From: Escherichia coli
Lineage (GTDB): Bacteria; Pseudomonadota; Gammaproteobacteria; Enterobacterales; Enterobacteriaceae
Length of the DNA: 43,800 nt
Direction: 5' to 3' (one strand)
Assembly (NCBI RefSeq): GCF_003334315.1
Contig: NZ_QOWR01000040.1
Part shown: positions 1-43,800 of the stretch, one piece after another
How the letters are laid out: the number at the start of each line of letters is the position of its first letter
Numbering within the stretch: position 1 is the first letter of the stretch
Notes under the pieces: generated by a model
The model's input: the letters and a program-made list of their open reading frames with translations, nothing else
What the model was told of the DNA's origin: nothing
Database searches by the model: none
Translations under genes and position numbers: made by a program

Positions 1-10698: not shown

Positions 10699-10721
10699 TC
10701 CGTACAACGCTTTCTGGTGAA

Positions 10722-10806
10722 TGGTGCGGGAGGCGAGACTTGAACTCGCACACCTTGCGGCGCCAGAACCTAAATCTGGTGCGTCTACCAATTTCGCCAC
10801 TCCCGC
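10722..10806 (-). tRNA. leuW: tRNA-Leu (anticodon UAG)
   Basis: Reverse complement is GCGGGAGTGGCGAAATTGGTAGACGCACCAGATTTAGGTTCTGG... with long variable arm; 85 nt. Confidence 0.95.
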
Positions 10807-10815
10807 AAAAAAAGA

Positions 10816-10892
10816 TGGTGGCTACGACGGGATTCGAACCTGTGACCCCATCATTATGAGTGATGTGCTCTAACCAACTGAGCTACGTAGCC
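10816..10892 (-). tRNA. metT: tRNA-Met elongator (anticodon CAU), first gene of the operon
   Basis: Identical to the tRNA-Met at 10532-10608. Confidence 0.95.
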
Positions 10893-10914
10893 ATCTTTTT
10901 TTTCGCGATACCTT

Positions 10915-10955
10915 ATCGGCGTTGCGGGGCGCATTATGCGTATAGAGCCTTGCAG
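10915..10955 (-). promoter_or_regulatory. Candidate sigma-70 promoter of the tRNA operon with GC-rich discriminator
   Basis: Minus strand reads TTGACG-(17 nt)-CATAAT-GCGCCCC directly upstream of the first tRNA; GC-rich discriminator is typical of stringently controlled stable-RNA promoters. Confidence 0.5.
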
Positions 10956-11233
10956 CGTCAACCTCTTTTTCAAGGAAAATTGCTCGAAAGTGACTGTTTG
11001 GTTAGGTTGCGAACAGCGTGGCGCTATATTCGTCAATTATTGTTTACTTTGTGTTTTTTCCCACCCTACAGCCATTCTTTTGTCATACAGGATGAAATTC
11101 GGAATTTAACAATAGTGGTGGGAAATTAATCTATGAAATACTGGCCTACAGTGATGAGTTGTCAAACAGTGATGTGGCAAACCCGGAACATTTCCTTACT
11201 GCATATCAGAATCAACAAGCACCTCAATAACTG

Positions 11234-11264
11234 AAACAGCCCCGGATTTCACCGGGGCTGTTTC
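11234..11264 (-). terminator. Hairpin downstream of asnB (weak T-run)
   Basis: CAGCCCCGG-atttca-CCGGGGCTG immediately after the asnB stop. Confidence 0.45.
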
Positions 11265-11271
11265 GCATTTC

Positions 11272-12936
11272 TTACTTATACGCCGACTGGTGAACACCAA
11301 CCGCGCGACCAGACGGATCGTCCATTTTCTTGAACGCTTCATCCCATTCGATCGCTTTAGCGGAAGAACAAGCGACGGAAGGACCGCCCGGCACGCACTC
11401 AGCGGCGCTCGGAAGCGGGAATAGTTCTTCAAAGATCTCCCGATACAAGTACGCTTCTTTAGAGGTTGGCGTGTTGTACGGGAAGCGGAAGCGGGCAGTT
11501 TCCAGTTGCTGATCAGAAACCTGCTGCGCAGCCACTTCTTTCAGGGTGTCGATCCAACTGTAACCGACGCCATCGGAGAACTGCTCTTTCTGCCGCCAGG
11601 CCACGCTTGCAGGCAGATACGCTTCAAAACATTCACGCAGGATGTGTTTTTCCATTTTGCCGTTACCGCACATTTTATCCTGTGGGTTAATACGCATCGC
11701 CACATCAAGGAATTTTTTGTCGAGGAACGGAACGCGTGCTTCCACGCCCCAGGCTGACATCGCTTTGTTGGCACGCGCGCAGTCATACATATGCAGGGCC
11801 AGCAGTTTACGCACCGTCTCTTCATGCAGTTCTTTGGCATTCGGTGCTTTGTGGAAGTAAAGATAACCGCCGAACACTTCATCAGAACCTTCACCGGACA
11901 GCACCATTTTAATGCCCATCGCCTTGATCTTACGCGACATTAAATACATCGGTGTTGAAGCGCGAATAGTGGTCACATCATAAGTTTCGATGTGGTAAAT
12001 CACGTCGCGGATGGCATCCAGACCTTCCTGTACAGTGAAGTGAATTTCGTGATGCACCGTGCCCAGATGGTTTGCCACTTCCTGGGCTGCTTTCAGATCC
12101 GGTGAACCCGGCAGACCTACAGCAAAGGAGTGTAACTGCGGCCACCAGGCTTCAGAGCGTTCCTGATCTTCCACGCGACGGGCTGCGTATTTCTTGGTGA
12201 TAGCGGAAATAATTGAGGAATCCAGACCACCAGAAAGCAGCACACCGTAAGGCACATCAGACATCAGATGGCTTTTAACTGAATCTTCCAGTGCCTGACG
12301 CAGCTCGTTTTTGTCGGTCACGTTATCTTTCACCGCATCGTAGTCGAACCAGTCGCGATGATAGTAAGAACGGATTTCGCCGTCCTGGCTCCACAAATAG
12401 CTCCCCGCCGGGAACTCTTTAATCGTGCGGCAAACTGGCACCAGCGCTTTCATTTCTGAGGCCACATACAGCTGACCGTGTTCGTCATACCCCATATACA
12501 GTGGGATGATCCCCAGATGGTCGCGACCAATCAGGTAGGCATCTTTTTCGCTGTCGTACAGTGCAAAGGCAAACATGCCCTGCAAGTCGTCGAGAAATTC
12601 CGGCCCTTTTTCCTGATACAGCGCGAGGATCACTTCACAGTCAGACCCGGTCTGGAACTGGTAACGATCGCCATATTCGGCGCGCAATGCCTGGTGGTTG
12701 TAGATTTCACCGTTTACCGCCAGTACGTGGGTTTTTTGTTGGTTGTAGAGAGGTTGCGCCCCCGCGTTAACGTCAACAATTGACAGACGTTCGTGGGCGA
12801 GAATGGCGTTATCGCTGGCATAAATACCGGACCAGTCCGGGCCACGATGACGCATCAGGCGTGACAGCTCGAGGGCTTTCTTACGCAGCTCAACTGCGTC
12901 TGTTTTGATATCGAATACGCCAAAAATTGAACACAT
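11272..12936 (-). CDS. asnB: Asparagine synthetase B, glutamine-hydrolysing (554 aa; six-frame ORF extends to 13017)
   Basis: N-terminus MCSIFGV with catalytic Cys2 of class-II amidotransferases; full length. Confidence 0.9.
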   Translation of the reverse strand: MCSIFGVFDIKTDAVELRKKALELSRLMRHRGPDWSGIYASDNAILAHERLSIVDVNAGAQPLYNQQKTHVLAVNGEIYNHQALRAEYGDRYQFQTGSDCEVILALYQEKGPEFLDDLQGMFAFALYDSEKDAYLIGRDHLGIIPLYMGYDEHGQLYVASEMKALVPVCRTIKEFPAGSYLWSQDGEIRSYYHRDWFDYDAVKDNVTDKNELRQALEDSVKSHLMSDVPYGVLLSGGLDSSIISAITKKYAARRVEDQERSEAWWPQLHSFAVGLPGSPDLKAAQEVANHLGTVHHEIHFTVQEGLDAIRDVIYHIETYDVTTIRASTPMYLMSRKIKAMGIKMVLSGEGSDEVFGGYLYFHKAPNAKELHEETVRKLLALHMYDCARANKAMSAWGVEARVPFLDKKFLDVAMRINPQDKMCGNGKMEKHILRECFEAYLPASVAWRQKEQFSDGVGYSWIDTLKEVAAQQVSDQQLETARFRFPYNTPTSKEAYLYREIFEELFPLPSAAECVPGGPSVACSSAKAIEWDEAFKKMDDPSGRAVGVHQSAYK

Positions 12937-13183
12937 AACCTTCTCCGTTAACCTGGTATTTGTTGCTTGTTGTGTTTGCTTGTTTAAAAAAATGCCGCAA
13001 AGCAGCACTGTGCGCAAGCGATTTGGCGGTGAAAAAATAAAAAACGTAATGGTGATTGTCGATTGGTGAAAAAAGGTCTGGTGTGAGGATATGTTTATTG
13101 ATGAATCGATAATTTTTAGCGGGTTTTATTGAATGTTTATATTTTACGGGGGCCAAATTGCTGACAAAGTGCGATTTGTTCAT

Positions 13184-13283
13184 GCCGGATGCGGCGTGAA
13201 CGCCTTATCCGGCCTACAAAAGCATGAAAATTCAATATATTGCAGGAGCTGCGTAGGCCTGATAAGCGTAGCGCATCAGGCAG
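13184..13283. repeat. BIME: two inverted REP elements separated by a ~35-bp linker
   Basis: GCCGGATGCGGCGTGAACGCCTTATCCGGCCTAC ... GTAGGCCTGATAAGCGTAGCGCATCAGGCA; same unit as at 21659-21759 and 29081-29190 in inverted orientation. Confidence 0.8.
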
Positions 13284-13332
13284 TTTGGCGTTTGTCATCA
13301 GAGCCAACCACGTCCGCAGACGTGGTTGCTAT

Positions 13333-14085
13333 TCAGATAACGTCGATTTCAGCGACTGACGGGTAAATCCAGCTGGGGCGGAAAGGCATACTGTCGATAT
13401 CGTCGAGCGACGAAACACCAGAAAGCACCAGAATCGTCTCCAGACCTGCCTGGAAGCCGGCCAGAATATCGGTACGCAGGTTATCGCCGACAATCACCGT
13501 TTCTTCCGAATGCGCCTGCATTTTGTTTAATGCTGCGCGGATGATCCACGGGCTGGGCTTACCAACATAGAACGGTTTGCGCCCGGAGATTTTCTCAATC
13601 CCTGCACACAACGCGCCACAAGCGGGATAAAAACCGCGCCCGTGGGTGTCCGGATTGGTGGCGATAAAACGTGCACCGTTAGCGACGAAATAGGCTGCTT
13701 TATGCATCATGTCCCAGTTGTAGGAACGCGTTTCGCCAACAATCACGAAATCAGGGTTCACATCGGTAATAGTGAAACCGGCTTTGTACAGTTCATGAAT
13801 CAGTGCGCCTTCGCCCACCACATACGCTTTCTTGCCTTCCTGGCGACGCAGGAAATCGGCAGTCGCCATCGCAGAGGTATAAAACACGCTGTCAGGTACA
13901 TCGACACCTGCGGTGGCAAAGCGGTTCGCCAGATCTTGCCCAGTCTGCGAAGGATAGTTGGTCAGCAACACCAGCGGCAGGCCTTTATCCATAATCCCGT
14001 GCAAAAATTCCGCTGCACCCGGTACGGCGACGTTATCGTGCATCAGCACGCCGTCGATATCGCAAATTACATTTTTAATGGTCAT
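13333..14085 (-). CDS. umpH: UMP phosphatase UmpH/NagD, HAD superfamily (250 aa)
   Basis: HAD motif DIDGVL near N-terminus; nag operon context. Confidence 0.9.
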   Translation of the reverse strand: MTIKNVICDIDGVLMHDNVAVPGAAEFLHGIMDKGLPLVLLTNYPSQTGQDLANRFATAGVDVPDSVFYTSAMATADFLRRQEGKKAYVVGEGALIHELYKAGFTITDVNPDFVIVGETRSYNWDMMHKAAYFVANGARFIATNPDTHGRGFYPACGALCAGIEKISGRKPFYVGKPSPWIIRAALNKMQAHSEETVIVGDNLRTDILAGFQAGLETILVLSGVSSLDDIDSMPFRPSWIYPSVAEIDVI

Positions 14086-14132
14086 GGACTACCCAGAATA
14101 TTGACAACAATAAGCGCCACTATAAAAGCACA

Positions 14133-15353
14133 TTAATTTTCCAGCAAATGCTGGAGCAAAATACCGTTGAGCATGGCGCGTTTTACCAGCGCAAAAGCGC
14201 CGATTGCCGAGCGGTGATCCAGCTCAGAACGTACCACCGGCAGATTAGTGCGAAACGCCTTCAGCGCCTGGGTATTAATGCAGCTTTCAATAGCAGGGAG
14301 CAGCACTTTATCGGCTTCGGTGATTTCACCGGCAATAACAATTTTTTGCGGATTAAATAAGTTGATAGCAATGGCGATGGTTTTACCCAGATGACGACCG
14401 ACATACTCAATTACTTCCGACGCCAGACTATCGCCTTTGTTCGCGGCTTTGCAGATAGTTTTGATGGTGCAGTCGTCCAGCGGCACGCGGCTCTGGTAGC
14501 CCTGCTTTAACAGATTCAACACCCGTTGTTCAATGGCAGCGTTGGCGGCGATAGTTTCCAGGCAGCCAAAGTTGCCGCAGTGGCAGCGTTCACCCAGCGG
14601 TTCGACCTGAATATGGCCAATTTCACCGACGTTGCCGTTGCGGCCAATAAAAATGCGCCCGTTAGAGATGATTCCGGCCCCGGTTCCGCGATGGACACGC
14701 ACTAAAATGGAGTCTTCGCAATCCTGACTTGCACCGAAGTAGTGCTCTGCCAGCGCCAGACTACGGATATCGTGACCAACGAAACAGGTCACTTTAAAAC
14801 GCTCTTCCAGTGCTTCTACCAGCCCCCAGTTTTCCACCTGAATATGCGGCATGTAATGAATTTTGCCGCTGTCCGGGTCAACAAGTCCAGGCAGGATCAC
14901 GGAAATGGCGATCAGCTCGCGCAGCTTGCGTTGGTAGCTATCAATAAACTGAGCAATGGCATTCAGCAGGGCATGTTCCAGCGTCTGCTGGGTACGTTCC
15001 GGCAGCGGGTAATGTTCTTCTGCCAGCACTTTGCTGCTGAGATCAAACAGAGTAATGGTGGCGTCGTGACGACCAAGCCGTACACCGATTGCGTGGAAAT
15101 TGCGGGTTTCGGTGACGATAGAGATAGCGCGGCGGCCCCCGGTGGAGGCCTGCTGATCAACTTCTTTGATCAGCCCGCGTTCGATAAGCTGACGCGTAAT
15201 TTTGGTTACGCTGGCGGGGGCAAGCTGGCTTTGCTCGGCAATCTGAATCCGCGAGATTGGCCCGTACTGGTCAATCAGGCGATAAACCGCCGCGCTGTTA
15301 AGCTGTTTTACGAGATCAACATTACCTATCTGAGCTTGTCCGCCTGGTGTCAT
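14133..15353 (-). CDS. nagC: N-acetylglucosamine repressor NagC, ROK family (406 aa)
   Basis: N-terminal HTH plus ROK sugar-kinase-like domain with Cys/His zinc motif (HCGNFGC). Confidence 0.9.
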   Translation of the reverse strand: MTPGGQAQIGNVDLVKQLNSAAVYRLIDQYGPISRIQIAEQSQLAPASVTKITRQLIERGLIKEVDQQASTGGRRAISIVTETRNFHAIGVRLGRHDATITLFDLSSKVLAEEHYPLPERTQQTLEHALLNAIAQFIDSYQRKLRELIAISVILPGLVDPDSGKIHYMPHIQVENWGLVEALEERFKVTCFVGHDIRSLALAEHYFGASQDCEDSILVRVHRGTGAGIISNGRIFIGRNGNVGEIGHIQVEPLGERCHCGNFGCLETIAANAAIEQRVLNLLKQGYQSRVPLDDCTIKTICKAANKGDSLASEVIEYVGRHLGKTIAIAINLFNPQKIVIAGEITEADKVLLPAIESCINTQALKAFRTNLPVVRSELDHRSAIGAFALVKRAMLNGILLQHLLEN

Positions 15354-15361
15354 ACTTTCTC

Positions 15362-17370
<2,009 letters not shown>

Positions 17371-17702
17371 TATTCACCTCAATAAGTAAAATGTAAGCCG
17401 TTGGCGGATTAGGCATCTTTAAGCGTAACCTGGATTTGCGCAGACAGGCGTCAATCCGACCTGATTTTTTGAATGATAAAATAAGTTTTCTGGTTTAGCC
17501 AGTAAAAGGGAGTGATGATAACGATATTTGGTGACAAAACTCACAAAAGACACGCGTTTAATTTGCGATACGAATTAAATTTTCACACACTCTGTAGCAG
17601 ATGATCTAACAATCTGATTACAGAACATCGGCAGTACAATTTGCAGCAAAATAAAAATACGGCTTTAAACGAGCCAAATAGGGTTCTCGTAGGGGGAATA
17701 AG
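17371..17702. promoter_or_regulatory. Divergent nagB / nagE control region with a CRP site (17528-17549) and an adjacent NagC-operator-like AT-rich palindrome (17551-17583)
   Basis: GGTGACAAAACTCACA matches CRP consensus TGTGA-N6-TCACA; TTAATTTGCGATACGAATTAAA is an imperfect palindrome next to it. Confidence 0.6.
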
Positions 17703-19649
17703 ATGAATATTTTAGGTTTTTTCCAGCGACTCGGTAGGGCGTTACAGCTCCCTATCGCGGTGCTGCCGGTGGCGGCACTGTTGCTGCGATTCGGTCAGCC
17801 AGATTTACTTAACGTTGCGTTTATTGCCCAGGCGGGCGGTGCGATTTTTGATAACCTCGCATTAATCTTCGCCATCGGTGTGGCATCCAGCTGGTCGAAA
17901 GACAGCGCAGGTGCGGCGGCGCTGGCGGGTGCGGTAGGTTACTTTGTGTTAACCAAAGCGATGGTGACCATCAACCCAGAAATAAACATGGGTGTACTGG
18001 CGGGTATCATTACCGGTCTGGTTGGTGGCGCAGCCTATAACCGTTGGTCCGATATTAAACTGCCGGACTTCCTGAGCTTCTTCGGCGGCAAACGCTTTGT
18101 GCCGATTGCCACCGGCTTCTTCTGCCTGGTGCTGGCGGCCATTTTTGGTTACGTCTGGCCGCCGGTACAGCACGCTATCCATGCAGGAGGCGAGTGGATC
18201 GTTTCTGCGGGCGCGCTGGGTTCCGGTATCTTTGGTTTCATCAACCGTCTGCTGATCCCAACCGGTCTGCATCAGGTGCTGAACACCATCGCCTGGTTCC
18301 AGATTGGTGAATTCACCAACGCGGCGGGTACGGTTTTCCACGGTGATATCAACCGCTTCTATGCCGGTGACGGCACCGCGGGGATGTTCATGTCCGGCTT
18401 CTTCCCGATTATGATGTTCGGTCTGCCGGGTGCGGCGCTGGCGATGTACTTCGCAGCACCGAAAGAGCGTCGTCCGATGGTTGGCGGGATGCTGCTTTCT
18501 GTTGCTGTTACTGCGTTCCTGACCGGTGTGACTGAGCCGCTGGAATTCCTGTTCATGTTCCTTGCACCGCTGCTGTACCTCCTGCACGCACTGCTGACCG
18601 GTATCAGCCTGTTTGTGGCAACACTGCTGGGTATCCATGCTGGCTTCTCTTTCTCTGCGGGGGCTATCGACTACGCGTTGATGTATAACCTGCCGGCCGC
18701 CAGCCAGAACGTCTGGATGCTGCTGGTGATGGGTGTTGTCTTCTTCGCTATCTACTTCGTGGTGTTCAGTTTGGTTATCCGCATGTTCAACCTGAAAACG
18801 CCGGGTCGTGAAGATAAAGAAGACGAGATCGTTACTGAAGAAGCCAACAGCAACACTGAAGAAGGCCTCAATCAACTGGCGACCAACTATATTGCTGCGG
18901 TTGGCGGCACTGACAACCTGAAAGCAATTGACGCCTGTATCACCCGTCTGCGCCTTACAGTGGCTGACTCTGCCCGCGTTAACGATACGATGTGTAAACG
19001 TCTGGGTGCTTCTGGTGTAGTAAAACTGAACAAACAGACTATTCAGGTGATTGTTGGCGCGAAAGCAGAATCCATCGGCGATGCGATGAAGAAAGTCGTT
19101 GCCCGCGGTCCGGTAGCAGCTGCGTCAGCTGAAGCAACTCCGGCAACTGCCGCGCCTGTAGCAAAACCGCAGGCTGTACCAAACGCGGTATCTATCGCGG
19201 AGCTGGTATCGCCGATTACCGGTGATGTCGTGGCACTGGATCAGGTTCCTGACGAAGCATTCGCCAGCAAAGCGGTGGGTGACGGTGTGGCGGTGAAACC
19301 GACAGATAAAATCGTCGTATCACCAGCCGCAGGGACAATCGTGAAAATCTTCAACACCAACCACGCGTTCTGCCTGGAAACCGAAAAAGGCGCGGAGATC
19401 GTCGTCCATATGGGTATCGACACCGTAGCGCTGGAAGGTAAAGGCTTTAAACGTCTGGTGGAAGAGGGTGCGCAGGTAAGCGCAGGGCAACCGATTCTGG
19501 AAATGGATCTGGATTACCTGAACGCTAACGCCCGCTCGATGATTAGCCCGGTGGTTTGCAGCAATATCGACGATTTCAGTGGCTTGATCATTAAAGCTCA
19601 GGGCCATGTTGTGGCGGGTCAAACACCGCTGTATGAAATCAAAAAGTAA
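17703..19649 (+). CDS. nagE: PTS N-acetylglucosamine-specific EIICBA component NagE (648 aa)
   Basis: N-terminal multi-TM EIIC, EIIB cysteine region (CITRLR), C-terminal EIIA; full length. Confidence 0.9.
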   Translation: MNILGFFQRLGRALQLPIAVLPVAALLLRFGQPDLLNVAFIAQAGGAIFDNLALIFAIGVASSWSKDSAGAAALAGAVGYFVLTKAMVTINPEINMGVLAGIITGLVGGAAYNRWSDIKLPDFLSFFGGKRFVPIATGFFCLVLAAIFGYVWPPVQHAIHAGGEWIVSAGALGSGIFGFINRLLIPTGLHQVLNTIAWFQIGEFTNAAGTVFHGDINRFYAGDGTAGMFMSGFFPIMMFGLPGAALAMYFAAPKERRPMVGGMLLSVAVTAFLTGVTEPLEFLFMFLAPLLYLLHALLTGISLFVATLLGIHAGFSFSAGAIDYALMYNLPAASQNVWMLLVMGVVFFAIYFVVFSLVIRMFNLKTPGREDKEDEIVTEEANSNTEEGLNQLATNYIAAVGGTDNLKAIDACITRLRLTVADSARVNDTMCKRLGASGVVKLNKQTIQVIVGAKAESIGDAMKKVVARGPVAAASAEATPATAAPVAKPQAVPNAVSIAELVSPITGDVVALDQVPDEAFASKAVGDGVAVKPTDKIVVSPAAGTIVKIFNTNHAFCLETEKGAEIVVHMGIDTVALEGKGFKRLVEEGAQVSAGQPILEMDLDYLNANARSMISPVVCSNIDDFSGLIIKAQGHVVAGQTPLYEIKK

Positions 19650-19658
19650 TCTGCTTTA

Positions 19659-19743
19659 TGCCTGATGCGACGCTTGACGCGTCTTATCAGGCCTACAAAA
19701 GCTCAGTCCAGGTTGGATAAGACGCTTAAGCGTCGCATCCAAC
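19659..19743. repeat. REP elements downstream of nagE
   Basis: TGCCTGATGCGACGCTTGACGCGTCTTATCAGGCCTAC and GGATAAGACGCTTAAGCGTCGCATCC palindromes. Confidence 0.75.
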
Positions 19744-19763
19744 AATGACGCAGGACTGGCAAA

Positions 19764-19796
19764 AGCGGTGGAGATCTTCTCTGCCGCTTTTTTTTT
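19764..19796 (+). terminator. Intrinsic terminator after nagE
   Basis: Imperfect hairpin AGCGGTGGAGA...TCTCTGCCGCT followed by a 9-T run. Confidence 0.65.
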
Positions 19797-19916
19797 CATC
19801 AATCATCCCCATAATCTCAGTGAGATTTTCGATTTTCACTAACTAACAGTTGTCAGCCTGTCCCGCTTATAAGATCATACGCCGTTATACGTTGTTTACG
19901 CTTTGAGGAATCCACG

Positions 19917-21581
19917 ATGAGTGAGGCAGAAGCCCGCCCGACTAACTTTATCCGTCAGATCATCGATGAAGATCTGGCCAGTGGTAAGCACACCACAGTA
20001 CACACCCGTTTCCCGCCGGAGCCGAATGGCTATCTGCATATTGGCCATGCGAAATCTATCTGCCTGAACTTCGGGATCGCCCAGGACTATAAAGGCCAGT
20101 GCAACCTGCGTTTCGACGACACTAACCCGGTAAAAGAAGATATCGAGTATGTTGAGTCGATCAAAAACGACGTAGAGTGGTTAGGTTTTCACTGGTCTGG
20201 TAACGTCCGTTACTCCTCCGATTATTTTGATCAGCTCCACGCCTATGCGATCGAACTGATCAATAAAGGCCTGGCGTACGTTGATGAACTGACGCCGGAA
20301 CAGATCCGCGAATACCGCGGCACCCTGACGCAACCGGGTAAAAACAGCCCGTACCGCGACCGCAGCGTTGAAGAGAACCTGGCGCTGTTCGAAAAAATGC
20401 GTGCCGGTGGTTTTGAAGAAGGTAAAGCCTGCCTGCGTGCGAAAATCGACATGGCTTCACCGTTTATCGTGATGCGCGATCCGGTGCTGTACCGTATTAA
20501 ATTTGCTGAACACCACCAGACTGGCAACAAGTGGTGCATCTACCCGATGTACGACTTCACCCACTGCATCAGCGATGCCCTGGAAGGTATTACGCACTCT
20601 CTGTGTACGCTTGAGTTCCAGGACAACCGTCGTCTGTACGACTGGGTACTGGACAACATCACGATTCCTGTTCACCCGCGCCAGTATGAGTTCTCGCGCC
20701 TGAATCTGGAATACACCGTGATGTCCAAGCGTAAGTTGAACCTGCTGGTGACCGACAAGCACGTTGAAGGCTGGGATGACCCGCGTATGCCGACCATTTC
20801 CGGTCTGCGTCGTCGTGGTTACACTGCGGCTTCTATTCGTGAGTTCTGCAAACGCATCGGCGTGACCAAGCAGGACAACACCATTGAGATGGCGTCGCTG
20901 GAATCCTGCATCCGTGAAGATCTCAACGAAAATGCGCCGCGCGCAATGGCGGTTATCGATCCGGTGAAACTGGTTATCGAAAACTATCAGGGCGAAGGCG
21001 AAATGGTTACCATGCCGAACCATCCGAACAAACCGGAAATGGGCAGCCGTCAGGTGCCGTTTAGCGGTGAGATTTGGATTGATCGCGCCGATTTCCGCGA
21101 AGAAGCTAACAAGCAGTACAAACGTCTGGTGCTGGGTAAAGAAGTGCGTCTGCGTAATGCTTATGTGATTAAGGCAGAACGCGTCGAGAAAGATGCCGAA
21201 GGTAATATCACCACCATCTTCTGTACTTATGACGCCGATACCTTAAGCAAAGATCCGGCAGATGGTCGTAAAGTCAAAGGTGTTATTCACTGGGTGAGCG
21301 CGGCACATGCGCTGCCGGTTGAAATCCGTTTGTATGACCGTCTGTTCAGCGTGCCTAACCCAGGTGCTGCGGATGATTTCCTGTCGGTGATTAACCCGGA
21401 ATCGCTGGTGATCAAACAGGGCTTTGCTGAACCGTCGCTGAAAGATGCGGTTGCGGGTAAAGCATTCCAGTTTGAGCGTGAAGGTTACTTCTGCCTCGAT
21501 AGCCGCCATTCTACGGCGGAAAAACCGGTATTTAACCGCACCGTTGGGCTGCGTGATACCTGGGCGAAAGTAGGCGAGTAA
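19917..21581 (+). CDS. glnS: Glutaminyl-tRNA synthetase GlnS (554 aa)
   Basis: Class-I motifs HIGHAKS and VMSKR; full length. Confidence 0.95.
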
Positions 21582-21597
21582 TTTTAAGTTTCGCTAT

Positions 21598-21759
21598 GCC
21601 GGATGGGGCGTTTACGTCGCATCCGGCAAGGAACAGACAAACAGTTTCAAACGCTAAATTGCCTGATGCGCTACGCTTATCAGGCCTACATGATCTCTGC
21701 AATATATTGAGTTTGCGTGCTTTTGTAGGCCGGATAAGGCGTTCACGCCGCATCCGGCA
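21598..21759. repeat. REP/BIME cluster downstream of glnS
   Basis: Three REP palindromes; the distal pair (21659-21759) forms the same BIME unit seen at 13184-13283 and 29081-29190. Confidence 0.8.
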
Positions 21760-21778
21760 AGAAATATGCAAACAATCC

Positions 21779-21806
21779 AAAACGCCGCGCTCTGCGGCGT
21801 TTTTTC
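21779..21806 (+). terminator. Intrinsic terminator after glnS and the BIME cluster
   Basis: CGCCGC-gctct-GCGGCG hairpin followed by TTTTTT. Confidence 0.7.
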
Positions 21807-22032
21807 TGCTTTTCTTCGCGAATTAATTCCGCTTCGCAATTTATCCATAAAATAAATTTAAAATCACAAAACATAATTAAATAAAATGTAACCGCTTTCA
21901 TCTTGCTGGAAATTCACGCTTTTATTCTTCTGCAAGCCTTTCAACCGCAAACTTAAGCCTTGTAACAAAAATCATCAAAATATGTGCGGTTGCTCATGTT
22001 CTTACATTCTGGTTACAGAAAGAGATTGATAA

Positions 22033-22045
22033 TTCGCGTCGCGAA
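22033..22045. promoter_or_regulatory. Perfect palindrome TTCGCG-t-CGCGAA in the chiP promoter region (candidate NagC operator)
   Basis: Palindrome seen directly; chiP is reported to be NagC-repressed; the assignment is inference. Confidence 0.35.
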
Positions 22046-22160
22046 AAATAGTCTGTTCCTGTAGTCAGCGAGACTTTTCTCAACGCTACTTTTTTAATTT
22101 TTATTTTTTTTCGCTGTTCACCTTTGGTGCAGCAATTTATACGTCAAAGAGGATTAACCC

Positions 22161-23567
22161 ATGCGTACGTTTAGTGGCAAACGTAGTACGCTGGCGCTGG
22201 CTATCGCCGGTGTTACAGCAATGTCGGGCTTTATGGCAATGCCGGAGGCTCGCGCCGAAGGATTCATCGACGATTCAACCTTAACCGGCGGTATATATTA
22301 CTGGCAGCGTGAACGCGACCGTAAAGATGTTACCGACGGCGACAAATACAAAACCAACCTTTCTCACTCCACCTGGAATGCCAACCTTGATTTTCAGTCT
22401 GGTTATGCTGCTGATATGTTCGGCCTTGATATTGCCGCGTTTACGGCGATTGAAATGGCGGAAAACGGCGACAGCTCTCACCCGAACGAAATCGCGTTTT
22501 CAAAAAGTAATAAAGCCTATGACGAAGACTGGTCCGGCGACAAAAGCGGTATAAGCCTGTATAAAGCAGCGGCCAAATTTAAATACGGTCCGGTTTGGGC
22601 GAGGGCAGGTTATATTCAGCCAACCGGTCAGACGCTGTTAGCGCCTCACTGGAGCTTTATGCCGGGTACTTATCAGGGTGCGGAAGCCGGAGCGAATTTT
22701 GATTACGGCGATGCCGGTGCATTGAGTTTCTCCTACATGTGGACCAACGAATACAAAGCGCCGTGGCATCTGGAAATGGATGAGTTTTATCAGAACGATA
22801 AAACCACCAAAGTTGATTATCTGCACTCCCTTGGGGCGAAATACGACTTCAAAAATAACTTCGTACTGGAAGCGGCTTTTGGTCAGGCGGAAGGGTATAT
22901 CGATCAATATTTTGCCAAAGCCAGCTACAAATTTGATATCGCCGGTAGCCCGTTAACCACCAGCTACCAGTTCTACGGTACCCGCGATAAAGTTGACGAT
23001 CGCAGCGTCAACGACCTTTATGACGGCACCGCCTGGCTGCAGGCGTTGACCTTTGGTTACCGGGCGGCTGACGTAGTGGATTTGCGCCTCGAAGGCACCT
23101 GGGTTAAGGCTGACGGTCAGCAGGGATACTTCCTGCAACGTATGACTCCAACCTACGCTTCCTCAAACGGTCGCCTGGATATCTGGTGGGACAACCGTTC
23201 TGACTTCAACGCCAACGGCGAAAAAGCAGTCTTCTTCGGTGCGATGTATGACCTGAAAAACTGGAATCTTCCAGGCTTCGCCATCGGCGCTTCCTACGTT
23301 TACGCATGGGATGCTAAACCTGCGACCTGGCAGAGCAATCCGGATGCGTACTACGACAAAAACCGGACTATTGAAGAGTCTGCATACAGCCTGGATGCGG
23401 TCTATACCATTCAGGACGGTCGCGCCAAAGGCACGATGTTCAAACTGCACTTCACCGAATACGACAACCACTCCGACATCCCAAGCTGGGGCGGTGGTTA
23501 CGGCAACATCTTCCAGGATGAGCGTGACGTAAAATTTATGGTAATCGCACCATTCACCATCTTCTGA
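22161..23567 (+). CDS. chiP: Chitoporin ChiP/YbfM, OprD-family outer-membrane porin (468 aa)
   Basis: Signal peptide then beta-barrel-like sequence ending in aromatic FTIF; long AT-rich 5' leader (known ChiX sRNA target). Confidence 0.9.
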
Positions 23568-23616
23568 TGCCCGACGCGGCAGGTTTTGTGCCTGCCGCAC
23601 GTTTGAGGAATTTGCT

Positions 23617-23943
23617 ATGAAAAAACTGATTCTCATCGCCATGATGGCATCGGGGCTGGTAGCTTGTGCGCAATCAACCGCACCACAGGAAGACAGCCGT
23701 CTGAAAGAGGCATACAGCGCCTGTATCAACACCGCGCAAGGTTCGCCGGAAAAAATTGAAGCCTGCCAGAGCGTGTTAAACGTGCTGAAGAAAGAGAAAC
23801 AACATCAGCAGTTTGCCGACCAGGAAAGTGTCCGCGTACTGGATTATCAGCAGTGTCTGCGTGCAACGCAAACCGGAAATGATCAGGCGGTGAAAGCCGA
23901 TTGTGATAAGGTCTGGCAGGAAATTCGCAGTAATAACAAATAA
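23617..23943 (+). CDS. chiQ: Lipoprotein ChiQ/YbfN (108 aa)
   Basis: Lipobox LVAC after signal peptide; co-oriented immediately downstream of chiP. Confidence 0.85.
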   Translation: MKKLILIAMMASGLVACAQSTAPQEDSRLKEAYSACINTAQGSPEKIEACQSVLNVLKKEKQHQQFADQESVRVLDYQQCLRATQTGNDQAVKADCDKVWQEIRSNNK

Positions 23944-23983
23944 GTGAGAGCTGTAACTCTCGCTTTTCTTATTTCCCTTGCAT

Positions 23984-24012
23984 AAAAAAGCCAACCCGCA
24001 GGTTGGCTTTTC
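23984..24012. terminator. Bidirectional intrinsic terminator between convergent chiQ and fur
   Basis: AAAAAA-GCCAACC-cgca-GGTTGGC-TTTT. Confidence 0.75.
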
Positions 24013-24026
24013 TCGTTCAGGCTGGC

Positions 24027-24473
24027 TTATTTGCCTTCGTGCGCGTGCTCATCTTCGCGGCAATCGCCTTCGGCACAGTGACCGTAAAGATAGAGACTGT
24101 GGTTAGTCAGGCGAATGCCATGTTTTGCGGCAATTTCACGCTGACGCGCTTCGATGGAATCATCACTAAATTCGATAACCTTGCCGCAGTCGAGGCAGAT
24201 CAGGTGATCGTGGTGATGTTGCTGTGTCAGTTCAAATACGGATTTACCGCCTTCAAAATTGTGGCGGGTGACGATACCAGCGTCGTCAAACTGGTTCAGT
24301 ACGCGATATACCGTAGCCAGACCAATTTCTTCACCCATATCGATCAGACGTTTGTATAAATCTTCCGCACTGACGTGATGGTTGTCCGGCTCCTGAAGAA
24401 CTTCCAGGATTTTTAAACGAGGAAGCGTTACTTTCAGGCCAGCTTTCTTTAGGGCGGTATTGTTATCAGTCAT
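24027..24473 (-). CDS. fur: Ferric uptake regulator Fur (148 aa)
   Basis: N-terminus MTDNNTALKKAGLKVTLPRLKILEVL; metal-binding HHHDH and C-terminal Cys/His cluster. Confidence 0.95.
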   Translation of the reverse strand: MTDNNTALKKAGLKVTLPRLKILEVLQEPDNHHVSAEDLYKRLIDMGEEIGLATVYRVLNQFDDAGIVTRHNFEGGKSVFELTQQHHHDHLICLDCGKVIEFSDDSIEARQREIAAKHGIRLTNHSLYLYGHCAEGDCREDEHAHEGK

Positions 24474-24552
24474 GCGGAATCTGTCCTGTTACTAAGCGGT
24501 TCACTTCATTAGAAGAAGTGACAGAATTTGCTCTTGAGATAATGCGTATCAT
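24466..24552 (-). CDS. uof: uof, 28-codon upstream ORF translationally coupled to fur
   Basis: MIRIISRANSVTSSNEVNRLVTGQIPHD overlapping the fur start by 8 nt; matches the described uof. Confidence 0.7.
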   Translation of the reverse strand: MIRIISRANSVTSSNEVNRLVTGQIPHD

Positions 24553-24556
24553 TATA
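24538..24556. promoter_or_regulatory. Fur-box-like motif at the uof start
   Basis: GATAATGCGTATCATTATA matches roughly 15 of 19 positions of the consensus GATAATGATAATCATTATC; its position over the uof start makes a functional role uncertain. Confidence 0.3.
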
Positions 24557-24761
24557 GAATTGCCACGCCTAAATGAAAACCACAAGTCCCTGGCAAATAT
24601 TGTTAATAAAAACGTGGCATAGCTTACATTTACAACGGCAAGGCCACTTGAACACCGGGACATTGTACAGGTACAACAGCAAAAGTTACAAATTTGTAGC
24701 AATTATTTTGATTGGCATTATCTATTAATACGGCGTAGACATGAGTCTACGCCGCATCACA

Positions 24762-25292
24762 TCAGGCATTGAGAATTTCGTCGAGATGCAACTCTTCAGA
24801 AATCTGTTTAACCCATTTTTCTACACGTTCAGCGGTCAGTTCCGGCTGACGGTCTTCGTCGATAGCCAGACCGACAAAGTGGTCGTCATCTGCCAGACCT
24901 TTTGATGCTTCGAAATGATAGCCCGCAGTTGGCCAGTGACCAACGATGGTTGCACCGCGCGGTTCAATGATGTCGCGGATGGTGCCCAATGCGTCGCAGA
25001 AATATTCGGCGTAATCTTCCTGGTCACCACAACCAAACAGCGCAACCAGTTTGCCATTGAAATCAATCTCTTCGAGAGTCGGGAAGAAGTCATCCCAGTC
25101 ACACTGCGCTTCGCCGTAATACCAGGTTGGGATGCCCAGCAGCAGAATGTCATAAGCTTCCAGATCTTCTTTGCTGCTTTTTGCAATGTCATGGACATCG
25201 GCAACGTCTTTACCAAGCTGTTTTTGAATCATTTTTGCGATATTTTCGGTATTACCGGTGTCGCTGCCGAAAAAGATGCCAGTGATAGCCAT
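24762..25292 (-). CDS. fldA: Flavodoxin 1 FldA (176 aa; six-frame ORF extends to 25409)
   Basis: N-terminus [16 protein letters not shown] (FMN-binding loop). Confidence 0.95.
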
Positions 25293-25431
25293 GAGTGAAA
25301 TAACCTCTTGAAACTTATTGAAATGGGGGTAGAAAATTGCCCACGGATAAAGGCAATCATAGCAGAACAGGCAGTCTTGCGGAATCAGCAAACGAGCAGG
25401 ACTGCACACTGTGCTACATGAAAGTGGAAAT

Positions 25432-25725
25432 TTAAACGATGCCCTGACTACGCAGCGCCGCCAGTTGCTGCATTAACATCTCTTCGATCAGTTCGCTACG
25501 GCTCATATTGCGCGATTCCGCCAGCTCGTTCAGCGCCTCGACAGCTTCCGCGTTCAGCTTCAGTTCGACACGCTTAAGGCCACGTACTTTGTCGCGTTTT
25601 AGTTGGTTGCGTTTATTAATACGCAGCTGTTCATCGCGCGAAAGCGGATTAGTTTTCGGTCGTCCCGGTCGACGCTCGTGCGCGAACAGATCTAATGTCG
25701 TACGGTCCGTTTGTTCTTTGGCCAT
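25432..25725 (-). CDS. ybfE: YbfE, small basic protein with ribbon-helix-helix-like C-terminus (97 aa; ORF extends to 25794)
   Basis: Start MAKEQTDR; C-terminal segment [34 protein letters not shown] resembles an RHH/CopG-like fold. Confidence 0.8.
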
Positions 25726-25864
25726 GATCTTGGTGACTTCGGGGGAAACAATCAGCCAGGCCTCTGCCCGGATGGATAGCGCGCCATAATACATCAGCGC
25801 GATGAGTCACGCCAACGCCCACGCGCGGAAAGCGACGCGGACGCTGGGTTTTTAATCAGTTGCG

Positions 25865-26629
25865 TTAATCATTGAGATAGCGACGGATAGCGCGTAATAC
25901 CGCATCTGGTTTTTCAGCATGGACCCAGTGACCCGCGCCTGCAATGACATGCGCCCGTGCCTGTGGAAATTGTGCCAGTAAATCATCACGGTACTGCTCG
26001 CTAACATACGGAGAATTACCACCAGGGATAAACAGGGCAGGGTGATCCCATGCCGGGATTTTCTCCCAACCCACAATATGCGGATACTGATCCCACAATA
26101 CCGGCACGTTAAAGCGCCACTCCCCGTCAACAAAAGATTTCAACAGAAACTGAATCACCCCTTCTTCATTAAGATGCTGGCGCATTATTGCTGCTGCTTG
26201 CTGGCGAGTTTGTGCGTCCGATTCACTGACCGCGTTGATAGCTGCGAAAATCTCATCATGACGGCGTACGTGATAGTCGACCGGTGCGATATCGATCGCC
26301 ACCAGTTTATCGATGCGATCGGGGGCCAGTGCAGTAAGTGCCATTACCGCTTTACCGCCCATGGAGTGACCGATAAATGTTGCTTTGTCGATCTGCAGTG
26401 CATCCAGGGTATCAACAAGATCCTGCGCCATCGCCGGGTAATTCATTACCGGCTCTCTCGGTGAAAGACCGTGGTTACGCATATCAACCTGGATGATATT
26501 GTGATCGTTTACCAGATCGCGAGCCAGTACGCCAAGGTTGTCGAGGCTACCAAACAGACCATGGACAAGAACGATGGGAGAATTATTGTGCTGGTTTTGT
26601 GCAGTTTGCGCGCGGATATTCAATTTCAT
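25865..26629 (-). CDS. ybfF: Esterase YbfF, alpha/beta-hydrolase (254 aa)
   Basis: Nucleophile elbow GHSMGG. Confidence 0.9.
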   Translation of the reverse strand: MKLNIRAQTAQNQHNNSPIVLVHGLFGSLDNLGVLARDLVNDHNIIQVDMRNHGLSPREPVMNYPAMAQDLVDTLDALQIDKATFIGHSMGGKAVMALTALAPDRIDKLVAIDIAPVDYHVRRHDEIFAAINAVSESDAQTRQQAAAIMRQHLNEEGVIQFLLKSFVDGEWRFNVPVLWDQYPHIVGWEKIPAWDHPALFIPGGNSPYVSEQYRDDLLAQFPQARAHVIAGAGHWVHAEKPDAVLRAIRRYLND

Positions 26630-26813
26630 GGCAAAGTTCTTTTTTTCGCGTTGTCGGGTTAGGGTATTATGTTGACCATTGTGCCACAGGGCTGCAACAA
26701 ATAAGGTTTATTCCGAGTTTTTCTGCAAGCCAGGCTTGACGCTATCCGCTGCCGGGATTTATTCATATACTCCTGGCGACTTGTATTCAGCTAAGACACT
26801 GCACTGGATTAAG

Positions 26814-27359
26814 ATGAAAACGATTGAAGTTGATGATGAACTCTACAGCTATATTGCCAGCCACACTAAGCATATCGGCGAGAGCGCATCCGACATTTTA
26901 CGGCGTATGTTGAAATTTTCCGCCGCATCACAGCCTGCTGCTCCGGTGACGAAAGAGGTTCGCGTTGCGTCACCTGCTATCGTCGAAGTGAAGCCGGTCA
27001 AAACGATTAAAGACAAGGTTCGCGCAATGCGTGAACTTCTGCTTTCGGACGAATACGCAGAGCAAAAGCGAGCGGTCAATCGCTTTATGCTGCTGTTGTC
27101 TACACTATATTCTCTTGACGCCCAGGCGTTTGCCGAAGCAACGGAATCGTTGCACGGTCGTACACGCGTTTACTTTGCGGCAGATGAACAAACGCTGCTG
27201 AAAAATGGTAATCAGACCAAGCCGAAACATGTGCCAGGCACGCCGTATTGGGTGATCACCAACACCAACACCGGCCGTAAATGCAGCATGATCGAACACA
27301 TCATGCAGTCGATGCAATTCCCGGCGGAATTGATTGAGAAGGTTTGCGGAACTATCTAA
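26814..27359 (+). CDS. seqA: Replication-initiation negative modulator SeqA (181 aa; six-frame ORF begins at 26679)
   Basis: N-terminus [33 protein letters not shown]. Confidence 0.95.
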
Positions 27360-27384
27360 AACGTTGCAGACAAAGGACAAAGCA

Positions 27385-29025
27385 ATGGCAATCCACAATC
27401 GTGCAGGCCAACCTGCACAACAGAGTGATTTGATTAACGTCGCCCAACTGGCGGCGCAATATTATGTACTGAAACCAGAAGCAGGGAATGCGGAGCACGC
27501 GGTGAAATTCGGTACTTCCGGTCACCGTGGCAGTGCAGCGCGCCACAGCTTTAACGAGCCGCACATTCTGGCGATCGCTCAGGCAATTGCTGAAGAACGT
27601 GCGAAAAACGGCATCACTGGCCCTTGCTATGTGGGTAAAGATACTCACGCCCTGTCCGAGCCTGCGTTCATTTCCGTACTGGAAGTGCTGGCAGCGAACG
27701 GCGTTGATGTCATTGTGCAGGAAAACAATGGCTTCACTCCAACGCCTGCCGTTTCCAATGCCATCCTGGTTCACAATAAAAAAGGTGGCCCGCTGGCAGA
27801 CGGTATCGTGATTACACCGTCCCATAACCCGCCGGAAGATGGTGGTATCAAGTACAATCCGCCAAATGGTGGCCCGGCTGATACCAACGTCACCAAAGTG
27901 GTGGAAGACAGGGCCAACGCACTGCTGGCCGATGGCCTGAAAGGCGTGAAGCGTATCTCCCTCGACGAAGCGATGGCATCCGGTCATGTGAAAGAGCAGG
28001 ATCTGGTGCAGCCGTTCGTGGAAGGGCTGGCCGATATCGTTGATATGGCGGCGATTCAGAAAGCGGGCCTGACGCTTGGCGTTGATCCGCTGGGCGGTTC
28101 CGGTATCGAATACTGGAAGCGTATTGGCGAGTATTACAACCTCAACCTGACTATCGTTAACGATCAGGTCGATCAAACCTTCCGCTTTATGCACCTTGAT
28201 AAAGACGGCGCGATCCGTATGGACTGCTCCTCCGAGTGTGCGATGGCGGGCCTGCTGGCACTGCGTGATAAGTTCGATCTGGCGTTTGCTAACGACCCGG
28301 ATTATGACCGTCACGGTATCGTCACTCCGGCAGGTTTGATGAATCCGAACCACTACCTGGCGGTGGCGATCAATTACCTGTTCCAGCATCGTCCGCAGTG
28401 GGGCAAAGATGTTGCCGTTGGTAAAACGCTGGTTTCTTCTGCGATGATCGACCGTGTGGTCAATGACTTGGGTCGTAAGCTGGTAGAAGTCCCGGTAGGT
28501 TTCAAATGGTTTGTTGATGGTCTGTTCGACGGCAGCTTCGGCTTTGGCGGCGAAGAGAGCGCAGGGGCTTCCTTCCTGCGTTTCGACGGCACGCCGTGGT
28601 CCACCGACAAAGACGGCATCATCATGTGTCTGCTGGCGGCGGAAATCACCGCTGTCACCGGTAAGAACCCGCAGGAACACTACAACGAACTGGCAAAACG
28701 CTTTGGTGCGCCGAGCTACAACCGTTTGCAGGCAGCTGCGACTTCCGCACAAAAAGCGGCGCTGTCTAAGCTGTCTCCGGAAATGGTGAGCGCCAGCACC
28801 CTGGCAGGTGACCCGATCACCGCGCGCCTGACTGCTGCTCCGGGCAACGGTGCTTCTATTGGCGGTCTGAAAGTGATGACTGACAACGGCTGGTTCGCCG
28901 CGCGTCCGTCAGGCACGGAAGACGCATATAAGATCTACTGCGAAAGCTTCCTCGGTGAAGAACATCGCAAGCAGATCGAGAAAGAAGCGGTTGAGATTGT
29001 TAGCGAAGTTCTGAAAAACGCGTAA
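27385..29025 (+). CDS. pgm: Phosphoglucomutase Pgm (546 aa; six-frame ORF begins at 27334)
   Basis: Phosphoserine loop GTSGHRG and TPSHNP motif; start MAIHNRAGQ. Confidence 0.95.
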
Positions 29026-29040
29026 ACACATTAAATAAGA

Positions 29041-29070
29041 AAAAGGGCGGTCGGAAGATCGCCCTTTTTT
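29041..29070 (+). terminator. Intrinsic terminator after pgm
   Basis: GGGCGG-tcggaaga-TCGCCC hairpin followed by TTTTTT. Confidence 0.7.
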
Positions 29071-29080
29071 ACGTATGACA

Positions 29081-29190
29081 AACACAGAATTGCCTGATGC
29101 GCTACGCTTATCAGGCCTACGAGGATGGTGCAATATATTGAATTTACGCGATTTTGTAGGCCGGATAAGGCGTTCACGCCGCATCCGGCA
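29081..29190. repeat. BIME (REP pair with conserved linker)
   Basis: TGCCTGATGCGCTACGCTTATCAGGCCTAC-linker-GTAGGCCGGATAAGGCGTTCACGCCGCATCCGGCA. Confidence 0.8.
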
Positions 29191-29239
29191 AAAACAACGA
29201 ACACTTTGTCAACAAACTGAGTAGCTCAAGGAAATCCCA

Positions 29240-29734
29240 ATGAAGACCAACAGGAGTCTGGTCGTCATAGTGTCACTAATTACCGCCACATTACTGCTGA
29301 CTGCATGCGCCCAACCTGAACAATCATCATTAGCTGGCGACTGGTTACTGACCCCTAAAGATAAAACCAGAGGATTAACGGGTAGCATTGCGGTAAATAT
29401 TGCACCTTCCCGGTGTAAGACAAATTGCCGTGGTGATAACTTACCTGATAATACCCGCCGCTGGCAGTTGTCAGGCGGGAACGAAAAAGAACTTACTTAT
29501 CTTCATAATATGTCAGCACAAGAAAAGGTCGGTTTAAATCCCGGTTGGCAATGCTACACCTCATTTTTTATGCGGGTTTGCCAGGGCAAGCCCGGCACTC
29601 GACCGATAGTCAATGAGGATTATGTCAGCGAAAGCGGATTTTTTGGCTCGATGATGCATGTCGGGATTATTGAGTTACGACGCTGCCAGTCAGAAAATTG
29701 CCAGCAAGAATTGAAAGCGATAAATACACATTAA
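29240..29734 (+). CDS. ybfP: Putative lipoprotein YbfP (164 aa), function unknown
   Basis: Signal peptide with lipobox LLLTAC; Cys-rich; AT-rich codon usage. Confidence 0.8.
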   Translation: MKTNRSLVVIVSLITATLLLTACAQPEQSSLAGDWLLTPKDKTRGLTGSIAVNIAPSRCKTNCRGDNLPDNTRRWQLSGGNEKELTYLHNMSAQEKVGLNPGWQCYTSFFMRVCQGKPGTRPIVNEDYVSESGFFGSMMHVGIIELRRCQSENCQQELKAINTH

Positions 29735-29740
29735 AATAGT

Positions 29741-29766
29741 GAGTCCGGAAATGAAACCCGGACCTG
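29741..29766. terminator. Hairpin between convergent ybfP and ybfG (no strong T-run)
   Basis: GTCCGG-aaatgaaac-CCGGAC. Confidence 0.35.
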
Positions 29767-29774
29767 AACATGTC

Positions 29775-30425
29775 TTATTGCGTGAATGTTTCTTTCATTT
29801 GATACTGCATTTCCCAGAGTTCAGTAAGCGAAATAACTTTTCTTGTTTTTGCTTCTTCACTTTGTACCCATAAGAAAGGGTAGAACGTGAAGGCTTCCGT
29901 TGCCGATAATTTTATTACGTCTTCTCGCCATTGCTGCCATCGTACATTTTCATAGAAGGTATCTAAATCACCGGATAATGCCCACTGAAGAAACTCAGAA
30001 TATCCAACTTCCAGACTTTCCCAATTCAGCGTATCTGGCGCAAAATAATAAACGCAGCCAGTATCTTCCCCAAGATCGCCACCATTAAGAGCAAAAATTC
30101 CCCCTGCGACATCGTCAGCGATGGGTAAAGCCCGCACGCCTGCGAATTCAGGGCGTTGTGTCCAACTTACTGGATCTCGTGGCAACCGGGGGTGACCAGA
30201 TCCTGCTATGCGTAACCAACCATTATCAATCAGCAGACCTCCGGAGCCATAGACAAGCGCACCCATTGGTGATTTTGTTGTCACCTGTAATTGATAAAGT
30301 GCGGTTTCGGCTAAATCTTTATTAACCGGTAAGAGTTCGGTATGGTTTGTGGCGTCTTTTAACCAGTTCTGGATTATTGGCCAGGCTGAATCTTCAGTAT
30401 TTACTAACTGATTCATTTCACGCAT
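29775..30425 (-). CDS. ybfG: Uncharacterised protein YbfG (216 aa from the ATG with an AGGAG RBS; in-frame ORF extends to 30533, 252 aa)
   Basis: Intact ORF; no recognisable catalytic motif; my recollection is that the K-12 counterpart is split or pseudogenised. Confidence 0.6.
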   Translation of the reverse strand: MREMNQLVNTEDSAWPIIQNWLKDATNHTELLPVNKDLAETALYQLQVTTKSPMGALVYGSGGLLIDNGWLRIAGSGHPRLPRDPVSWTQRPEFAGVRALPIADDVAGGIFALNGGDLGEDTGCVYYFAPDTLNWESLEVGYSEFLQWALSGDLDTFYENVRWQQWREDVIKLSATEAFTFYPFLWVQSEEAKTRKVISLTELWEMQYQMKETFTQ

Positions 30426-30548
30426 TGCTACTTGCTCCTTGTGTGCTACGGTGTCATTTATGATGAGGAATTGTATGGAACATTTTTTAAATATTAAGTT
30501 CCTTATATTTGAATAAAAAATGACTTTATCCATACATTGCCACTTTTT

Positions 30549-30683
30549 TCAAAGCATAAACCGATACCCAATACCGGTTTCAGTAATAAAATGGCGAGGC
30601 CGGGCCGGATCCTGTTCCAGTTTTTGTCGCAGATGCCCCATATAATTACGCAAATAGTTGCTGTGTTCGATCGCGTTTAGACC
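30549..30683 (-). pseudogene. ybfI: KdpE-like response-regulator C-terminal fragment (ybfI-like remnant)
   Basis: ~135 bp roughly 90% identical to kdpE 3' end at 34978-35112; in-frame translation ...IEHSNYLRNYMGHLRQKLEQDPARPRHFITETGIGYRFML* versus KdpE ...VEHSHYLRIYMGHLRQKLEQDPARPRHFITETGIGYRFML*; no N-terminal receiver domain. Confidence 0.8.
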
Positions 30684-30732
30684 CTACATCTGCCGGATGC
30701 GGCATAAATAACGAACTATTTGCCAACAAACA

Positions 30733-30764
30733 GAAAGGGCGATCATTCAATCGCCCTTTTTTAC
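30733..30764. terminator. Hairpin terminator downstream of potE
   Basis: AAAGGGCGAT-cattcaa-TCGCCCTTTTTT. Confidence 0.55.
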
Positions 30765-30773
30765 TTTGTTTTA

Positions 30774-32093
30774 TTAACCGTGTTTATTTTTCAGTTCAAA
30801 GCGTGGTGATACCAGACCATACAGTGTCCAACCAAGGAAGGTCACGATGGAACCGTACAGCATGGCTTCTTCCCCGGATGAGTACAGCGCATAGAAACTG
30901 TACATCGCGCCAACAAAAGCAACAAAGTTTGCAACTTTCGCTTTTGAGGGGGGCACATTAGCGACCTTCTGAATAATGACTAATGCCGCCATTGACAGAA
31001 TATACGGAATGATATTGGTCACCACGGCCAGGTTAACCAGCACGTTGAACTGACTGTTTAGCGACGGGCTAATCGTCATCAGCGCCAACCCGCTCTGGAT
31101 AATCACAATGGTCAACATTCCCTGCACCGGTGCATCCACTTTGGTTACACGGGAGAAAATTTTAGGGAAGTAGCCTTCATCAGATGAAGATTTAAACACC
31201 TGGGCAATGGTGAACTGCCAGCCAAGTAGCGAACCGCAGCAGGACATCACCATCAGCGCCATAATGACTTTACCCACTTCCGGCGTGAACATCTGCGCGA
31301 AGGCCAGACCAAATGGTGCCGTTGAATTTGCCAGCTCCATATTTGGCACAATCCCGGCAATCACGTTGGTGGAGACGATATAAATCACCGCCGCACCTAA
31401 CGTACCGCCGAGTACCGCGATTGGCACATTACGTTCCGGGTTTTCCACTACATCAGTATTTGCACACGCAGACTCCAGACCAAGAAAAGCCCACAGCGTC
31501 ATAGCGATGGAAGAACCTACCGCACTGAAGAACGGTGCATGATGCGGATTCCAGGAATCAACGTACAGCGTCGGGCTAAACCAGAACCAGCCAATAATGC
31601 ACAGACCGACGACCGGAATAATGACCCCCCACACGGTAATGCTACTGATTTGCCCGGTAATGCGCGCACCACCAAAGTTAGCCACGGTACAAATCCACAG
31701 CACCCCGATGGTCGCAAGACCAATCTGCACTGGCGACAAACTCGCGCCGAGCAGTTCGGTGCCGTAACCAACCGCCGAAATAGCAATCGCGACGTTAGCA
31801 ATCAGCAGTGAGACGCCGTAGGTATAGTTCGCCATAAAGTTACCGGATTTACCGAAAGCATACTCGGCATAACCGCCCATACCGCCTGATTTACGGCTGA
31901 ACATACCGCATTTTGCGAATGCCCATGCCAGTGCCATTGAGCCTACGGCTGTCACCAGCCAGGAGATAATTGAGATTGTCCCGACTTCGGCAAGCTTTGT
32001 CGGCAGCATGATGATACCGGAGCCCATCATGTTGACCATCGTCAGTATGGTTAACTGAACGACGCCCATTTTGTTCGATTTAGCCTGACTCAT
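30774..32093 (-). CDS. potE: Putrescine/ornithine antiporter PotE (439 aa)
   Basis: APC-family multi-TM protein; 4-bp overlap with speF stop. Confidence 0.95.
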   Translation of the reverse strand: MSQAKSNKMGVVQLTILTMVNMMGSGIIMLPTKLAEVGTISIISWLVTAVGSMALAWAFAKCGMFSRKSGGMGGYAEYAFGKSGNFMANYTYGVSLLIANVAIAISAVGYGTELLGASLSPVQIGLATIGVLWICTVANFGGARITGQISSITVWGVIIPVVGLCIIGWFWFSPTLYVDSWNPHHAPFFSAVGSSIAMTLWAFLGLESACANTDVVENPERNVPIAVLGGTLGAAVIYIVSTNVIAGIVPNMELANSTAPFGLAFAQMFTPEVGKVIMALMVMSCCGSLLGWQFTIAQVFKSSSDEGYFPKIFSRVTKVDAPVQGMLTIVIIQSGLALMTISPSLNSQFNVLVNLAVVTNIIPYILSMAALVIIQKVANVPPSKAKVANFVAFVGAMYSFYALYSSGEEAMLYGSIVTFLGWTLYGLVSPRFELKNKHG

Positions 32094-34288
32094 AATTTTT
32101 CCCCTTTCAACAGGGTGCTTTGCGCATCACGAGGCTTGATGACATAGCACCAAACTTGCTTACGACCATCATGTTCTTCGATATAGACACCCTGCAGCTC
32201 CGGTGCAAAACCTGGCAGCAGGTTGATCCCTTCTTCCAGAGCGCTGAAGTAACGCAGAACAGCACCACCCCAGATTTCACCCGGAACAACACACAGCACA
32301 CCCGGAGGATAAGGAAGCGCACCTTCGGCAGCGATACGGCCTTCTGCATCCGGCAGACGAACCAGTTCCACTTCACCGCGTAAATAGGCGTAGTTGGCTT
32401 CTTGCGGATTCATGCTGACGCGTGGGAAGTGCTCCTTACGGAACATCTCTTTTTGCAGTTGTTTCACGTTGTGGCGGGCATACAAATCATGCATTTCCTG
32501 ACACAACTGACGCAGGGTATAACCGGCGTAGCGCTCTTCATGCTGTTTGTAGATGGAAGGTAGCACTTCTGCTAATGGCGCGTCGGACTCAAGCAGTTTT
32601 TCGAAGCGTACCAGCAGGGCAACAAGTTGCTGAAGTTTGGCCATATCTTCTGCCGGAGTCAGCAGGAAGAGGATGGAGTTAAGATCGCATTTTTCCGGCA
32701 CTACGCCATTTTCGCGTAGGAAGTTAGCAAGAATCGTCGCGGGTACACCGAACGCTTCATATTCGCCGTTACGTGCATCAATACCTGGGGTTGTCAGCAA
32801 CAGTTTGCATGGATCGACAAAGTATTGATTCTCTGCATAGCCTTCAAAAGAATGCCAGTGTTCCCCTGGTACAAACTGGAAGAAGCGCAGATCAACCGCA
32901 ATTTGCGCTGTTTCATACGACTGCCAGGGTTTACCATCCACCAGTTCAGGTACGAACGGACGAATATGCTGACAGTTATCGAGGATCAGTTTGCGGGCAT
33001 TAATGCCATTTACCACACAATCCATCCACATATTACGACCGCTGACACCTTCATGCATTTTGGCGTTGATATCCAGTGCGGCAAACAGCGGATAGAACGG
33101 GCTGGTGGAGGCGTGCATCATAAAGGCGTTGTTCATGCGTTTGTGCGGTACATAACGCTGTTGCCCTTTGATGTGGCTGTCTTTTTTATGAATTTGTGAA
33201 GTCTGAGAAAAACCAGCCTGTTGTTTATGCACAGATTGCGTAACCAGAATACCCGGATCGTTCTCATTAAGATCCAGCAACAGCGGCGAACAGTCCGCCA
33301 TCATCGGAATAAACTGTTCATAGCCGACCCATGCTGAGTCAAACAGGATGTAGTCACACAGATGACCAATTTTATCCACCACCTGGCGGGCGTTATAAAT
33401 CGTACCGTCGTAGGTGCCTAACTGAATCACAGCGAGGCGGAAAGGACGAGCCTCTTTTGCCCGCTGCGGTGCGACTTCCGCGATCAGCTCACGCAGGTAA
33501 CTTTCTTCAAAACAGTGCGCATCAATGCCACCGATAAAGCCATACGGGTTACGTGCCGTTTCCAGATAAACCGGTGTTGCACCAGCCTGTAGCAACGCTC
33601 CGTGGTGGTTAGATTTGTGGTTATTGCGGTCAAACAGCACCAGATCACCCGGTGTTAGCAGGGCGTTTAAAACCACTTTGTTAGAAAATGAAGTGCCATT
33701 TAAAACGAAGTAGGTTTTATCGGCATTAAACACTTTTGCCGCATGTTGCTGTGCAATGCATGGCGCGCCTTCGTGAATCAGCAGATCGCCCATCGCTACG
33801 TCGGCGTTGCACAAGTCGGCACGGAACAGCGCCTCACCAAAGTATTCCACAAACTGATTCCCCGCCGGATGGCGACGGAAAAATTCGCCGCCCTGATGAC
33901 CAGGGCAATCAAACGCGCTGTTACCTTGATTGACATAATCGACCAGTGCGCGGAAGAAAGGTGGGCGCAGTTGAGTTTCATAATGGCTGGCAGCGGTTTC
34001 TAACTGGCGACCATAAAATTCTTTACGTGCTTCGCTAGGTTCGAAGACACCAGAAATACGTGAAAGATATTCTGCTGGTATACGTTCTTCATTTTCCGTT
34101 GCAATAAAAACAGGAATGCCATAGCCAGTAGCGTCTATTTCATCGAGTTTTCCACGTTCCACATCATTGACCGATAAAATAATGGCGGCAACGTCAATAT
34201 AATTACTTTCGTCAATATTCACGCATGTACGATGAGTGGAAAAACAATCCGGGCAAGAACGACTAACGGCAATTTTTAATTCTGACAT
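32090..34288 (-). CDS. speF: Inducible ornithine decarboxylase SpeF (732 aa; ORF could start 3 codons upstream at 34297)
   Basis: Large PLP-dependent Orn/Lys/Arg decarboxylase fold; speF-potE operon. Confidence 0.9.
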   Translation of the reverse strand: MSELKIAVSRSCPDCFSTHRTCVNIDESNYIDVAAIILSVNDVERGKLDEIDATGYGIPVFIATENEERIPAEYLSRISGVFEPSEARKEFYGRQLETAASHYETQLRPPFFRALVDYVNQGNSAFDCPGHQGGEFFRRHPAGNQFVEYFGEALFRADLCNADVAMGDLLIHEGAPCIAQQHAAKVFNADKTYFVLNGTSFSNKVVLNALLTPGDLVLFDRNNHKSNHHGALLQAGATPVYLETARNPYGFIGGIDAHCFEESYLRELIAEVAPQRAKEARPFRLAVIQLGTYDGTIYNARQVVDKIGHLCDYILFDSAWVGYEQFIPMMADCSPLLLDLNENDPGILVTQSVHKQQAGFSQTSQIHKKDSHIKGQQRYVPHKRMNNAFMMHASTSPFYPLFAALDINAKMHEGVSGRNMWMDCVVNGINARKLILDNCQHIRPFVPELVDGKPWQSYETAQIAVDLRFFQFVPGEHWHSFEGYAENQYFVDPCKLLLTTPGIDARNGEYEAFGVPATILANFLRENGVVPEKCDLNSILFLLTPAEDMAKLQQLVALLVRFEKLLESDAPLAEVLPSIYKQHEERYAGYTLRQLCQEMHDLYARHNVKQLQKEMFRKEHFPRVSMNPQEANYAYLRGEVELVRLPDAEGRIAAEGALPYPPGVLCVVPGEIWGGAVLRYFSALEEGINLLPGFAPELQGVYIEEHDGRKQVWCYVIKPRDAQSTLLKGEKL

Positions 34289-34598
34289 TTTGTTCATCTC
34301 TTTATTTCAGGTAATAGCAGGTCCTCAATTTCTCAAAGGAGAAATCGATCACGCCGGAAAAAAAGCAAAGCTCCACCGCTGATAAATAAATCAGTAGTTT
34401 GCTTTTTGCAGATGCAATAACCCAGACCAGCCCGGTAACTGGCTATACTCGTCATCCTTCAAGTTGCATATGCTGCGACTCGAATTATTTAGAGTTTAAA
34501 AGGGTTAGCAGTATATGAGCACCGAGGAATACAGGTATTAACCTGTAATGCTTAAAGTCAGGGAGACCTGTACGCTGGGGTGCCCTTTAGTCAGAAGA

Positions 34599-34703
34599 CT
34601 AGCGGGCATTAAAGAAATGAAAGTCAAAACTATTACGATGGGCAAACTTCATGATATGGGGTGTCCGCCTTATATGAGGCATTAAGCGGTTATTATTTTC
34701 CAT
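34599..34703 (-). CDS. speFL: speFL, 34-codon ornithine-sensing ribosome-arrest leader peptide
   Basis: Minus-strand translation MENNNRLMPHIRRTPHIMKFAHRNSFDFHFFNAR*, about 300 nt upstream of speF; matches the described SpeFL apart from a few residues that may be strain variation or imperfect recall. Confidence 0.75.
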   Translation of the reverse strand: MENNNRLMPHIRRTPHIMKFAHRNSFDFHFFNAR

Positions 34704-34977
34704 TTACCTTTACCTCTTGCTGTGTCAGTTGAAGGTAGAGTTATTCTATCCATGAAATGGCTATAATCTGTGAAGAAGATCAACAAAAAACGATCATACC
34801 CCAGATAATAAATCATTAATTATGAATAGCGCCATATTAGACGCTGTTTTGTTATTTAAATGTTGTAATTTTGTGTTTTATATTTGCGTTAAGAAATTAA
34901 ACCTGCCAAATAATAATATTTGGTGCAGGTTTAATAATAAATTAATCACTATTTAAGCGAATTTATTGAATAAAAAT

Positions 34978-35655
34978 TCAAAGCATAAACCGATAGCCAA
35001 TACCGGTTTCAGTAATGAAATGGCGTGGGCGGGCGGGATCCTGTTCCAGTTTTTGTCGCAGATGTCCCATATAAATACGCAAATAGTGACTGTGTTCGAC
35101 CGCGTTTGGCCCCCACACCTGGTTAAGGAGCTGGCGCTGGGTGAGTACTTTTCCGGCATTGTTGAGCAGCACCGCCAGCAGGCGGAACTCAATTGGTGTG
35201 AGATGCACCTCTTCCTCACCCCGGTGAATCACGCGGGCGGCTAAATCGACGGTAACATCGGAAAATTTCACCAGCGGATCGGGTGCGGTGGTGGCAGAGT
35301 GGCGGCGTAATGCGACGCGCAGACGGGCCTGCAATTCGCCAATGCCAAACGGCTTACTCAGATAATCATCCGCTCCGGCATCCAGCGCGGCGATTTTGTC
35401 GCTCTCTTCGCTGCGTGCGGAAAGCACAATCACCGGCACCGCGCTCCACTGGCGCAGGTCGCGGATAAACTCAATCCCATCACCATCGGGCAGGCCGAGA
35501 TCGAGAATAATCAAATCTGGCTTACGGGTAGCCGCTTCCAGCAAGCCGCGTTGCAGCGTTTCGGCCTCATAGACGCGCATCCCGTCGCCCTCCAGCGCCG
35601 TGCGCAGAAAGCGACGAATAGCCTGTTCATCTTCAACAATCAGAACGTTTGTCAC
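34978..35655 (-). CDS. kdpE: Two-component response regulator KdpE (225 aa)
   Basis: Receiver domain ([18 protein letters not shown]-box) plus OmpR-type winged helix; 4-bp overlap with kdpD stop. Confidence 0.95.
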   Translation of the reverse strand: MTNVLIVEDEQAIRRFLRTALEGDGMRVYEAETLQRGLLEAATRKPDLIILDLGLPDGDGIEFIRDLRQWSAVPVIVLSARSEESDKIAALDAGADDYLSKPFGIGELQARLRVALRRHSATTAPDPLVKFSDVTVDLAARVIHRGEEEVHLTPIEFRLLAVLLNNAGKVLTQRQLLNQVWGPNAVEHSHYLRIYMGHLRQKLEQDPARPRHFITETGIGYRFML

Positions 35656-38336
35656 ATATCCTCATGAAATTCTTCAAGTTCAGGGGCAGTTTGCTGGGGA
35701 AGTGTAACACGAAAACAGGCACCACCTTCCGGTCGGTTGAACGCGGTAATAGTGCCCCCGTGTACATCCACTATCGCCCGACAAATTGCCAGTCCAAGCC
35801 CTACCCCCGGTACTGCCGACTCTTTATTCCCGCGAGCAAACTTATCAAATATCGTCTGCTCCTGGCCTGGCGGAAGACCGGGGCCGTTATCCCAGACATC
35901 CAGTTGTAGATTTTCGCCCTCAACGTGGGCATCGATACCAATTTCGGCCTGCGCACCCGCATATTTCACCGCGTTCTCCAGCAGATTAATCAGCACCCGT
36001 TCAAAGAGTGGCCCGTCAACGTGGATTAAGGTCAGCGGTTCTGGCAGAGAAAGATTGATGGGCGACGATAAACCCGGTTCCAGCATTTGCAGCGCGCTGC
36101 CGACTACTTCTTCCAGCGTTAACCACTCTTTCTTCAAATTAAAGCCGCCGGACTGAATTCGCGCCATATCCAGTAGATTATTCACCAGTCGGGTAGTGTT
36201 CAGCACATGCTGACGAATCTCGCTGGCCTGGCGGGCGTGGGGCGATCCTTCGCTTGCCAGATCGAGCGTTAAGATTTCTGCCTGACCAAACAGCACCGTA
36301 AGCGGCGTGCGTAAATCATGCGAAAGCGCCGCCAGCAGGGCGTTGCGGATCTGTTCACGTTCGCTTGCCATCCGCGCCTGTTCTTCGCTGGCGGTCAGTG
36401 TCAGCCGCTCAAGGGCATTGGCGACTAACAGCGTAAATGTCTCCAGCAGGCGCTGCTGCTCCGGGATCATCAACTGGCGCAGATTCCCCGGTTCCACCAC
36501 CACCAGTCCGTAGGTTTTCTCGCCGCTTTTTAGCGGCAAAATCTGGTACGGCACGCCGGGTAACGTGTCGGTGCCCGCACCCGCAGGCAGGCCTTTATCA
36601 AAACTCCACTGCGCGATGGCATCGTCCCATGGCGTCATTCCTTGCGGATGTGTTAACGGCTGCAATTTACCGTTGTCATCGGGCAACAACACCTGACTGC
36701 GGGCATGAAACGTGGAGGCAATAAATTGTTCGCTGGTGGCGGCGATGTCCTGCGGACTGCGGCCCACCGCCAGAGCTTTCGACATTTCATATAAGTGCCG
36801 TGTGCGTTGCTCGCGGTAGCGGGCTACCCGCGCCTGATAACGCACGCCAGCAGTAAGGTTCCCGATCACCAGCCCGACGGTTAACATCACCGCGAAGGTC
36901 AGCAGATATTGCACATCAGAGACGGCGAGCGTGCCGCGTGGGGCGATAAAAAAGAGATCGAAACTCACCACATTAATGACGGTAGCAACCACCGAAGGCC
37001 AGCGTCCATAAAATAGCGCCACTACCACCACGCCAAGCAGATACAGCATCACCAGGTTGGCGGCATCAAACGCCATCAGCCACTGCATGGCAATTAAGGT
37101 GATAACGGCGCATAACGCGGCGGCAACCACGCATCCCTGAATCTGTACCCGCCACTTGTCTTTAAAAGAGCGGCTATCCGGCGCGTTGTTAATCGTGCGG
37201 GCGGGTGGTTCATCAAGCGCGACCAGCACCTGATCGAGATCGGGGGCGATGCGCGCCAGTCGGTCAGCAAACGTTTCCCGACGCCACCAGCGGCGCGAGG
37301 CTGGGCGACCGAGAATAATCTTGCCGAGATTATGTTCACGGGCATAACGCACTACCGCTTTCTCTTCCGCTGGATCAGAAAGTGTTGCCGTCTCCGCGCC
37401 CAGCTCCTGCGCCAGACGTAAGGCGCTGAGAATTGCCCGACGTTTTTTCTCCGGTAAGCGATGCAGGGCAGGGGTTTCAACATACACCGCGTGCCAGACG
37501 CTCCCCAGCCGTGACGCCAGCCGCGCCGCCGCGCGGACCAGTTTTTCGCTGCCGGTGTTATGGCCGATGCATAAAAGGATCGCGTCGCGCGTGTGCCAGA
37601 CTTTCTCTTCGCCAGGATGCCCCCGCCAGGCGCGCATTTGCTCATCAACGCGATCGGCAGTACGGCGCAGTGCCAGTTCGCGCAGGGCGATCAGATTGCC
37701 TTTGCGGAAAAAATGTTCAATGGCGCGCTCCGCCTGCCCGGCAATATAGACTTTGCCTTCTTTCAGCCGCTGGCGCAGATCGTCCGGGGGCAAGTCCACC
37801 AGCACCACGTCGTCGGCGGCATCGAAAAAAGGATCGGGCACGGTTTCCCGTACCTGAATTCCGGTGACGCCGCTGACCACATCATTCAGACTTTCCAGAT
37901 GCTGAACGTTGACGGTTGTGAAAACATCAATGCCAGCTTCCAGCAGTTCTTCGATATCCTGCCAGCGTTTAGGATGACGAGAACCTGGCGCATTACTGTG
38001 CGCCAGTTCGTCCATTAAGATCAGCGCCGGACGGCGGGCGAGGGCGGCATCGAGATCAAACTCGCTGATATGCCGCCCACGGTACGCCTGGCGTTTGGGC
38101 GGCAGAACAGCCAGCCCTTCAAGCATGGCGGCGGTATCTTTCCGCCCATGGGTTTCTACCACGCCAACCACAATATCCAGCCCTTGCGCCCGCAGTCGCT
38201 GGGCTTCTGCCAGCATCGCCCAGGTCTTCCCGACGCCTGCACAGGCACCGAAGAAAACTTTCAGCTTCCCCCGATGCGGCGCGGCAGTTTGTTCCAGCAG
38301 ACGATCGGGGTCGGGACGTAAGGGTTCGTTATTCAT
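35652..38336 (-). CDS. kdpD: Sensor histidine kinase KdpD (894 aa; six-frame ORF extends to 38378)
   Basis: N-terminal KdpD domain with Walker [13 protein letters not shown]-like region, 4 TM helices, H-box SHDLRTPL and HATPase domain. Confidence 0.95.
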
Positions 38337-38901
38337 CAAGTTTATCCAGCGCCAGATTGAGTTCAACAATGTTGACAACCGGCTGGCCGATATATTTCAC
38401 CAGCGGTTGTTGGCTGTATTTTGCGATCAGTTGCGTGAGCTGTTCAACGCTGAGATTACGCGCTTTCGCCACGCGTGGGATTTGCCAGGCCGCCGCTTGC
38501 GGGGTGATATTATTGTCCAGCCCGCTTGCCGATGCCGTCACCAGTTCAACCGGAACGCTCGCGCTGGCATCCGGGTTAGCGGCCCGTAATGCAGCAACGC
38601 GTGCGGCTATTAGTTTATCCAGCTCAGGGTTACTGACCGCCAGATTGCTCCCGCCAGAAGCCTGTGGATTATAGGGCATTTCTGCCGTTGCCGACGGGCG
38701 ACCATGAAAATAGCCGTTGCCGGTAAAATTCTGCCCGATTAATGCCGAACCGCGCACCGTATCACCTTCACGAATCAACGAACCATTGGCCTGCCAGGGA
38801 AACCACCATTGCCCCAGTACGGTGGTCAGCAGCGGGTAAACGCCGCCAGTAATCAATAACAGAAAGATAAATGTTGATAATGCCGGACGTAATCCACTCA
38901 T
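38329..38901 (-). CDS. kdpC: K+-transporting ATPase subunit KdpC (190 aa; ORF extends to 38925)
   Basis: N-terminus [24 protein letters not shown]; overlaps kdpD start and kdpB stop. Confidence 0.9.
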
Positions 38902-38909
38902 GGTAAACC

Positions 38910-40958
38910 TCACACCAGACCGCAAACGGTCAGCAGTAAATCAATGACTTTGATACCGATAAACGGCACCAGCAGCCCACCCAGACCGTAAATCCATAAG
39001 TTACGGCGCAACATGGCAGAAGCGGTAAGCGGTTTATAACTCACGCCTTTTAACGCCAGGGGAATCAAAAAGACGATAATCAAGGCGTTGAAAATCACCG
39101 CACTGAGGATTGCGGAGTCGGGCGAATGCAGGCACATGATGTTCAGCGCATTTAACTGCGGATACGTTGCCGCGAATGCCGCCGGAATAATGGCGAAGTA
39201 TTTCGCCACATCGTTGGCAATGCTGAAGGTGGTCAGCGAGCCACGGGTCATCAGCATCTGTTTGCCAATGTGCACCACCTCGATCAACTTGGTCGGGTTA
39301 GAGTCGAGATCGACCATATTGCCCGCCTCTTTCGCCGCCTGGGTGCCGGAGTTCATCGCCACCGCGACATCTGCCTGCGCCAGCGCCGGAGCATCGTTGG
39401 TGCCGTCGCCGGTCATCGCTACCAAACGACCTTCCGCCTGATACTGACGGATCAATGCCAGCTTGGCCTCCGGTGTCGCTTCGGCGAGAAAATCATCGAC
39501 ACCCGCTTCCGCAGCAATCGCGGCGGCAGTCAGACGGTTATCGCCGGTAATCATCACCGTTTTAATGCCCATTTTGCGCAGCTGGGCGAAGCGCTCTTTA
39601 ATACCGCCTTTGACGATATCTTTCAGCGCAATAACGCCCAGCACACGAGAACCTTCCACCACCACCAGCGGCGTGGCTCCCTGACGCGCAACCTGATCGA
39701 CTTTTTGATCAACATCGGTAGGGAAGTGACCACCGTTAGCCTCAACATGGCGACGAATGGCATCGACAGAACCTTTACGGATCATGCGGTTGTCGATGTT
39801 GATCCCGCTCATCCGGCTTTGCGCAGTAAACGGTACAAAGGTGGCATGGAGCGACTGCACATCGCGCTCGCGCAGGTTAAAACGCTGCTTGGCGAGGATC
39901 ACAATACTGCGGCCTTCCGGCGTTTCATCAGCCAGCGAAGCCAGTTGTGCGGCGTCAGCCAGCGTTTTTTCATCCACGCCCTGCGCGGGGATAAACTCCG
40001 ACGCCTGACGGTTACCGAGTGTGATGGTGCCGGTTTTATCCAGTAGCAGAACGTCAACGTCACCTGCCGCTTCAACTGCACGTCCGCTGGTGGCAATCAC
40101 ATTCGCGCCTAGCATCCGGCTCATCCCGGCGACGCCGATCGCTGACAACAGGCCGCCAATAGTGGTTGGGATCAGACAGACCAGCAGCGCCACCAGTACC
40201 GTTACGCTGACTGCATTACCGCCCCACGCGGAAAACGGCCACAGCGTGGCGGTTGCCAGTAAAAAGACGATAGTCAGGGCAATCAGCAGAATGGTCAGGG
40301 CAATTTCGTTCGGCGTTTTGCGTCGCTGTGCGCCTTCCACCATCGCGATCATCCGATCCAGAAATGTCTCGCCGGGGTTAACGCTACACTCAATCACCAG
40401 CCAGTCAGAAAGAATACGCGTGCCGCCGGTGACGGAGGCAAAATCGCCGCCGGATTCACGGATCACCGGTGCCGATTCCCCGGTGATGGTGCTTTCATCG
40501 ACCGATGCACCCCCTTCAATAACTTCACCATCGCAGGGGATAATATCGCCAGCTTCTACCAGTACGATATCGCCTTTACGAAGTTGGTCGGCAGGAACTT
40601 TGTCCGCCGCAGCGCCATATTTCGGCTCACGCAGCTTGCGGGCAAAGGCAGTTTTTTTCACCCCTTTCAGACTGTTGGCCTGCGCTTTACTGCGGCCTTC
40701 TGCCAGCGCCTCGGCGAAATTAGCGAACAGTACGGTGATCCACAGCCAACCGCTAATGGCCGCGCTAAACAGCGCATTGCCGGGCATCGCACCGCTTGCC
40801 ATCGCGATGCTAATACAGGTGGTCAGCAGACTGCCGATCCAGACGATAAACATCACCGGATTGCGCCATTGCGCCTGCGGGTTTAATTTTTTCACCGCTT
40901 CTTTCAGCGCCTGAACGACAAGTGTTGGTTCGAATAGCGCCAGTTGTTTACGACTCAT
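38910..40958 (-). CDS. kdpB: K+-transporting P-type ATPase catalytic subunit KdpB (682 aa)
   Basis: Phosphorylation motif DKTGTIT and hinge motif [10 protein letters not shown]. Confidence 0.95.
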
Positions 40959-40980
40959 ATTCAGTGCTCACTCAATATCA

Positions 40981-42654
40981 TCAGGAGAGATATTCCGCCA
41001 CCGGACCAAGCGCCAGGGCAGGGATAAAGGTCAGTGCGCCAACCAGCAACACGGTGCCGATTAACAGGCCAACAAACAGCGGGCCGTGCGTTGGCAGCGT
41101 GCCGGAGCTGGCGGCTTGGCTCTTTTTACTCACCAGCGAACCGGCAATTGCCATCACCGGGATAATCACCCCGAAGCGACCGACAAACATGCAGAACGCC
41201 AGTAAACAGTTCCAGAACGGAGAGTTGGCGCTTAATCCGGCAAAGGCGCTGCCGTTGTTGTTAGCGGCGGATGACACGGCGTACAGCACTTCGCTAAAAC
41301 CATGCGGGCCAGGGTTGAGCATGGCGCTACGTCCGGCGTCGGTCATCATCGCCAACGCCGCGCCCATCAGCACCAGCGTCGGGGTAACCAGAATTGCCAG
41401 TGCAGTCAGTTTCATCTCGCGTACGTCGATTTTTTTACCCAGATATTCCGGTGTACGACCAATCATCAGCCCGGCAATAAACACCGCCAGCAGGACAAAC
41501 AGCATCATGCCGTAAAGACCAGAACCGACACCGCCGAACACCACTTCACCAATTTGCATCAGCCACATCGGCACCATGCCACCGAGAGCGGTAAACGAAT
41601 CATGCATCGCAATCACCGCGCCACAGGAAGCCGCCGTCGTCACGACCGCAAACAGGCTACTGACCAGCACGCCGAAACGGCTCTCTTTACCTTCCATATT
41701 GATGCTGCTGTCCGTGCCCAGTGCCAGCAGATGAGGATTACCCTGAACTTCTGCCCACATCACCACGCCTACGCAGATGACAAAAATCACTGACATCGCC
41801 CACAGCAACATGCGCCCCTGGCGGCGATCGCCCGTCACTTCACCAAAGGCAAAGCACAGCGCCGTTGGGATCAAGAAGATCGCCAGCATCTGCACGAAGT
41901 TGGTCAGTGCGGTTGGGTTTTCAAACGGATGCGACGAGTTGGCATTAAAGAAGCCACCGCCGTTAGTACCGAGCATCTTGATCGCTTCCTGAGAAGCTAC
42001 AGGCCCCATGGGTAACAGCTGTTGCGCTCCTTCAACGGTATTCACAGCCTGATAAGGCAGAAAGTTTTGCAGCGCACCTTGTTGAATAAAAAACAGTGCA
42101 ATCAACAACGCCACAGGGACTAGCACCCATAACGTGATGCGTAGCAGATCGACCCAGGCATTCCCGAGCGTGCTCATGCTCTGGCGGGTAAACGCACGGA
42201 TGAGGGCAAAAATCACCGCAATCCCGCTGGCGGCAGAAAGAAAGTTTTGCACCGTTAAGCCCGCCATCTGGCTGAAATAGCTCAACGTGGTTTCACCGCT
42301 ATAAGATTGCCAGTTGGTATTGGTGACAAAGCTGACGGCGGTATTCAGCGCCAGATCCCACGACAGCCCTGGCAACTGCTGTGGATTAAGCGGCAGATAG
42401 TGCTGACCGAGCAACATAAAAAACAGCACCGCCAGCCCCAGCATGTTCAGGCCGAGAATGGCACAAAGATATTGCTTCCAGTTCATCTCACGGTCAGAGA
42501 CGCCAAGTGCGCGAAAAAGTACGCGCTCAACGCCCGTTGTACCGGGAAGAGGAATGTCATTAATCAGCCGCGCCAGCCCGCTGCCTAAAGGACGCGCCAG
42601 CACCATTAACACCAGTAAAAACGTGGCGATCAGTAAGAACCCTTGCGCAGCCAT
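40981..42654 (-). CDS. kdpA: K+-transporting ATPase channel subunit KdpA (557 aa; six-frame ORF extends to 42798)
   Basis: Start [24 protein letters not shown]; K+ channel-like repeats. Confidence 0.95.
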
Positions 42655-42743
42655 CAGAACGCCTCCGCATTGATCAGGGCATAAACCAGATAACCCAGTA
42701 ATAAAAACACCAGCAATACGCCGGTTATCACGCCTGCACTCAC
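42654..42743 (-). CDS. kdpF: KdpF, 29-aa hydrophobic subunit of Kdp-ATPase (GTG start)
   Basis: (V/M)[28 protein letters not shown]; GGAG RBS; stop overlaps the kdpA ATG. Confidence 0.85.
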
Positions 42744-42816
42744 AGTGCACCTCCAGTGGCCTAAAAGTGATACCGGAAGGGTAGAATTCTGGCTGCAAAG
42801 ATTTCGCAAAAATCTG

Positions 42817-42846
42817 CGGGCGGGGTGTAAAAAAAGTATAAAAATG
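42817..42846 (-). promoter_or_regulatory. KdpE binding site / kdpFABC promoter region
   Basis: Minus strand reads CATTTTTATACTTTTTTTACACCCCGCCCG, matching the published KdpE operator as I recall it, about 75-100 bp upstream of kdpF. Confidence 0.6.
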
Positions 42847-43055
42847 GCAAAAGCCATGATTTAACTAATGTTTAGTATTAATTTAACTTTTGTGTAACTT
42901 AATTACAGGATGAATGTAAATAAACCATCAATAAGCAAAAATAAGTGGTCGGATGAGTAGTAAAATTACACAAAAGGCGGTACTATTTTCATCAGATAAA
43001 CAAATTCATTTTTCCGGTGCCATTCACCGGGTAGATACAAAAGGGGGAGAAAAGT

Positions 43056-43262
43056 ATGGAACTCTACAGAGAATATCCTGCATGGCTTATCTTTTTACGC
43101 CGTACTTATGCGGTTGCAGCGGGCGTTCTGGCGCTGCCTTTCATGCTTTTCTGGAAAGACCGCGCCCGCTTTTACAGCTACCTGCATCGCGTCTGGTCGA
43201 AAACCAGCGATAAACCGGTGTGGATGGATCAGGCCGAAAAGGCAACTGGTGATTTTTATTGA
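43056..43262 (+). CDS. ybfA: Small membrane protein YbfA (68 aa)
   Basis: [33 protein letters not shown]...; RBS GGGGGAG upstream. Confidence 0.85.
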
Positions 43263-43284
43263 TTGCTGAGTTTTGAATACATTG

Positions 43285-43317
43285 AAAACCGCCAGCGGAA
43301 ACGCTGGCGGTTTTTTG
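43285..43317 (+). terminator. Intrinsic terminator after ybfA
   Basis: CCGCCAGCG-gaaa-CGCTGGCGG hairpin followed by TTTTTT. Confidence 0.8.
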
Positions 43318-43504
43318 TATCAGGAAGATGTTCAGAGGAATATTTAGACATCGTTATACCAATCGAAACATATATTCATGAAATATATATAAATATTTTC
43401 CTAATTGTTCTTATCTGACAGATATCTCACTTAAGGCTTTCTTATAAATCTGTAGGGTTTCGCCTGTCAGCAGACAAATAACCCGATAAAACAAGGATGA
43501 GCAG

Positions 43505-43800: not shown

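Follow-up and report, generated by a model that had tools for sequence, protein, structure and literature searches.

The BIME-1 repeat of Escherichia coli, also called RIP or RIB, is already known and has been catalogued since the early 1990s. RIP stands for repetitive IHF-binding palindromic element and RIB for reiterative ihf BIME; the work in question is reportedly that of Gilson 1991, Boccard and Prentki 1993, Oppenheim 1993, and Bachellier 1994 and 1997. BIME-1 consists of a single Y and a single Z1 REP joined by a long and well conserved L linker, which frequently contains an IHF site, and it is found in single copies (PMC3333891). Its size is about 140 bp, its presence or absence varies among isolates and it was reported mostly in strain-specific "loops" (PMC1187871). 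The sequence between the REPs interacts with IHF (PMC2817692), and the literature describes L linker DNA as both bound and bent by this protein.

Several other repeats come close to this description. BIME-2 elements also have a Y REP and an extragenic location at the 3´ side of genes, but they are built of 2-12 tandem repeats with short S linkers, vary in length instead of being present or absent, and do not possess the L linker with its IHF site. REPINs, the elements mobilized by RAYTs (TnpA_REP, Y1 HUH transposases), are likewise inverted REP doublets around a spacer and able to form one long hairpin; they are nonautonomous and spread slowly, too. No RAYT gene is present within the DNA studied here. 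Correia and ERIC/IRU elements produce short target duplications of fixed length (TA in the case of Correia) and, unlike BIME-1, contain no REP units. Otherwise these MITEs with IHF sites (Correia elements of Neisseria, ERIC/IRU) have much in common with it: a size of approximately 100-150 bp, inverted-repeat ends, a long stem-loop, a central IHF site, and a position at gene 3´ ends, where they can alter mRNA stability (PMC3184786).

Anatomy and setting of the three units

The window, i.e. the whole analysed stretch of 43,800 nucleotides, is a part of the E. coli chromosome reaching from gltK to kdpA. According to the initial annotation, a near-identical REP-linker-REP unit of about 100 bp recurs in it at three loci. 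We consider it highly likely that these units are independent copies of BIME-1 (RIP/RIB), a non-coding, palindromic and mobile-looking repeat of Escherichia. The genes and repeats in question are the following; gene positions were taken from the annotation of genome CP53, which is 100% identical (window coordinate equals locus coordinate plus 799), and the copies were delimited by alignment and by their Y motif.

11272-12936, minus strand: asnB
13158-13298, minus strand: copy A, full-length BIME-1 in the nagD/umpH-asnB spacer, a 141-nt match to copy C (left arm 13298-13282, Y 13281-13253, L 13252-13218, Z1 13217-13183, right arm 13182-13158; 112-nt core 13183-13294)
13305-13328, minus strand: hairpin at the nagD 3´ end, CAACCACGTC, a 4-nt loop and GACGTGGTTG, 6 nt from the left arm of copy A
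13333-14085, minus strand: nagD/umpH, with its stop at 13333
19917-21581, plus strand: glnS
21598-21627, plus strand: solitary Z-type REP ("REP1"), 16 nt past the glnS stop codon
21648-21778, plus strand: copy B, a BIME-1 whose arms are truncated, located in the glnS 3´ UTR (remnant of the left arm 21648-21660, Y 21661-21689, L 21690-21724, Z1 21725-21759, shortened right arm 21760-21778; 112-nt core 21648-21759)
21779-21809, plus strand: glnS intrinsic terminator, a stem of 11 pairs with a T-run behind it, immediately following copy B's right arm (terminator scan and RNA fold)
from 22161, plus strand: chiP
27385-29025, plus strand: pgm
29040-29072, plus strand: pgm terminator hairpin, AAAGGGCG, a 10-nt loop and CGCCCTTT with a T-tract, directly before copy C (sequence and repeat analysis)
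29073-29221, plus strand: copy C, a BIME-1 in the pgm-ybfP spacer (left arm, truncated, 29073-29091, Y 29092-29120, L 29121-29155, Z1 29156-29190, right arm 29191-29221; 112-nt core 29079-29190)
from 29240, plus strand: ybfP-like gene

As had been claimed, the units are intergenic and lie just 3´ of nagD/umpH, glnS and pgm. Copy A is downstream of nagD/umpH and upstream of asnB, both of them minus-strand genes, and copy B is found after the stop codon of glnS and ahead of the intrinsic terminator of this gene. All three copies point the same way with respect to the upstream gene, the Y REP being gene-proximal. A terminator-type hairpin adjoins each copy; the one of pgm was not called by the terminator scan, whose loop maximum is 8 nt while this hairpin has a loop of 10 nt.

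The three-way alignment (copy A reverse-complemented) has a mean column identity of 87%. The Y REP, GCCTGATGCGCTACGCTTATCAGGCCTAC, is the same at 29 of 29 positions in all pairs of copies, and so is the Z REP, GTAGGCCGGATAAGGCGTTCACGCCGCATCCGGCA, at 35 of 35. Pairs of copies agree at 24-26 of the 35 positions of the linker and at 98-100 of the 112 positions of the core. Differences in the linker are limited to 8 nt beside the Y REP and 6 nt in its middle; its layout is an invariant TGCAATATATTGA, N-TTT, six variable bases and TTTT. The alignment had been set beforehand as a test of whether the units share anything besides the short REP cores. As the linker is common to them as well, the claim of one repeated unit stands, and the positions given for it were right within a few bases.

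Chance recurrence was ruled out by shuffle controls. The 29-nt Y motif (up to 3 mismatches) occurs three times in the window, where 0.00 occurrences are expected, and the 13-nt linker core (up to 1 mismatch) also three times, with 0.09 expected.

The length of about 100 bp has to be corrected to about 112-141 nt. Copies A and C are alike at 86% over 141 nt (13158-13298 and 29075-29215), and the repeat exceeds the stated length since its conserved flanking arms are part of it. Both arms are present in copy A, copy C has the right one and a truncated left one, and copy B has only remnants. Copies B and C are alike over approximately 116 nt only, because the arms of copy B are truncated.

The anatomy seen here is that of a Y-type REP, a 35-nt L linker with an IHF-consensus site and an inverted Z1-type REP. 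Two arms of about 25-30 nt, mutually inverted repeats, flank this Y-L-Z1 core. The palindromic units Y (GCCTGATG...CAGGCCTAC) and inverted Z (GTAGGCCGGAT...CATCCGGCA) were found in all three copies, one Y-Z pair per site. Site B harbors an extra Z-type REP in addition: REP1, on the upstream side of copy B, repeats the Z REP of this copy in direct orientation and with a period of 131 nt. We tentatively call the second REP of the units Z1, not Z2, on the strength of its association with the L linker (PMC3333891). The loop of this REP is TTCAC, as compared to UUUAC in the REP325-derived naRNA4 model, which gave sub-threshold matches on the REPs. The window copies thus share with BIME-1 the inverted Y and Z REPs, the long conserved L linker with IHF consensus, the size of about 140 bp with flanking motifs, the extragenic 3´ location and the presence or absence among isolates. 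Nothing essential differs. The particulars are the truncated left arm of copy C and, at copy B, the truncated arms together with the extra Z-type REP 131 nt upstream, for which copy B could be counted as an atypical BIME.

The window contains other REP-type palindromes of various kinds, none of them with an L linker. They are situated in the nagE-glnS spacer (19660-19692 and 19712-19743, a Y-type and a degenerate unit), beside the tRNA cluster (10291-10322 and 10324-10362, two degenerate units) and at 3239-3276.

Each linker contains a match to the IHF consensus WATCAANNNNTTR at 8 of its 9 specified positions:

13230-13242, plus strand: copy A linker, ATTCAATATATTG
21700-21712, minus strand: copy B linker
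29131-29143, minus strand: copy C linker

Read on the strand opposite to the upstream gene, the matching sequence is A(T/C)TCAATATATTG. The L linkers of the three copies are therefore best described as predicted IHF sites, IHF being the documented partner of the BIME-1 type (PMC3333891, PMC2817692). A ChIP study of IHF makes no mention of REPs.

The same linker has been modeled under another name. The Rfam family ES036 (CssrF, RF02751) matches the linker and the first REP bases in all three copies, always antisense to the upstream gene, and the units might accordingly be read as sRNA genes transcribed from the linker. Copy A even scores 41.1 bits (13218-13260, plus strand), above the gathering score of 37.6. 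Copies C (32.6 bits, 29113-29155, minus strand) and B (28.9 bits, 21682-21724, minus strand) remain below it, though, and the model's predicted helix contains non-standard pairs in the window copies. Promoter scans found no promoter within any of the three units. Moreover, what the 43-nt model describes is effectively the L linker, and a score is therefore to be expected from any BIME-1 copy. Because model and linker coincide, the match is another name for the same sequence and not independent evidence of an sRNA gene, and we regard the sRNA reading as unlikely.

Still less credit is due to the idea that the units are gyrase-binding BIME-2 elements acting as topological insulators after strongly transcribed genes. 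Gyrase was named in the initial annotation, and the units do have a Y REP, the type that is cleaved by gyrase more often than Z2 (PMC6379681). BIME-2, however, has Y and Z2 arrayed in tandem and joined by short S linkers, while here each site has one Y-Z pair and a 35-nt L linker. Further, the higher gyrase affinity belongs to BIME-2 (PMC1475751). Gyrase cleavage sites were reported as over-represented in BIME-2, with no figure given for BIME-1, and as negatively correlated with IHF-occupied sites (PMC6379681). Of the suggested potential for binding gyrase or IHF, the IHF half is thus favored by the consensus match and the BIME-1 literature, and the gyrase half is not, strong binding and in vivo cleavage being properties of BIME-2. 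We retain the assignment of all three units to BIME-1.

Occupancy of the sites and distribution of the family

We compared 5,426 complete E. coli genomes, all of which are matched by a 1.8-kb probe (CP53 at 100%). Site A is occupied in 2,279 of them (about 42%), and its empty allele is 140 bp shorter. At site B about 2,550 genomes (~47%) have the long allele and the rest are 131-132 bp shorter; these counts are approximate, as they come from identity bands and an evenly spaced sample, an 80%-coverage threshold being unusable here since short alleles also align through their lone REP. At site C, 2,085 genomes (about 38%) have the element. In most of the others the match breaks off at 29070-29072, immediately in front of the element; there, potE comes next after pgm, and one hairpin is present. 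In JX21CE8 the match extends to 29190, where the Z REP stops, with kdpE coming next, and in SCU-105 ybfP is bracketed by two BIMEs.

The short allele of site B has a single Z-type REP and retains the terminator and the shortened right arm. REP1 and the Z REP of copy B delimit the length polymorphism of 131 bp, and the lone REP of the short alleles is not what simple recombination of the window's long allele would be expected to leave. The change may have been an insertion or a deletion between the two Z-type REPs; among the fetched Escherichia and Pseudocitrobacter loci there were no outgroup glnS-chiP, nagD-asnB or pgm loci.

The initial annotation had advised to look for rearrangement breakpoints at the units in related genomes, and they are there: all three sites are indel or rearrangement borders among E. 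coli. The borders of the units are structural breakpoints in the population, in agreement with PMC1187871. Within the K-12 lineage, which has all three copies, occupied alleles were seen in MG1655 at site B, C600 at site A and J53 at site C. The O157:H7 strain C1-057 lacks copy A, the O157-like strain 272 has copy B and lacks copy C, and CFT073 has the short allele of site B. In CFT073, IS200C is inserted immediately after the glnS terminator hairpin.

The wider family was scanned with the exact pattern of the linker plus the start of Z, using one genome per species. At least 56 stretches matched, from Escherichia albertii, E. whittamii, two unnamed Escherichia species, two divergent "E. coli", Pseudocitrobacter and four odd contigs. 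Among the matches listed, the exact linker pattern was present in none from Salmonella, Citrobacter or Klebsiella, and the main E. coli representative was likewise missing there. A consensus of 61 copies from Escherichia and Pseudocitrobacter has Y and Z exactly as in the window, plus two arms (left cTGAGACTGATGACAAACGCAAAATT, right TGAACAAAGCGCACTTTGTCAACAATCTGAG) that are imperfect inverted repeats of each other. These copies were retrieved with a pattern that fixes the linker core, and the consensus is no independent test of conservation of that core. When the fetched loci were surveyed for linker variants with less bias, a single additional variant copy turned up.

The identity of copies A, B and C reflects this family consensus, because the consensus of 61 copies carries the very Y and Z of the window. 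A recent local origin of the three units from one another, through segmental duplication or gene conversion inside the 16-kb stretch, was rejected and deserves practically no credence: their Y and Z REPs are 100% identical, as it would predict, but the same REPs are the consensus across Escherichia and Pseudocitrobacter, flanks and variable linker positions differ between the copies, and occupancy varies by locus and lineage.

Although BIME-1 is described as a single-copy element, Escherichia sp. MOD1-EC7003 contains at least five tandem Y-L-Z units with a 115-nt period. At another fetched locus two BIME-1 units lie 169 nt apart, each with its own hairpin. The four odd contigs, filed under Collinsella, Bacteroides, Desulfosporosinus and Methylobacterium, carry the Escherichia repeat. 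One of them is nearly identical to the pgm-ybfP-potE region of the window, and these contigs therefore look like E. coli contamination of the respective assemblies.

Terminator hairpins and a possible route of spreading

The mechanism by which REPs and BIMEs spread is described as unknown in the literature examined. Observations on the family copies at other loci suggest that terminator hairpins may have been the places where copies A, B and C inserted. Among the 61 copies there are many in which the same locus-specific hairpin stands outside both arms, as an A-tract and hairpin on the left and as a hairpin and T-tract on the right. In 24 of 59 copies, 7 of them tandem, the two flanks of one locus were more similar than the 99th percentile of pairs taken from different loci. 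When orthologues were collapsed into 42 loci, 44 of 84 element ends abutted a hairpin, as compared to 11 of 84 control windows placed 90 nt further out (Fisher p = 7e-8).

Pairs of filled and empty alleles are available at yhaJ-yhaH, yqjG-yqjF and cmoB-torZ. In each of them a lone terminator-like hairpin is seen in the empty allele, and the order in the filled one is hairpin, BIME-1, hairpin, with a difference in size of 171-176 bp. The duplicated hairpin is about 21-24 bp long at these loci. Where asymmetric loops allow the orientation of duplicates to be read, most are direct and a few look inverted.

An adjacent second hairpin was found at none of the three copies in the window, and A and B have no flanking duplication. 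Downstream of copy C there are two features to be considered:

30691-30732, plus strand: remnant resembling the right arm of BIME-1, a likeness judged by eye
30729-30764, plus strand: second pgm-type terminator hairpin, 1,692 bp downstream of the first, 78% identical to it in direct and 86% in inverted orientation

The segment between the two pgm hairpins comprises copy C, ybfP, a DUF2625 gene and a 3´ fragment of kdpE. This 1.69-kb segment is missing from strains in which pgm is directly followed by potE, and those have a single hairpin. The simple allele, pgm-hairpin-BIME-1-hairpin-potE, was found in none of the sampled rows. In the same region, a 145-nt direct repeat with 90% identity (30548-30692 and 34977-35121) has as its first copy a pseudogene fragment of the kdpE 3´ end beside potE. 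This fragment was probably left behind as a scar when rearrangements brought speF-potE to its place between pgm and kdpE.

We put forward, as a possibility that we ourselves hold to be rather doubtful, that BIME-1 is a true insertion element which targets intrinsic-terminator hairpins and duplicates the whole hairpin (approximately 21-24 bp, 36 bp at pgm), and that this is a real and general property not described in the 1990s literature. MITEs have terminal inverted repeats and a direct target-site duplication. Inverted-repeat arms are present in the BIME-1 family, the two hairpin copies around copy C are 1.69 kb apart, nothing is duplicated beside A and B, and at other loci the whole hairpin is doubled. 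REPINs would part from BIME-1 at this point: single-strand transposition of the IS200 type makes no target duplication, as opposed to the hairpin duplication of about 21-24 bp at other BIME-1 loci. If the proposal is true, a stagger of palindrome length would not be the product of single-strand transposition of the IS200/RAYT type; it would indicate cutting at the base of an extruded cruciform or a replicative event primed by a hairpin. The siting of BIME-1 at 3´ ends of transcription units would be accounted for as well, and so would the return of a working terminator upon excision of the whole element. Hairpin duplications flanking BIME-1 are not mentioned in the literature examined, a scope outside of which the primary papers of 1991-1999 fall. 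If they were not reported before, the duplicated hairpins represent a concrete and testable constraint on the spreading mechanism.

Folding, transcripts and small ORFs

As single-stranded DNA, the units fold more stably than shuffled controls (z = -3.1 to -4.7). The predicted folds comprise either two REP hairpins or Y paired with Z1 and the linker as a loop. In RNA or single-stranded DNA, each REP would fold by itself, or Y and Z1 would pair into one long hairpin. REPs in 3´ UTRs are mRNA stabilizers and partial terminators (10.64898/2026.03.23.713779). A hairpin of Y and Z1 could shield the 3´ end of the upstream mRNA and attenuate read-through.

Such protection or attenuation would be sure to matter only for copy B. 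This copy lies upstream of the glnS terminator and is therefore part of the mRNA, and the RNA fold of the glnS 3´ UTR reaches -92 kcal/mol (z = -6.1 against shuffled sequences). Copy C is located beyond a complete pgm terminator. At site A, strains without the BIME have the nagD hairpin followed by TCTTATTTTT; alignment of filled and empty alleles reveals that this T-tract is gone in the filled one. With this T-tract of the nagD terminator removed by the insertion of copy A, transcripts of nagD probably continue into the element. An RNA-level role at A and C, both past the hairpin of their gene, is uncertain. The strain differences may represent genuine variation in regulation at the nagD, glnS and pgm 3´ ends, the loss of the nagD T-tract being one example.

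The initial annotation also held the units responsible for spurious small ORFs, and we agree. ORFs of about 29-97 aa cross each of the three units, on both strands, and one has been annotated in RefSeq (CP53). It is the 52-aa "hypothetical protein" WP_152914850.1 (21743-21901, minus strand), which covers the Z REP and the glnS terminator and is very likely a spurious gene call. The significance of the recurrence as originally posed is small. Its practical use is in annotation, where spurious small ORFs, matches to sRNA models and intergenic indel polymorphism can be traced to the repeat. Apart from the repeat, the Rfam scan of the window returned ordinary features: the sroC sRNA (1860-2022, minus strand, 175 bits) and a cluster of Gln, Met and Leu tRNAs (10413-10892, minus strand).

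Follow-up and report, generated by a model that had tools for sequence, protein, structure and literature searches.

NagC is released by GlcNAc-6-P, which is made on the uptake and metabolism of GlcNAc or chitobiose. In NagC operators the TT and AA at ±5,6 are the sole fully conserved positions; high-affinity sites typically have C or G at ±11, on one side or on both, whereas the sites of the paralogue Mlc have A/T there (PMC4288165). At nagE-nagB two such operators are joined by NagC into a loop (PMC4288165), and at chb, NagC works in concert with ChbR and CAP (Plumbridge & Pellegrini, 2004, as listed among the references of PMC4098024). The closest described system is chiP itself, formerly called ybfM, which forms one chitosugar regulon with chbB. 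Repression of chiP by NagC is stated in PMC4098024, which cites Plumbridge et al. (2014), and likewise in a 2026 bioRxiv preprint (10.64898/2026.05.02.722398), according to which a Salmonella fusion driven by the chiP promoter was adequately expressed only with nagC inactivated. A 23-mer named ‘ybfM proximal’ is included among the known E. coli NagC operators in FITBAR Table 1 and ranks third genome-wide for NagC in K-12 in FITBAR Table 2 (PMC3098098). Downstream of the promoter, a fragment of the chiP 5' UTR is observed as an RNA some 90 nt in length and known as ChiZ (Adams et al., 2021, PMC7815308).

The window, by which we mean the whole 43.8-kb stretch of E. coli DNA analysed here, carries both chiP and, about 6.7 kb from the chiP operator, nagC, so that the cognate regulator is encoded in the same genome; the nagC product has the GGRR linker motif described for NagC (PMC4288165). 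In the RefSeq annotation of matching E. coli genomes the gene order is nagB-nagE-glnS-chiP-chiQ-fur. The features that concern the proximal operator, its promoter and its comparators are given below.

14133–15353, minus strand: nagC, the repressor gene (NCBIfam NagC equivalog, 719 bits with the cut-off at 650; so annotated by RefSeq in a related strain)
17463–17485, no strand assigned: nagB NagC operator, comparator (exact match to the published site)
17557–17579, no strand assigned: nagE NagC operator, comparator (exact match to the published site)
22026–22031, plus strand: predicted chiP -35 hexamer, TTGATA (from its 17-bp spacing to the -10 hexamer and the annotated 5' end; invariant in 74 sequences)
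22028–22050, no strand assigned: proximal NagC operator, full 23 bp, GATAATTCGCGTCGCGAAAAATA (-33 to -11 from the start site; identical to ‘ybfM proximal’)
22033–22045, no strand assigned: palindrome TTCGCGtCGCGAA, the operator core (spans -6 to +6 of the operator and -28 to -16 relative to the chiP start site)
22049–22054, plus strand: chiP -10 hexamer, TAGTCT (annotated 5' end 7 bp further downstream)
22061–22160, plus strand: chiP 5' UTR, equivalent to the ChiZ RNA (+1 is the G at 22061)
22142–22153, plus strand: ChiX pairing site CGTCAAAGAGGA (overlaps the Shine-Dalgarno sequence; 95.5% conserved)
22161–23567, plus strand: chiP coding sequence, chitoporin (NCBIfam ChiP equivalog, 852.6 bits)

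The first-pass annotation had singled out a perfect palindrome as a candidate NagC operator of chiP, about 120 bp upstream of the chiP start. Its sequence and coordinates were exact on re-checking, and the distance was close, the centre (22039) lying 122 bp 5' of the ATG at 22161. The palindrome, TTCGCGtCGCGAA / TTCGCGTCGCGAA, has 6-bp arms around a central T and is the single exact match to TTCGCGNCGCGAA in the window. As a bare 6+1+6 palindrome it is not above chance, 16 perfect examples being observed in the window vs 12.2±3.0 expected from first-order Markov simulations, whereas the NagC-type 23-mer around it is well above chance. Since palindrome counting is no useful test, a held-out matrix and a conservation analysis were used instead.

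The matrix, a symmetrised position weight matrix, was made from the nine other operators of FITBAR Table 1, with the chiP site left out. The chiP 23-mer scores 22.1 bits, second in the 43.8-kb window to the nagE operator (22.25 bits), which is itself in the training set; the nagB operator scores 18.15 bits. Leave-one-out scores of the nine listed NagC sites range from 11.4 to 20.9 bits, all below that of the chiP site, and the best score per simulated window (300 windows) was 14.0±2.0 on average and 22.4 at the highest. Within GATAATTCGCGTCGCGAAAAATA, TT falls at -6/-5 (22033–22034) and AA at +5/+6 (22044–22045), the frame of NagC operators; all 74 sequences have G at -11, and +11 is A, a Mlc-type base, so that the C/G feature is present on one side.

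Comparison with the known operators places the chiP site firmly among them. The 23-mer is letter-identical to ‘ybfM proximal’ of FITBAR Table 1 (PMC3098098), and the K-12 element does not differ from it in sequence, gene or distance from the ATG, K-12 and the window being set apart in the leader by small indels outside the operator only. The operator is thus already known: it is the K-12 chiP/ybfM proximal NagC operator in another E. coli strain. The operators of nagE and nagB, too, are quasi-palindromes of 23 bp that have TT/AA at ±5,6 and are flanked by AT-rich sequence. The comparison with the nagE site (17551–17583) that the first-pass annotation had proposed bears this out, as the operator at 17557–17579 lies inside that interval and has both the TT/AA frame and the GCG...CG core in common with chiP. 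The nagE operator, however, relies on looping and carries A/T at ±11, in contrast to the perfect 6+1+6 core and the G at -11 of the chiP site. We judge it highly probable (roughly 0.93) that the palindrome lies at the centre of a high-affinity NagC operator, the proximal one of the chiP (ybfM) promoter.

In one respect the earlier description has to be revised, since it put the palindrome inside a long AT-rich leader. In RefSeq NC_000913.3 the ChiZ RNA is annotated at 708236..708333, directly 5' of the chiP ATG at 708334; the K-12 sequence at its 5' end is GTAGTCAGCG, and cloning primers begin at GTAGTCAGCG as well (Adams et al., 2021, PMC7815308). Because this annotated chiZ/chiP 5' end corresponds to 22061, the operator lies at -33 to -11 and not in the leader, and the palindrome falls in the core-promoter spacer. 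Read from 5' to 3', the promoter consists of TTGATA, a 17-bp spacer, TAGTCT, six more bases and then +1. The operator thereby overlaps the promoter of a chitosugar gene, filling the spacer and taking in the last 4 bp of the -35 hexamer and the first 2 bp of the -10 hexamer. TTGATA/TAGTCT is a sound sigma-70 promoter; a simple consensus promoter scan of the window did not report the chiP promoter.

The leader had also been described as the target of the ChiX sRNA, and this part stands: ChiX nt 45–56 (NC_000913.3) form 12 contiguous Watson–Crick pairs with 22142–22153, the sole long (12 nt) complementarity to ChiX. The site was found by exact complementarity, as duplex prediction against the 300-nt region gave unrealistic long-range pairing. 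What does not stand is any connection of ChiX with the palindrome, which lies 97 bp upstream of the pairing site. In seven loci (L012, L019–L024; Citrobacter species and one MAG labelled Raoultella) we observed an insertion of about 125 bp in the chiP 5' UTR, which adjoins the ChiX pairing site on its upstream side, is flanked by duplicated TATAC and doubles the leader length without disrupting the NagC operator or the ChiX site. The insertion resembles an ERIC (enterobacterial repetitive intergenic consensus) element.

Conservation was assessed with one genome per species, giving 80 chiP loci of Enterobacteriaceae, which represent about 20 named genera (including Escherichia, Salmonella, Citrobacter, Klebsiella, Raoultella, Enterobacter, Kluyvera, Kosakonia, Buttiauxella, Leclercia, Lelliottia and Trabulsiella), 79 of them with enough upstream sequence. 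All 79 have the 23-mer, either unchanged or altered at its centre only. When the 74 distinct promoter sequences are aligned, the operator shows no variation in 19 of its 23 columns and averages 98.9% identity, as against 57.8% over the 88 bp upstream and 62.3% in the leader. All variation within the operator is confined to positions -1, 0, +1 and +2, that is, to the dyad centre, where NagC logos carry little information. Conservation of 22026–22031 and 22049–22054 is owed in part to promoter function itself. Variation within E. coli is uninformative, since the 206 bp of promoter and leader are at least 99% identical in 5265 of 5425 genomes; the 1.4% difference between the window and K-12 in the glnS-chiP intergenic region is largely a matter of REP content.

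Against this background three other explanations of the palindrome were weighed. It might be an operator of Mlc, or a site common to both proteins, in which case chiP would be tied to glucose/PTS status and not to GlcNAc-6-P. The logos of the two proteins are essentially indistinguishable, Mlc operators such as that of ptsG have the same TT/AA frame as the chiP site, the A at +11 agrees with the A/T found at ±11 in Mlc sites, and either protein, when overexpressed, can repress targets of the other (PMC4288165). Mlc sites, however, have A/T at both -11 and +11, whereas -11 of the chiP operator is G in 74 of 74 sequences; cross-regulation is absent at physiological protein levels (PMC4288165), the published catalogue lists the site under NagC (PMC3098098), and loss of nagC alone de-represses the chiP-driven fusion in Salmonella (bioRxiv 10.64898/2026.05.02.722398), which argues against Mlc. 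We therefore regard control by Mlc as very improbable. We give still less credence to a chance palindrome with no repressor bound, whose conservation would stem solely from the demands of a sigma-70 promoter (-35, spacer and -10). The unremarkable palindrome count and the overlap of the operator with both hexamers would suit it, but promoter spacers are not normally fixed, and here 13 of the 17 spacer positions are invariant over about 20 genera with variation only at the dyad centre; moreover, the held-out score of 22.1 bits is reached by at most about 1 in 300 simulated windows, and a published operator has the identical sequence (PMC3098098).

The reading that we find hardest to credit is a nucleic-acid hairpin, be it a chiP leader RNA structure linked to ChiX/Rho, a terminator or a DNA cruciform. 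The arms can indeed pair, forming as RNA a 5-bp stem with a 3-nt loop (-4.0 kcal/mol), but the palindrome lies 16–28 bp upstream of the chiP/ChiZ RNA 5' end and hence outside the leader transcript, no T-run follows it on either strand, a terminator scan did not report it and no Rfam family covers it. Its position upstream of +1, with the ChiX complementarity located elsewhere, led us to reject a leader RNA element or ChiX target. Further, the variant TTCGCGTCACGAA of Klebsiella and Raoultella (TCACGAA) breaks the perfect palindrome and keeps the NagC frame, and the other arm shows no compensating change. This pattern of variation is the one that would be expected of a dimeric DNA-binding protein and not of a hairpin.

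Besides the proximal NagC operator, the region upstream of the chiP promoter contains the following elements.

21779–21803, plus strand: glnS intrinsic terminator hairpin, directly upstream of the distal site
21805–21827, no strand assigned: candidate distal NagC operator TCTGCTTTTCTTCGCGAATTAAT (from homology and position; centre 223 bp from the proximal centre)
21980–22001, no strand assigned: putative CRP-like site ATATGTGCGGTTGCTCATGTTC (TGTGC-N6-TCATG; conserved; centred at -70.5)

In E. coli the distal candidate TCTGCTTTTCTTCGCGAATTAAT is degenerate, with only its right half well preserved; it scores 9.1 bits and is outscored by two nearby AT-rich 23-mers (21853–21875, 12.9 bits; 21823–21845, 11.3 bits), and its left half shares bases with the T-run of the glnS terminator. 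The half-site TCTTCGCGAATTA is common to this candidate and the chbB distal NagC operator, CTTAATTATCTTCGCGAATTATT. Across the family (loci L002–L081), 70 of 80 sequences (the window and 79 species) gave a regular-expression match to a GCGAATTAAT-type motif 140–270 bp upstream of the proximal centre, a few of these matches being doubtful, and in many genera the motif takes the form of a near-perfect TTCGCGNNGCGAATTAAT. For the ten species lacking the regular-expression motif, a matrix scan gave other AT-rich candidates at a similar position.

Centre-to-centre distances between the two sites fall into classes of 200–203, 210–214, 221–226, 232–238 and 245 bp; 162 and 170 bp are outlying values. 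Rayleigh tests against a uniform null gave R of 0.63–0.67 for periods from 10.5 to 12 bp and are uninformative, since shared ancestry concentrates the spacing values; a ±6-bp jitter null was used instead, under which the best period is about 10.5–10.6 bp (p 0.003–0.013), a value that reflects few independent indel events. Taken together, the distal site and its phased spacing may be consistent with a NagC repression loop of the nagE-nagB type, and are suggestive only. The operators at nagE-nagB are 94 bp apart, vs about 223 bp for the chiP pair, of which the distal member is a candidate. We tentatively propose, as a possibility that could well prove wrong, a loop conserved in Enterobacteriaceae in which a distal operator 162–245 bp upstream would keep helical register in steps of about 10.5–11 bp, enclose the CRP-like site (-70.5) and give about twice the loop length of nagE-nagB. 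Such a loop architecture at chiP may be described, in part or fully, in Plumbridge et al. (2014).

The putative CRP-like site matches 7 of the 10 core bases of TGTGA-N6-TCACA, and its TATGTGC and TCAT are invariant in 74 sequences. Its centre at -70.5 is a class I position, class I CRP sites lying near -61.5, -71.5 and similar distances. The literature searched yielded no report of CRP control of chiP, and nothing on footprints. A further block, GTAACAAAA, at 21962–21970, about 95 bp upstream of the chiP start site, is 80–100% conserved at most positions and has variable surroundings. Between glnS and the chiP regulatory region (21597–21806) there are REP-type repeats, seen as sub-threshold Rfam naRNA4/ES036 matches. 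This REP region varies among E. coli: at least 80% of the intergenic query is covered in just 2468 of 5426 genomes, with many of the matches beginning at query base 146.

Elsewhere in the window, TTATATTTGCGTTAAGAAATTAA at 34878–34900 is the fourth-best match to the NagC matrix (15.6 bits) and is situated 5' of speFL-speF-potE, in the AT-rich DNA between kdpE and speFL; it may be due to chance, its score differing by less than one SD from the average maximum of the simulated windows (14.0±2.0). The palindrome recurs with one mismatch as TTCGCGACGCGAG at 16862–16874, within the nagB coding sequence; this copy was set aside as probably a chance occurrence, as it has no AT-rich flanks and is not among the 25 best NagC matrix matches (lowest 8.15 bits).

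As to mechanism, the most likely one in our view is that NagC blocks RNA polymerase at the chiP promoter and that GlcNAc-6-P releases it. A NagC dimer, a repressor of the ROK family, would bind the 23-bp quasi-palindrome at 22028–22050 and, being placed at -33 to -11, would block sigma-70 RNA polymerase, as the geometry suggests (the spacer is filled and both hexamers are overlapped). The weaker candidate distal site at 21805–21827, about 223 bp upstream, may strengthen this repression by co-operative binding through a DNA loop, as conservation and spacing suggest. When chitosugars or GlcNAc are metabolized, GlcNAc-6-P would form and NagC would leave the operator; chiP transcription would then rise, and chb mRNA and ChiZ would titrate ChiX, so that the post-transcriptional block at the Shine-Dalgarno sequence (22142–22153) would be relieved.

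Finally, a reading made from the bare sequence had picked out a real, catalogued operator, whose location is here corrected to the core promoter and away from the sRNA-targeted leader. The operator represents the transcriptional half of a two-layer control of chitosugar uptake, with NagC working on the promoter and ChiX, ChiZ and chb mRNA on the leader. This two-layer control is already known, and what the present analysis adds is solely comparative, namely that the operator is essentially invariant over about 20 enterobacterial genera and that the spacing of the candidate distal site appears to be phased.

Follow-up and report, generated by a model that had tools for sequence, protein, structure and literature searches.

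Known Fur operators and the control of fur

The closest described system is the operator of the Escherichia coli fur gene itself. Table 3 of Chen 2007, citing de Lorenzo 1988, lists a Fur DNase I footprint at fur (NC_000913.2, 709931–709960), and the model of that study gives the site 12.3 bits, which puts it among the weakest footprinted sites; among the Table 3 rows listed, only tonB (11.5) is lower. A 110-bp fragment of the fur promoter is the standard probe of Fontenot and Ding (JBC 2023), who name the Fur-box in it as 5'-TATAATGATACGCATTATC-3' and report a gel shift in which the fragment is moved by [2Fe-2S]-Fur and left unmoved by apo-Fur. The strong operators at promoters for iron uptake (fhuF, entC, fepB, sodA, cir, and ryhB) resemble the fur site in their 19-bp inverted-repeat architecture and in overlapping a core promoter. 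They are, however, extended multi-dimer arrays, whereas fur has a single short site; in the listed part of the Chen table, fepB, fepA-fes, cir, fhuF1, entC, and sodA lie at 16.7–23.3 bits, all above fur, and K-12 ChIP calls the strong operators while the signal at the fur site is weak or none.

Earlier literature speaks of a "moderate autoregulation" of fur. Published work places a Fur box over the −10 element of Pfur-a, the starts of fur transcription within the ORF of the leader peptide uof, Pfur itself "within the uof ORF", and a further promoter, Puof, upstream of uof; an RNA-seq study describes three promoters that feed ybfE-fldA-uof-fur. Control also takes place at the RNA level: in its published outline, RyhB blocks the initiation of uof translation, for which RyhB G44/C45 are required, and the overlap of the uof stop with the fur start is thought to couple translation in E. 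coli. As far as that outline goes, this control (Vecerek et al. 2007) shares with the Fur box the uof start codon, which lies inside it, but acts on RNA, and on transcripts initiated upstream. Outside E. coli, the fur promoter of Yersinia enterocolitica has a Fur box (TATAATGAGACGCAATTGA) at the homologous position, some 84 nt before fur and over a predicted −10, but with only ~58% identity to the consensus and without a uof ORF; the Serratia site resembles it.

The Fur box and its surroundings

The window (the whole stretch of 43.8 kb that was analyzed) is E. coli chromosome and includes the chiQ-fur-uof-fldA region. According to the RefSeq annotation, fur (24027–24473), uof (24466–24552), and fldA (24762–25292) all lie on the minus strand. 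As in K-12, uof encodes a fur leader peptide of 28 aa (MIRIISRANSVTSSNEVNRLVTGQIPHD); it starts with an ATG at 24550–24552, runs for 28 codons, and its stop overlaps the fur start. The fur-fldA stretch differs from that of MG1655 at 4 of 1266 positions. Of 5426 complete E. coli genomes, all but one (5425) match the 1.4 kb around the box at 95–100% identity; in 4698 of these 5425, identity reaches 99% or more over the 76 nt surrounding the box. One complete genome carries an extra fur-uof-fldA copy on a plasmid, giving 5427 chromosomal places and one on a plasmid.

The original prediction had marked 24466–24560, approximately the entire uof ORF plus 8 nt, as a Fur-box-like sequence covering the uof initiation codon. 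The motif proper takes up just the upstream 19 nt, at 24538–24556 (GATAATGCGTATCATTATA on the plus strand; TATAATGATACGCATTATC on the minus strand, in gene sense), and includes the ATG. In gene sense it agrees with the Fur consensus GATAATGATAATCATTATC at 16 of 19 positions, the remaining three being mismatches, and ATTATC, which forms its right half, is GATAAT perfectly inverted. No other site in the 43.8 kb has three or fewer mismatches to the consensus, with 0.01 such sites expected from dinucleotide shuffles.

Ten other E. coli Fur sites went into a symmetrised weight matrix: nine from footprinted regions of Chen 2007 Table 3, with sequences taken from NC_000913.3, and one from the ryhB promoter; the fur site itself was not among them. 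On this matrix the fur site scores 16.4 bits, the highest value in the window, with 0.075 equally good sites per shuffled window; it falls inside the leave-one-out range of the training sites (8.9–20.3 bits). Likeness to a Fur box and the position of the start codon within it came out as the original prediction had them. The second-best score in the window, 15.1 bits, belongs to GGTAATGCTACTGATTTGC at 31635–31653, within an ORF of 439 aa on the minus strand (30774–32093).

The 110-bp fragment used in the JBC 2023 gel shift is identical to 24464–24573 of the window. The published DNase I footprint maps to 24535–24564 and encloses the motif. For this mapping we used the position of fur in NC_000913.3 (710200–710646) and a shift of 777 nt from version.2 to version.3 coordinates. 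Further along the chromosome, an offset of 1977 was confirmed from the fhuF and yjjZ starts; the value of 777 nt at fur is the one we take to apply there. The sequence at 24538–24556 is an already-known Fur operator: the exact 19-mer has been published for the same locus, and there is no difference at the site. As the site through which the master iron regulator controls its own gene, it is textbook material and serves as a standard Fur probe, and the identification has little import beyond correct annotation.

Promoter geometry and transcripts

A consensus promoter scan found TTTTCA-17-TATAAT on the minus strand at 24579–24551, matching at 10 of 12 positions. Its −35 hexamer TTTTCA (24574–24579; promoter scan and conservation) is separated by a 17-nt spacer from the sigma-70 −10 hexamer TATAAT of Pfur (24551–24556; promoter scan, conservation, and literature). 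This TATAAT also forms the first six bases of the Fur box, which therefore sits at a classical promoter position and overlaps the core promoter. From the −10 we infer a Pfur start 6–8 nt past it, at 24543–24545 on the minus strand and downstream of the uof ATG, in agreement with the published placing of Pfur and both fur starts in the uof ORF. Counted in this way, the box spans roughly −12 to +7 of Pfur, the classical −10/+1 position of a repressor. The original prediction had placed the motif inside the fldA-uof-fur co-transcript rather than at a classical promoter position; the first half of this holds for the long transcripts, but the second does not.

We consider it probable, at roughly 85%, that the motif serves as a Fur operator over the −10 and start of Pfur, where holo-Fur contends with RNA polymerase in a weak negative autoregulation and the uof ATG is shared by overlap. 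The same 19 bp would then carry three signals, with bases 1–6 as the −10 of Pfur, bases 5–7 as the uof ATG (which shares the last two bases of the −10), and the entire 19-mer as a Fur box with two overlapping dimer sites, one of them good and the other weaker. Iron-loaded Fur bound there would compete with RNA polymerase for the −10 and start, and the resulting negative autoregulation of fur would be modest. Since the −10, the repressor site, and the start codon are found in one 19-bp stretch, a mutation aimed at one of them touches the others.

Transcripts from Pfur would begin a few bases past the uof ATG, so that an intact uof start is expected on the longer transcripts only, namely those that originate at Puof, fldA, or ybfE. 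On these, the control exerted by RyhB over uof translation would form a separate layer at the RNA level. A promoter-like TTGTAA-18-TACAAT on the minus strand at 24691–24662 (9 of 12 positions in the promoter scan) is a candidate for the published Puof. A terminator scan of the region after fldA called no canonical terminator. A hairpin that it left uncalled, GGCGTAGAC-tcat-GTCTACGCC at 24731–24754, starts 8 nt past the fldA stop and has no T-run, which fits partial read-through into uof-fur. Just past this hairpin there is a cluster of weak Fur-like 19-mers at 24689–24722 (in gene sense GATAATGCCAATCAAAATAATTGCTACAAATTTG), scoring 7.6, 9.95, and 8.55 bits on our matrix and spaced 9 and 6 nt apart. 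The cluster shares bases with TTGTAA, the −35 of the candidate Puof, and Klebsiella, Cedecea, and Siccibacter have parts of it (AAAATAATTGCT) at positions around −230 to −245.

Conservation across Enterobacterales

The search covered one genome per species and used a degenerate fur N-terminal pattern, so that no assumption was made about the sequence upstream. This returned 120 loci, of which the 116 with at least 200 nt upstream, from 44 genera, form the comparison set. A TATAAT lies 55–135 nt upstream of the fur ATG in 99 of the 116 loci (41 of 44 genera), and in 74 of these 99 it is preceded by TTTTCA at 17-nt spacing. In an anchored alignment, GGTTTTCATTT, followed after 17 nt by (G)TTCTATAATGAGACGCA, is nearly invariant over 39 genera.

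The TATAAT..GAGACGC core does not depend on a uof ORF. Pectobacterium, Dickeya, Brenneria, and Lonsdalea all retain it, with an additional T (TATAATTGAGACGC) that abolishes the ATG, and so do Serratia and Pantoea, whose ORF from the ATG is just 4 codons long. Across the set, a uof-type ORF with its stop overlapping the fur start occurs in 43 of the 116 loci. Conservation for the sake of the uof peptide was rejected as an explanation: the codons past the ATG differ between genera by non-synonymous changes (CATTATC, CATTACC, CATTCTC, CATTTAC), and the core is kept where the ORF is absent.

Likeness to a Fur box is distributed more narrowly. Only 27 of the 116 loci have four or fewer mismatches to the Fur consensus, and the others have 8–13, with 8 at the Serratia fur promoter site. 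The 27 come from Escherichia, Citrobacter, Salmonella, Enterobacter, Leclercia, Lelliottia, Phytobacter, and Pluralibacter, together with entries that are unnamed or unclassified within Enterobacteriaceae and Proteobacteria. The Fur-specific right half, CATTATC, is not conserved beyond the Escherichia/Citrobacter/Salmonella/Enterobacter group; the Enterobacter-type sequence is TATAATGAGACGCATTATC, and the Serratia/Pantoea type is TATAATGAGACGCAATTAA.

Read from the aligned sequences, this pattern is that of a promoter to which a Fur-box half and an ORF have apparently been added in some lineages, and not that of a translation-initiation region or an sRNA target. One could imagine that the locus is layered: an ancient core, GGTTTTCATTT-17-TATAATGAGACGCA, would be Enterobacterales-wide, while a single clade (Escherichia, Citrobacter, Salmonella, Enterobacter, Leclercia, and relatives) would have gained the CATTATC right half and, in some of its members, an ORF running from the ATG inside the −10 to the fur start. 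On this view both the autoregulation by Fur and the coupling through uof would be recent add-ons within the same 19 bp, and Fur could also gate read-through into uof as a roadblock. We regard this scenario as a whole as tentative and somewhat doubtful. We did not find such a layering described; the cross-genus picture is the sole mildly new material here.

The segment GGTTTTCATTT around the −35 of Pfur (24569–24582) is almost invariant in 39 genera, beyond what the −35 hexamer needs, and may also bind another factor. Reported sites for OxyR and OmpR lie in this region.

Occupancy, expression, and competing explanations

Published data on Fur in vivo are mixed. In strain KO11FL grown iron-replete, a ChIP-exo peak assigned to uof,fur at 4301615–4301627 adjoins the box, which is found there at 4301597–4301615. 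In the MG1655 Fur ChIP-exo list, the interval from 675011 to 756236, which includes fur, is free of peaks, and the NCM3722 Fur ChIP-seq table has none assigned to uof or fur; over nine strains, a Fur peak at uof/fur is called in one. The caution about occupancy in the original prediction therefore has some basis in MG1655 and NCM3722. Genome-wide ChIP in K-12 thus misses a classical footprinted site, and an absent peak does not exclude a weak operator. At the level of RNA, K-12 NCM3722 with iron shows a log2 change of −1.92 for uof in Fur+ versus Fur− cells (q = 2e-8), i.e. a 3.8-fold rise in the fur mutant, alongside a 1.4-fold rise of fldA (log2 −0.51). RyhB is derepressed in this mutant and is expected to push uof RNA the opposite way. 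A plasmid-borne EcPfur::lacZ fusion gave no iron response in the wild type. Together, these data point to a weak operator and fit the "moderate autoregulation" of the earlier literature.

The missing K-12 peaks and the iron-insensitive lacZ fusion could also mean that the region is in essence a promoter −10 and start whose Fur-box likeness matters little, if at all, in K-12 in vivo, Fur binding only in vitro at high protein. Conservation lends this some weight, as what is deeply conserved is TATAATGAGACGCA with the −35, the Fur-specific right half is limited to one clade, and TATAAT by itself already supplies five of the six bases of the GATAAT hexamer. A match at 16 of 19 positions, however, goes well beyond what a −10 provides, and the right side is a perfectly inverted GATAAT. 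The KO11FL peak, the published footprint and gel shift, and the rise of uof RNA in the fur mutant despite RyhB derepression speak for binding with an effect, and we judge an account by the promoter only to be unlikely. The rise of uof RNA could instead come from Fur acting as a roadblock to RNA polymerase arriving from Puof, fldA, or ybfE, so that it lowers the long uof transcripts rather than occluding Pfur; the box does lie inside the read-through transcripts, and the increase in the mutant is larger for uof than for fldA. Simple occlusion of Pfur would nevertheless fit these RNA data, since Pfur transcripts include part of uof as well, and the weak occupancy in vivo makes an efficient roadblock unlikely, which leaves this explanation very improbable. 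Occlusion of Pfur by Fur bound to its −10 and start remains the preferred reading.

RyhB and translation of uof

The original prediction had offered, as an alternative to a Fur site, that the motif reflects the AT-rich uof translation-initiation region targeted by RyhB. A windowed duplex scan was run with the RyhB core (nt 31–62 of the K-12 sequence), and candidates that include G44/C45 were taken. The best duplexes lie at 24519–24533 (uof codons 7–11, −12.1 kcal/mol) and 24556–24571 (just upstream of the ATG, −11.0 kcal/mol), and flank the Fur box instead of covering it. Pairing of RyhB to the motif above chance was not found in this low-power test, in which the candidates were no better than shuffled leaders (mean −15.0 kcal/mol, SD 2.2), so that RyhB pairing cannot be placed computationally. 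The PETcofold paper likewise describes the published RyhB-uof model as not computationally predictable. Prediction with the whole RyhB molecule was discarded, as it returned long-range duplexes that are meaningless. An Rfam scan of 24300–24900 gave nothing relevant and one spurious snoRNA match (E = 0.17).

Although the uof ATG lies within the motif and a RyhB block of uof translation initiation is published, the notion that the motif is a RyhB target with incidental Fur-box similarity is contradicted by the footprint and the gel shift with the 19-mer, which document Fur binding to the box DNA, by the core being kept in genera with no ATG or a 4-codon ORF, and by duplexes on either side of the box that do no better than shuffles, and we give it next to no credence. 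Nothing suggests that RyhB pairing explains the DNA motif, which the uof/RyhB mechanism leaves unexplained since it is kept where uof is absent.

The junction between uof and fur varies among species. In Salmonella enterica arizonae, Klebsiella indica, and Citrobacter amalonaticus, the ORF ends after 16–17 codons, with its stop ~28–30 nt short of the fur ATG; the overlap of uof stop and fur start is therefore not universal, even in close relatives that keep the Fur box. In Enterobacter sp. R1, Buttiauxella noackiae, and Cedecea colo, the ATG of TATAATG opens a frame that continues into fur without a stop, giving ORFs of 172–173 codons; going by these reading frames, long transcripts in the three species could yield an N-terminally extended Fur.

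Follow-up and report, generated by a model that had tools for sequence, protein, structure and literature searches.

The open reading frame (ORF) analyzed here is very probably the already annotated ybfE (b0685), which encodes a 97-amino acid ribbon-helix-helix (RHH) DNA-binding protein. Its start codon is unambiguously the ATG at position 25725 of the window, that is, the whole 43,800-nucleotide stretch of DNA that was analyzed, and the 120-amino acid form that can be read from an upstream ATG is not real.

Identity and genomic context of ybfE

The window was identified as Escherichia coli chromosomal DNA covering the fur-uof-fldA-ybfE-ybfF / seqA-pgm region. The ybfE coding sequence, comprising 97 codons and the stop codon, was located at 25432..25725 on the minus strand, as indicated by the RefSeq annotation, the NCBIfam model NF008671, Pfam RHH_1, AlphaFold (AF2) modeling, and codon-position variability. 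Its counterpart in K-12 MG1655 is b0685 (NP_415211.2; 711605-711898, corresponding to 25432-25725 of the window; 97 codons), and the K-12 YbfE was identical in sequence, in neighbours, and in its 97-amino acid product, with no sequence difference. Of the 5426 complete E. coli genomes, 5425 contained a 651-nt stretch around ybfE at 95-100% identity, annotated there as "ybfE: LexA regulated protein" beside "ybfF: esterase". RefSeq names the product either "LexA regulated protein" or "ribbon-helix-helix domain-containing protein YbfE". YbfE was a member of the NF008671 equivalog family ("LexA regulated protein"), scoring 169 bits against a cut-off of 62 in an alignment that joined positions 1-94 of the 95-position model to residues 1-94 of the 97-amino acid form.

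Downstream of ybfE, fldA (flavodoxin 1) was annotated at 24762..25292 and fur at 24027-24473, both on the minus strand, with uof listed between them on the same strand. The esterase gene ybfF, which the initial annotation had named as the neighbour of ybfE, was confirmed upstream at 25865..26629, also on the minus strand, and seqA and pgm followed on the plus strand. ybfE was thus situated within the seqA neighbourhood. The gene, the RHH fold, the LexA box, and the corrected start are all already on record in the reference annotation and the literature. Among the open-access publications mentioning ybfE, we found no characterization of YbfE, and no DNA target, operator, or regulatory phenotype.

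Start codon of ybfE

The maximal ORF extended on the minus strand from the ATG at 25794 to the stop at 25432 (120 codons), and contained the ATG at 25725 in frame, from which 97 amino acids are read. The 23-codon upstream reach was therefore present as initially described; however, the accompanying conclusion that the true start is ambiguous did not hold. Four lines of evidence placed the start at 25725, namely, the boundary of NF008671, the invariance of M1, upstream stops and frameshifts, and a codon periodicity that was confined to the 97-codon ORF. NF008671 began at residue 24 of the 120-codon ORF, where its positions 1-94 aligned to residues 24-117 and gave 168-169 bits with or without the extension. 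M1 of the 97-residue form was invariant throughout the YbfE family, even in the relatives from Aeromonas and Shewanella and in Marinomonas-type ones, and most family representatives, down to ~35% identity, began exactly at this methionine.

For comparison of the nucleotide sequences, 80 loci were retrieved, all from Enterobacteriaceae, and 469 species genomes were positive. A stop codon was located two codons before ATG 25725 in ~36 of the 80 loci. Furthermore, Salmonella carried an in-frame TAA eleven codons upstream of this ATG, a 1-nt deletion in the upstream stretch shifted the frame in Citrobacter, and E. albertii and one E. coli lineage had TTG in place of the upstream ATG. Across the 80 loci, the mean minor-allele fraction at the first, second, and third codon positions of the 97-codon ORF was 0.063, 0.022, and 0.305, which is a clear coding signature, and the corresponding values for the 23 upstream codons were 0.427, 0.407, and 0.376, showing no periodicity. 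Within the ORF, the third position was accordingly 7-fold more variable than the first and second, and upstream of it all three positions varied about equally. The Shine-Dalgarno sequence before ATG 25725 was weak.

Promoter and leader of ybfE

A promoter scan detected TTGGCG-18-TATTAT at 25815-25786 on the minus strand. The same TTGGCG-18-TATTAT element in the ybfF-ybfE spacer has been listed as an RpoD constitutive promoter, bound by the RpoD holoenzyme alone (PMC3946193). The −35 hexamer TTGGCG (25810..25815), reported in the same study, was invariant in the aligned Enterobacteriaceae. The −10 hexamer TATTAT (25786..25791), identified by the scan, the alignment, and PMC3946193, was TATGAT in most other genera, and was followed by an invariant GC-rich discriminator, GGCGCGC (25779..25785), all on the minus strand. 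The −35 hexamer, the block CTGATGTAT(G/T)ATGG, and the discriminator were invariant or nearly so across genera; ybfE's own promoter contained an invariant CTGATGTATGATGG block, and the same promoter block was recognizable in Yersinia. From the spacing to the −10 hexamer, we infer that the ybfE transcript starts at about 25780-25777.

The upstream ATG (25794-25792) abutted the −10 hexamer and was kept even in species where it is out of frame. Judged from these alignments, this ATG is conserved as part of the promoter. Since it abuts the −10 hexamer of an RpoD-bound promoter, it would lie upstream of the likely transcript start. The proposal that the 120-residue form is a true or alternative product, bearing a hydrophobic N-terminal extension of 23 residues (MYYGALSIRAEAWLIVSPEVTKI), deserves hardly any credence when set against this arrangement. 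The longer frame is open in this window, the upstream ATG allele is present in ~97% of the complete E. coli genomes (identity over the 60 nt was 99% or higher for 5258 of 5425), many automatic gene callers give YbfE forms of 119-131 amino acids, and read-through from ybfF could in principle yield an mRNA containing ATG 25794. Besides the position of this ATG directly against the −10 hexamer, however, no YbfE family member aligned to the 23-residue extension, both RefSeq and the K-12 reference use 97 amino acids, and the stretch has no codon periodicity and is broken by stops and a frameshift in other genera, with TTG variants of the ATG itself. The coordinates 25432-25794 given initially for the gene therefore represent an over-extended ORF, as the upstream ATG abuts the −10 hexamer and the upstream codons are broken and non-periodic. 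The 23-codon "extension" (25726..25794, minus strand) is noncoding, as shown by the lack of periodicity, the stops, and the frameshifts. It contains the −10 hexamer and the discriminator, together with the probable transcription start and the 5′ leader.

Two RNA hairpins were predicted by folding on the minus strand. The first, in the 5′UTR at 25756..25771, consisted of CCGGGC-AGAG-GCCUGG and was followed by UUGUUUCCCCC. Its structure was kept while the stem sequences differed between genera; per-sequence folding of 49 distinct sequences gave a mean dG of −12 kcal/mol and a mean z of −1.9, and a conserved UUGUUUCCCCCGAAGUCAC was located 3′ of the hairpin. RNAalifold on the 5′UTR alignment gave no consensus owing to gap placement, and an Rfam search of the spacer and leader yielded no family match. 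The second was a GC-rich hairpin at the 3′ end of ybfF (25809..25849), with a dG of −29.4 kcal/mol and a z of −3.8 on the minus strand compared to a z of +0.5 on the plus strand, and with compensatory changes in four of the seven consensus pairs. Its 3′ arm ran into the −35 hexamer. On the downstream side, our scan detected no terminator-like site between ybfE and fldA. Published RNA-seq analysis describes a ybfE-fldA-uof-fur operon with three promoters, and the same study reports that ybfE is turned off in the stationary phase (PMC4161252).

LexA-box-like sequence upstream of ybfE

The initial annotation had suggested a search for a LexA box in 25726-25860. This search found a CTG-N10-CAG sequence, CTGATTAAAAACCCAG, at 25844..25859 on the minus strand, which was also detected by a matrix and is the published ybfE SOS box. 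The primary paper on this box is reportedly that of Fernandez de Henestrosa et al. 2000. Lying three bases after the ybfF stop codon, the box ended 28 nt before the −35 hexamer of the sole promoter-like site, which places it at about −80 to −65. LexA usually does not block RNA polymerase from such a position.

The match of CTGATTAAAAACCCAG to TACTGTATATATATACAGTA covered 11 of 20 positions, and the published heterology index of the ybfE box is 11, rated as "weak" (PMC11228462). With a LexA matrix compiled from operator sequences for this analysis, the box was the top site in the window at 13.3 bits, which equals the weakest training site (training median, 21.1). In shuffled windows, the maxima obtained with this matrix had a mean of 11.8 and a highest value of 14.2 bits, a range within which the 13.3 bits of the ybfE box falls. 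A second AT-rich CTG-N10-CAG sequence at 34379-34394 was rejected as a LexA site, as it forms part of a terminator-like hairpin in the speF leader.

Among the 80 Enterobacteriaceae loci, only those of Escherichia, Citrobacter, and Yokenella carried the intact box. When upstream regions were compared, it was absent in Salmonella, Klebsiella, Enterobacter, Kluyvera, Yersinia, Arsenophonus, Aeromonas, and Shewanella. Salmonella had CAT in place of CAG, and the CAG half was also lost in Klebsiella, Kluyvera, Yersinia, Aeromonas, and Shewanella. The invariant core of the box, TGATTAAAAA, contained the ybfF stop codon in several genera, and the CAG half was held by the 5′ arm of the conserved GC-rich hairpin at 25809..25849. 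Because the core overlaps the ybfF stop region and the CAG lies within this hairpin, the likeness to a LexA operator may in part be a by-product of other constraints. Neither the scan nor inspection by eye found a promoter overlapping the LexA box; the operator does not overlap the core promoter or lie downstream of it.

These data bear on the proposal that ybfE truly belongs to the SOS regulon, with LexA acting as its direct repressor at the 25844-25859 box and DNA damage as its inducer. We consider this doubtful. The AT-rich spacer of the box and its rank as the best LexA-matrix site in the window (13.3 bits) are consistent with such a role; the box is listed as an SOS box in the literature, and ybfE appears in SOS gene lists, including one in a review. 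Moreover, AZT induced ybfE 4-fold (PMC11228462), and a published study reported its induction by nalidixic acid in Salmonella. However, the AZT induction was not lexA-dependent (0.74-fold, PMC11228462), ciprofloxacin did not induce ybfE (PMC11002266), its kinetics after UV were atypical with a late shut-off (PMC5999292), and the Salmonella study found no LexA box at ybfE. The properties of the box itself also argue against direct repression: its score is that of the weakest known operator and lies within the shuffled maxima, with 28 nt between the box and the −35 hexamer downstream of it, bound LexA would leave RNA polymerase unhindered, and its CAG half is lost in several other genera, with the core and CAG also serving the ybfF stop region and the hairpin. 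Any SOS input through the upstream box would be weak at most and confined to the Escherichia/Citrobacter lineage.

Fold and architecture of YbfE

The C-terminal third of the protein had been described initially as RHH-like, with a structure prediction showing no RHH fold named as the result that would speak against it. The description was borne out. Pfam RHH_1 (PF01402) matched residues 75-111 of the 120-codon ORF with an E-value of 4.7e-10 over model positions 1-37 of 39, and the predicted structure had the strand-helix-helix topology of an RHH. The AF2 monomer, calculated from a 26-row alignment, had a pLDDT of 86.6, with helices at residues 30-48, 59-71, and 76-93, an extended segment at 49-58, and a short low-confidence helix at 8-14; DSSP assigned no strands. 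Across the AF2 models, the RHH unit (strand 50-58 and helices 59-71 and 76-93) had a pLDDT of about 95. A dimer was modeled by joining two YbfE copies through a Gly-Ser linker, with homologues fused likewise. In this tethered dimer, which is a modeling device and a prediction only, based on a shallow 24-row alignment, DSSP assigned strands at 50-58 in both copies (pLDDT 84-89). The appearance of strands in the dimer model alone is the behaviour expected of an RHH dimer, since such a ribbon arises only where two chains meet.

Foldseek against the PDB gave, as top matches, the DNA-binding domain of the CopA_SO antitoxin, Arc, CopG, NikR, MazE6, ParG, AmrZ, and AtaR. The rmsd was 1.0 Å to CopG over 40 residues, and 0.8-1.0 Å to CopG and Arc over 37-41 residues, and the target-normalized TM scores of the RHH matches were 0.7-0.9. 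The E-values of 0.3-1 are not significant alone, reflecting a domain of only about 40 residues, and these matches serve as supporting evidence. A sequence search of the PDB retrieved neither YbfE itself nor any close relative (best E-value, 0.21), and the PHROG matches of YbfE were transcriptional repressors. Collectively, the Pfam match, the AlphaFold models, and the Foldseek matches supported an RHH in the C-terminal part of YbfE.

The region preceding the RHH was also conserved. Residues 1-16 contained a conserved D-R-T-T-x-D-L-F motif (D-R-T-T-x-D-[LM]-F at residues 7-14), in which D7, T10, and F14 were each at least 90% conserved. Residues 17-29 formed a basic arm with an invariant G21-R22-P23. 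The GRP was flanked by basic residues in the context [KR]x[RPK]GRP[KR][TS], with RGRP in many relatives, and by this sequence pattern the arm resembles the core of an AT-hook. The mean top-residue frequency was 0.57-0.68 for the segments within residues 1-58, compared to 0.39-0.45 for the RHH helices. This higher conservation of the N-terminal half hints at a function beyond plain operator binding.

Comparison of YbfE with other RHH proteins

In an hhalign comparison, YbfE residues 17-88 matched CopB residues 14-80 with a probability of 95.5% and an E-value of 1.5e-8 at ~10% identity. This profile-profile match, which spans nearly the whole length, supports the view that YbfE is a remote chromosomal homologue of CopB/RepA2, which represses copy number in IncFII plasmids, and that the old "CopB family" label reflects remote homology. 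Both proteins are small (~86 amino acids for CopB/RepA2 and 97 for YbfE) and have a basic N-terminal segment followed by an RHH, and a precomputed match to PF10723, the Pfam family of CopB/RepA2, was present on YbfE relatives. However, YbfE scored only 14 bits (E-value, 0.04) against the CopB/RepA2 model PRK13702, whose cut-off is 87, such that the homology holds at the profile-to-profile level only. YbfE is chromosomal and lies between ybfF and fldA, rather than in an IncFII-type replicon upstream of repA; CopB has no TxDLF motif and has GKP where YbfE has GRP. YbfE is therefore not a CopB/RepA2 member, as it falls below the PRK13702 cut-off and is not part of a replicon. The strand-helix-helix unit is also common to the CopG/Arc/MetJ-type RHH repressors; however, minimal repressors of this kind (45-53 residues) lack the 49-residue conserved N-terminal extension of YbfE with its motif, GRP arm, and long helix.

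YbfE shares its DNA-binding fold with RHH antitoxins as well, including CopA_SO, BrnA, VapB, AtaR, and MazE6, and could be viewed as an orphan type II antitoxin whose toxin was lost or separated. The best PDB fold match was the RHH domain of CopA_SO, and weak sub-threshold matches to BrnA, VapB, and RelB antitoxins were obtained (E-values from 2e-4 to 0.06, with scores of about 14-21 bits where the cut-offs are 50-60). Nevertheless, none of these models reached its cut-off (BrnA, 21 bits against 60; VapB, 15 against 60; RelB, 14 against 50), and YbfE instead belonged to the specific equivalog model NF008671. The initial annotation had noted that ybfE has no adjacent toxin-like partner, and this was borne out by the esterase and flavodoxin genes that flanked it in all lineages examined; no toxin gene adjoined ybfE in any genome examined. 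From E. coli to Shewanella, ybfE was a core gene present in one copy and retained its synteny with fldA. In contrast to RHH antitoxins, YbfE has no C-terminal toxin-binding region, as its RHH is C-terminal with only four residues after helix B. PADLOC gave no defence-system match at ybfE. Lacking a toxin-like neighbour, a toxin-binding tail, and a PADLOC match, YbfE is unlikely to serve as an antitoxin, and the scenario of an orphan antitoxin, in particular, appears extremely improbable.

Distribution and synteny of the YbfE family

The YbfE family was small, with 83 representatives at 50% clustering (E-value ≤1e-3), and was found only in Gammaproteobacteria, namely, in Enterobacterales, Pasteurellales, Aeromonadales, Alteromonadales, and some Oceanospirillales. 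Yersinia, Aeromonas, and Shewanella retained the gene order ybfF-ybfE-fldA. In Arsenophonus, ybfE-fldA-fur survived a rearrangement that replaced the upstream side. ybfE is a core gammaproteobacterial gene that is tightly linked to fldA. More distant relatives of YbfE were observed on mobile elements, beside primase-integrase or conjugation genes, and these relatives did not have the N-terminal TxDLF motif. Plasmid-borne YbfE homologues were rejected: the 18 matches of a tblastn search of PLSDB were chromosomes or chromids wrongly labelled as plasmids, or an error-ridden 28.8-kb assembly of this same chromosomal region, and they carried the same synteny as chromosomal ybfE, providing no sign of a mobile copy.

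Discussion

In the most probable account, ybfE is transcribed from the conserved sigma-70 promoter (25815-25786), which lies within the supposed extension, with the mRNA continuing into fldA-uof-fur. Translation from ATG 25725 yields the 97-residue RHH protein as the product of the first gene of the ybfE-fldA transcript. Two YbfE chains are predicted to pair their strands at residues 50-58 (LKRVELKLN) into an antiparallel ribbon like those that other RHH proteins place in the major groove, and the long basic helix 30-48 and the GRP arm, which precede the RHH, would add phosphate or minor-groove contacts. We infer both the dimeric DNA binding and the role of the GRP arm.

CopB binds an operator and thereby represses the promoter of repA. 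Given the remote CopB/RepA2 homology, operator binding and repression would be the most likely activity of YbfE, which may thus be an operator-binding transcriptional repressor. By analogy with CopB and other RHH proteins, we give about even chances to a repressor role for YbfE, for which the promoter of ybfE-fldA itself is a possible target.

The N-terminal motif offers a different reading. Clamp-binding peptides typically begin with Q, as in the pentapeptide QL[SD]LF. T-[LIQ]-D-[LM]-F at residues 10-14 of YbfE agrees with this motif at four of five positions, without the Q, in a likeness of five residues within a low-pLDDT segment (56-66). It is possibly a motif for binding the sliding clamp or another partner. 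YbfE might accordingly be a DNA-maintenance or adaptor protein, in which TxD[LM]F binds a partner such as the beta sliding clamp while the RHH and the GRP arm hold DNA, although we regard this as very unlikely. The better conservation of the N-terminal half than of the RHH helices, with D7, T10, and F14 at 90% or above, would fit such a role, as would the placement of the motif in a low-confidence, probably flexible segment (pLDDT 56-66), as is usual for linear motifs, and the location of ybfE in the seqA neighbourhood. In addition, a transposon-sequencing screen showed that ybfE disruption alters tolerance to genotoxic drugs, with a fitness gain for the disruptions under these drugs (PMC10165496). 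Against it, the first position of the motif is T and not the clamp-typical Q, the likeness comprises just five residues, and the distant relatives borne on mobile elements lack TxD[LM]F.

A broader suggestion is that YbfE may be a core CopB-like protein that is hard-wired to the essential fldA, acting as a DNA-tethered adaptor or as a regulator of ybfE-fldA-(fur) and not as an SOS effector, such that "LexA regulated protein" would be a misnomer. In this reading, the TxD[LM]F peptide and the RGRP minor-groove arm, rather than the RHH, are the best-conserved parts of the protein. This is offered as a speculation of low probability. To the reference record, the present analysis adds two points: the box that underlies the family name occurs in only a few genera, and the older, longer start overlaps the promoter. 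Annotation as "LexA regulated protein" has spread to hundreds of species that have no LexA box in the promoter, and the YbfE calls of 119-131 residues in many assemblies should be trimmed to 97. Minor leads are the conserved N-terminal TxDLF and RGRP motifs and the two conserved RNA hairpins. YbfE is among the uncharacterized predicted transcription factors of E. coli, for which the linkage to fldA and the N-terminal motifs provide starting points.

Distribution of the CTG-N10-CAG pattern

The bare CTG-N10-CAG pattern was counted across the whole window, giving 23 occurrences compared with 8.4 expected from shuffled versions of the sequence. Codon usage probably accounts for this enrichment, both CTG and CAG being very frequent as codons; the excess shows that, taken by itself, the pattern is uninformative. 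Besides the LexA-box-like sequence of ybfE (25844-25859), the only AT-rich CTG-N10-CAG in the window was CTGATAAATAAATCAG (34379-34394), located approximately 80-100 nt upstream of a 735-codon ORF (32090-34297), which we take to be speF from its position and size. This copy sits within a terminator-like hairpin, making it implausible as a LexA site.

Structured elements around the ybfE promoter

Folding and conservation analysis revealed a strong GC-rich hairpin on the minus strand at 25809-25849, between the ybfF stop codon and the ybfE -35 hexamer, the latter being overlapped by the 3′ arm. As RNA, the minus strand gave a dG of -29.4 kcal/mol and a z-score of -3.8, and the plus strand a z-score of +0.5. 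The hairpin was kept across 20 Enterobacteriaceae and is supported by compensatory changes; an invariant TGATTAAAAA precedes it. On the minus strand an A-tract lies on its 5′ side and no U-tract follows on its 3′ side, so a canonical terminator on this strand was ruled out. We consider that it is probably a structure of the ybfF 3′ end.

Structural conservation also marked a second minus-strand hairpin in the ybfE 5′UTR (25756-25771). The stem sequences varied among genera with the structure kept, and the conserved pyrimidine-rich UUGUUUCCCCCGAAGUCAC comes after the hairpin, in the segment 25737-25755. No Rfam family was found for this region. The element could act as an attenuator within the leader, or its stem-loop could have a stabilising effect.

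Conserved motifs and genomic neighbours of YbfE

Two N-terminal motifs encoded on the minus strand were better conserved than the ribbon-helix-helix helices. Residues 7-14 (25684-25707), D-R-T-T-x-D-[LM]-F, resemble a clamp-binding peptide, and residues 18-25 (25651-25674), [KR]x[RPK]-G-R-P-[KR]-[TS], resemble an AT-hook.

In distant lineages, a small DUF2788 membrane-protein gene directly adjoins ybfE. It lies between a ybfF-like hydrolase gene and ybfE in Shewanella (locus L003, 4769-4990) and Aeromonas (locus L094, upstream of 2501), and is divergent in Maribrevibacterium (locus L087, 3762-3974). No DUF2788 gene was present next to ybfE in Enterobacteriaceae.

In protein databases, E. coli YbfE is listed with a length of 119-136 aa in many entries that come from automatic gene calling. 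The AFDB entry "Flavodoxin [Trichuris trichiura]" (322 aa) includes a YbfE part at 96% identity, and is most likely bacterial contamination in a nematode assembly, with this part fused to fldA. The fetched locus L002 (CP043024.1, a 28.8-kb "plasmid") reproduces the chromosomal pgm-seqA-ybfF-ybfE-fldA-fur region in a form full of errors, including numerous frameshifts. Its appearance is that of an assembly artefact and not of a plasmid.

Conservation of the ybfE promoter

A 20-nt block, CTGATGTAT(T/G)ATGGCGCGCT (25779-25800, minus strand), was almost invariant in Enterobacteriaceae, exceeding what a -10 hexamer needs. The TGATG-TA-TGATG direct repeat in this block might also serve as an operator. 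The GC-rich discriminator of the promoter (25779-25785) suggests that ybfE may be under stringent or growth-rate control, which fits the published shut-off of ybfE in stationary phase (PMC4161252).

Follow-up and report, generated by a model that had tools for sequence, protein, structure and literature searches.

A dispensable, horizontally acquired islet between pgm and potE of Escherichia coli with a probable orphan immunity gene, ybfG, in the sigma-E regulon and a lipoprotein gene, ybfP

How did ybfP and ybfG come to lie between pgm and potE on some Escherichia coli chromosomes, and what might their products do? We addressed these questions in a 43.8-kb stretch of E. coli DNA (the window), which represents the seqA-pgm-...-potE-speF-kdpE region and is 100% identical to strain CP53 over positions 29000–30800. 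A sequence-only reading of the window had described the two genes as a convergent pair, more AT-rich than their neighbors, within an old, horizontally acquired islet that is bounded by a BIME on the left and a kdpE remnant on the right, and this description has held up. The first gene, ybfP, is an open reading frame at 29240–29734 on the + strand that encodes a 164-aa lipoprotein precursor, and the second, ybfG, occupies 29775–30425 on the − strand (PGAP start) and encodes a 216-aa DUF2625 protein. The genes converge on a 40-nt interval in which a terminator scan found a hairpin on the − strand (29742–29764), terminator-like for ybfG, with an 8-pair stem that includes 5 GC pairs.

Both genes are visibly AT-rich, with a GC content of 0.457 for ybfP and 0.441 for ybfG (GC3 0.364), compared with 0.555 for pgm (GC3 0.609), 0.509 for potE and 0.515 for the window as a whole. 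The 1,294-nt stretch from ybfP through ybfG falls within the lowest 2.7% in GC among same-length windows of the 43.8 kb, and the composition of the islet is foreign.

Measured against the islet-free type of chromosome, the islet corresponds to 29073–30764 (1,692 bp, GC 0.44), and it is flanked by the two copies of a 36-nt direct repeat, D2, which a repeat search aligned at 78% identity. The left copy (29037–29072, + strand) is the pgm terminator hairpin, which by itself separates pgm from potE on islet-free chromosomes, and the right copy, D2′ (30729–30764, − strand; repeat search and terminator scan), is the potE terminator hairpin. At the left boundary lies a BIME made of two inverted REP elements (approximately 29092–29190), recognized from the sequence and from blast matches, of which there are more than 200,000 across E. 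coli genomes at 85–87% identity. This BIME also has matches to the Rfam families naRNA4 (REP-derived) and ES036 that are sub-threshold, as all Rfam matches in the islet region lie under the gathering thresholds. A second direct repeat, of 43 nt, comprises the REP end and sequence upstream of ybfP (D1, 29178–29220, + strand) and recurs at 81% identity on the right side (D1′, 30692–30734, + strand). The right boundary is kdpE′ (30549–30692, − strand; blastn and annotation), a remnant that corresponds to the final 144 nt of kdpE, is ~90% identical to that gene and is interrupted in frame by a stop codon; it is a partial winged-helix pseudogene in the PGAP annotation and is called ybfI in K-12. 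No integrase, transposase or tRNA attachment site was found in the islet, whose boundaries are marked by nothing more than the BIME and the repeats of 36 and 43 nt.

Across a population sample of 5,426 complete E. coli genomes, the locus occurs in three states: pgm is joined directly to potE in ~59%, the islet is present in 34%, and ~5% have the order pgm-ybfP-kdpE. Counted by gene, ybfP was found in 2,113 of these genomes, ybfG in 1,853, the whole islet in 1,851 and potE in 5,046, from which we derive ~3,190 islet-free and ~260 ybfP-only genomes. Islet carriers include the window strain, K-12 and BL21. In O157:H7, ATCC 25922 and AR_0015, pgm leads to potE via one 56-bp terminator spacer, and in NY1601 and MINF_7C the order is pgm-ybfP-BIME-kdpE, with ybfG, potE and speF missing. 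In Salmonella, the order is probably pgm-potE-speF-kdpE. In all, potE is missing from about 7% of the E. coli genomes, and speF was also absent from both of the two such genomes examined, so that the three-state structural polymorphism documented here between pgm and kdpE includes a potE/speF loss that matters for polyamine and acid-stress physiology.

The stretch is a dispensable islet, and its horizontal acquisition is supported by the polymorphism of the site, which is occupied in 34–39% of genomes, together with a deviant GC content (0.44 versus 0.515 in the window). The islet is also old, because dS between its alleles (~0.08 between two ybfG allele groups, 0.13–0.17 for ybfP) is comparable to that of pgm (0.05–0.11) and because kdpE′ has diverged by ~10%. 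By blastn, kdpE′ is 88–91% identical to every kdpE allele tested; a closer relationship to the kdpE of ybfP-kdpE genomes was considered and rejected, as kdpE′ is equally distant from all alleles tested.

In the history that we favor, a 1.7-kb accessory islet with two unrelated cargo genes would have been inserted at the shared pgm/potE terminator. Since a kdpE remnant lies beside the islet, the ybfP-ybfG module would formerly have adjoined kdpE, and given that former junction, at which ybfP still stands in ~5% of genomes, the present arrangement would be a recombinant, formed between a 'pgm-ybfP-(ybfG)-kdpE' and a 'pgm-potE-speF-kdpE' chromosome. We infer both this recombinant origin and the order of the recombination events.

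Alternatively, the islet arrangement could be ancestral, in which case a deletion from one terminator copy to the other would have given the islet-free type, and one from kdpE′ to kdpE the ybfP-kdpE type, with no insertion or recombinant join. The two terminators are well suited to such an event, since D2 and D2′ have in common a 15-nt exact core, ATCGCCCTTTTTTAC, at which a deletion would leave exactly the islet-free junction, and the presence of the islet on diverse pgm backgrounds, with two old ybfG allele groups, also speaks for ancestry. However, outside E. coli a search of 5.8 billion proteins returned no YbfG homologue above 57% identity and no YbfP homologue above 37%, so ybfP and ybfG look like within-species gains. 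Moreover, the 3′ end of kdpE in ybfP-kdpE genomes is no nearer to kdpE′ than are other alleles, so the ybfP-kdpE type would not have come from recombination between kdpE′ and kdpE, and an ancestral 144-nt duplicate of kdpE would itself still require an explanation. We regard an ancestral islet as less probable than an acquired, recombinant one.

What the islet encodes depends in part on where ybfG starts, for which the sequence-only reading had given a size of 216–252 aa. The longest ybfG ORF (29775–30533, − strand) does amount to 252 aa, and the PGAP start reduces it to 29775–30425 and 216 aa. An AAGGAG sequence stands 9 nt before the ATG at 30425, and DUF2625 family alignments start at MR.L.ELIN, which is the 216-aa start. 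The 252-aa start (ATG at 30533) was rejected, as both the SD sequence and a sigma-E motif would lie inside the extension and the family begins at the 216-aa position; the shorter size can be kept, and the longer one is probably an over-extension. We take 30426–30533 (− strand) as the noncoding 5′ leader and promoter region of ybfG on the basis of the SD sequence, the family start, the sigma-E motif and a GC content of 0.30.

The sigma-E-type promoter motif in this region (30475–30502, − strand; motif scan and published RACE) consists of GGAACTT, a 16-nt spacer and TCCAT, the latter being the −10 element, for which a TCAAA-like sequence is expected. The pattern GGAACTT-N15-17-TC has its sole window match here (30502–30478, − strand), inside the 252-aa extension, where 0.91 matches are expected by chance and the motif count alone is not significant. 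In K-12, the ybfG promoter is among 28 sigma-E promoters mapped by 5′ RACE (Rhodius et al., PMC1312014), and ybfG is 25-fold up on sigma-E induction (Bury-Mone et al., PMC2731931). Taken together, the motif in the window and the K-12 transcription literature place ybfG in the sigma-E regulon. Transcription from a sigma-E promoter of its own would let the level of YbfG rise under envelope stress, and it is in this sense that we infer the logic of sigma-E control.

Neither protein had shown an assignable motif in the sequence-only reading. For YbfP this remains the case, as no Pfam or NCBIfam family was found for it, but YbfG clearly belongs to Pfam DUF2625 (PF10946; E 3.2e-87, model positions 1–206 of 207) and scores 511 bits against NCBIfam PRK11408.1-1, for which the cutoff is 278; the NCBIfam models are named 'hypothetical protein' only. 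The AlphaFold model of YbfG is confident, and the structures closest to it are the type VI secretion (T6SS) immunity proteins Tdi1 and Atu4351, followed by SUKH proteins, from which we predict that YbfG has an alpha+beta SUKH fold. A Foldseek search against AFDB50 returned DUF2625 proteins only, PADLOC gave no match for YbfG or YbfP, and neither 'DUF2625' nor 'PF10946' appears in the literature searched.

By sequence, YbfG reaches E 0.16–0.22 against the SMI1_KNR4 profile and has no significant match to SUKH or Tdi1 profiles, and neither its sequence nor its family profile found anything useful in the PDB, observations that weigh against an immunity function. An hhalign comparison of the DUF2625 profile with a Rahnella SMI1/KNR4 immunity protein was likewise not significant. 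YbfG is 99% identical within E. coli, after which identity drops to at most 57%, with homologues in Pantoea, Kosakonia, Erwinia, Citrobacter, Dickeya, Yersinia, many Bacteroidota, Burkholderia and Clostridium. Between phyla, DUF2625 proteins keep 44–55% identity and invariant polar residues, a conservation that is unusual for an immunity protein and also counts against such a function.

Genes next to DUF2625 were surveyed from the side of the family and from the side of the toxin. The first census took in 79 species-representative loci with 148 immediate neighbor genes, among which Pfam revealed no conserved partner. Gene contexts in Citrobacter, Yersinia, Flavobacterium, Burkholderia and Pantoea are heterogeneous. 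Only one of the 79 loci has an adjacent toxin gene, namely that of Clostridium homopropionicum, in which a 1,974-aa RHS protein with a C-terminal DNase_NucA_NucB domain ends 30 nt upstream of a DUF2625 gene whose product is 44% identical to YbfG. The rarity of toxin adjacency, and the absence of a common partner among the 148 neighbors, speak against immunity; most DUF2625 proteins thus stand alone, and their role could be a different one.

The toxin-side search was seeded with the DNase tip of the C. homopropionicum protein. It led to an orphan 139-aa NucA/NucB tip in gut and oral metagenomes that has DUF2625 18 nt downstream and belongs to an array in which toxin and immunity genes alternate (Tox-ART-HYD1/DUF6881, NucA/NucB/DUF2625, GH-E/Imm33, PT-TG, RHS). 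A metagenome scan with the tip alignment then gave 80 loci, including 75 tips with at least 500 nt of downstream sequence, and a co-directional DUF2625 gene starts within ~130 nt downstream of 54 of these 75. When tips were clustered at 80% identity, DUF2625 was directly downstream in 18 of 34 clusters, and because the starting tip was one whose pairing with DUF2625 had already been established, this 53% applies to that clade only. Half of the longest toxin ORFs (5 of 10) have RHS core or YD-repeat matches. A NucA/NucB and DUF2625 pair is also carried on Clostridium butyricum megaplasmids (pCBU1).

Where the downstream gene is not DUF2625, other candidate partners take the position. The 22 downstream ORFs that we scanned comprise the Rahnella SMI1/KNR4 gene and those behind the 21 metagenomic tips that lack DUF2625, and 8 of the 22 match ComJ. 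The others, ~210 aa in length, match SMI1_KNR4, DUF2625 and T6SS_Tdi1_C together (E 1e-4 to 5e-2), and these joint matches provide a sequence-level bridge from DUF2625 to SUKH/Tdi1. In Rahnella, the SMI1/KNR4 gene follows a VENN-NucA/NucB tip in a CDI orphan array, the tip DNA having no match in E. coli genomes, and in Burkholderia multivorans an RHS-NucA/NucB gene is followed by comJ. The immunity partners that Zhang et al. (2012, PMC3482391) give for Tox-NucA, in the part of their polymorphic-toxin survey available to us, are Imm36, Imm-SUKH and Imm-NTF2, and the searched text of that survey makes no mention of DUF2625 or YbfG. In summary of both surveys, DUF2625 genes stand next to toxin genes in several independent lineages, and the fold together with this repeated, independent adjacency indicates that the family is a SUKH/Tdi1-type immunity protein for NucA/NucB DNase domains.

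No toxin gene adjoins ybfG in the window, where nothing lies upstream but 123 bp of AT-rich promoter DNA and the remnant of kdpE, and ybfG is therefore an orphan. In the mechanism that we propose, YbfG, with its SUKH/Tdi1-type fold, would act in the cytoplasm by binding and neutralizing NucA/NucB DNase domains that competitors inject, these domains being the tips that Rhs proteins and other polymorphic toxins of rival bacteria carry. We consider it fairly probable that the islet combines an orphan NucA/NucB-DNase immunity gene, ybfG, which sigma-E induces, with the lipoprotein gene ybfP, and that E. coli YbfG would accordingly bind such a DNase and protect the cell. It counts against this proposal that no NucA/NucB-tipped toxin is known to attack E. 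coli.

A broader proposal, which we offer tentatively and with some doubt, is that the sigma-E response directly switches on YbfG as a stand-alone antidote to injected DNases, and that DUF2625 is a widespread orphan shield against NucA/NucB nucleases. If this were true, YbfG would be an inducible, non-cognate 'innate' arm of immunity against Rhs, T6SS or CDI attack, and the same logic would extend to DUF2625 in hundreds of species in which it has no toxin partner. A testable function is thereby proposed for a y-gene of E. coli and for a DUF that Pfam records in many bacterial phyla, and the idea that the sigma-E response to envelope stress is linked to defence against toxins of other bacteria becomes open to test. 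The three-state population structure, the scar analysis and the functional assignment of DUF2625/YbfG are new here; the gene annotations and the pseudogene status of K-12 ybfG were already known.

Alternatively, YbfG might be a housekeeping or regulatory protein of the sigma-E stress regulon, a SUKH-type adaptor like Syd or Smi1/Knr4, with the toxin-linked DUF2625 genes as a specialised offshoot of the family. We regard this as unlikely, because the strongest structural matches of YbfG are bona fide immunity proteins and because the toxin-linked copy of C. homopropionicum, at its 44% identity to YbfG, falls within the stand-alone range and is not a distant offshoot. A housekeeping role also fits poorly with a gene that 66% of E. 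coli genomes and the sister species lack, and orphan immunity genes are described as common in the SUKH superfamily in the part of the survey available to us (PMC3482391). An orphan immunity protein thus remains our preferred reading of YbfG.

This reading concerns an intact gene, and ybfG is intact in the window, with a full ORF and TGG at codon 70, as had been noted from the sequence. The accompanying statement that the K-12 counterpart is split or pseudogenised proved correct: ybfG of K-12 MG1655 is annotated as a pseudogene, and its translation differs from that of the window by W70* (TGG->TAG, window position 30217), G109V and K194R. Alleles were counted with 55-mers centered on codon 70, in which every 28-nt megablast word spans the variant base. 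TGG was found in 1,284 genomes and TAG in 365, and nearly all of 40 sampled rows with TAG were K-12 derivatives (MG1655, BW25113, MC4100, C600, JM109). Intact ybfG is the natural state and K-12 the exception, and K-12 is a poor model for ybfG because of this lineage-specific stop codon.

Truncated copies of ybfG occur in ~75 genomes, and several truncated protein clusters are found too. The loss of ybfG from K-12 and from some natural isolates is a further observation that weighs against immunity, as is the use of ybfG knock-outs as neutral controls in K-12, a strain in which the gene is a pseudogene to begin with. 'Divergent' forms of YbfG (88%) and YbfP (64%) were considered as belonging to other species, an assignment that was rejected when they turned out to be E. 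coli loci (pgm ~98%) that carry indels, a single gap in the case of ybfG and three gaps in that of ybfP. Values of dN/dS are 0.27 for ybfG and 0.18–0.21 for ybfP, versus 0.01–0.04 for pgm, which suggests that both islet genes are under constraint, if weakly. That the islet is decaying junk, with ybfG and ybfP as functionless remnants and the intact frame incidental, is quite improbable: the W70* and G109V changes of K-12, the truncated copies, the absence of both genes from 61–66% of genomes and the lack of any phenotype in the literature searched would fit such decay, but these dN/dS values arise between alleles with dS of 0.08–0.17, YbfG keeps all 24 of 24 family-invariant residues, the stop allele is essentially limited to laboratory K-12, and ybfG has a dedicated promoter that was mapped experimentally.

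The product of the other cargo gene had been called a small, Cys-rich lipoprotein, and the details agree. The signal peptide of YbfP, MKTNRSLVVIVSLITATLLL-TAC, ends in the lipobox LTAC, with Cys23 and an Ala at +2, and K-12 annotation also names the protein lipoprotein YbfP; Pfam LPAM_1 gives E 7.7 only. From this signal peptide with its L-x-x-C lipobox, YbfP is predicted to be a lipoprotein. The mature protein has six further Cys, among which C105, C114 and C154 do not vary. Remote homologues share a C-x4-C pair close to the C-terminus, and one of them (P0151) retains the lipobox. Relatives are few: YbfP has 27 matches in 5.8 billion proteins and 15 in 1.84 billion representatives, and three of its matches are remote relatives at 22–37% identity. 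The remote homologues in other gammaproteobacteria are encoded between dus and moeB, a context that is uninformative.

An AlphaFold2 model of YbfP built on 8 sequences has a pLDDT of 77, or ~85 for the mature part, and contains eight strands and a C-terminal helix, according to which YbfP is predicted to be a small eight-stranded beta-barrel. YbfP is probably a small, disulfide-rich lipoprotein of the outer membrane, and our best guess, which we hold with low confidence, is that it could act as a periplasmic binding or inhibitor protein. The known proteins with which we compare it are small periplasmic beta-barrel inhibitor lipoproteins, namely MliC/PliC lysozyme inhibitors and lipocalin-like proteins.

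For YbfG, the nearest known system is that of Tdi1 and Atu4351 (T6SS_Tdi1_C, formerly DUF1851), which are antidotes to Ntox15 Tde DNase effectors. YbfG has 11–14% identity to them and no detectable sequence similarity, the toxin domain that partners DUF2625 is NucA/NucB (PF14040) and not Ntox15, and E. coli ybfG, unlike those antidotes, has no T6SS or toxin gene nearby. ComJ/Nin, the inhibitor of the Bacillus DNA-entry nuclease NucA, would be a functional analogue of DUF2625 from an unrelated family and with an unrelated fold; it shares with DUF2625 the position behind NucA/NucB tips, although it does not occur in the window. Finally, the Imm-SUKH proteins of the SMI1/KNR4 superfamily, such as B. 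subtilis YobK and RhsPI (Zhang et al. 2011, 2012), differ from DUF2625 in that the latter, still labelled as a family of unknown function, is a separate Pfam family and is far more conserved than typical SUKH immunity proteins.

At the right-hand side of the islet, the potE (30774-32093) and speF (32090-34288) genes of the window were compared with their counterparts in other Escherichia coli strains. Comparing the speF of the window with that of K-12 gives 30 nonsynonymous changes, 39 synonymous ones and a dN/dS of 0.22; against the O157:H7 speF, the window copy shows only 8.5 nonsynonymous changes. At other E. coli loci (L093), we measured a dS of ∼0.24 for both potE and speF, compared to ∼0.07 for pgm. 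The potE-speF segment has the appearance of a mosaic assembled from old alleles; the speF of K-12 may be atypical.

The sole other stretch in the window that matches the AT-richness of the islet lies at 33557-35440, where it spans the 5′-end of speF, the speFL leader and the spacer separating them from kdpE. A 44-amino acid open reading frame overlaps the speFL leader region at about 34,6xx-34,8xx (11683-11817 in the compared locus L001). The PGAP label for it is 'TonB-dependent receptor' in strain CP53; other strains have it as 'hypothetical protein'. We regard it as a likely fragment or artefact of annotation.

Across 5,426 complete E. coli genomes, potE is absent from 380 (for example at loci L002, L003 and L097), and in both annotated potE-less genomes, NY1601 and MINF_7C, speF is absent as well. 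Locus L097 has the same pgm-ybfP-kdpE layout as these two strains, and ybfP adjoins kdpE in ∼260 of the 380, leaving a remainder of ∼120. Copies of pgm are also found on plasmids, namely the 300-kb E. coli plasmid NZ_LR890350.1 and nine other plasmid places, with ∼87% identity between plasmid and chromosomal pgm.

In K-12 (locus L004, 5948-6598), ybfG carries a G109V substitution in addition to its stop codon. The glycine at this position is invariant across 51 family members, and its loss in K-12 fits decay that followed, or accompanied, inactivation. A YbfG protein 100% identical to that of E. coli is encoded on a 1.9-kb contig from a 'Collinsella sp.' MAG (JAIJJM010000630.1). This contig almost certainly comes from contaminating E. 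coli DNA that was binned with an actinobacterial MAG.

Within the BIME at the left boundary of the islet, Rfam matches to two REP-derived sRNAs were both below threshold: naRNA4 at 29159-29223 scored 41.5 bits against a gathering threshold of 59.5, and ES036 at 29113-29155 scored 32.6 bits against a threshold of 37.6.

Beyond E. coli ybfG, some stand-alone DUF2625 genes sit within runs of small co-directional genes, as in Flavobacterium (L099) and Citrobacter (L085). Examples of such runs include DUF6620-DUF2625-DUF2314-...-SUFU and DUF596-...-DUF2625, and in this arrangement they resemble heterogeneous poly-immunity loci.

What the first reader, a model, noticed from the sequence alone, without database searches (positions are those of the whole stretch)
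30549..35112. speF-potE cassette flanked by ~135-bp direct repeats of the kdpE 3' end
Positions 30549-30683 and 34978-35112 are co-oriented copies, roughly 90% identical by eye and diverging gradually beyond ~135 bp. The right copy is the real 3' end of kdpE; the left copy is an orphan C-terminal fragment that still keeps the reading frame (mostly synonymous or conservative changes). The repeats bracket potE, speF, speFL and the long leader, about 4.4 kb. This architecture suggests the acid-inducible ornithine decarboxylase/antiporter module was placed here by a recombination event that duplicated or captured a response-regulator 3' end.
Basis: seen in the sequence. Interest (0 to 1): 0.55.

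Follow-up and report, generated by a model that had tools for sequence, protein, structure and literature searches.

The report
Dead kdpE fragment (ybfI) recombination scar
The repeat is real, but its left copy is the already annotated E. coli pseudogene ybfI, a dead tail of the kdpE regulator gene that came with the small ybfP-ybfG islet and not with the ancient speF-potE operon, so this is an ordinary recombination scar.

Summary
Window 30548-30692 and 34977-35121 are co-oriented 145-nt copies, 90% identical. The right copy is the 3' end of kdpE. The left copy is an orphan KdpE C-terminal fragment, already annotated in K-12 as pseudogene ybfI (b4636).

kdpD-kdpE-speF-potE(-pgm) synteny holds in 55 of 80 Enterobacterales loci, across about 17 genera. 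None of these has a second kdpE piece, ybfP or ybfG. So speF-potE beside kdpE is ancestral and was not placed there by the event that made the repeat.

The fragment is confined to E. coli and is linked to the lower-GC ybfP-ybfG islet, found in 1770 of 5426 complete genomes. All fragment haplotypes share one junction and one TGG>TAG stop, which points to a single origin. A second, about 40-nt repeat pair (REP end plus spacer) shows that this arrangement joins two alternative pgm-kdpE alleles at one illegitimate junction. The order of events is not resolved.

Fragment-specific changes are almost all non-synonymous, as expected for decay. The synonymous differences match other functional kdpE alleles.

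Two genomes have lost speF-potE between the repeats.

Low interest.

The parts
30548..30692 (-). Left repeat copy. This is the orphan kdpE 3' fragment (pseudogene ybfI, b4636; PGAP fragment 30549-30683). It corresponds to the last 48 codons of kdpE, with TGG>TAG at codon 3.
34977..35121 (-). Right repeat copy. This is the 3' end of the intact kdpE gene (34978-35655).
30692..30731 (.). Junction partner of the fragment: a REP-like 13-mer (gccggatgcggca) plus spacer x' (taaataacgaactatttgccaacaaac). It is the second copy of a roughly 40-nt direct repeat. The g at 30692 is shared with kdpE 'ctg' (2-3 nt of microhomology).
29178..29217 (.). First copy of the roughly 40-nt repeat: the end of the last REP of the pgm-proximal BIME (gccgcatccggca) plus spacer x (aaaacaacgaacactttgtcaacaaac).
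29240..29734 (+). ybfP (lipoprotein). Part of the E. coli-specific islet.
29775..30425 (-). ybfG (DUF2625). Part of the islet. The closest homologues outside E. coli are about 53% identical.
30426..30547 (.). AT-rich spacer between the ybfG start and the fragment's stop codon ('flank L'). It is unrelated to the sequence downstream of the real kdpE.
30734..30762 (.). potE terminator hairpin (T2). It resembles the pgm terminator T1 at 29040-29070. In O157-type genomes one hybrid hairpin serves both genes.
30774..34703 (-). potE (30774-32093), speF (32090-34288) and speFL (34599-34703). This is the ancestral operon lying between the repeats.

Best explanation
The left copy is ybfI. It is a non-functional 3' remnant of an Escherichia coli kdpE allele, left by one illegitimate recombination event.

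Shown: speF-potE between kdpE and pgm is the ancestral arrangement in Enterobacteriaceae. The fragment exists only in E. coli. It always lies next to the lower-GC ybfP-ybfG islet. It has a single origin.

Inferred: the pgm-kdpE interval exists as alternative alleles. One type is pgm-T1-BIME-x-T2-potE-speF-speFL-kdpE. Another type carries ybfP (and ybfG) and lacks speF-potE. The window's arrangement is the sum of two such alleles. They were joined once, between kdpE codon -48 and the head of a REP element, at 2-3 nt of microhomology. Everything the two alleles shared inside the overlap is therefore present twice: the last 145 nt of kdpE, and the REP end plus spacer x. One homologous crossover (in pgm or in kdpDE) plus one illegitimate end-join would produce this, in the manner of homology-facilitated illegitimate recombination. 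Which allele was the recipient is unresolved.

Present-day behaviour: the fragment sits beyond the potE terminator and is decaying. As a 145-nt direct repeat it is a substrate for homologous deletion of speF-potE, and probably for gene conversion with kdpE.
For: 1. Known pseudogene. MG1655 annotates ybfI b4636 at this place. PGAP calls it 'winged helix-turn-helix, missing N-terminus'.

2. Ancestral synteny. 55 of 80 loci have kdpE-speF-potE and 52 also have pgm, in about 17 genera including E. albertii, Salmonella, Citrobacter, Enterobacter, Kluyvera, Raoultella, Atlantibacter and Cedecea. None has a second kdpE piece or ybfP/ybfG.

3. Linkage to the islet. 1770 of 5426 complete E. coli genomes carry ybfG-ybfI-junction as one block. 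All other genomes match only through kdpE itself. O157-type genomes have pgm-terminator-potE with nothing in between.

4. Single origin. Three fragment haplotypes that differ by up to 8% share the same junction (..CCTACAyCTG|CCGGATGCGGCATAAATAA..) and the same TAG, AAC and AAT changes.

5. Second repeat pair and the predicted parental allele. 29178-29217 resembles 30692-30731. Strains E69 and R32_14_1F have pgm-T1-BIME-x-T2-potE, which matches the right-hand part of the window's arrangement. About 320 genomes have pgm-BIME-x-ybfP-BIME-kdpE without speF-potE.

6. Source of the fragment. It is 88-93% identical to E. coli kdpE alleles, 85.5% to E. albertii and lower to other genera.

7. Decay pattern. 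All 6 missense or nonsense differences are specific to the fragment. Seven of the 8 synonymous differences are states found in functional kdpE alleles of other E. coli. Overall dN/dS is 0.15 and dS is 0.32.

8. Foreign composition of the islet. GC is 0.36-0.47, against 0.55-0.59 in pgm and kdpE. The closest YbfG homologues outside E. coli are about 53% identical.

9. Deletion between the repeats. CUWW10 and GF4-3 have ybfG abutting a full kdpE. Their ybfP-ybfG sequences nest inside the diversity of fragment-bearing genomes.
Against: No sampled genome has the predicted ybfP-ybfG-kdpE parental allele in a position basal to all fragment-bearing genomes. The two ybfG-kdpE genomes look derived.

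The fragment is not closer to the kdpE alleles of ybfP-only genomes (88.7-89.4%) than to other alleles.

The REP-like 13-mer at the junction differs at two symmetric positions from the REP end in the parental-type allele.

A tandem duplication followed by replacement would give the same final structure.

Arrangement counts come from BLAST coverage thresholds, not from a phylogeny.
Confidence: 0.75

Rival explanations
1. Tandem duplication first. In a pgm-T1-BIME-x-T2-potE-speF-speFL-kdpE genome, the 4.43-kb unit from the REP end to kdpE codon -48 duplicated in tandem. The interior of the pgm-proximal copy (T2 through the kdpE-downstream flank) was later replaced by foreign ybfP-ybfG.
For: This gives exactly the observed pairs of repeats and a single novel junction. 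REP elements are known duplication join points (established knowledge). About half of the L/R differences could be decay in the left copy.
Against: It needs an unstable duplication to survive until a precise replacement occurred. dS of 0.32 between the copies, with 7 of 8 synonymous differences matching other live alleles, fits two separately evolved functional alleles better, although later allele replacement of the right copy could mimic that. ybfP-bearing alleles without speF-potE exist as old, diverse lineages.
Confidence: 0.15
2. One reading: speF-potE is an acquired cassette whose insertion next to or into kdpE duplicated the kdpE 3' end.
For: The repeats do bracket the operon. Two genomes lack the operon exactly between the repeats. 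A re-acquisition variant is compatible with the allele-fusion model.
Against: The same gene order occurs without any repeat in 55 loci from about 17 genera, and in about 60% of E. coli. The fragment co-occurs with ybfG and not with speF-potE. The operon-less ybfG-kdpE genomes nest within fragment-bearing haplotypes.
Confidence: 0.05
3. Site-specific integration of a mobile element that carries a substitute 3' end of its target gene. The model is e14 or phage 21 in icd, which leaves the icdC pseudo-end.
For: The formal architecture is the same: an intact gene, inserted DNA, then a displaced 3' end as a direct repeat (established knowledge of icd/e14, recalled rather than tested).
Against: There is no integrase, recombinase or other mobility gene between or beside the repeats. 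The DNA between the repeats is a conserved core operon. The homology ends at a REP junction and not at an att core.
Confidence: 0.02
4. The fragment is functional. It might encode a short wHTH-tail peptide, or it might provide regulatory sequence such as a promoter for ybfG.
For: A 44-codon open frame is retained. The last 31 codons are identical in protein to KdpE. A weak -35/-10-like match overlaps the stop codon on the ybfG strand.
Against: There is an in-frame TAG and no start codon or ribosome-binding site. Other haplotypes carry a frameshift. The fragment lies after the potE terminator. Promoter-like sites are no more frequent than in shuffled sequence. Conservation of the distal part is explained by its allelic origin or by conversion.
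Confidence: 0.03

Closest known systems
ybfI (b4636), annotated pseudogene of E. coli K-12 MG1655
   Same: It is the same locus and the same sequence: 100% identical to the window's left copy. It lies between ybfG and potE.
   Different: Nothing structural differs. The window's strain differs from K-12 only in the speF and leader segment.
icd / icdC duplication made by e14 and phage 21 integration (recalled from the literature, not tested here)
   Same: An intact gene is followed by intervening DNA and then an orphan copy of the gene's 3' end as a direct repeat. The copies differ mainly at synonymous sites.
   Different: There is no integrase or att site here. The intervening DNA is an ancestral operon and not a prophage. 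One end of the junction is a REP element.
Homology-facilitated illegitimate recombination (described for Acinetobacter and Streptococcus transformation; own knowledge)
   Same: One homologous anchor plus one microhomology end-join would produce this single novel junction and the duplicated overlap.
   Different: This is inferred from structure only. The donor, the recipient and the transfer route are unknown.
REP/BIME-associated rearrangement hot spots in E. coli intergenic regions (own knowledge)
   Same: The junction lies at a REP head. Alternative alleles differ by the presence or absence of BIMEs.
   Different: The partner of the REP is a coding sequence, not another REP.

Membership tests
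KdpE response regulator (NCBIfam NF007820 equivalog) | Specific similarity to KdpE rather than to other OmpR/PhoB-type regulators. | tested here: met
   The fragment matches profile positions 182-225 of 225 with E=3e-23. The next family has E=4e-4. DNA identity to E. coli kdpE alleles is 88-93%.
KdpE response regulator (NCBIfam NF007820 equivalog) | Full-length protein (receiver domain plus wHTH) scoring above the curated cut-off. | tested here: not met
   The fragment scores 82 bits against a cut-off of 325. It has only the last 44 residues and no receiver domain. The right-hand gene scores 488 bits.
Pseudogene / gene remnant | Truncated, with a disrupted frame, and substitutions specific to the copy that are not filtered by selection. 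| tested here: met
   The N-terminal 177 codons are missing. There is a TGG>TAG change. The fragment-specific changes are 6 non-synonymous and 1 synonymous. Other haplotypes carry a 1-nt deletion. It is annotated as a pseudogene.
Integrative element with a duplicated target 3' end (icd/e14 type) | A recombinase or integrase encoded within the segment bounded by the repeats. | tested here: not met
   Only potE, speF, speFL and a small hypothetical ORF lie between the repeats.
Integrative element with a duplicated target 3' end (icd/e14 type) | The bounded segment is accessory or foreign relative to related genomes. | tested here: not met
   The bounded segment is syntenic in 55 loci from about 17 genera, without repeats.
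Allele fusion by one illegitimate junction (unequal or HFIR-type recombination) | A single novel junction with microhomology, and co-linear duplication of every element shared by the two parental alleles. | tested here: met
   The junction is kdpE ..CCTG | CCGGATGCGGC, identical in all haplotypes. There are two co-linear repeat pairs, of 145 nt and about 40 nt.
Allele fusion by one illegitimate junction (unequal or HFIR-type recombination) | Both parental allele types exist. | tested here: inconclusive
   The speF-potE parent type with BIME-x-T2 was found (E69 and R32_14_1F). ybfP-bearing alleles without speF-potE were found. The exact ybfP-ybfG-kdpE parent was seen only in 2 genomes that look derived.

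The most novel reading that the evidence does not exclude
The dead fragment may not be inert. As a 145-nt direct repeat it could make the speF-potE operon excisable in the third of E. coli that carry it; two natural deletions were seen. It may also exchange sequence with the live kdpE by gene conversion. In that case a pseudogene would shape the unusually high allelic diversity of the kdpE 3' end, and could occasionally donate its stop codon.
Probability: 0.3. Interest if true: 0.3.

Novelty: already known. Interest (0 to 1): 0.15.

Why it matters
It matters little beyond E. coli genome housekeeping. The result corrects a tempting reading, that the acid-response module is a mobile cassette. 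It shows instead that the module is ancient at this site and that the small ybfP-ybfG islet is the newcomer. It also documents the pgm-kdpE interval as a REP-rich hot spot with at least six arrangements. The repeat explains rare natural loss of speF-potE, which could matter when strains are compared for ornithine-dependent acid resistance or putrescine export.

Tried and rejected
- The literature search for ybfI returned only Bacillus subtilis genes of that name, and no open-access paper on the E. coli pseudogene.
- Rfam found nothing in 28900-35300.
- The promoter and terminator scan found nothing beyond the known potE terminator. Promoter-like hits were at background level.
- I looked for a donor genus in which ybfG adjoins kdpE. 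YbfG has no close homologue outside E. coli (53% at best), so I did not follow its contexts further.
- I tested whether operon-less ybfG-kdpE genomes are the ancestral 'empty site'. This was rejected because their ybfP-ybfG sequences nest within fragment-bearing haplotypes. KL53, E41 and MB10 are IS1-mediated deletions.
- I tested whether TUM18530-type genomes (pgm-BIME-kdpE) arose by recombination between the two repeat copies. This was rejected because their kdpE-downstream flank is a REP and not the fragment's flank.
- I could not identify the exact source allele of the fragment. No live kdpE allele is more than 93% identical to it.
Full report
**Observation**

The window is E. coli. Positions 29800-35800 are 100% identical to strain HS30-1. 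The repeat finder gives a single long direct-repeat family between 29500 and 36500: 30548-30692 and 34977-35121, 145 nt, 90% identical, 4429 nt apart. The pairwise alignment shows similarity starting one base outside the TGA stop codon and ending abruptly 145 nt upstream. An exact 29-mer shared by the two copies occurs nowhere else in the window and in none of 100 shuffles. In MG1655 the same sequence is the annotated pseudogene ybfI, b4636.

**Identity of the fragment**

The 44-residue translation matches the NCBIfam KdpE equivalog at profile positions 182-225 of 225 with E=3e-23. Every other response-regulator family scores E>=4e-4. It also matches the tail of Pfam Trans_reg_C. At the DNA level it is 88-93% identical to kdpE alleles of E. 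coli, 85.5% to E. albertii, and at most 84% to Citrobacter, Salmonella and the rest. Its source was therefore an E. coli-clade kdpE.

**Was speF-potE placed here by the event?**

A scan of one genome per species with PotE returned 80 loci. tblastn with the window's proteins gave these results:
- 55 loci have kdpE, speF and potE together.
- 52 of those also have pgm just beyond potE.
- No locus has a second kdpE hit.
- No locus has ybfP or ybfG.

The genera include Escherichia (E. albertii), Salmonella, Citrobacter, Enterobacter, Kluyvera, Raoultella, Lelliottia, Leclercia, Atlantibacter, Cedecea, Trabulsiella, Pluralibacter, Yokenella and Phytobacter. The position of speF-potE between kdpE and pgm is therefore ancestral to the family and owes nothing to the repeat.

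**Arrangements within E. coli (5426 complete genomes)**

| Label | Gene order | Genomes |
|---|---|---|
| A (the window) | pgm-ybfP-ybfG-ybfI-potE-speF-speFL-kdpE | 1770 |
| B | pgm-terminator-potE-speF-speFL-kdpE, nothing in between (e.g. O157:H7) | most of the rest |
| B' | pgm-T1-BIME-x-T2-potE | 2, plus strain E69 |
| E | pgm-BIME-x-ybfP-BIME-kdpE, no ybfG or speF-potE | about 320 |
| C | pgm-BIME-kdpE | about 34 |
| D | pgm-ybfP-ybfG-kdpE | 2 |

There are also IS1-mediated deletions. The fragment is found only together with ybfG. It is absent from every speF-potE genome that lacks the islet.

The islet has lower GC (0.36-0.47) than pgm and kdpE (0.55-0.59). The closest YbfG homologues outside E. 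coli are about 53% identical.

**Anatomy of arrangement A**

Besides the 145-nt pair there is a second, co-linear repeat pair. The end of the last REP plus a 27-nt spacer x (29178-29217, upstream of ybfP) recurs at 30692-30731, directly joined to the truncated end of the fragment and followed by the potE terminator. The right-hand part of A, from that REP-like 13-mer onward, is the B' arrangement seen in E69 and R32_14_1F. The left-hand part (pgm-T1-BIME-x-ybfP) is shared with arrangement E.

A is thus the sum of two alternative alleles of the interval. They are joined at one junction, kdpE ..CCTG | CCGGATGCGGC.., with 2-3 nt of microhomology. Everything the two alleles shared within the overlap is present twice. 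Three fragment haplotypes that differ by up to 8% carry the identical junction and share TGG>TAG, CAC>AAC and ATT>AAT, so the event happened once.

**Substitution pattern**

The two copies differ at 14 sites: 8 synonymous, 5 missense and 1 nonsense. This gives dN/dS 0.15 and dS 0.32. Polarising against functional alleles shows two things. All six non-synonymous changes are specific to the fragment. Seven of the eight synonymous differences are states present in live kdpE alleles of other E. coli (strain 104, TUM18530, E69). The 'mostly synonymous' look therefore reflects two separately evolved functional alleles, while the fragment's own changes look neutral.

All non-synonymous changes lie in the first 16 codons. 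The last 31 codons carry only allelic differences. The other fragment haplotypes carry a different allele type plus a 1-nt deletion in that stretch. This suggests exchange between the fragment and a live kdpE, but the direction is unresolved.

**Consequences**

CUWW10 and GF4-3 have ybfG abutting a complete kdpE, and speF-potE is gone. Their ybfP and ybfG sequences nest inside the diversity of A-type genomes. CUWW10 is 0-0.3% from the window, and GF4-3 is 0.9-1.4% from the window. The A-type haplotypes differ from each other by 3-5%, and E-type ybfP is 5.5-6.3% away. These two genomes are best read as deletions by recombination between the two copies, not as the ancestral empty site.

The fragment lies beyond the potE terminator. 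No Rfam family matches the region.

**How it most likely arose**

The best-supported origin is fusion of a ybfP(-ybfG) allele lacking speF-potE with a B'-type allele. This would need one homologous crossover (in pgm or in kdpDE) and one illegitimate end-join. The direction is unresolved.

A tandem duplication of the 4.43-kb unit, followed by replacement of one copy's interior, gives the same structure and cannot be excluded. Site-specific integration of the icd/e14 type is rejected, because there is no recombinase and the bounded DNA is a core operon.

**Verdict**

- Observation: confirmed.
- Interpretation: partly supported. The copies are correctly identified and the repeat is a recombination scar, but the wrong segment was taken to be the newcomer.
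- Novelty: already known, as the annotated pseudogene ybfI. I found no open-access paper on its evolutionary context, but that context is ordinary.
- Interest: low.

Noticed in passing
window 29026-30773; loci L002, L004, L009, L088, L092, L093: The pgm-kdpE interval is a REP/BIME-rich hot spot with at least six arrangements in E. coli. In other genera the potE-pgm gap ranges from 45 nt to 6 kb, and in some of them (e.g. Salmonella, Citrobacter, Kluyvera, Pluralibacter) the gap is long enough to hold extra sequence.
   Followed up: partly
L093 3757-3870; L002 5870-6000: About 350 E. coli genomes lack speF-potE altogether. In them kdpE ends in TAG instead of TGA and abuts a REP after 10 nt (attcag[a/c]ccc). 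The ybfP-less form could derive from the ybfP form by BIME-BIME recombination.
   Followed up: partly
window 34977-35121 and kdpE 3' ends in L002, L004, L006, L009, L090: The last 70 nt or so of kdpE is unusually polymorphic among E. coli: at least three synonymous haplotypes, with up to 10% divergence. This is more than the upstream part of the gene shows.
   Followed up: partly
window 30523-30552, minus strand: A weak sigma-70-like match (TTGAAA, 18 nt, TAAAGT) has its -35 hexamer overlapping the fragment's stop codon. It could be a ybfG promoter, but such hits are no more frequent than in shuffled sequence.
   Followed up: no
window 34289-34977: The speF leader and speFL region of this strain is O157-like. 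It is about 90 nt longer than in K-12 MG1655, and SpeF is 97% identical to the K-12 protein. The locus is therefore a mosaic of haplotypes.
   Followed up: no
window 34682-34816, minus strand: PGAP annotates a 44-aa hypothetical ORF overlapping speFL in the leader. In another strain the equivalent ORF is mislabelled 'TonB-dependent receptor' (L092).
   Followed up: no
L005, L089; strains MB10, ET846, VL7S7: IS1 insertions in or next to ybfG have repeatedly deleted neighbouring DNA. In E41 the deletion runs from ybfG through kdpB. In KL53 it removed speF-potE.
   Followed up: partly
L006 1714-2172; L091 5239-5697: In one fragment-bearing haplotype an IS200C copy sits in the BIME between pgm and ybfP. 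The same haplotype has a decayed ybfG, and in strain 200177 speF is frameshifted.
   Followed up: no
window 29240-29734: ybfP differs by up to 6% between arrangements, against 1-3% for the adjacent pgm. ybfP has no NCBIfam match.
   Followed up: no

Follow-up and report, generated by a model that had tools for sequence, protein, structure and literature searches.

The speFL-speF leader of an Escherichia coli chromosomal segment: a majority leader haplotype and a rare, doubtful T15P change in the arrest peptide

The kdpE-speF interval of the Escherichia coli DNA analysed here (a single stretch of 43,800 nucleotides, hereafter the window) very probably corresponds to the canonical speFL-speF Rho-attenuator leader of this species, its mechanism being assigned by homology to the ornithine-sensing systems published for K-12 (10.1101/604074) and Salmonella (PMC6386406). 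Every sequence-level element of the published mechanism that could be tested was found present and conserved in the window. The encoded leader peptide differs from that of K-12 at three residues, which have distinct standings: judged from genome comparisons, S5N and T7L, rather than being point variants, are part of the majority E. coli haplotype of this leader, and T15P is a rare change almost confined to draft assemblies that may be a sequencing error.

Locus, promoter and leader peptide

The window extends along the E. coli chromosome from gltK/gltJ to kdpA and is collinear with positions 684-730 kb of K-12. The genes of interest lie on the minus strand, namely potE (30774-32093), speF (32090-34288, with an alternative ATG at 34297), speFL (34599..34703) and kdpE (34978-35655), and the RefSeq annotation of the same locus likewise places a "leader peptide SpeFL" downstream of kdpE and upstream of speF-potE. 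The original prediction had speF starting at 34297, leaving a 680-bp region at 34298-34977; the start is most likely at 34288 instead, since the protein then begins with MSELK..., like the RefSeq entry and all orthologues, and the ATG shows the proper spacing from AAAGAG, so that the kdpE-speF interval becomes 34289-34977. Nor is this region leader over its whole length, as had been assumed: with transcription starting near 34736 (see below), about 450 nt would be transcribed, and the other ~240 bp hold the kdpE terminator, an AT-rich spacer and the promoter. The DNA upstream of speFL is AT-rich, as originally described, with 22-26% GC at 34800-34950. As a separate observation, SpeF of the window strain carries a private substitution, S201F, within the conserved NGTS(S/A/T)xNK loop and 1 kb from the T15P site.

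Promoter elements were located by homology. A TAGAAT hexamer at 34743..34748 (minus strand) is the candidate -10 element, reading TA(A/G)AAT invariantly in 14 species; from it we infer that transcription starts near 34736, some 33 nt ahead of the speFL ATG, which agrees with the start mapped in Salmonella 31 nt upstream of orf34 (PMC6386406). Further upstream, the conserved element ATGATC-N11-TGATC-N4-TTCACAG (34768..34797, minus strand), whose GATC and TCAC columns are invariant in the same number of species, may be a regulator site, with its centre near -41. The suggestion that 34704-34977 be searched for CRP or other regulator sites led to one two-mismatch site each for CRP and FNR, both at 34769-34784; as consensus counts over the whole window were at or below chance for both, neither assignment was retained. 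A sigma-70 consensus scan returned no promoters on the gene strand and three matches on the other strand, which is the chance level. A terminator-like hairpin followed by a U-tract lies after kdpE (34891..34932, minus strand, -14.2 kcal/mol), with a different hairpin occupying this place in the K-12 haplotype.

The gene strand upstream of speFL had been described as devoid of ORFs, but it contains an ATG-initiated ORF of 44 codons (34682..34816, minus strand), designated "hypothetical protein" by PGAP and overlapping the start of speFL, which is probably spurious. It is very improbable that it constitutes a second functional leader peptide: the frame is open in the window-type leader, it is annotated by PGAP in many genomes, and a similar open frame exists in E. 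albertii, but it begins ~80 nt upstream of the transcription start proposed above and overlaps the conserved promoter elements, which accounts for its apparent conservation. Moreover, when window-type sequences were compared, 11 of its 135 nt proved variable, whereas speFL showed 3 such sites (T15P included), its frame is broken by stop codons in the K-12 haplotype, and the 44-residue product has no NCBIfam match.

The leader-peptide gene itself reads exactly as originally predicted, that is, as a 34-codon ORF with an HIRR core at 34599-34703. It begins with ATG, ends with a UAG stop codon, lies on the same strand as speF, 310 nt ahead of the speF ATG at 34288, and encodes MENNNRLMPHIRRTPHIMKFAHRNSFDFHFFNAR. 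The Pfam SpeFL model PF10940 matches residues 7-33 (E=3.5e-6), and the exact peptide is already present in public databases, in some NCBI records under the name "leader peptide SpeFL". By sequence, therefore, the ORF is a member of the SpeFL family, already known and annotated, and ornithine-dependent arrest by this particular allele is a prediction. NCBIfam holds no model for SpeFL, and Rfam holds no family for the speF leader, giving only sub-threshold matches to isrH and BcKCsr2; the isrH identity was rejected, its score being explained by an ERIC fragment described below.

Residues described in the cryo-EM study (10.1101/604074) as required or conserved, namely Pro9, His10, Ile11, Arg12, Arg13, His16 and Phe20/26/28/30/31, are all present in the window peptide: Pro9 is followed by HIRRTPH (residues 10-16), in agreement with the HIRRxxH loop, and the aromatic core of the effector domain is kept in full (5/5; Phe20, 26, 28, 30, 31). 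Arg12 and Arg13 are encoded by the consecutive rare codons AGG-CGG (34665..34670, minus strand), whose role has been described in both systems (10.1101/604074; PMC6386406).

Comparison with K-12 SpeFL (b4803; MENNSRTMPHIRRTTHIMKFAHRNSFDFHFFNAR) resolved the "about three" differences originally reported into exactly three, S5N, T7L and T15P. A mistaken reference peptide, one of the two explanations offered for them, is thus excluded by b4803, and the other, allelic variation, holds for S5N and T7L. In our search of the literature, no paper dealt with natural variation of speFL, and none reported an experiment with this allele.

Leader RNA and the predicted attenuation mechanism

The RNAalifold consensus and MFE folds place a pause hairpin, UGCCCGCUAGUCUUCUGACUAAAGGGCA, at 34581..34608 (minus strand), where it encloses the speFL stop codon. 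This hairpin is kept across 19 Enterobacteriaceae, and its closing pair covaries between UA and CG in 6 sequences (RNAalifold). Two more conserved hairpins, CAGG-N4-CCUG and UACAGGY-N4-RCCUGUA, were found at 34530..34570 (minus strand; RNAalifold, 19 species), the second of which shows a compensatory change between the window and K-12, a U-A pair in one corresponding to a C-G pair in the other. In addition, MFE folds predict that the 3' part of speFL (codons ~25-32; 34608..34629, minus strand) pairs with the speF ribosome-binding site, whose Shine-Dalgarno sequence AAAGAG together with the ATG at 34288 (34280..34312, minus strand) would form the other arm of an inhibitory long-range helix. Both haplotypes are predicted to form this helix (fold z-scores of -4.7 and -4.6; duplex -15.5 kcal/mol), and its Salmonella homologue has been validated with compensatory mutants (PMC6386406). 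Examination for Rho-utilisation features, also proposed originally, yielded a C-rich, G-poor tract at 34476..34695 (minus strand; C/G 1.3-2.0), a candidate rut site compatible with the rut region assigned to the E. coli speF leader (10.1101/604074).

According to the homologous systems, transcription would start near 34736 and ribosomes would translate the 34 codons of speFL, RNA polymerase pausing at the hairpin around the speFL stop codon. At low ornithine the ribosome would terminate, exposing the C-rich rut tract and allowing Rho to stop transcription before speF. At high ornithine the nascent peptide, whose sensor domain comprises residues 1-13 and whose effector domain comprises residues 14-34 (10.1101/604074), would capture ornithine in the exit tunnel through the HIRRxxH loop together with Pro9, Arg12 and Arg13; the Phe-rich C-terminal domain would then compact and release at UAG would be blocked. 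The stalled ribosome would mask rut and open the helix sequestering the speF ribosome-binding site, so that speF-potE would be expressed.

A close experimental counterpart is Salmonella orf34 (Ben-Zvi et al. 2019, PMC6386406), which shares with the window an upstream ORF located ~31 nt from the transcription start, the AGG-CGG codons, and a helix between the 3' end of the upstream ORF and the speF ribosome-binding site that closes a "ring" of variable sequence; Rho termination just past the hairpin at the end of the upstream ORF also resembles what is expected for the window type. The two differ in the length of the spacer (379 nt in the Salmonella locus examined vs 310 nt in the window), in the stop codon, which is UGA in Typhimurium and UAG in the window, and in the peptide, where Salmonella has M19 instead of K19. 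TnaC of the tnaCAB operon is likewise a ligand-sensing arrest peptide that blocks release at its own stop codon and masks rut from Rho, but it responds to tryptophan, has another sequence and binding pocket, and is not homologous to SpeFL.

Two haplotypes of the speF leader

The window and K-12 diverge along a block at 34023..34975, with 301 differences over ~950 bp (~30%), which comprises speF codons 1 to ~88, the speFL-speF spacer, speFL, the promoter and the kdpE terminator. The boundaries of this block are sharp, and outside it only 5/1901 positions in the body of speF and 4/678 in kdpE differ from K-12. A survey of 5426 complete E. coli genomes found the window-type leader in 3318 and the K-12 type in 1700. 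Representatives of the former (O157:H7, AR436, 2547, HB37 and HS30-1) share one identical SpeFL, WP_001312672.1 (MENNNRLMPHIRRTTH...), and their leaders differ by up to 5%; ABU 83972, which is B2-like, also carries this type. The peptide WP_001312672.1, common in E. coli and Shigella, belongs to the same haplotype as the window and matches it at 33/34 residues, the remaining one being Thr15 (ACC) instead of Pro15 (CCC).

Both haplotypes display the same kdpE - speFL - speF - potE locus, the same 34-codon length of speFL, the HIRRxxH motif with Pro9, Arg12 and Arg13, the five Phe residues, the AGG-CGG codons, the UAG stop, the pause hairpin and the predicted base-pairing between the 3' end of speFL and the ribosome-binding site. 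Their speFL DNA is 85% identical and the first ~88 codons of speF are 76% identical, while the promoter-distal region and the kdpE terminator are not alignable. By hand count, 11 synonymous changes separate the two speFL genes and no replacements fall in residues 8-34 save T15P, which points to strong purifying selection on the peptide.

A species comparison of 80 loci among the matches listed, to which E. fergusonii, E. marmotae and S. enterica subsp. enterica do not belong, revealed that position 5 is N or S and that position 7 is T, L, A, F, M, I, S, R, V or K (~45 species among the matches listed). Since these two positions vary freely among species, an effect of S5N or T7L on ornithine sensing, which the original prediction had considered possible, is unlikely; T15P alone falls inside the recognition loop, and its authenticity is doubtful.

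The nearest relative of the window-type leader among the matches listed is that of E. albertii, with 89% identity in speF nt 1-264, 84% in the spacer and 72% upstream of speFL, and with a spacer of 307-310 nt in both. The spacer of K-12 (257 nt), by contrast, shares only 69% identity with that of the window and is closest, among the matches listed, to those of Citrobacter amalonaticus, C. sedlakii and Phytobacter (79-83%, 254-256 nt). In view of these affinities, the K-12 leader appears to have been imported, and the window leader appears to be the resident Escherichia type. We found no description of this two-haplotype structure in the searchable literature.

The spacer of the window (310 nt) exceeds that of K-12 by ~51-53 nt owing to a short-form ERIC (IRU) repeat of 57 nt at 34441..34497 (minus strand), both of whose termini match the family at 92%. 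As with other ERIC/IRU elements, it retains both conserved termini and sits in transcribed intergenic DNA. A 71-nt query spanning it was present in 5426/5426 E. coli genomes, at a median of 5 places per genome, and a full ERIC copy was found in another locus (L129). The window element is an internally deleted form without positions ~28-91 (the central ~65 nt), which include the core inverted repeat (…CCCCAGGAGCTTACATAAGTAAGTGACTGGGG…). Among the matches listed, two Kluyvera species and one Citrobacter carry full-length ERICs elsewhere in this spacer; the "ring" between the arms of the long-range helix is therefore a recurrent ERIC landing site.

Distribution and origin of T15P

The nucleotide underlying T15P lies at 34661, where the gene (minus) strand reads CCC instead of ACC (A-to-C) and the plus strand GGGG instead of GGGT. 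The closest complete genomes, HS30-1 and EC20-72C-1, are 5-10 SNPs away from the window over 43.7 kb, and T15P is the sole difference from them within the 680 bp. The exact 61-mer centred on 34661 was found in 0/5426 complete genomes, 3335 of which are exactly one mismatch away, and T15P occurs in 0/3345 complete genomes carrying the window haplotype. Similarly, Pro15 was found in none of ~45 other species among the matches listed, which have T, L or R instead; Pro15 could impair or alter arrest. The exact T15P peptide was recovered from 207 contigs and from 347 index blocks of public assemblies, and its carriers belong to many unrelated backgrounds, 28-490 SNPs apart in a shared 12 kb, several of them being one to few SNPs from a Thr15 genome. 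As the carriers keep the markers of their own backgrounds as close as 55 nt upstream and 86 nt downstream of the site, T15P is homoplasic; the same markers make spread by ordinary recombination unlikely, for very short tracts would be needed. Inspection by eye disclosed no convincing template for a quasi-palindromic or templated origin, and an effect on RNA structure was discarded, the MFE and the predicted structure being identical with A or C. This behaviour of T15P was not found in the searchable literature.

The distribution among assemblies was markedly uneven. Contigs longer than 1 Mb account for 2/347 of the T15P blocks and for 83/1498 of those of three other minor SpeFL alleles pooled (36/868, 3/53 and 44/577), an odds ratio of 0.10 (Fisher p=5.6e-6). 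This ten-fold depletion in contiguous assemblies, the lack of the exact 61-mer in complete genomes and the scatter of carriers over unrelated backgrounds favour a sequencing or assembly error, to which we assign a somewhat better than even chance: a miscall at the boundary of two runs (G3T2 read as G4T1) in short-read drafts, the true peptide being WP_001312672.1. The window is in fact identical to a draft contig, LYBE01000458.1, of an assembly with more than 450 contigs (GCA_002190225.1), and is also found in the Logan assembly of SRR3951468; while the closest complete genomes have 6-7 genes in the tRNA array, the window has 5, as is typical of repeat collapse with short reads. Furthermore, R34H, a real homoplasic minor allele, does occur in a complete genome. 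The plus-strand change GGG[T>G], by which GGGTT becomes GGGGT, fits an Illumina systematic-error motif, GGT>GGG being reported (Meacham 2011, Nakamura 2011) as the commonest or classic context of such errors.

Several observations weigh against an error. Two long-contig assemblies carry T15P (L108, with a 3.4-Mb contig, and L110, with a 4.73-Mb contig), and the homopolymer deletions left uncorrected in L108 suggest that it was built from long reads and not polished with short ones. In addition, a miscall enters the consensus only when most reads carry it, an uncommon situation; the remaining differences of the window from its closest relatives are ordinary transitions and not T>G, and complete genomes sample the lineages with bias.

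The two long-read-like assemblies also speak for T15P as a real, recurrent and nearly neutral hot-spot mutation at the variable "xx" (positions 14-15) of HIRRxxH, which we regard as possible, if doubtful. Its presence in 347 public-assembly blocks, on backgrounds 28-490 SNPs apart per 12 kb, the very short tracts that recombination would need and the tolerance of T, L and R at position 15 in other species, among the matches listed, are all in keeping with it. So is the gene-strand context 5'-AAC-3', which fits the 5'-NAC-3' bias of A:T>C:G changes reported for E. coli by Lee et al. 2012. Against a genuine hot spot stand the absence of T15P from the 3345 complete genomes of the window haplotype and its depletion in contiguous assemblies; besides, A:T>C:G changes are rare spontaneously, and T15P nevertheless outnumbers R34H, a transition, ~7-fold (347 vs 53 blocks).

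That T15P is real and has been repeatedly selected for retuning the switch, altering the basal or induced expression of speF-potE, seems unlikely to us, and a little less likely again is the fuller proposal that it is genuine, arose independently in many lineages and was selected to reset the sensitivity or the basal level of the SpeFL/Rho switch. The same nucleotide change is present on many backgrounds and other single-residue variants are much rarer, which fits a narrow gain-of-function target; T15P lies inside the ornithine-recognition loop, and the window strain has the private SpeF substitution S201F at 1 kb. With the predicted RNA fold unchanged, any effect would be exerted at the peptide, codon or rut level, and three routes may be conceived in speculation: a backbone made rigid at the linker between sensor and effector, an extra rare and slow CCC codon right after AGG-CGG, or one added C in the rut tract. 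However, the depletion that argues for an error applies to selection too, and the absence of Pro15 from orthologues, among the matches listed, stands against a generally beneficial state.

The meaning of T15P depends on which of these readings is correct. If it is a sequencing or assembly error, it constitutes a recurrent false SNP that has produced a spurious protein variant in the databases, and calls for caution in homoplasy and GWAS scans; if real, it puts the "x" positions of HIRRxxH to a natural test; and if selected, it would represent natural parallel evolution on a ribosome-arrest peptide. As a population-genomic observation, the two-haplotype structure of the leader is modest. Studies of SpeFL mechanism and structure have all been carried out on the K-12 haplotype, which is that of about one third of complete E. 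coli genomes, whereas most E. coli have another promoter-distal region, an ERIC element in the spacer and the N5/L7 peptide, and thus conclusions drawn from K-12 may not transfer quantitatively to the majority of the species.

Two leader haplotypes and their elements

Comparison of the window with the K-12 loci (L003 and L004) revealed a block of approximately 950 bp (34023-34975), roughly 30% divergent and with sharp edges, embedded in DNA that displays at least 99% identity between window and K-12 on either side. Among the 5426 complete E. coli genomes, the window-type leader haplotype was found in 3318 and the K-12-type in 1700, and some 400 genomes carry neither. The closest relative of the window-type haplotype was identified in E. 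albertii, and the K-12 spacer is closest to those of Citrobacter and Phytobacter.

A short-form ERIC/IRU repeat (34441-34497) is located inside the speFL-speF spacer of the window. In Kluyvera (loci L014 and L021) and in Citrobacter sp. On2M (L006), this spacer also contains ERICs, there full-length and at different positions. Further upstream on the minus strand lies a 44-codon ORF (34682-34816) that PGAP labels a hypothetical protein (WP_001299172.1 and variants). It overlaps both the promoter and the beginning of speFL, and its own start lies upstream of the inferred transcription start near 34736. This ORF varies across the window-type sequences compared, is closed in K-12, and is probably spurious. 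The same strand harbors the element ATGATC-N11-TGATC-N4-TTCACAG (34768-34797), which contains two Dam sites and has its center some 41 nt before the inferred transcription start. Across 14 Enterobacteriaceae, its GATC and TCAC columns show no variation; its matches to the CRP and FNR consensus sequences do not exceed chance and single out no regulator.

Variants and additional copies of SpeFL and SpeF

Within speF, the window carries a private gene-strand C-to-T change at 33687 (codon 201), resulting in SpeF S201F. The site falls within the motif NGTS(S/A/T)xNK, the PLP-phosphate loop of fold-type-I decarboxylases, where the 81 copies of the motif among the homologue loci listed have only S, A or T. 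The exact S201F protein was found in only 6 contigs, and the closest relatives have Ser at this position, including L090 and L111, which carry the SpeFL substitution T15P.

Another SpeFL substitution, R34H (CGC to CAC), was observed in loci L123-L128; since the speF start offsets differ (1915 vs 1916), it appears, from these sequences, to be present on differing window-type sub-haplotypes, and in contrast to T15P it is carried by a complete genome (CP096902.1). In addition, some E. coli genomes have a second speFL-speF pair at a separate locus (L120-L122), adjoining CdiI or DUF596 genes and encoding a distinct leader peptide, MENNNRKMPHIRRVTHIMKF... (577 blocks).

Elsewhere in the window, the tRNA array at 10410-10892 comprises 5 genes (Gln, Met, Gln, Leu, Met), compared with 7 in K-12 and EC20-72C-1, and 6 in HS30-1; the shorter array probably reflects tandem tRNA-Gln copies collapsed during short-read assembly. 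The IS5D copy found between gltI and lnt in K-12 is absent from the window (around 3026-3033).

Possible recombination at kdpE and mosaicism of the speF locus

A 145-nt direct repeat of the kdpE 3' end is present at 30548-30692 and 34977-35121, with 90% identity between copies, the downstream one being the ybfI or 'winged helix-turn-helix, missing N-terminus' pseudogene. Because these copies flank the entire speFL-speF-potE segment, the arrangement suggests that this cassette was inserted or exchanged via recombination at kdpE, which may also explain why haplotype divergence ends exactly at the kdpE stop codon. In some genomes, as seen in LAM_HS (L002) and H31, an IS1 insertion adjoins kdpE, accompanied in LAM_HS by loss of speFL-speF-potE.

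Deep alleles within E. coli were also observed in the speF body (nt 265-690 of the window gene compared with loci L086 and L087). Over this stretch, window and K-12 share 99% identity, AR436 and strain 2547 display just 88-89% identity to both, and AR436 reaches 93% with E. albertii. As judged from these alignments, mosaicism of the speF locus extends well past the leader.
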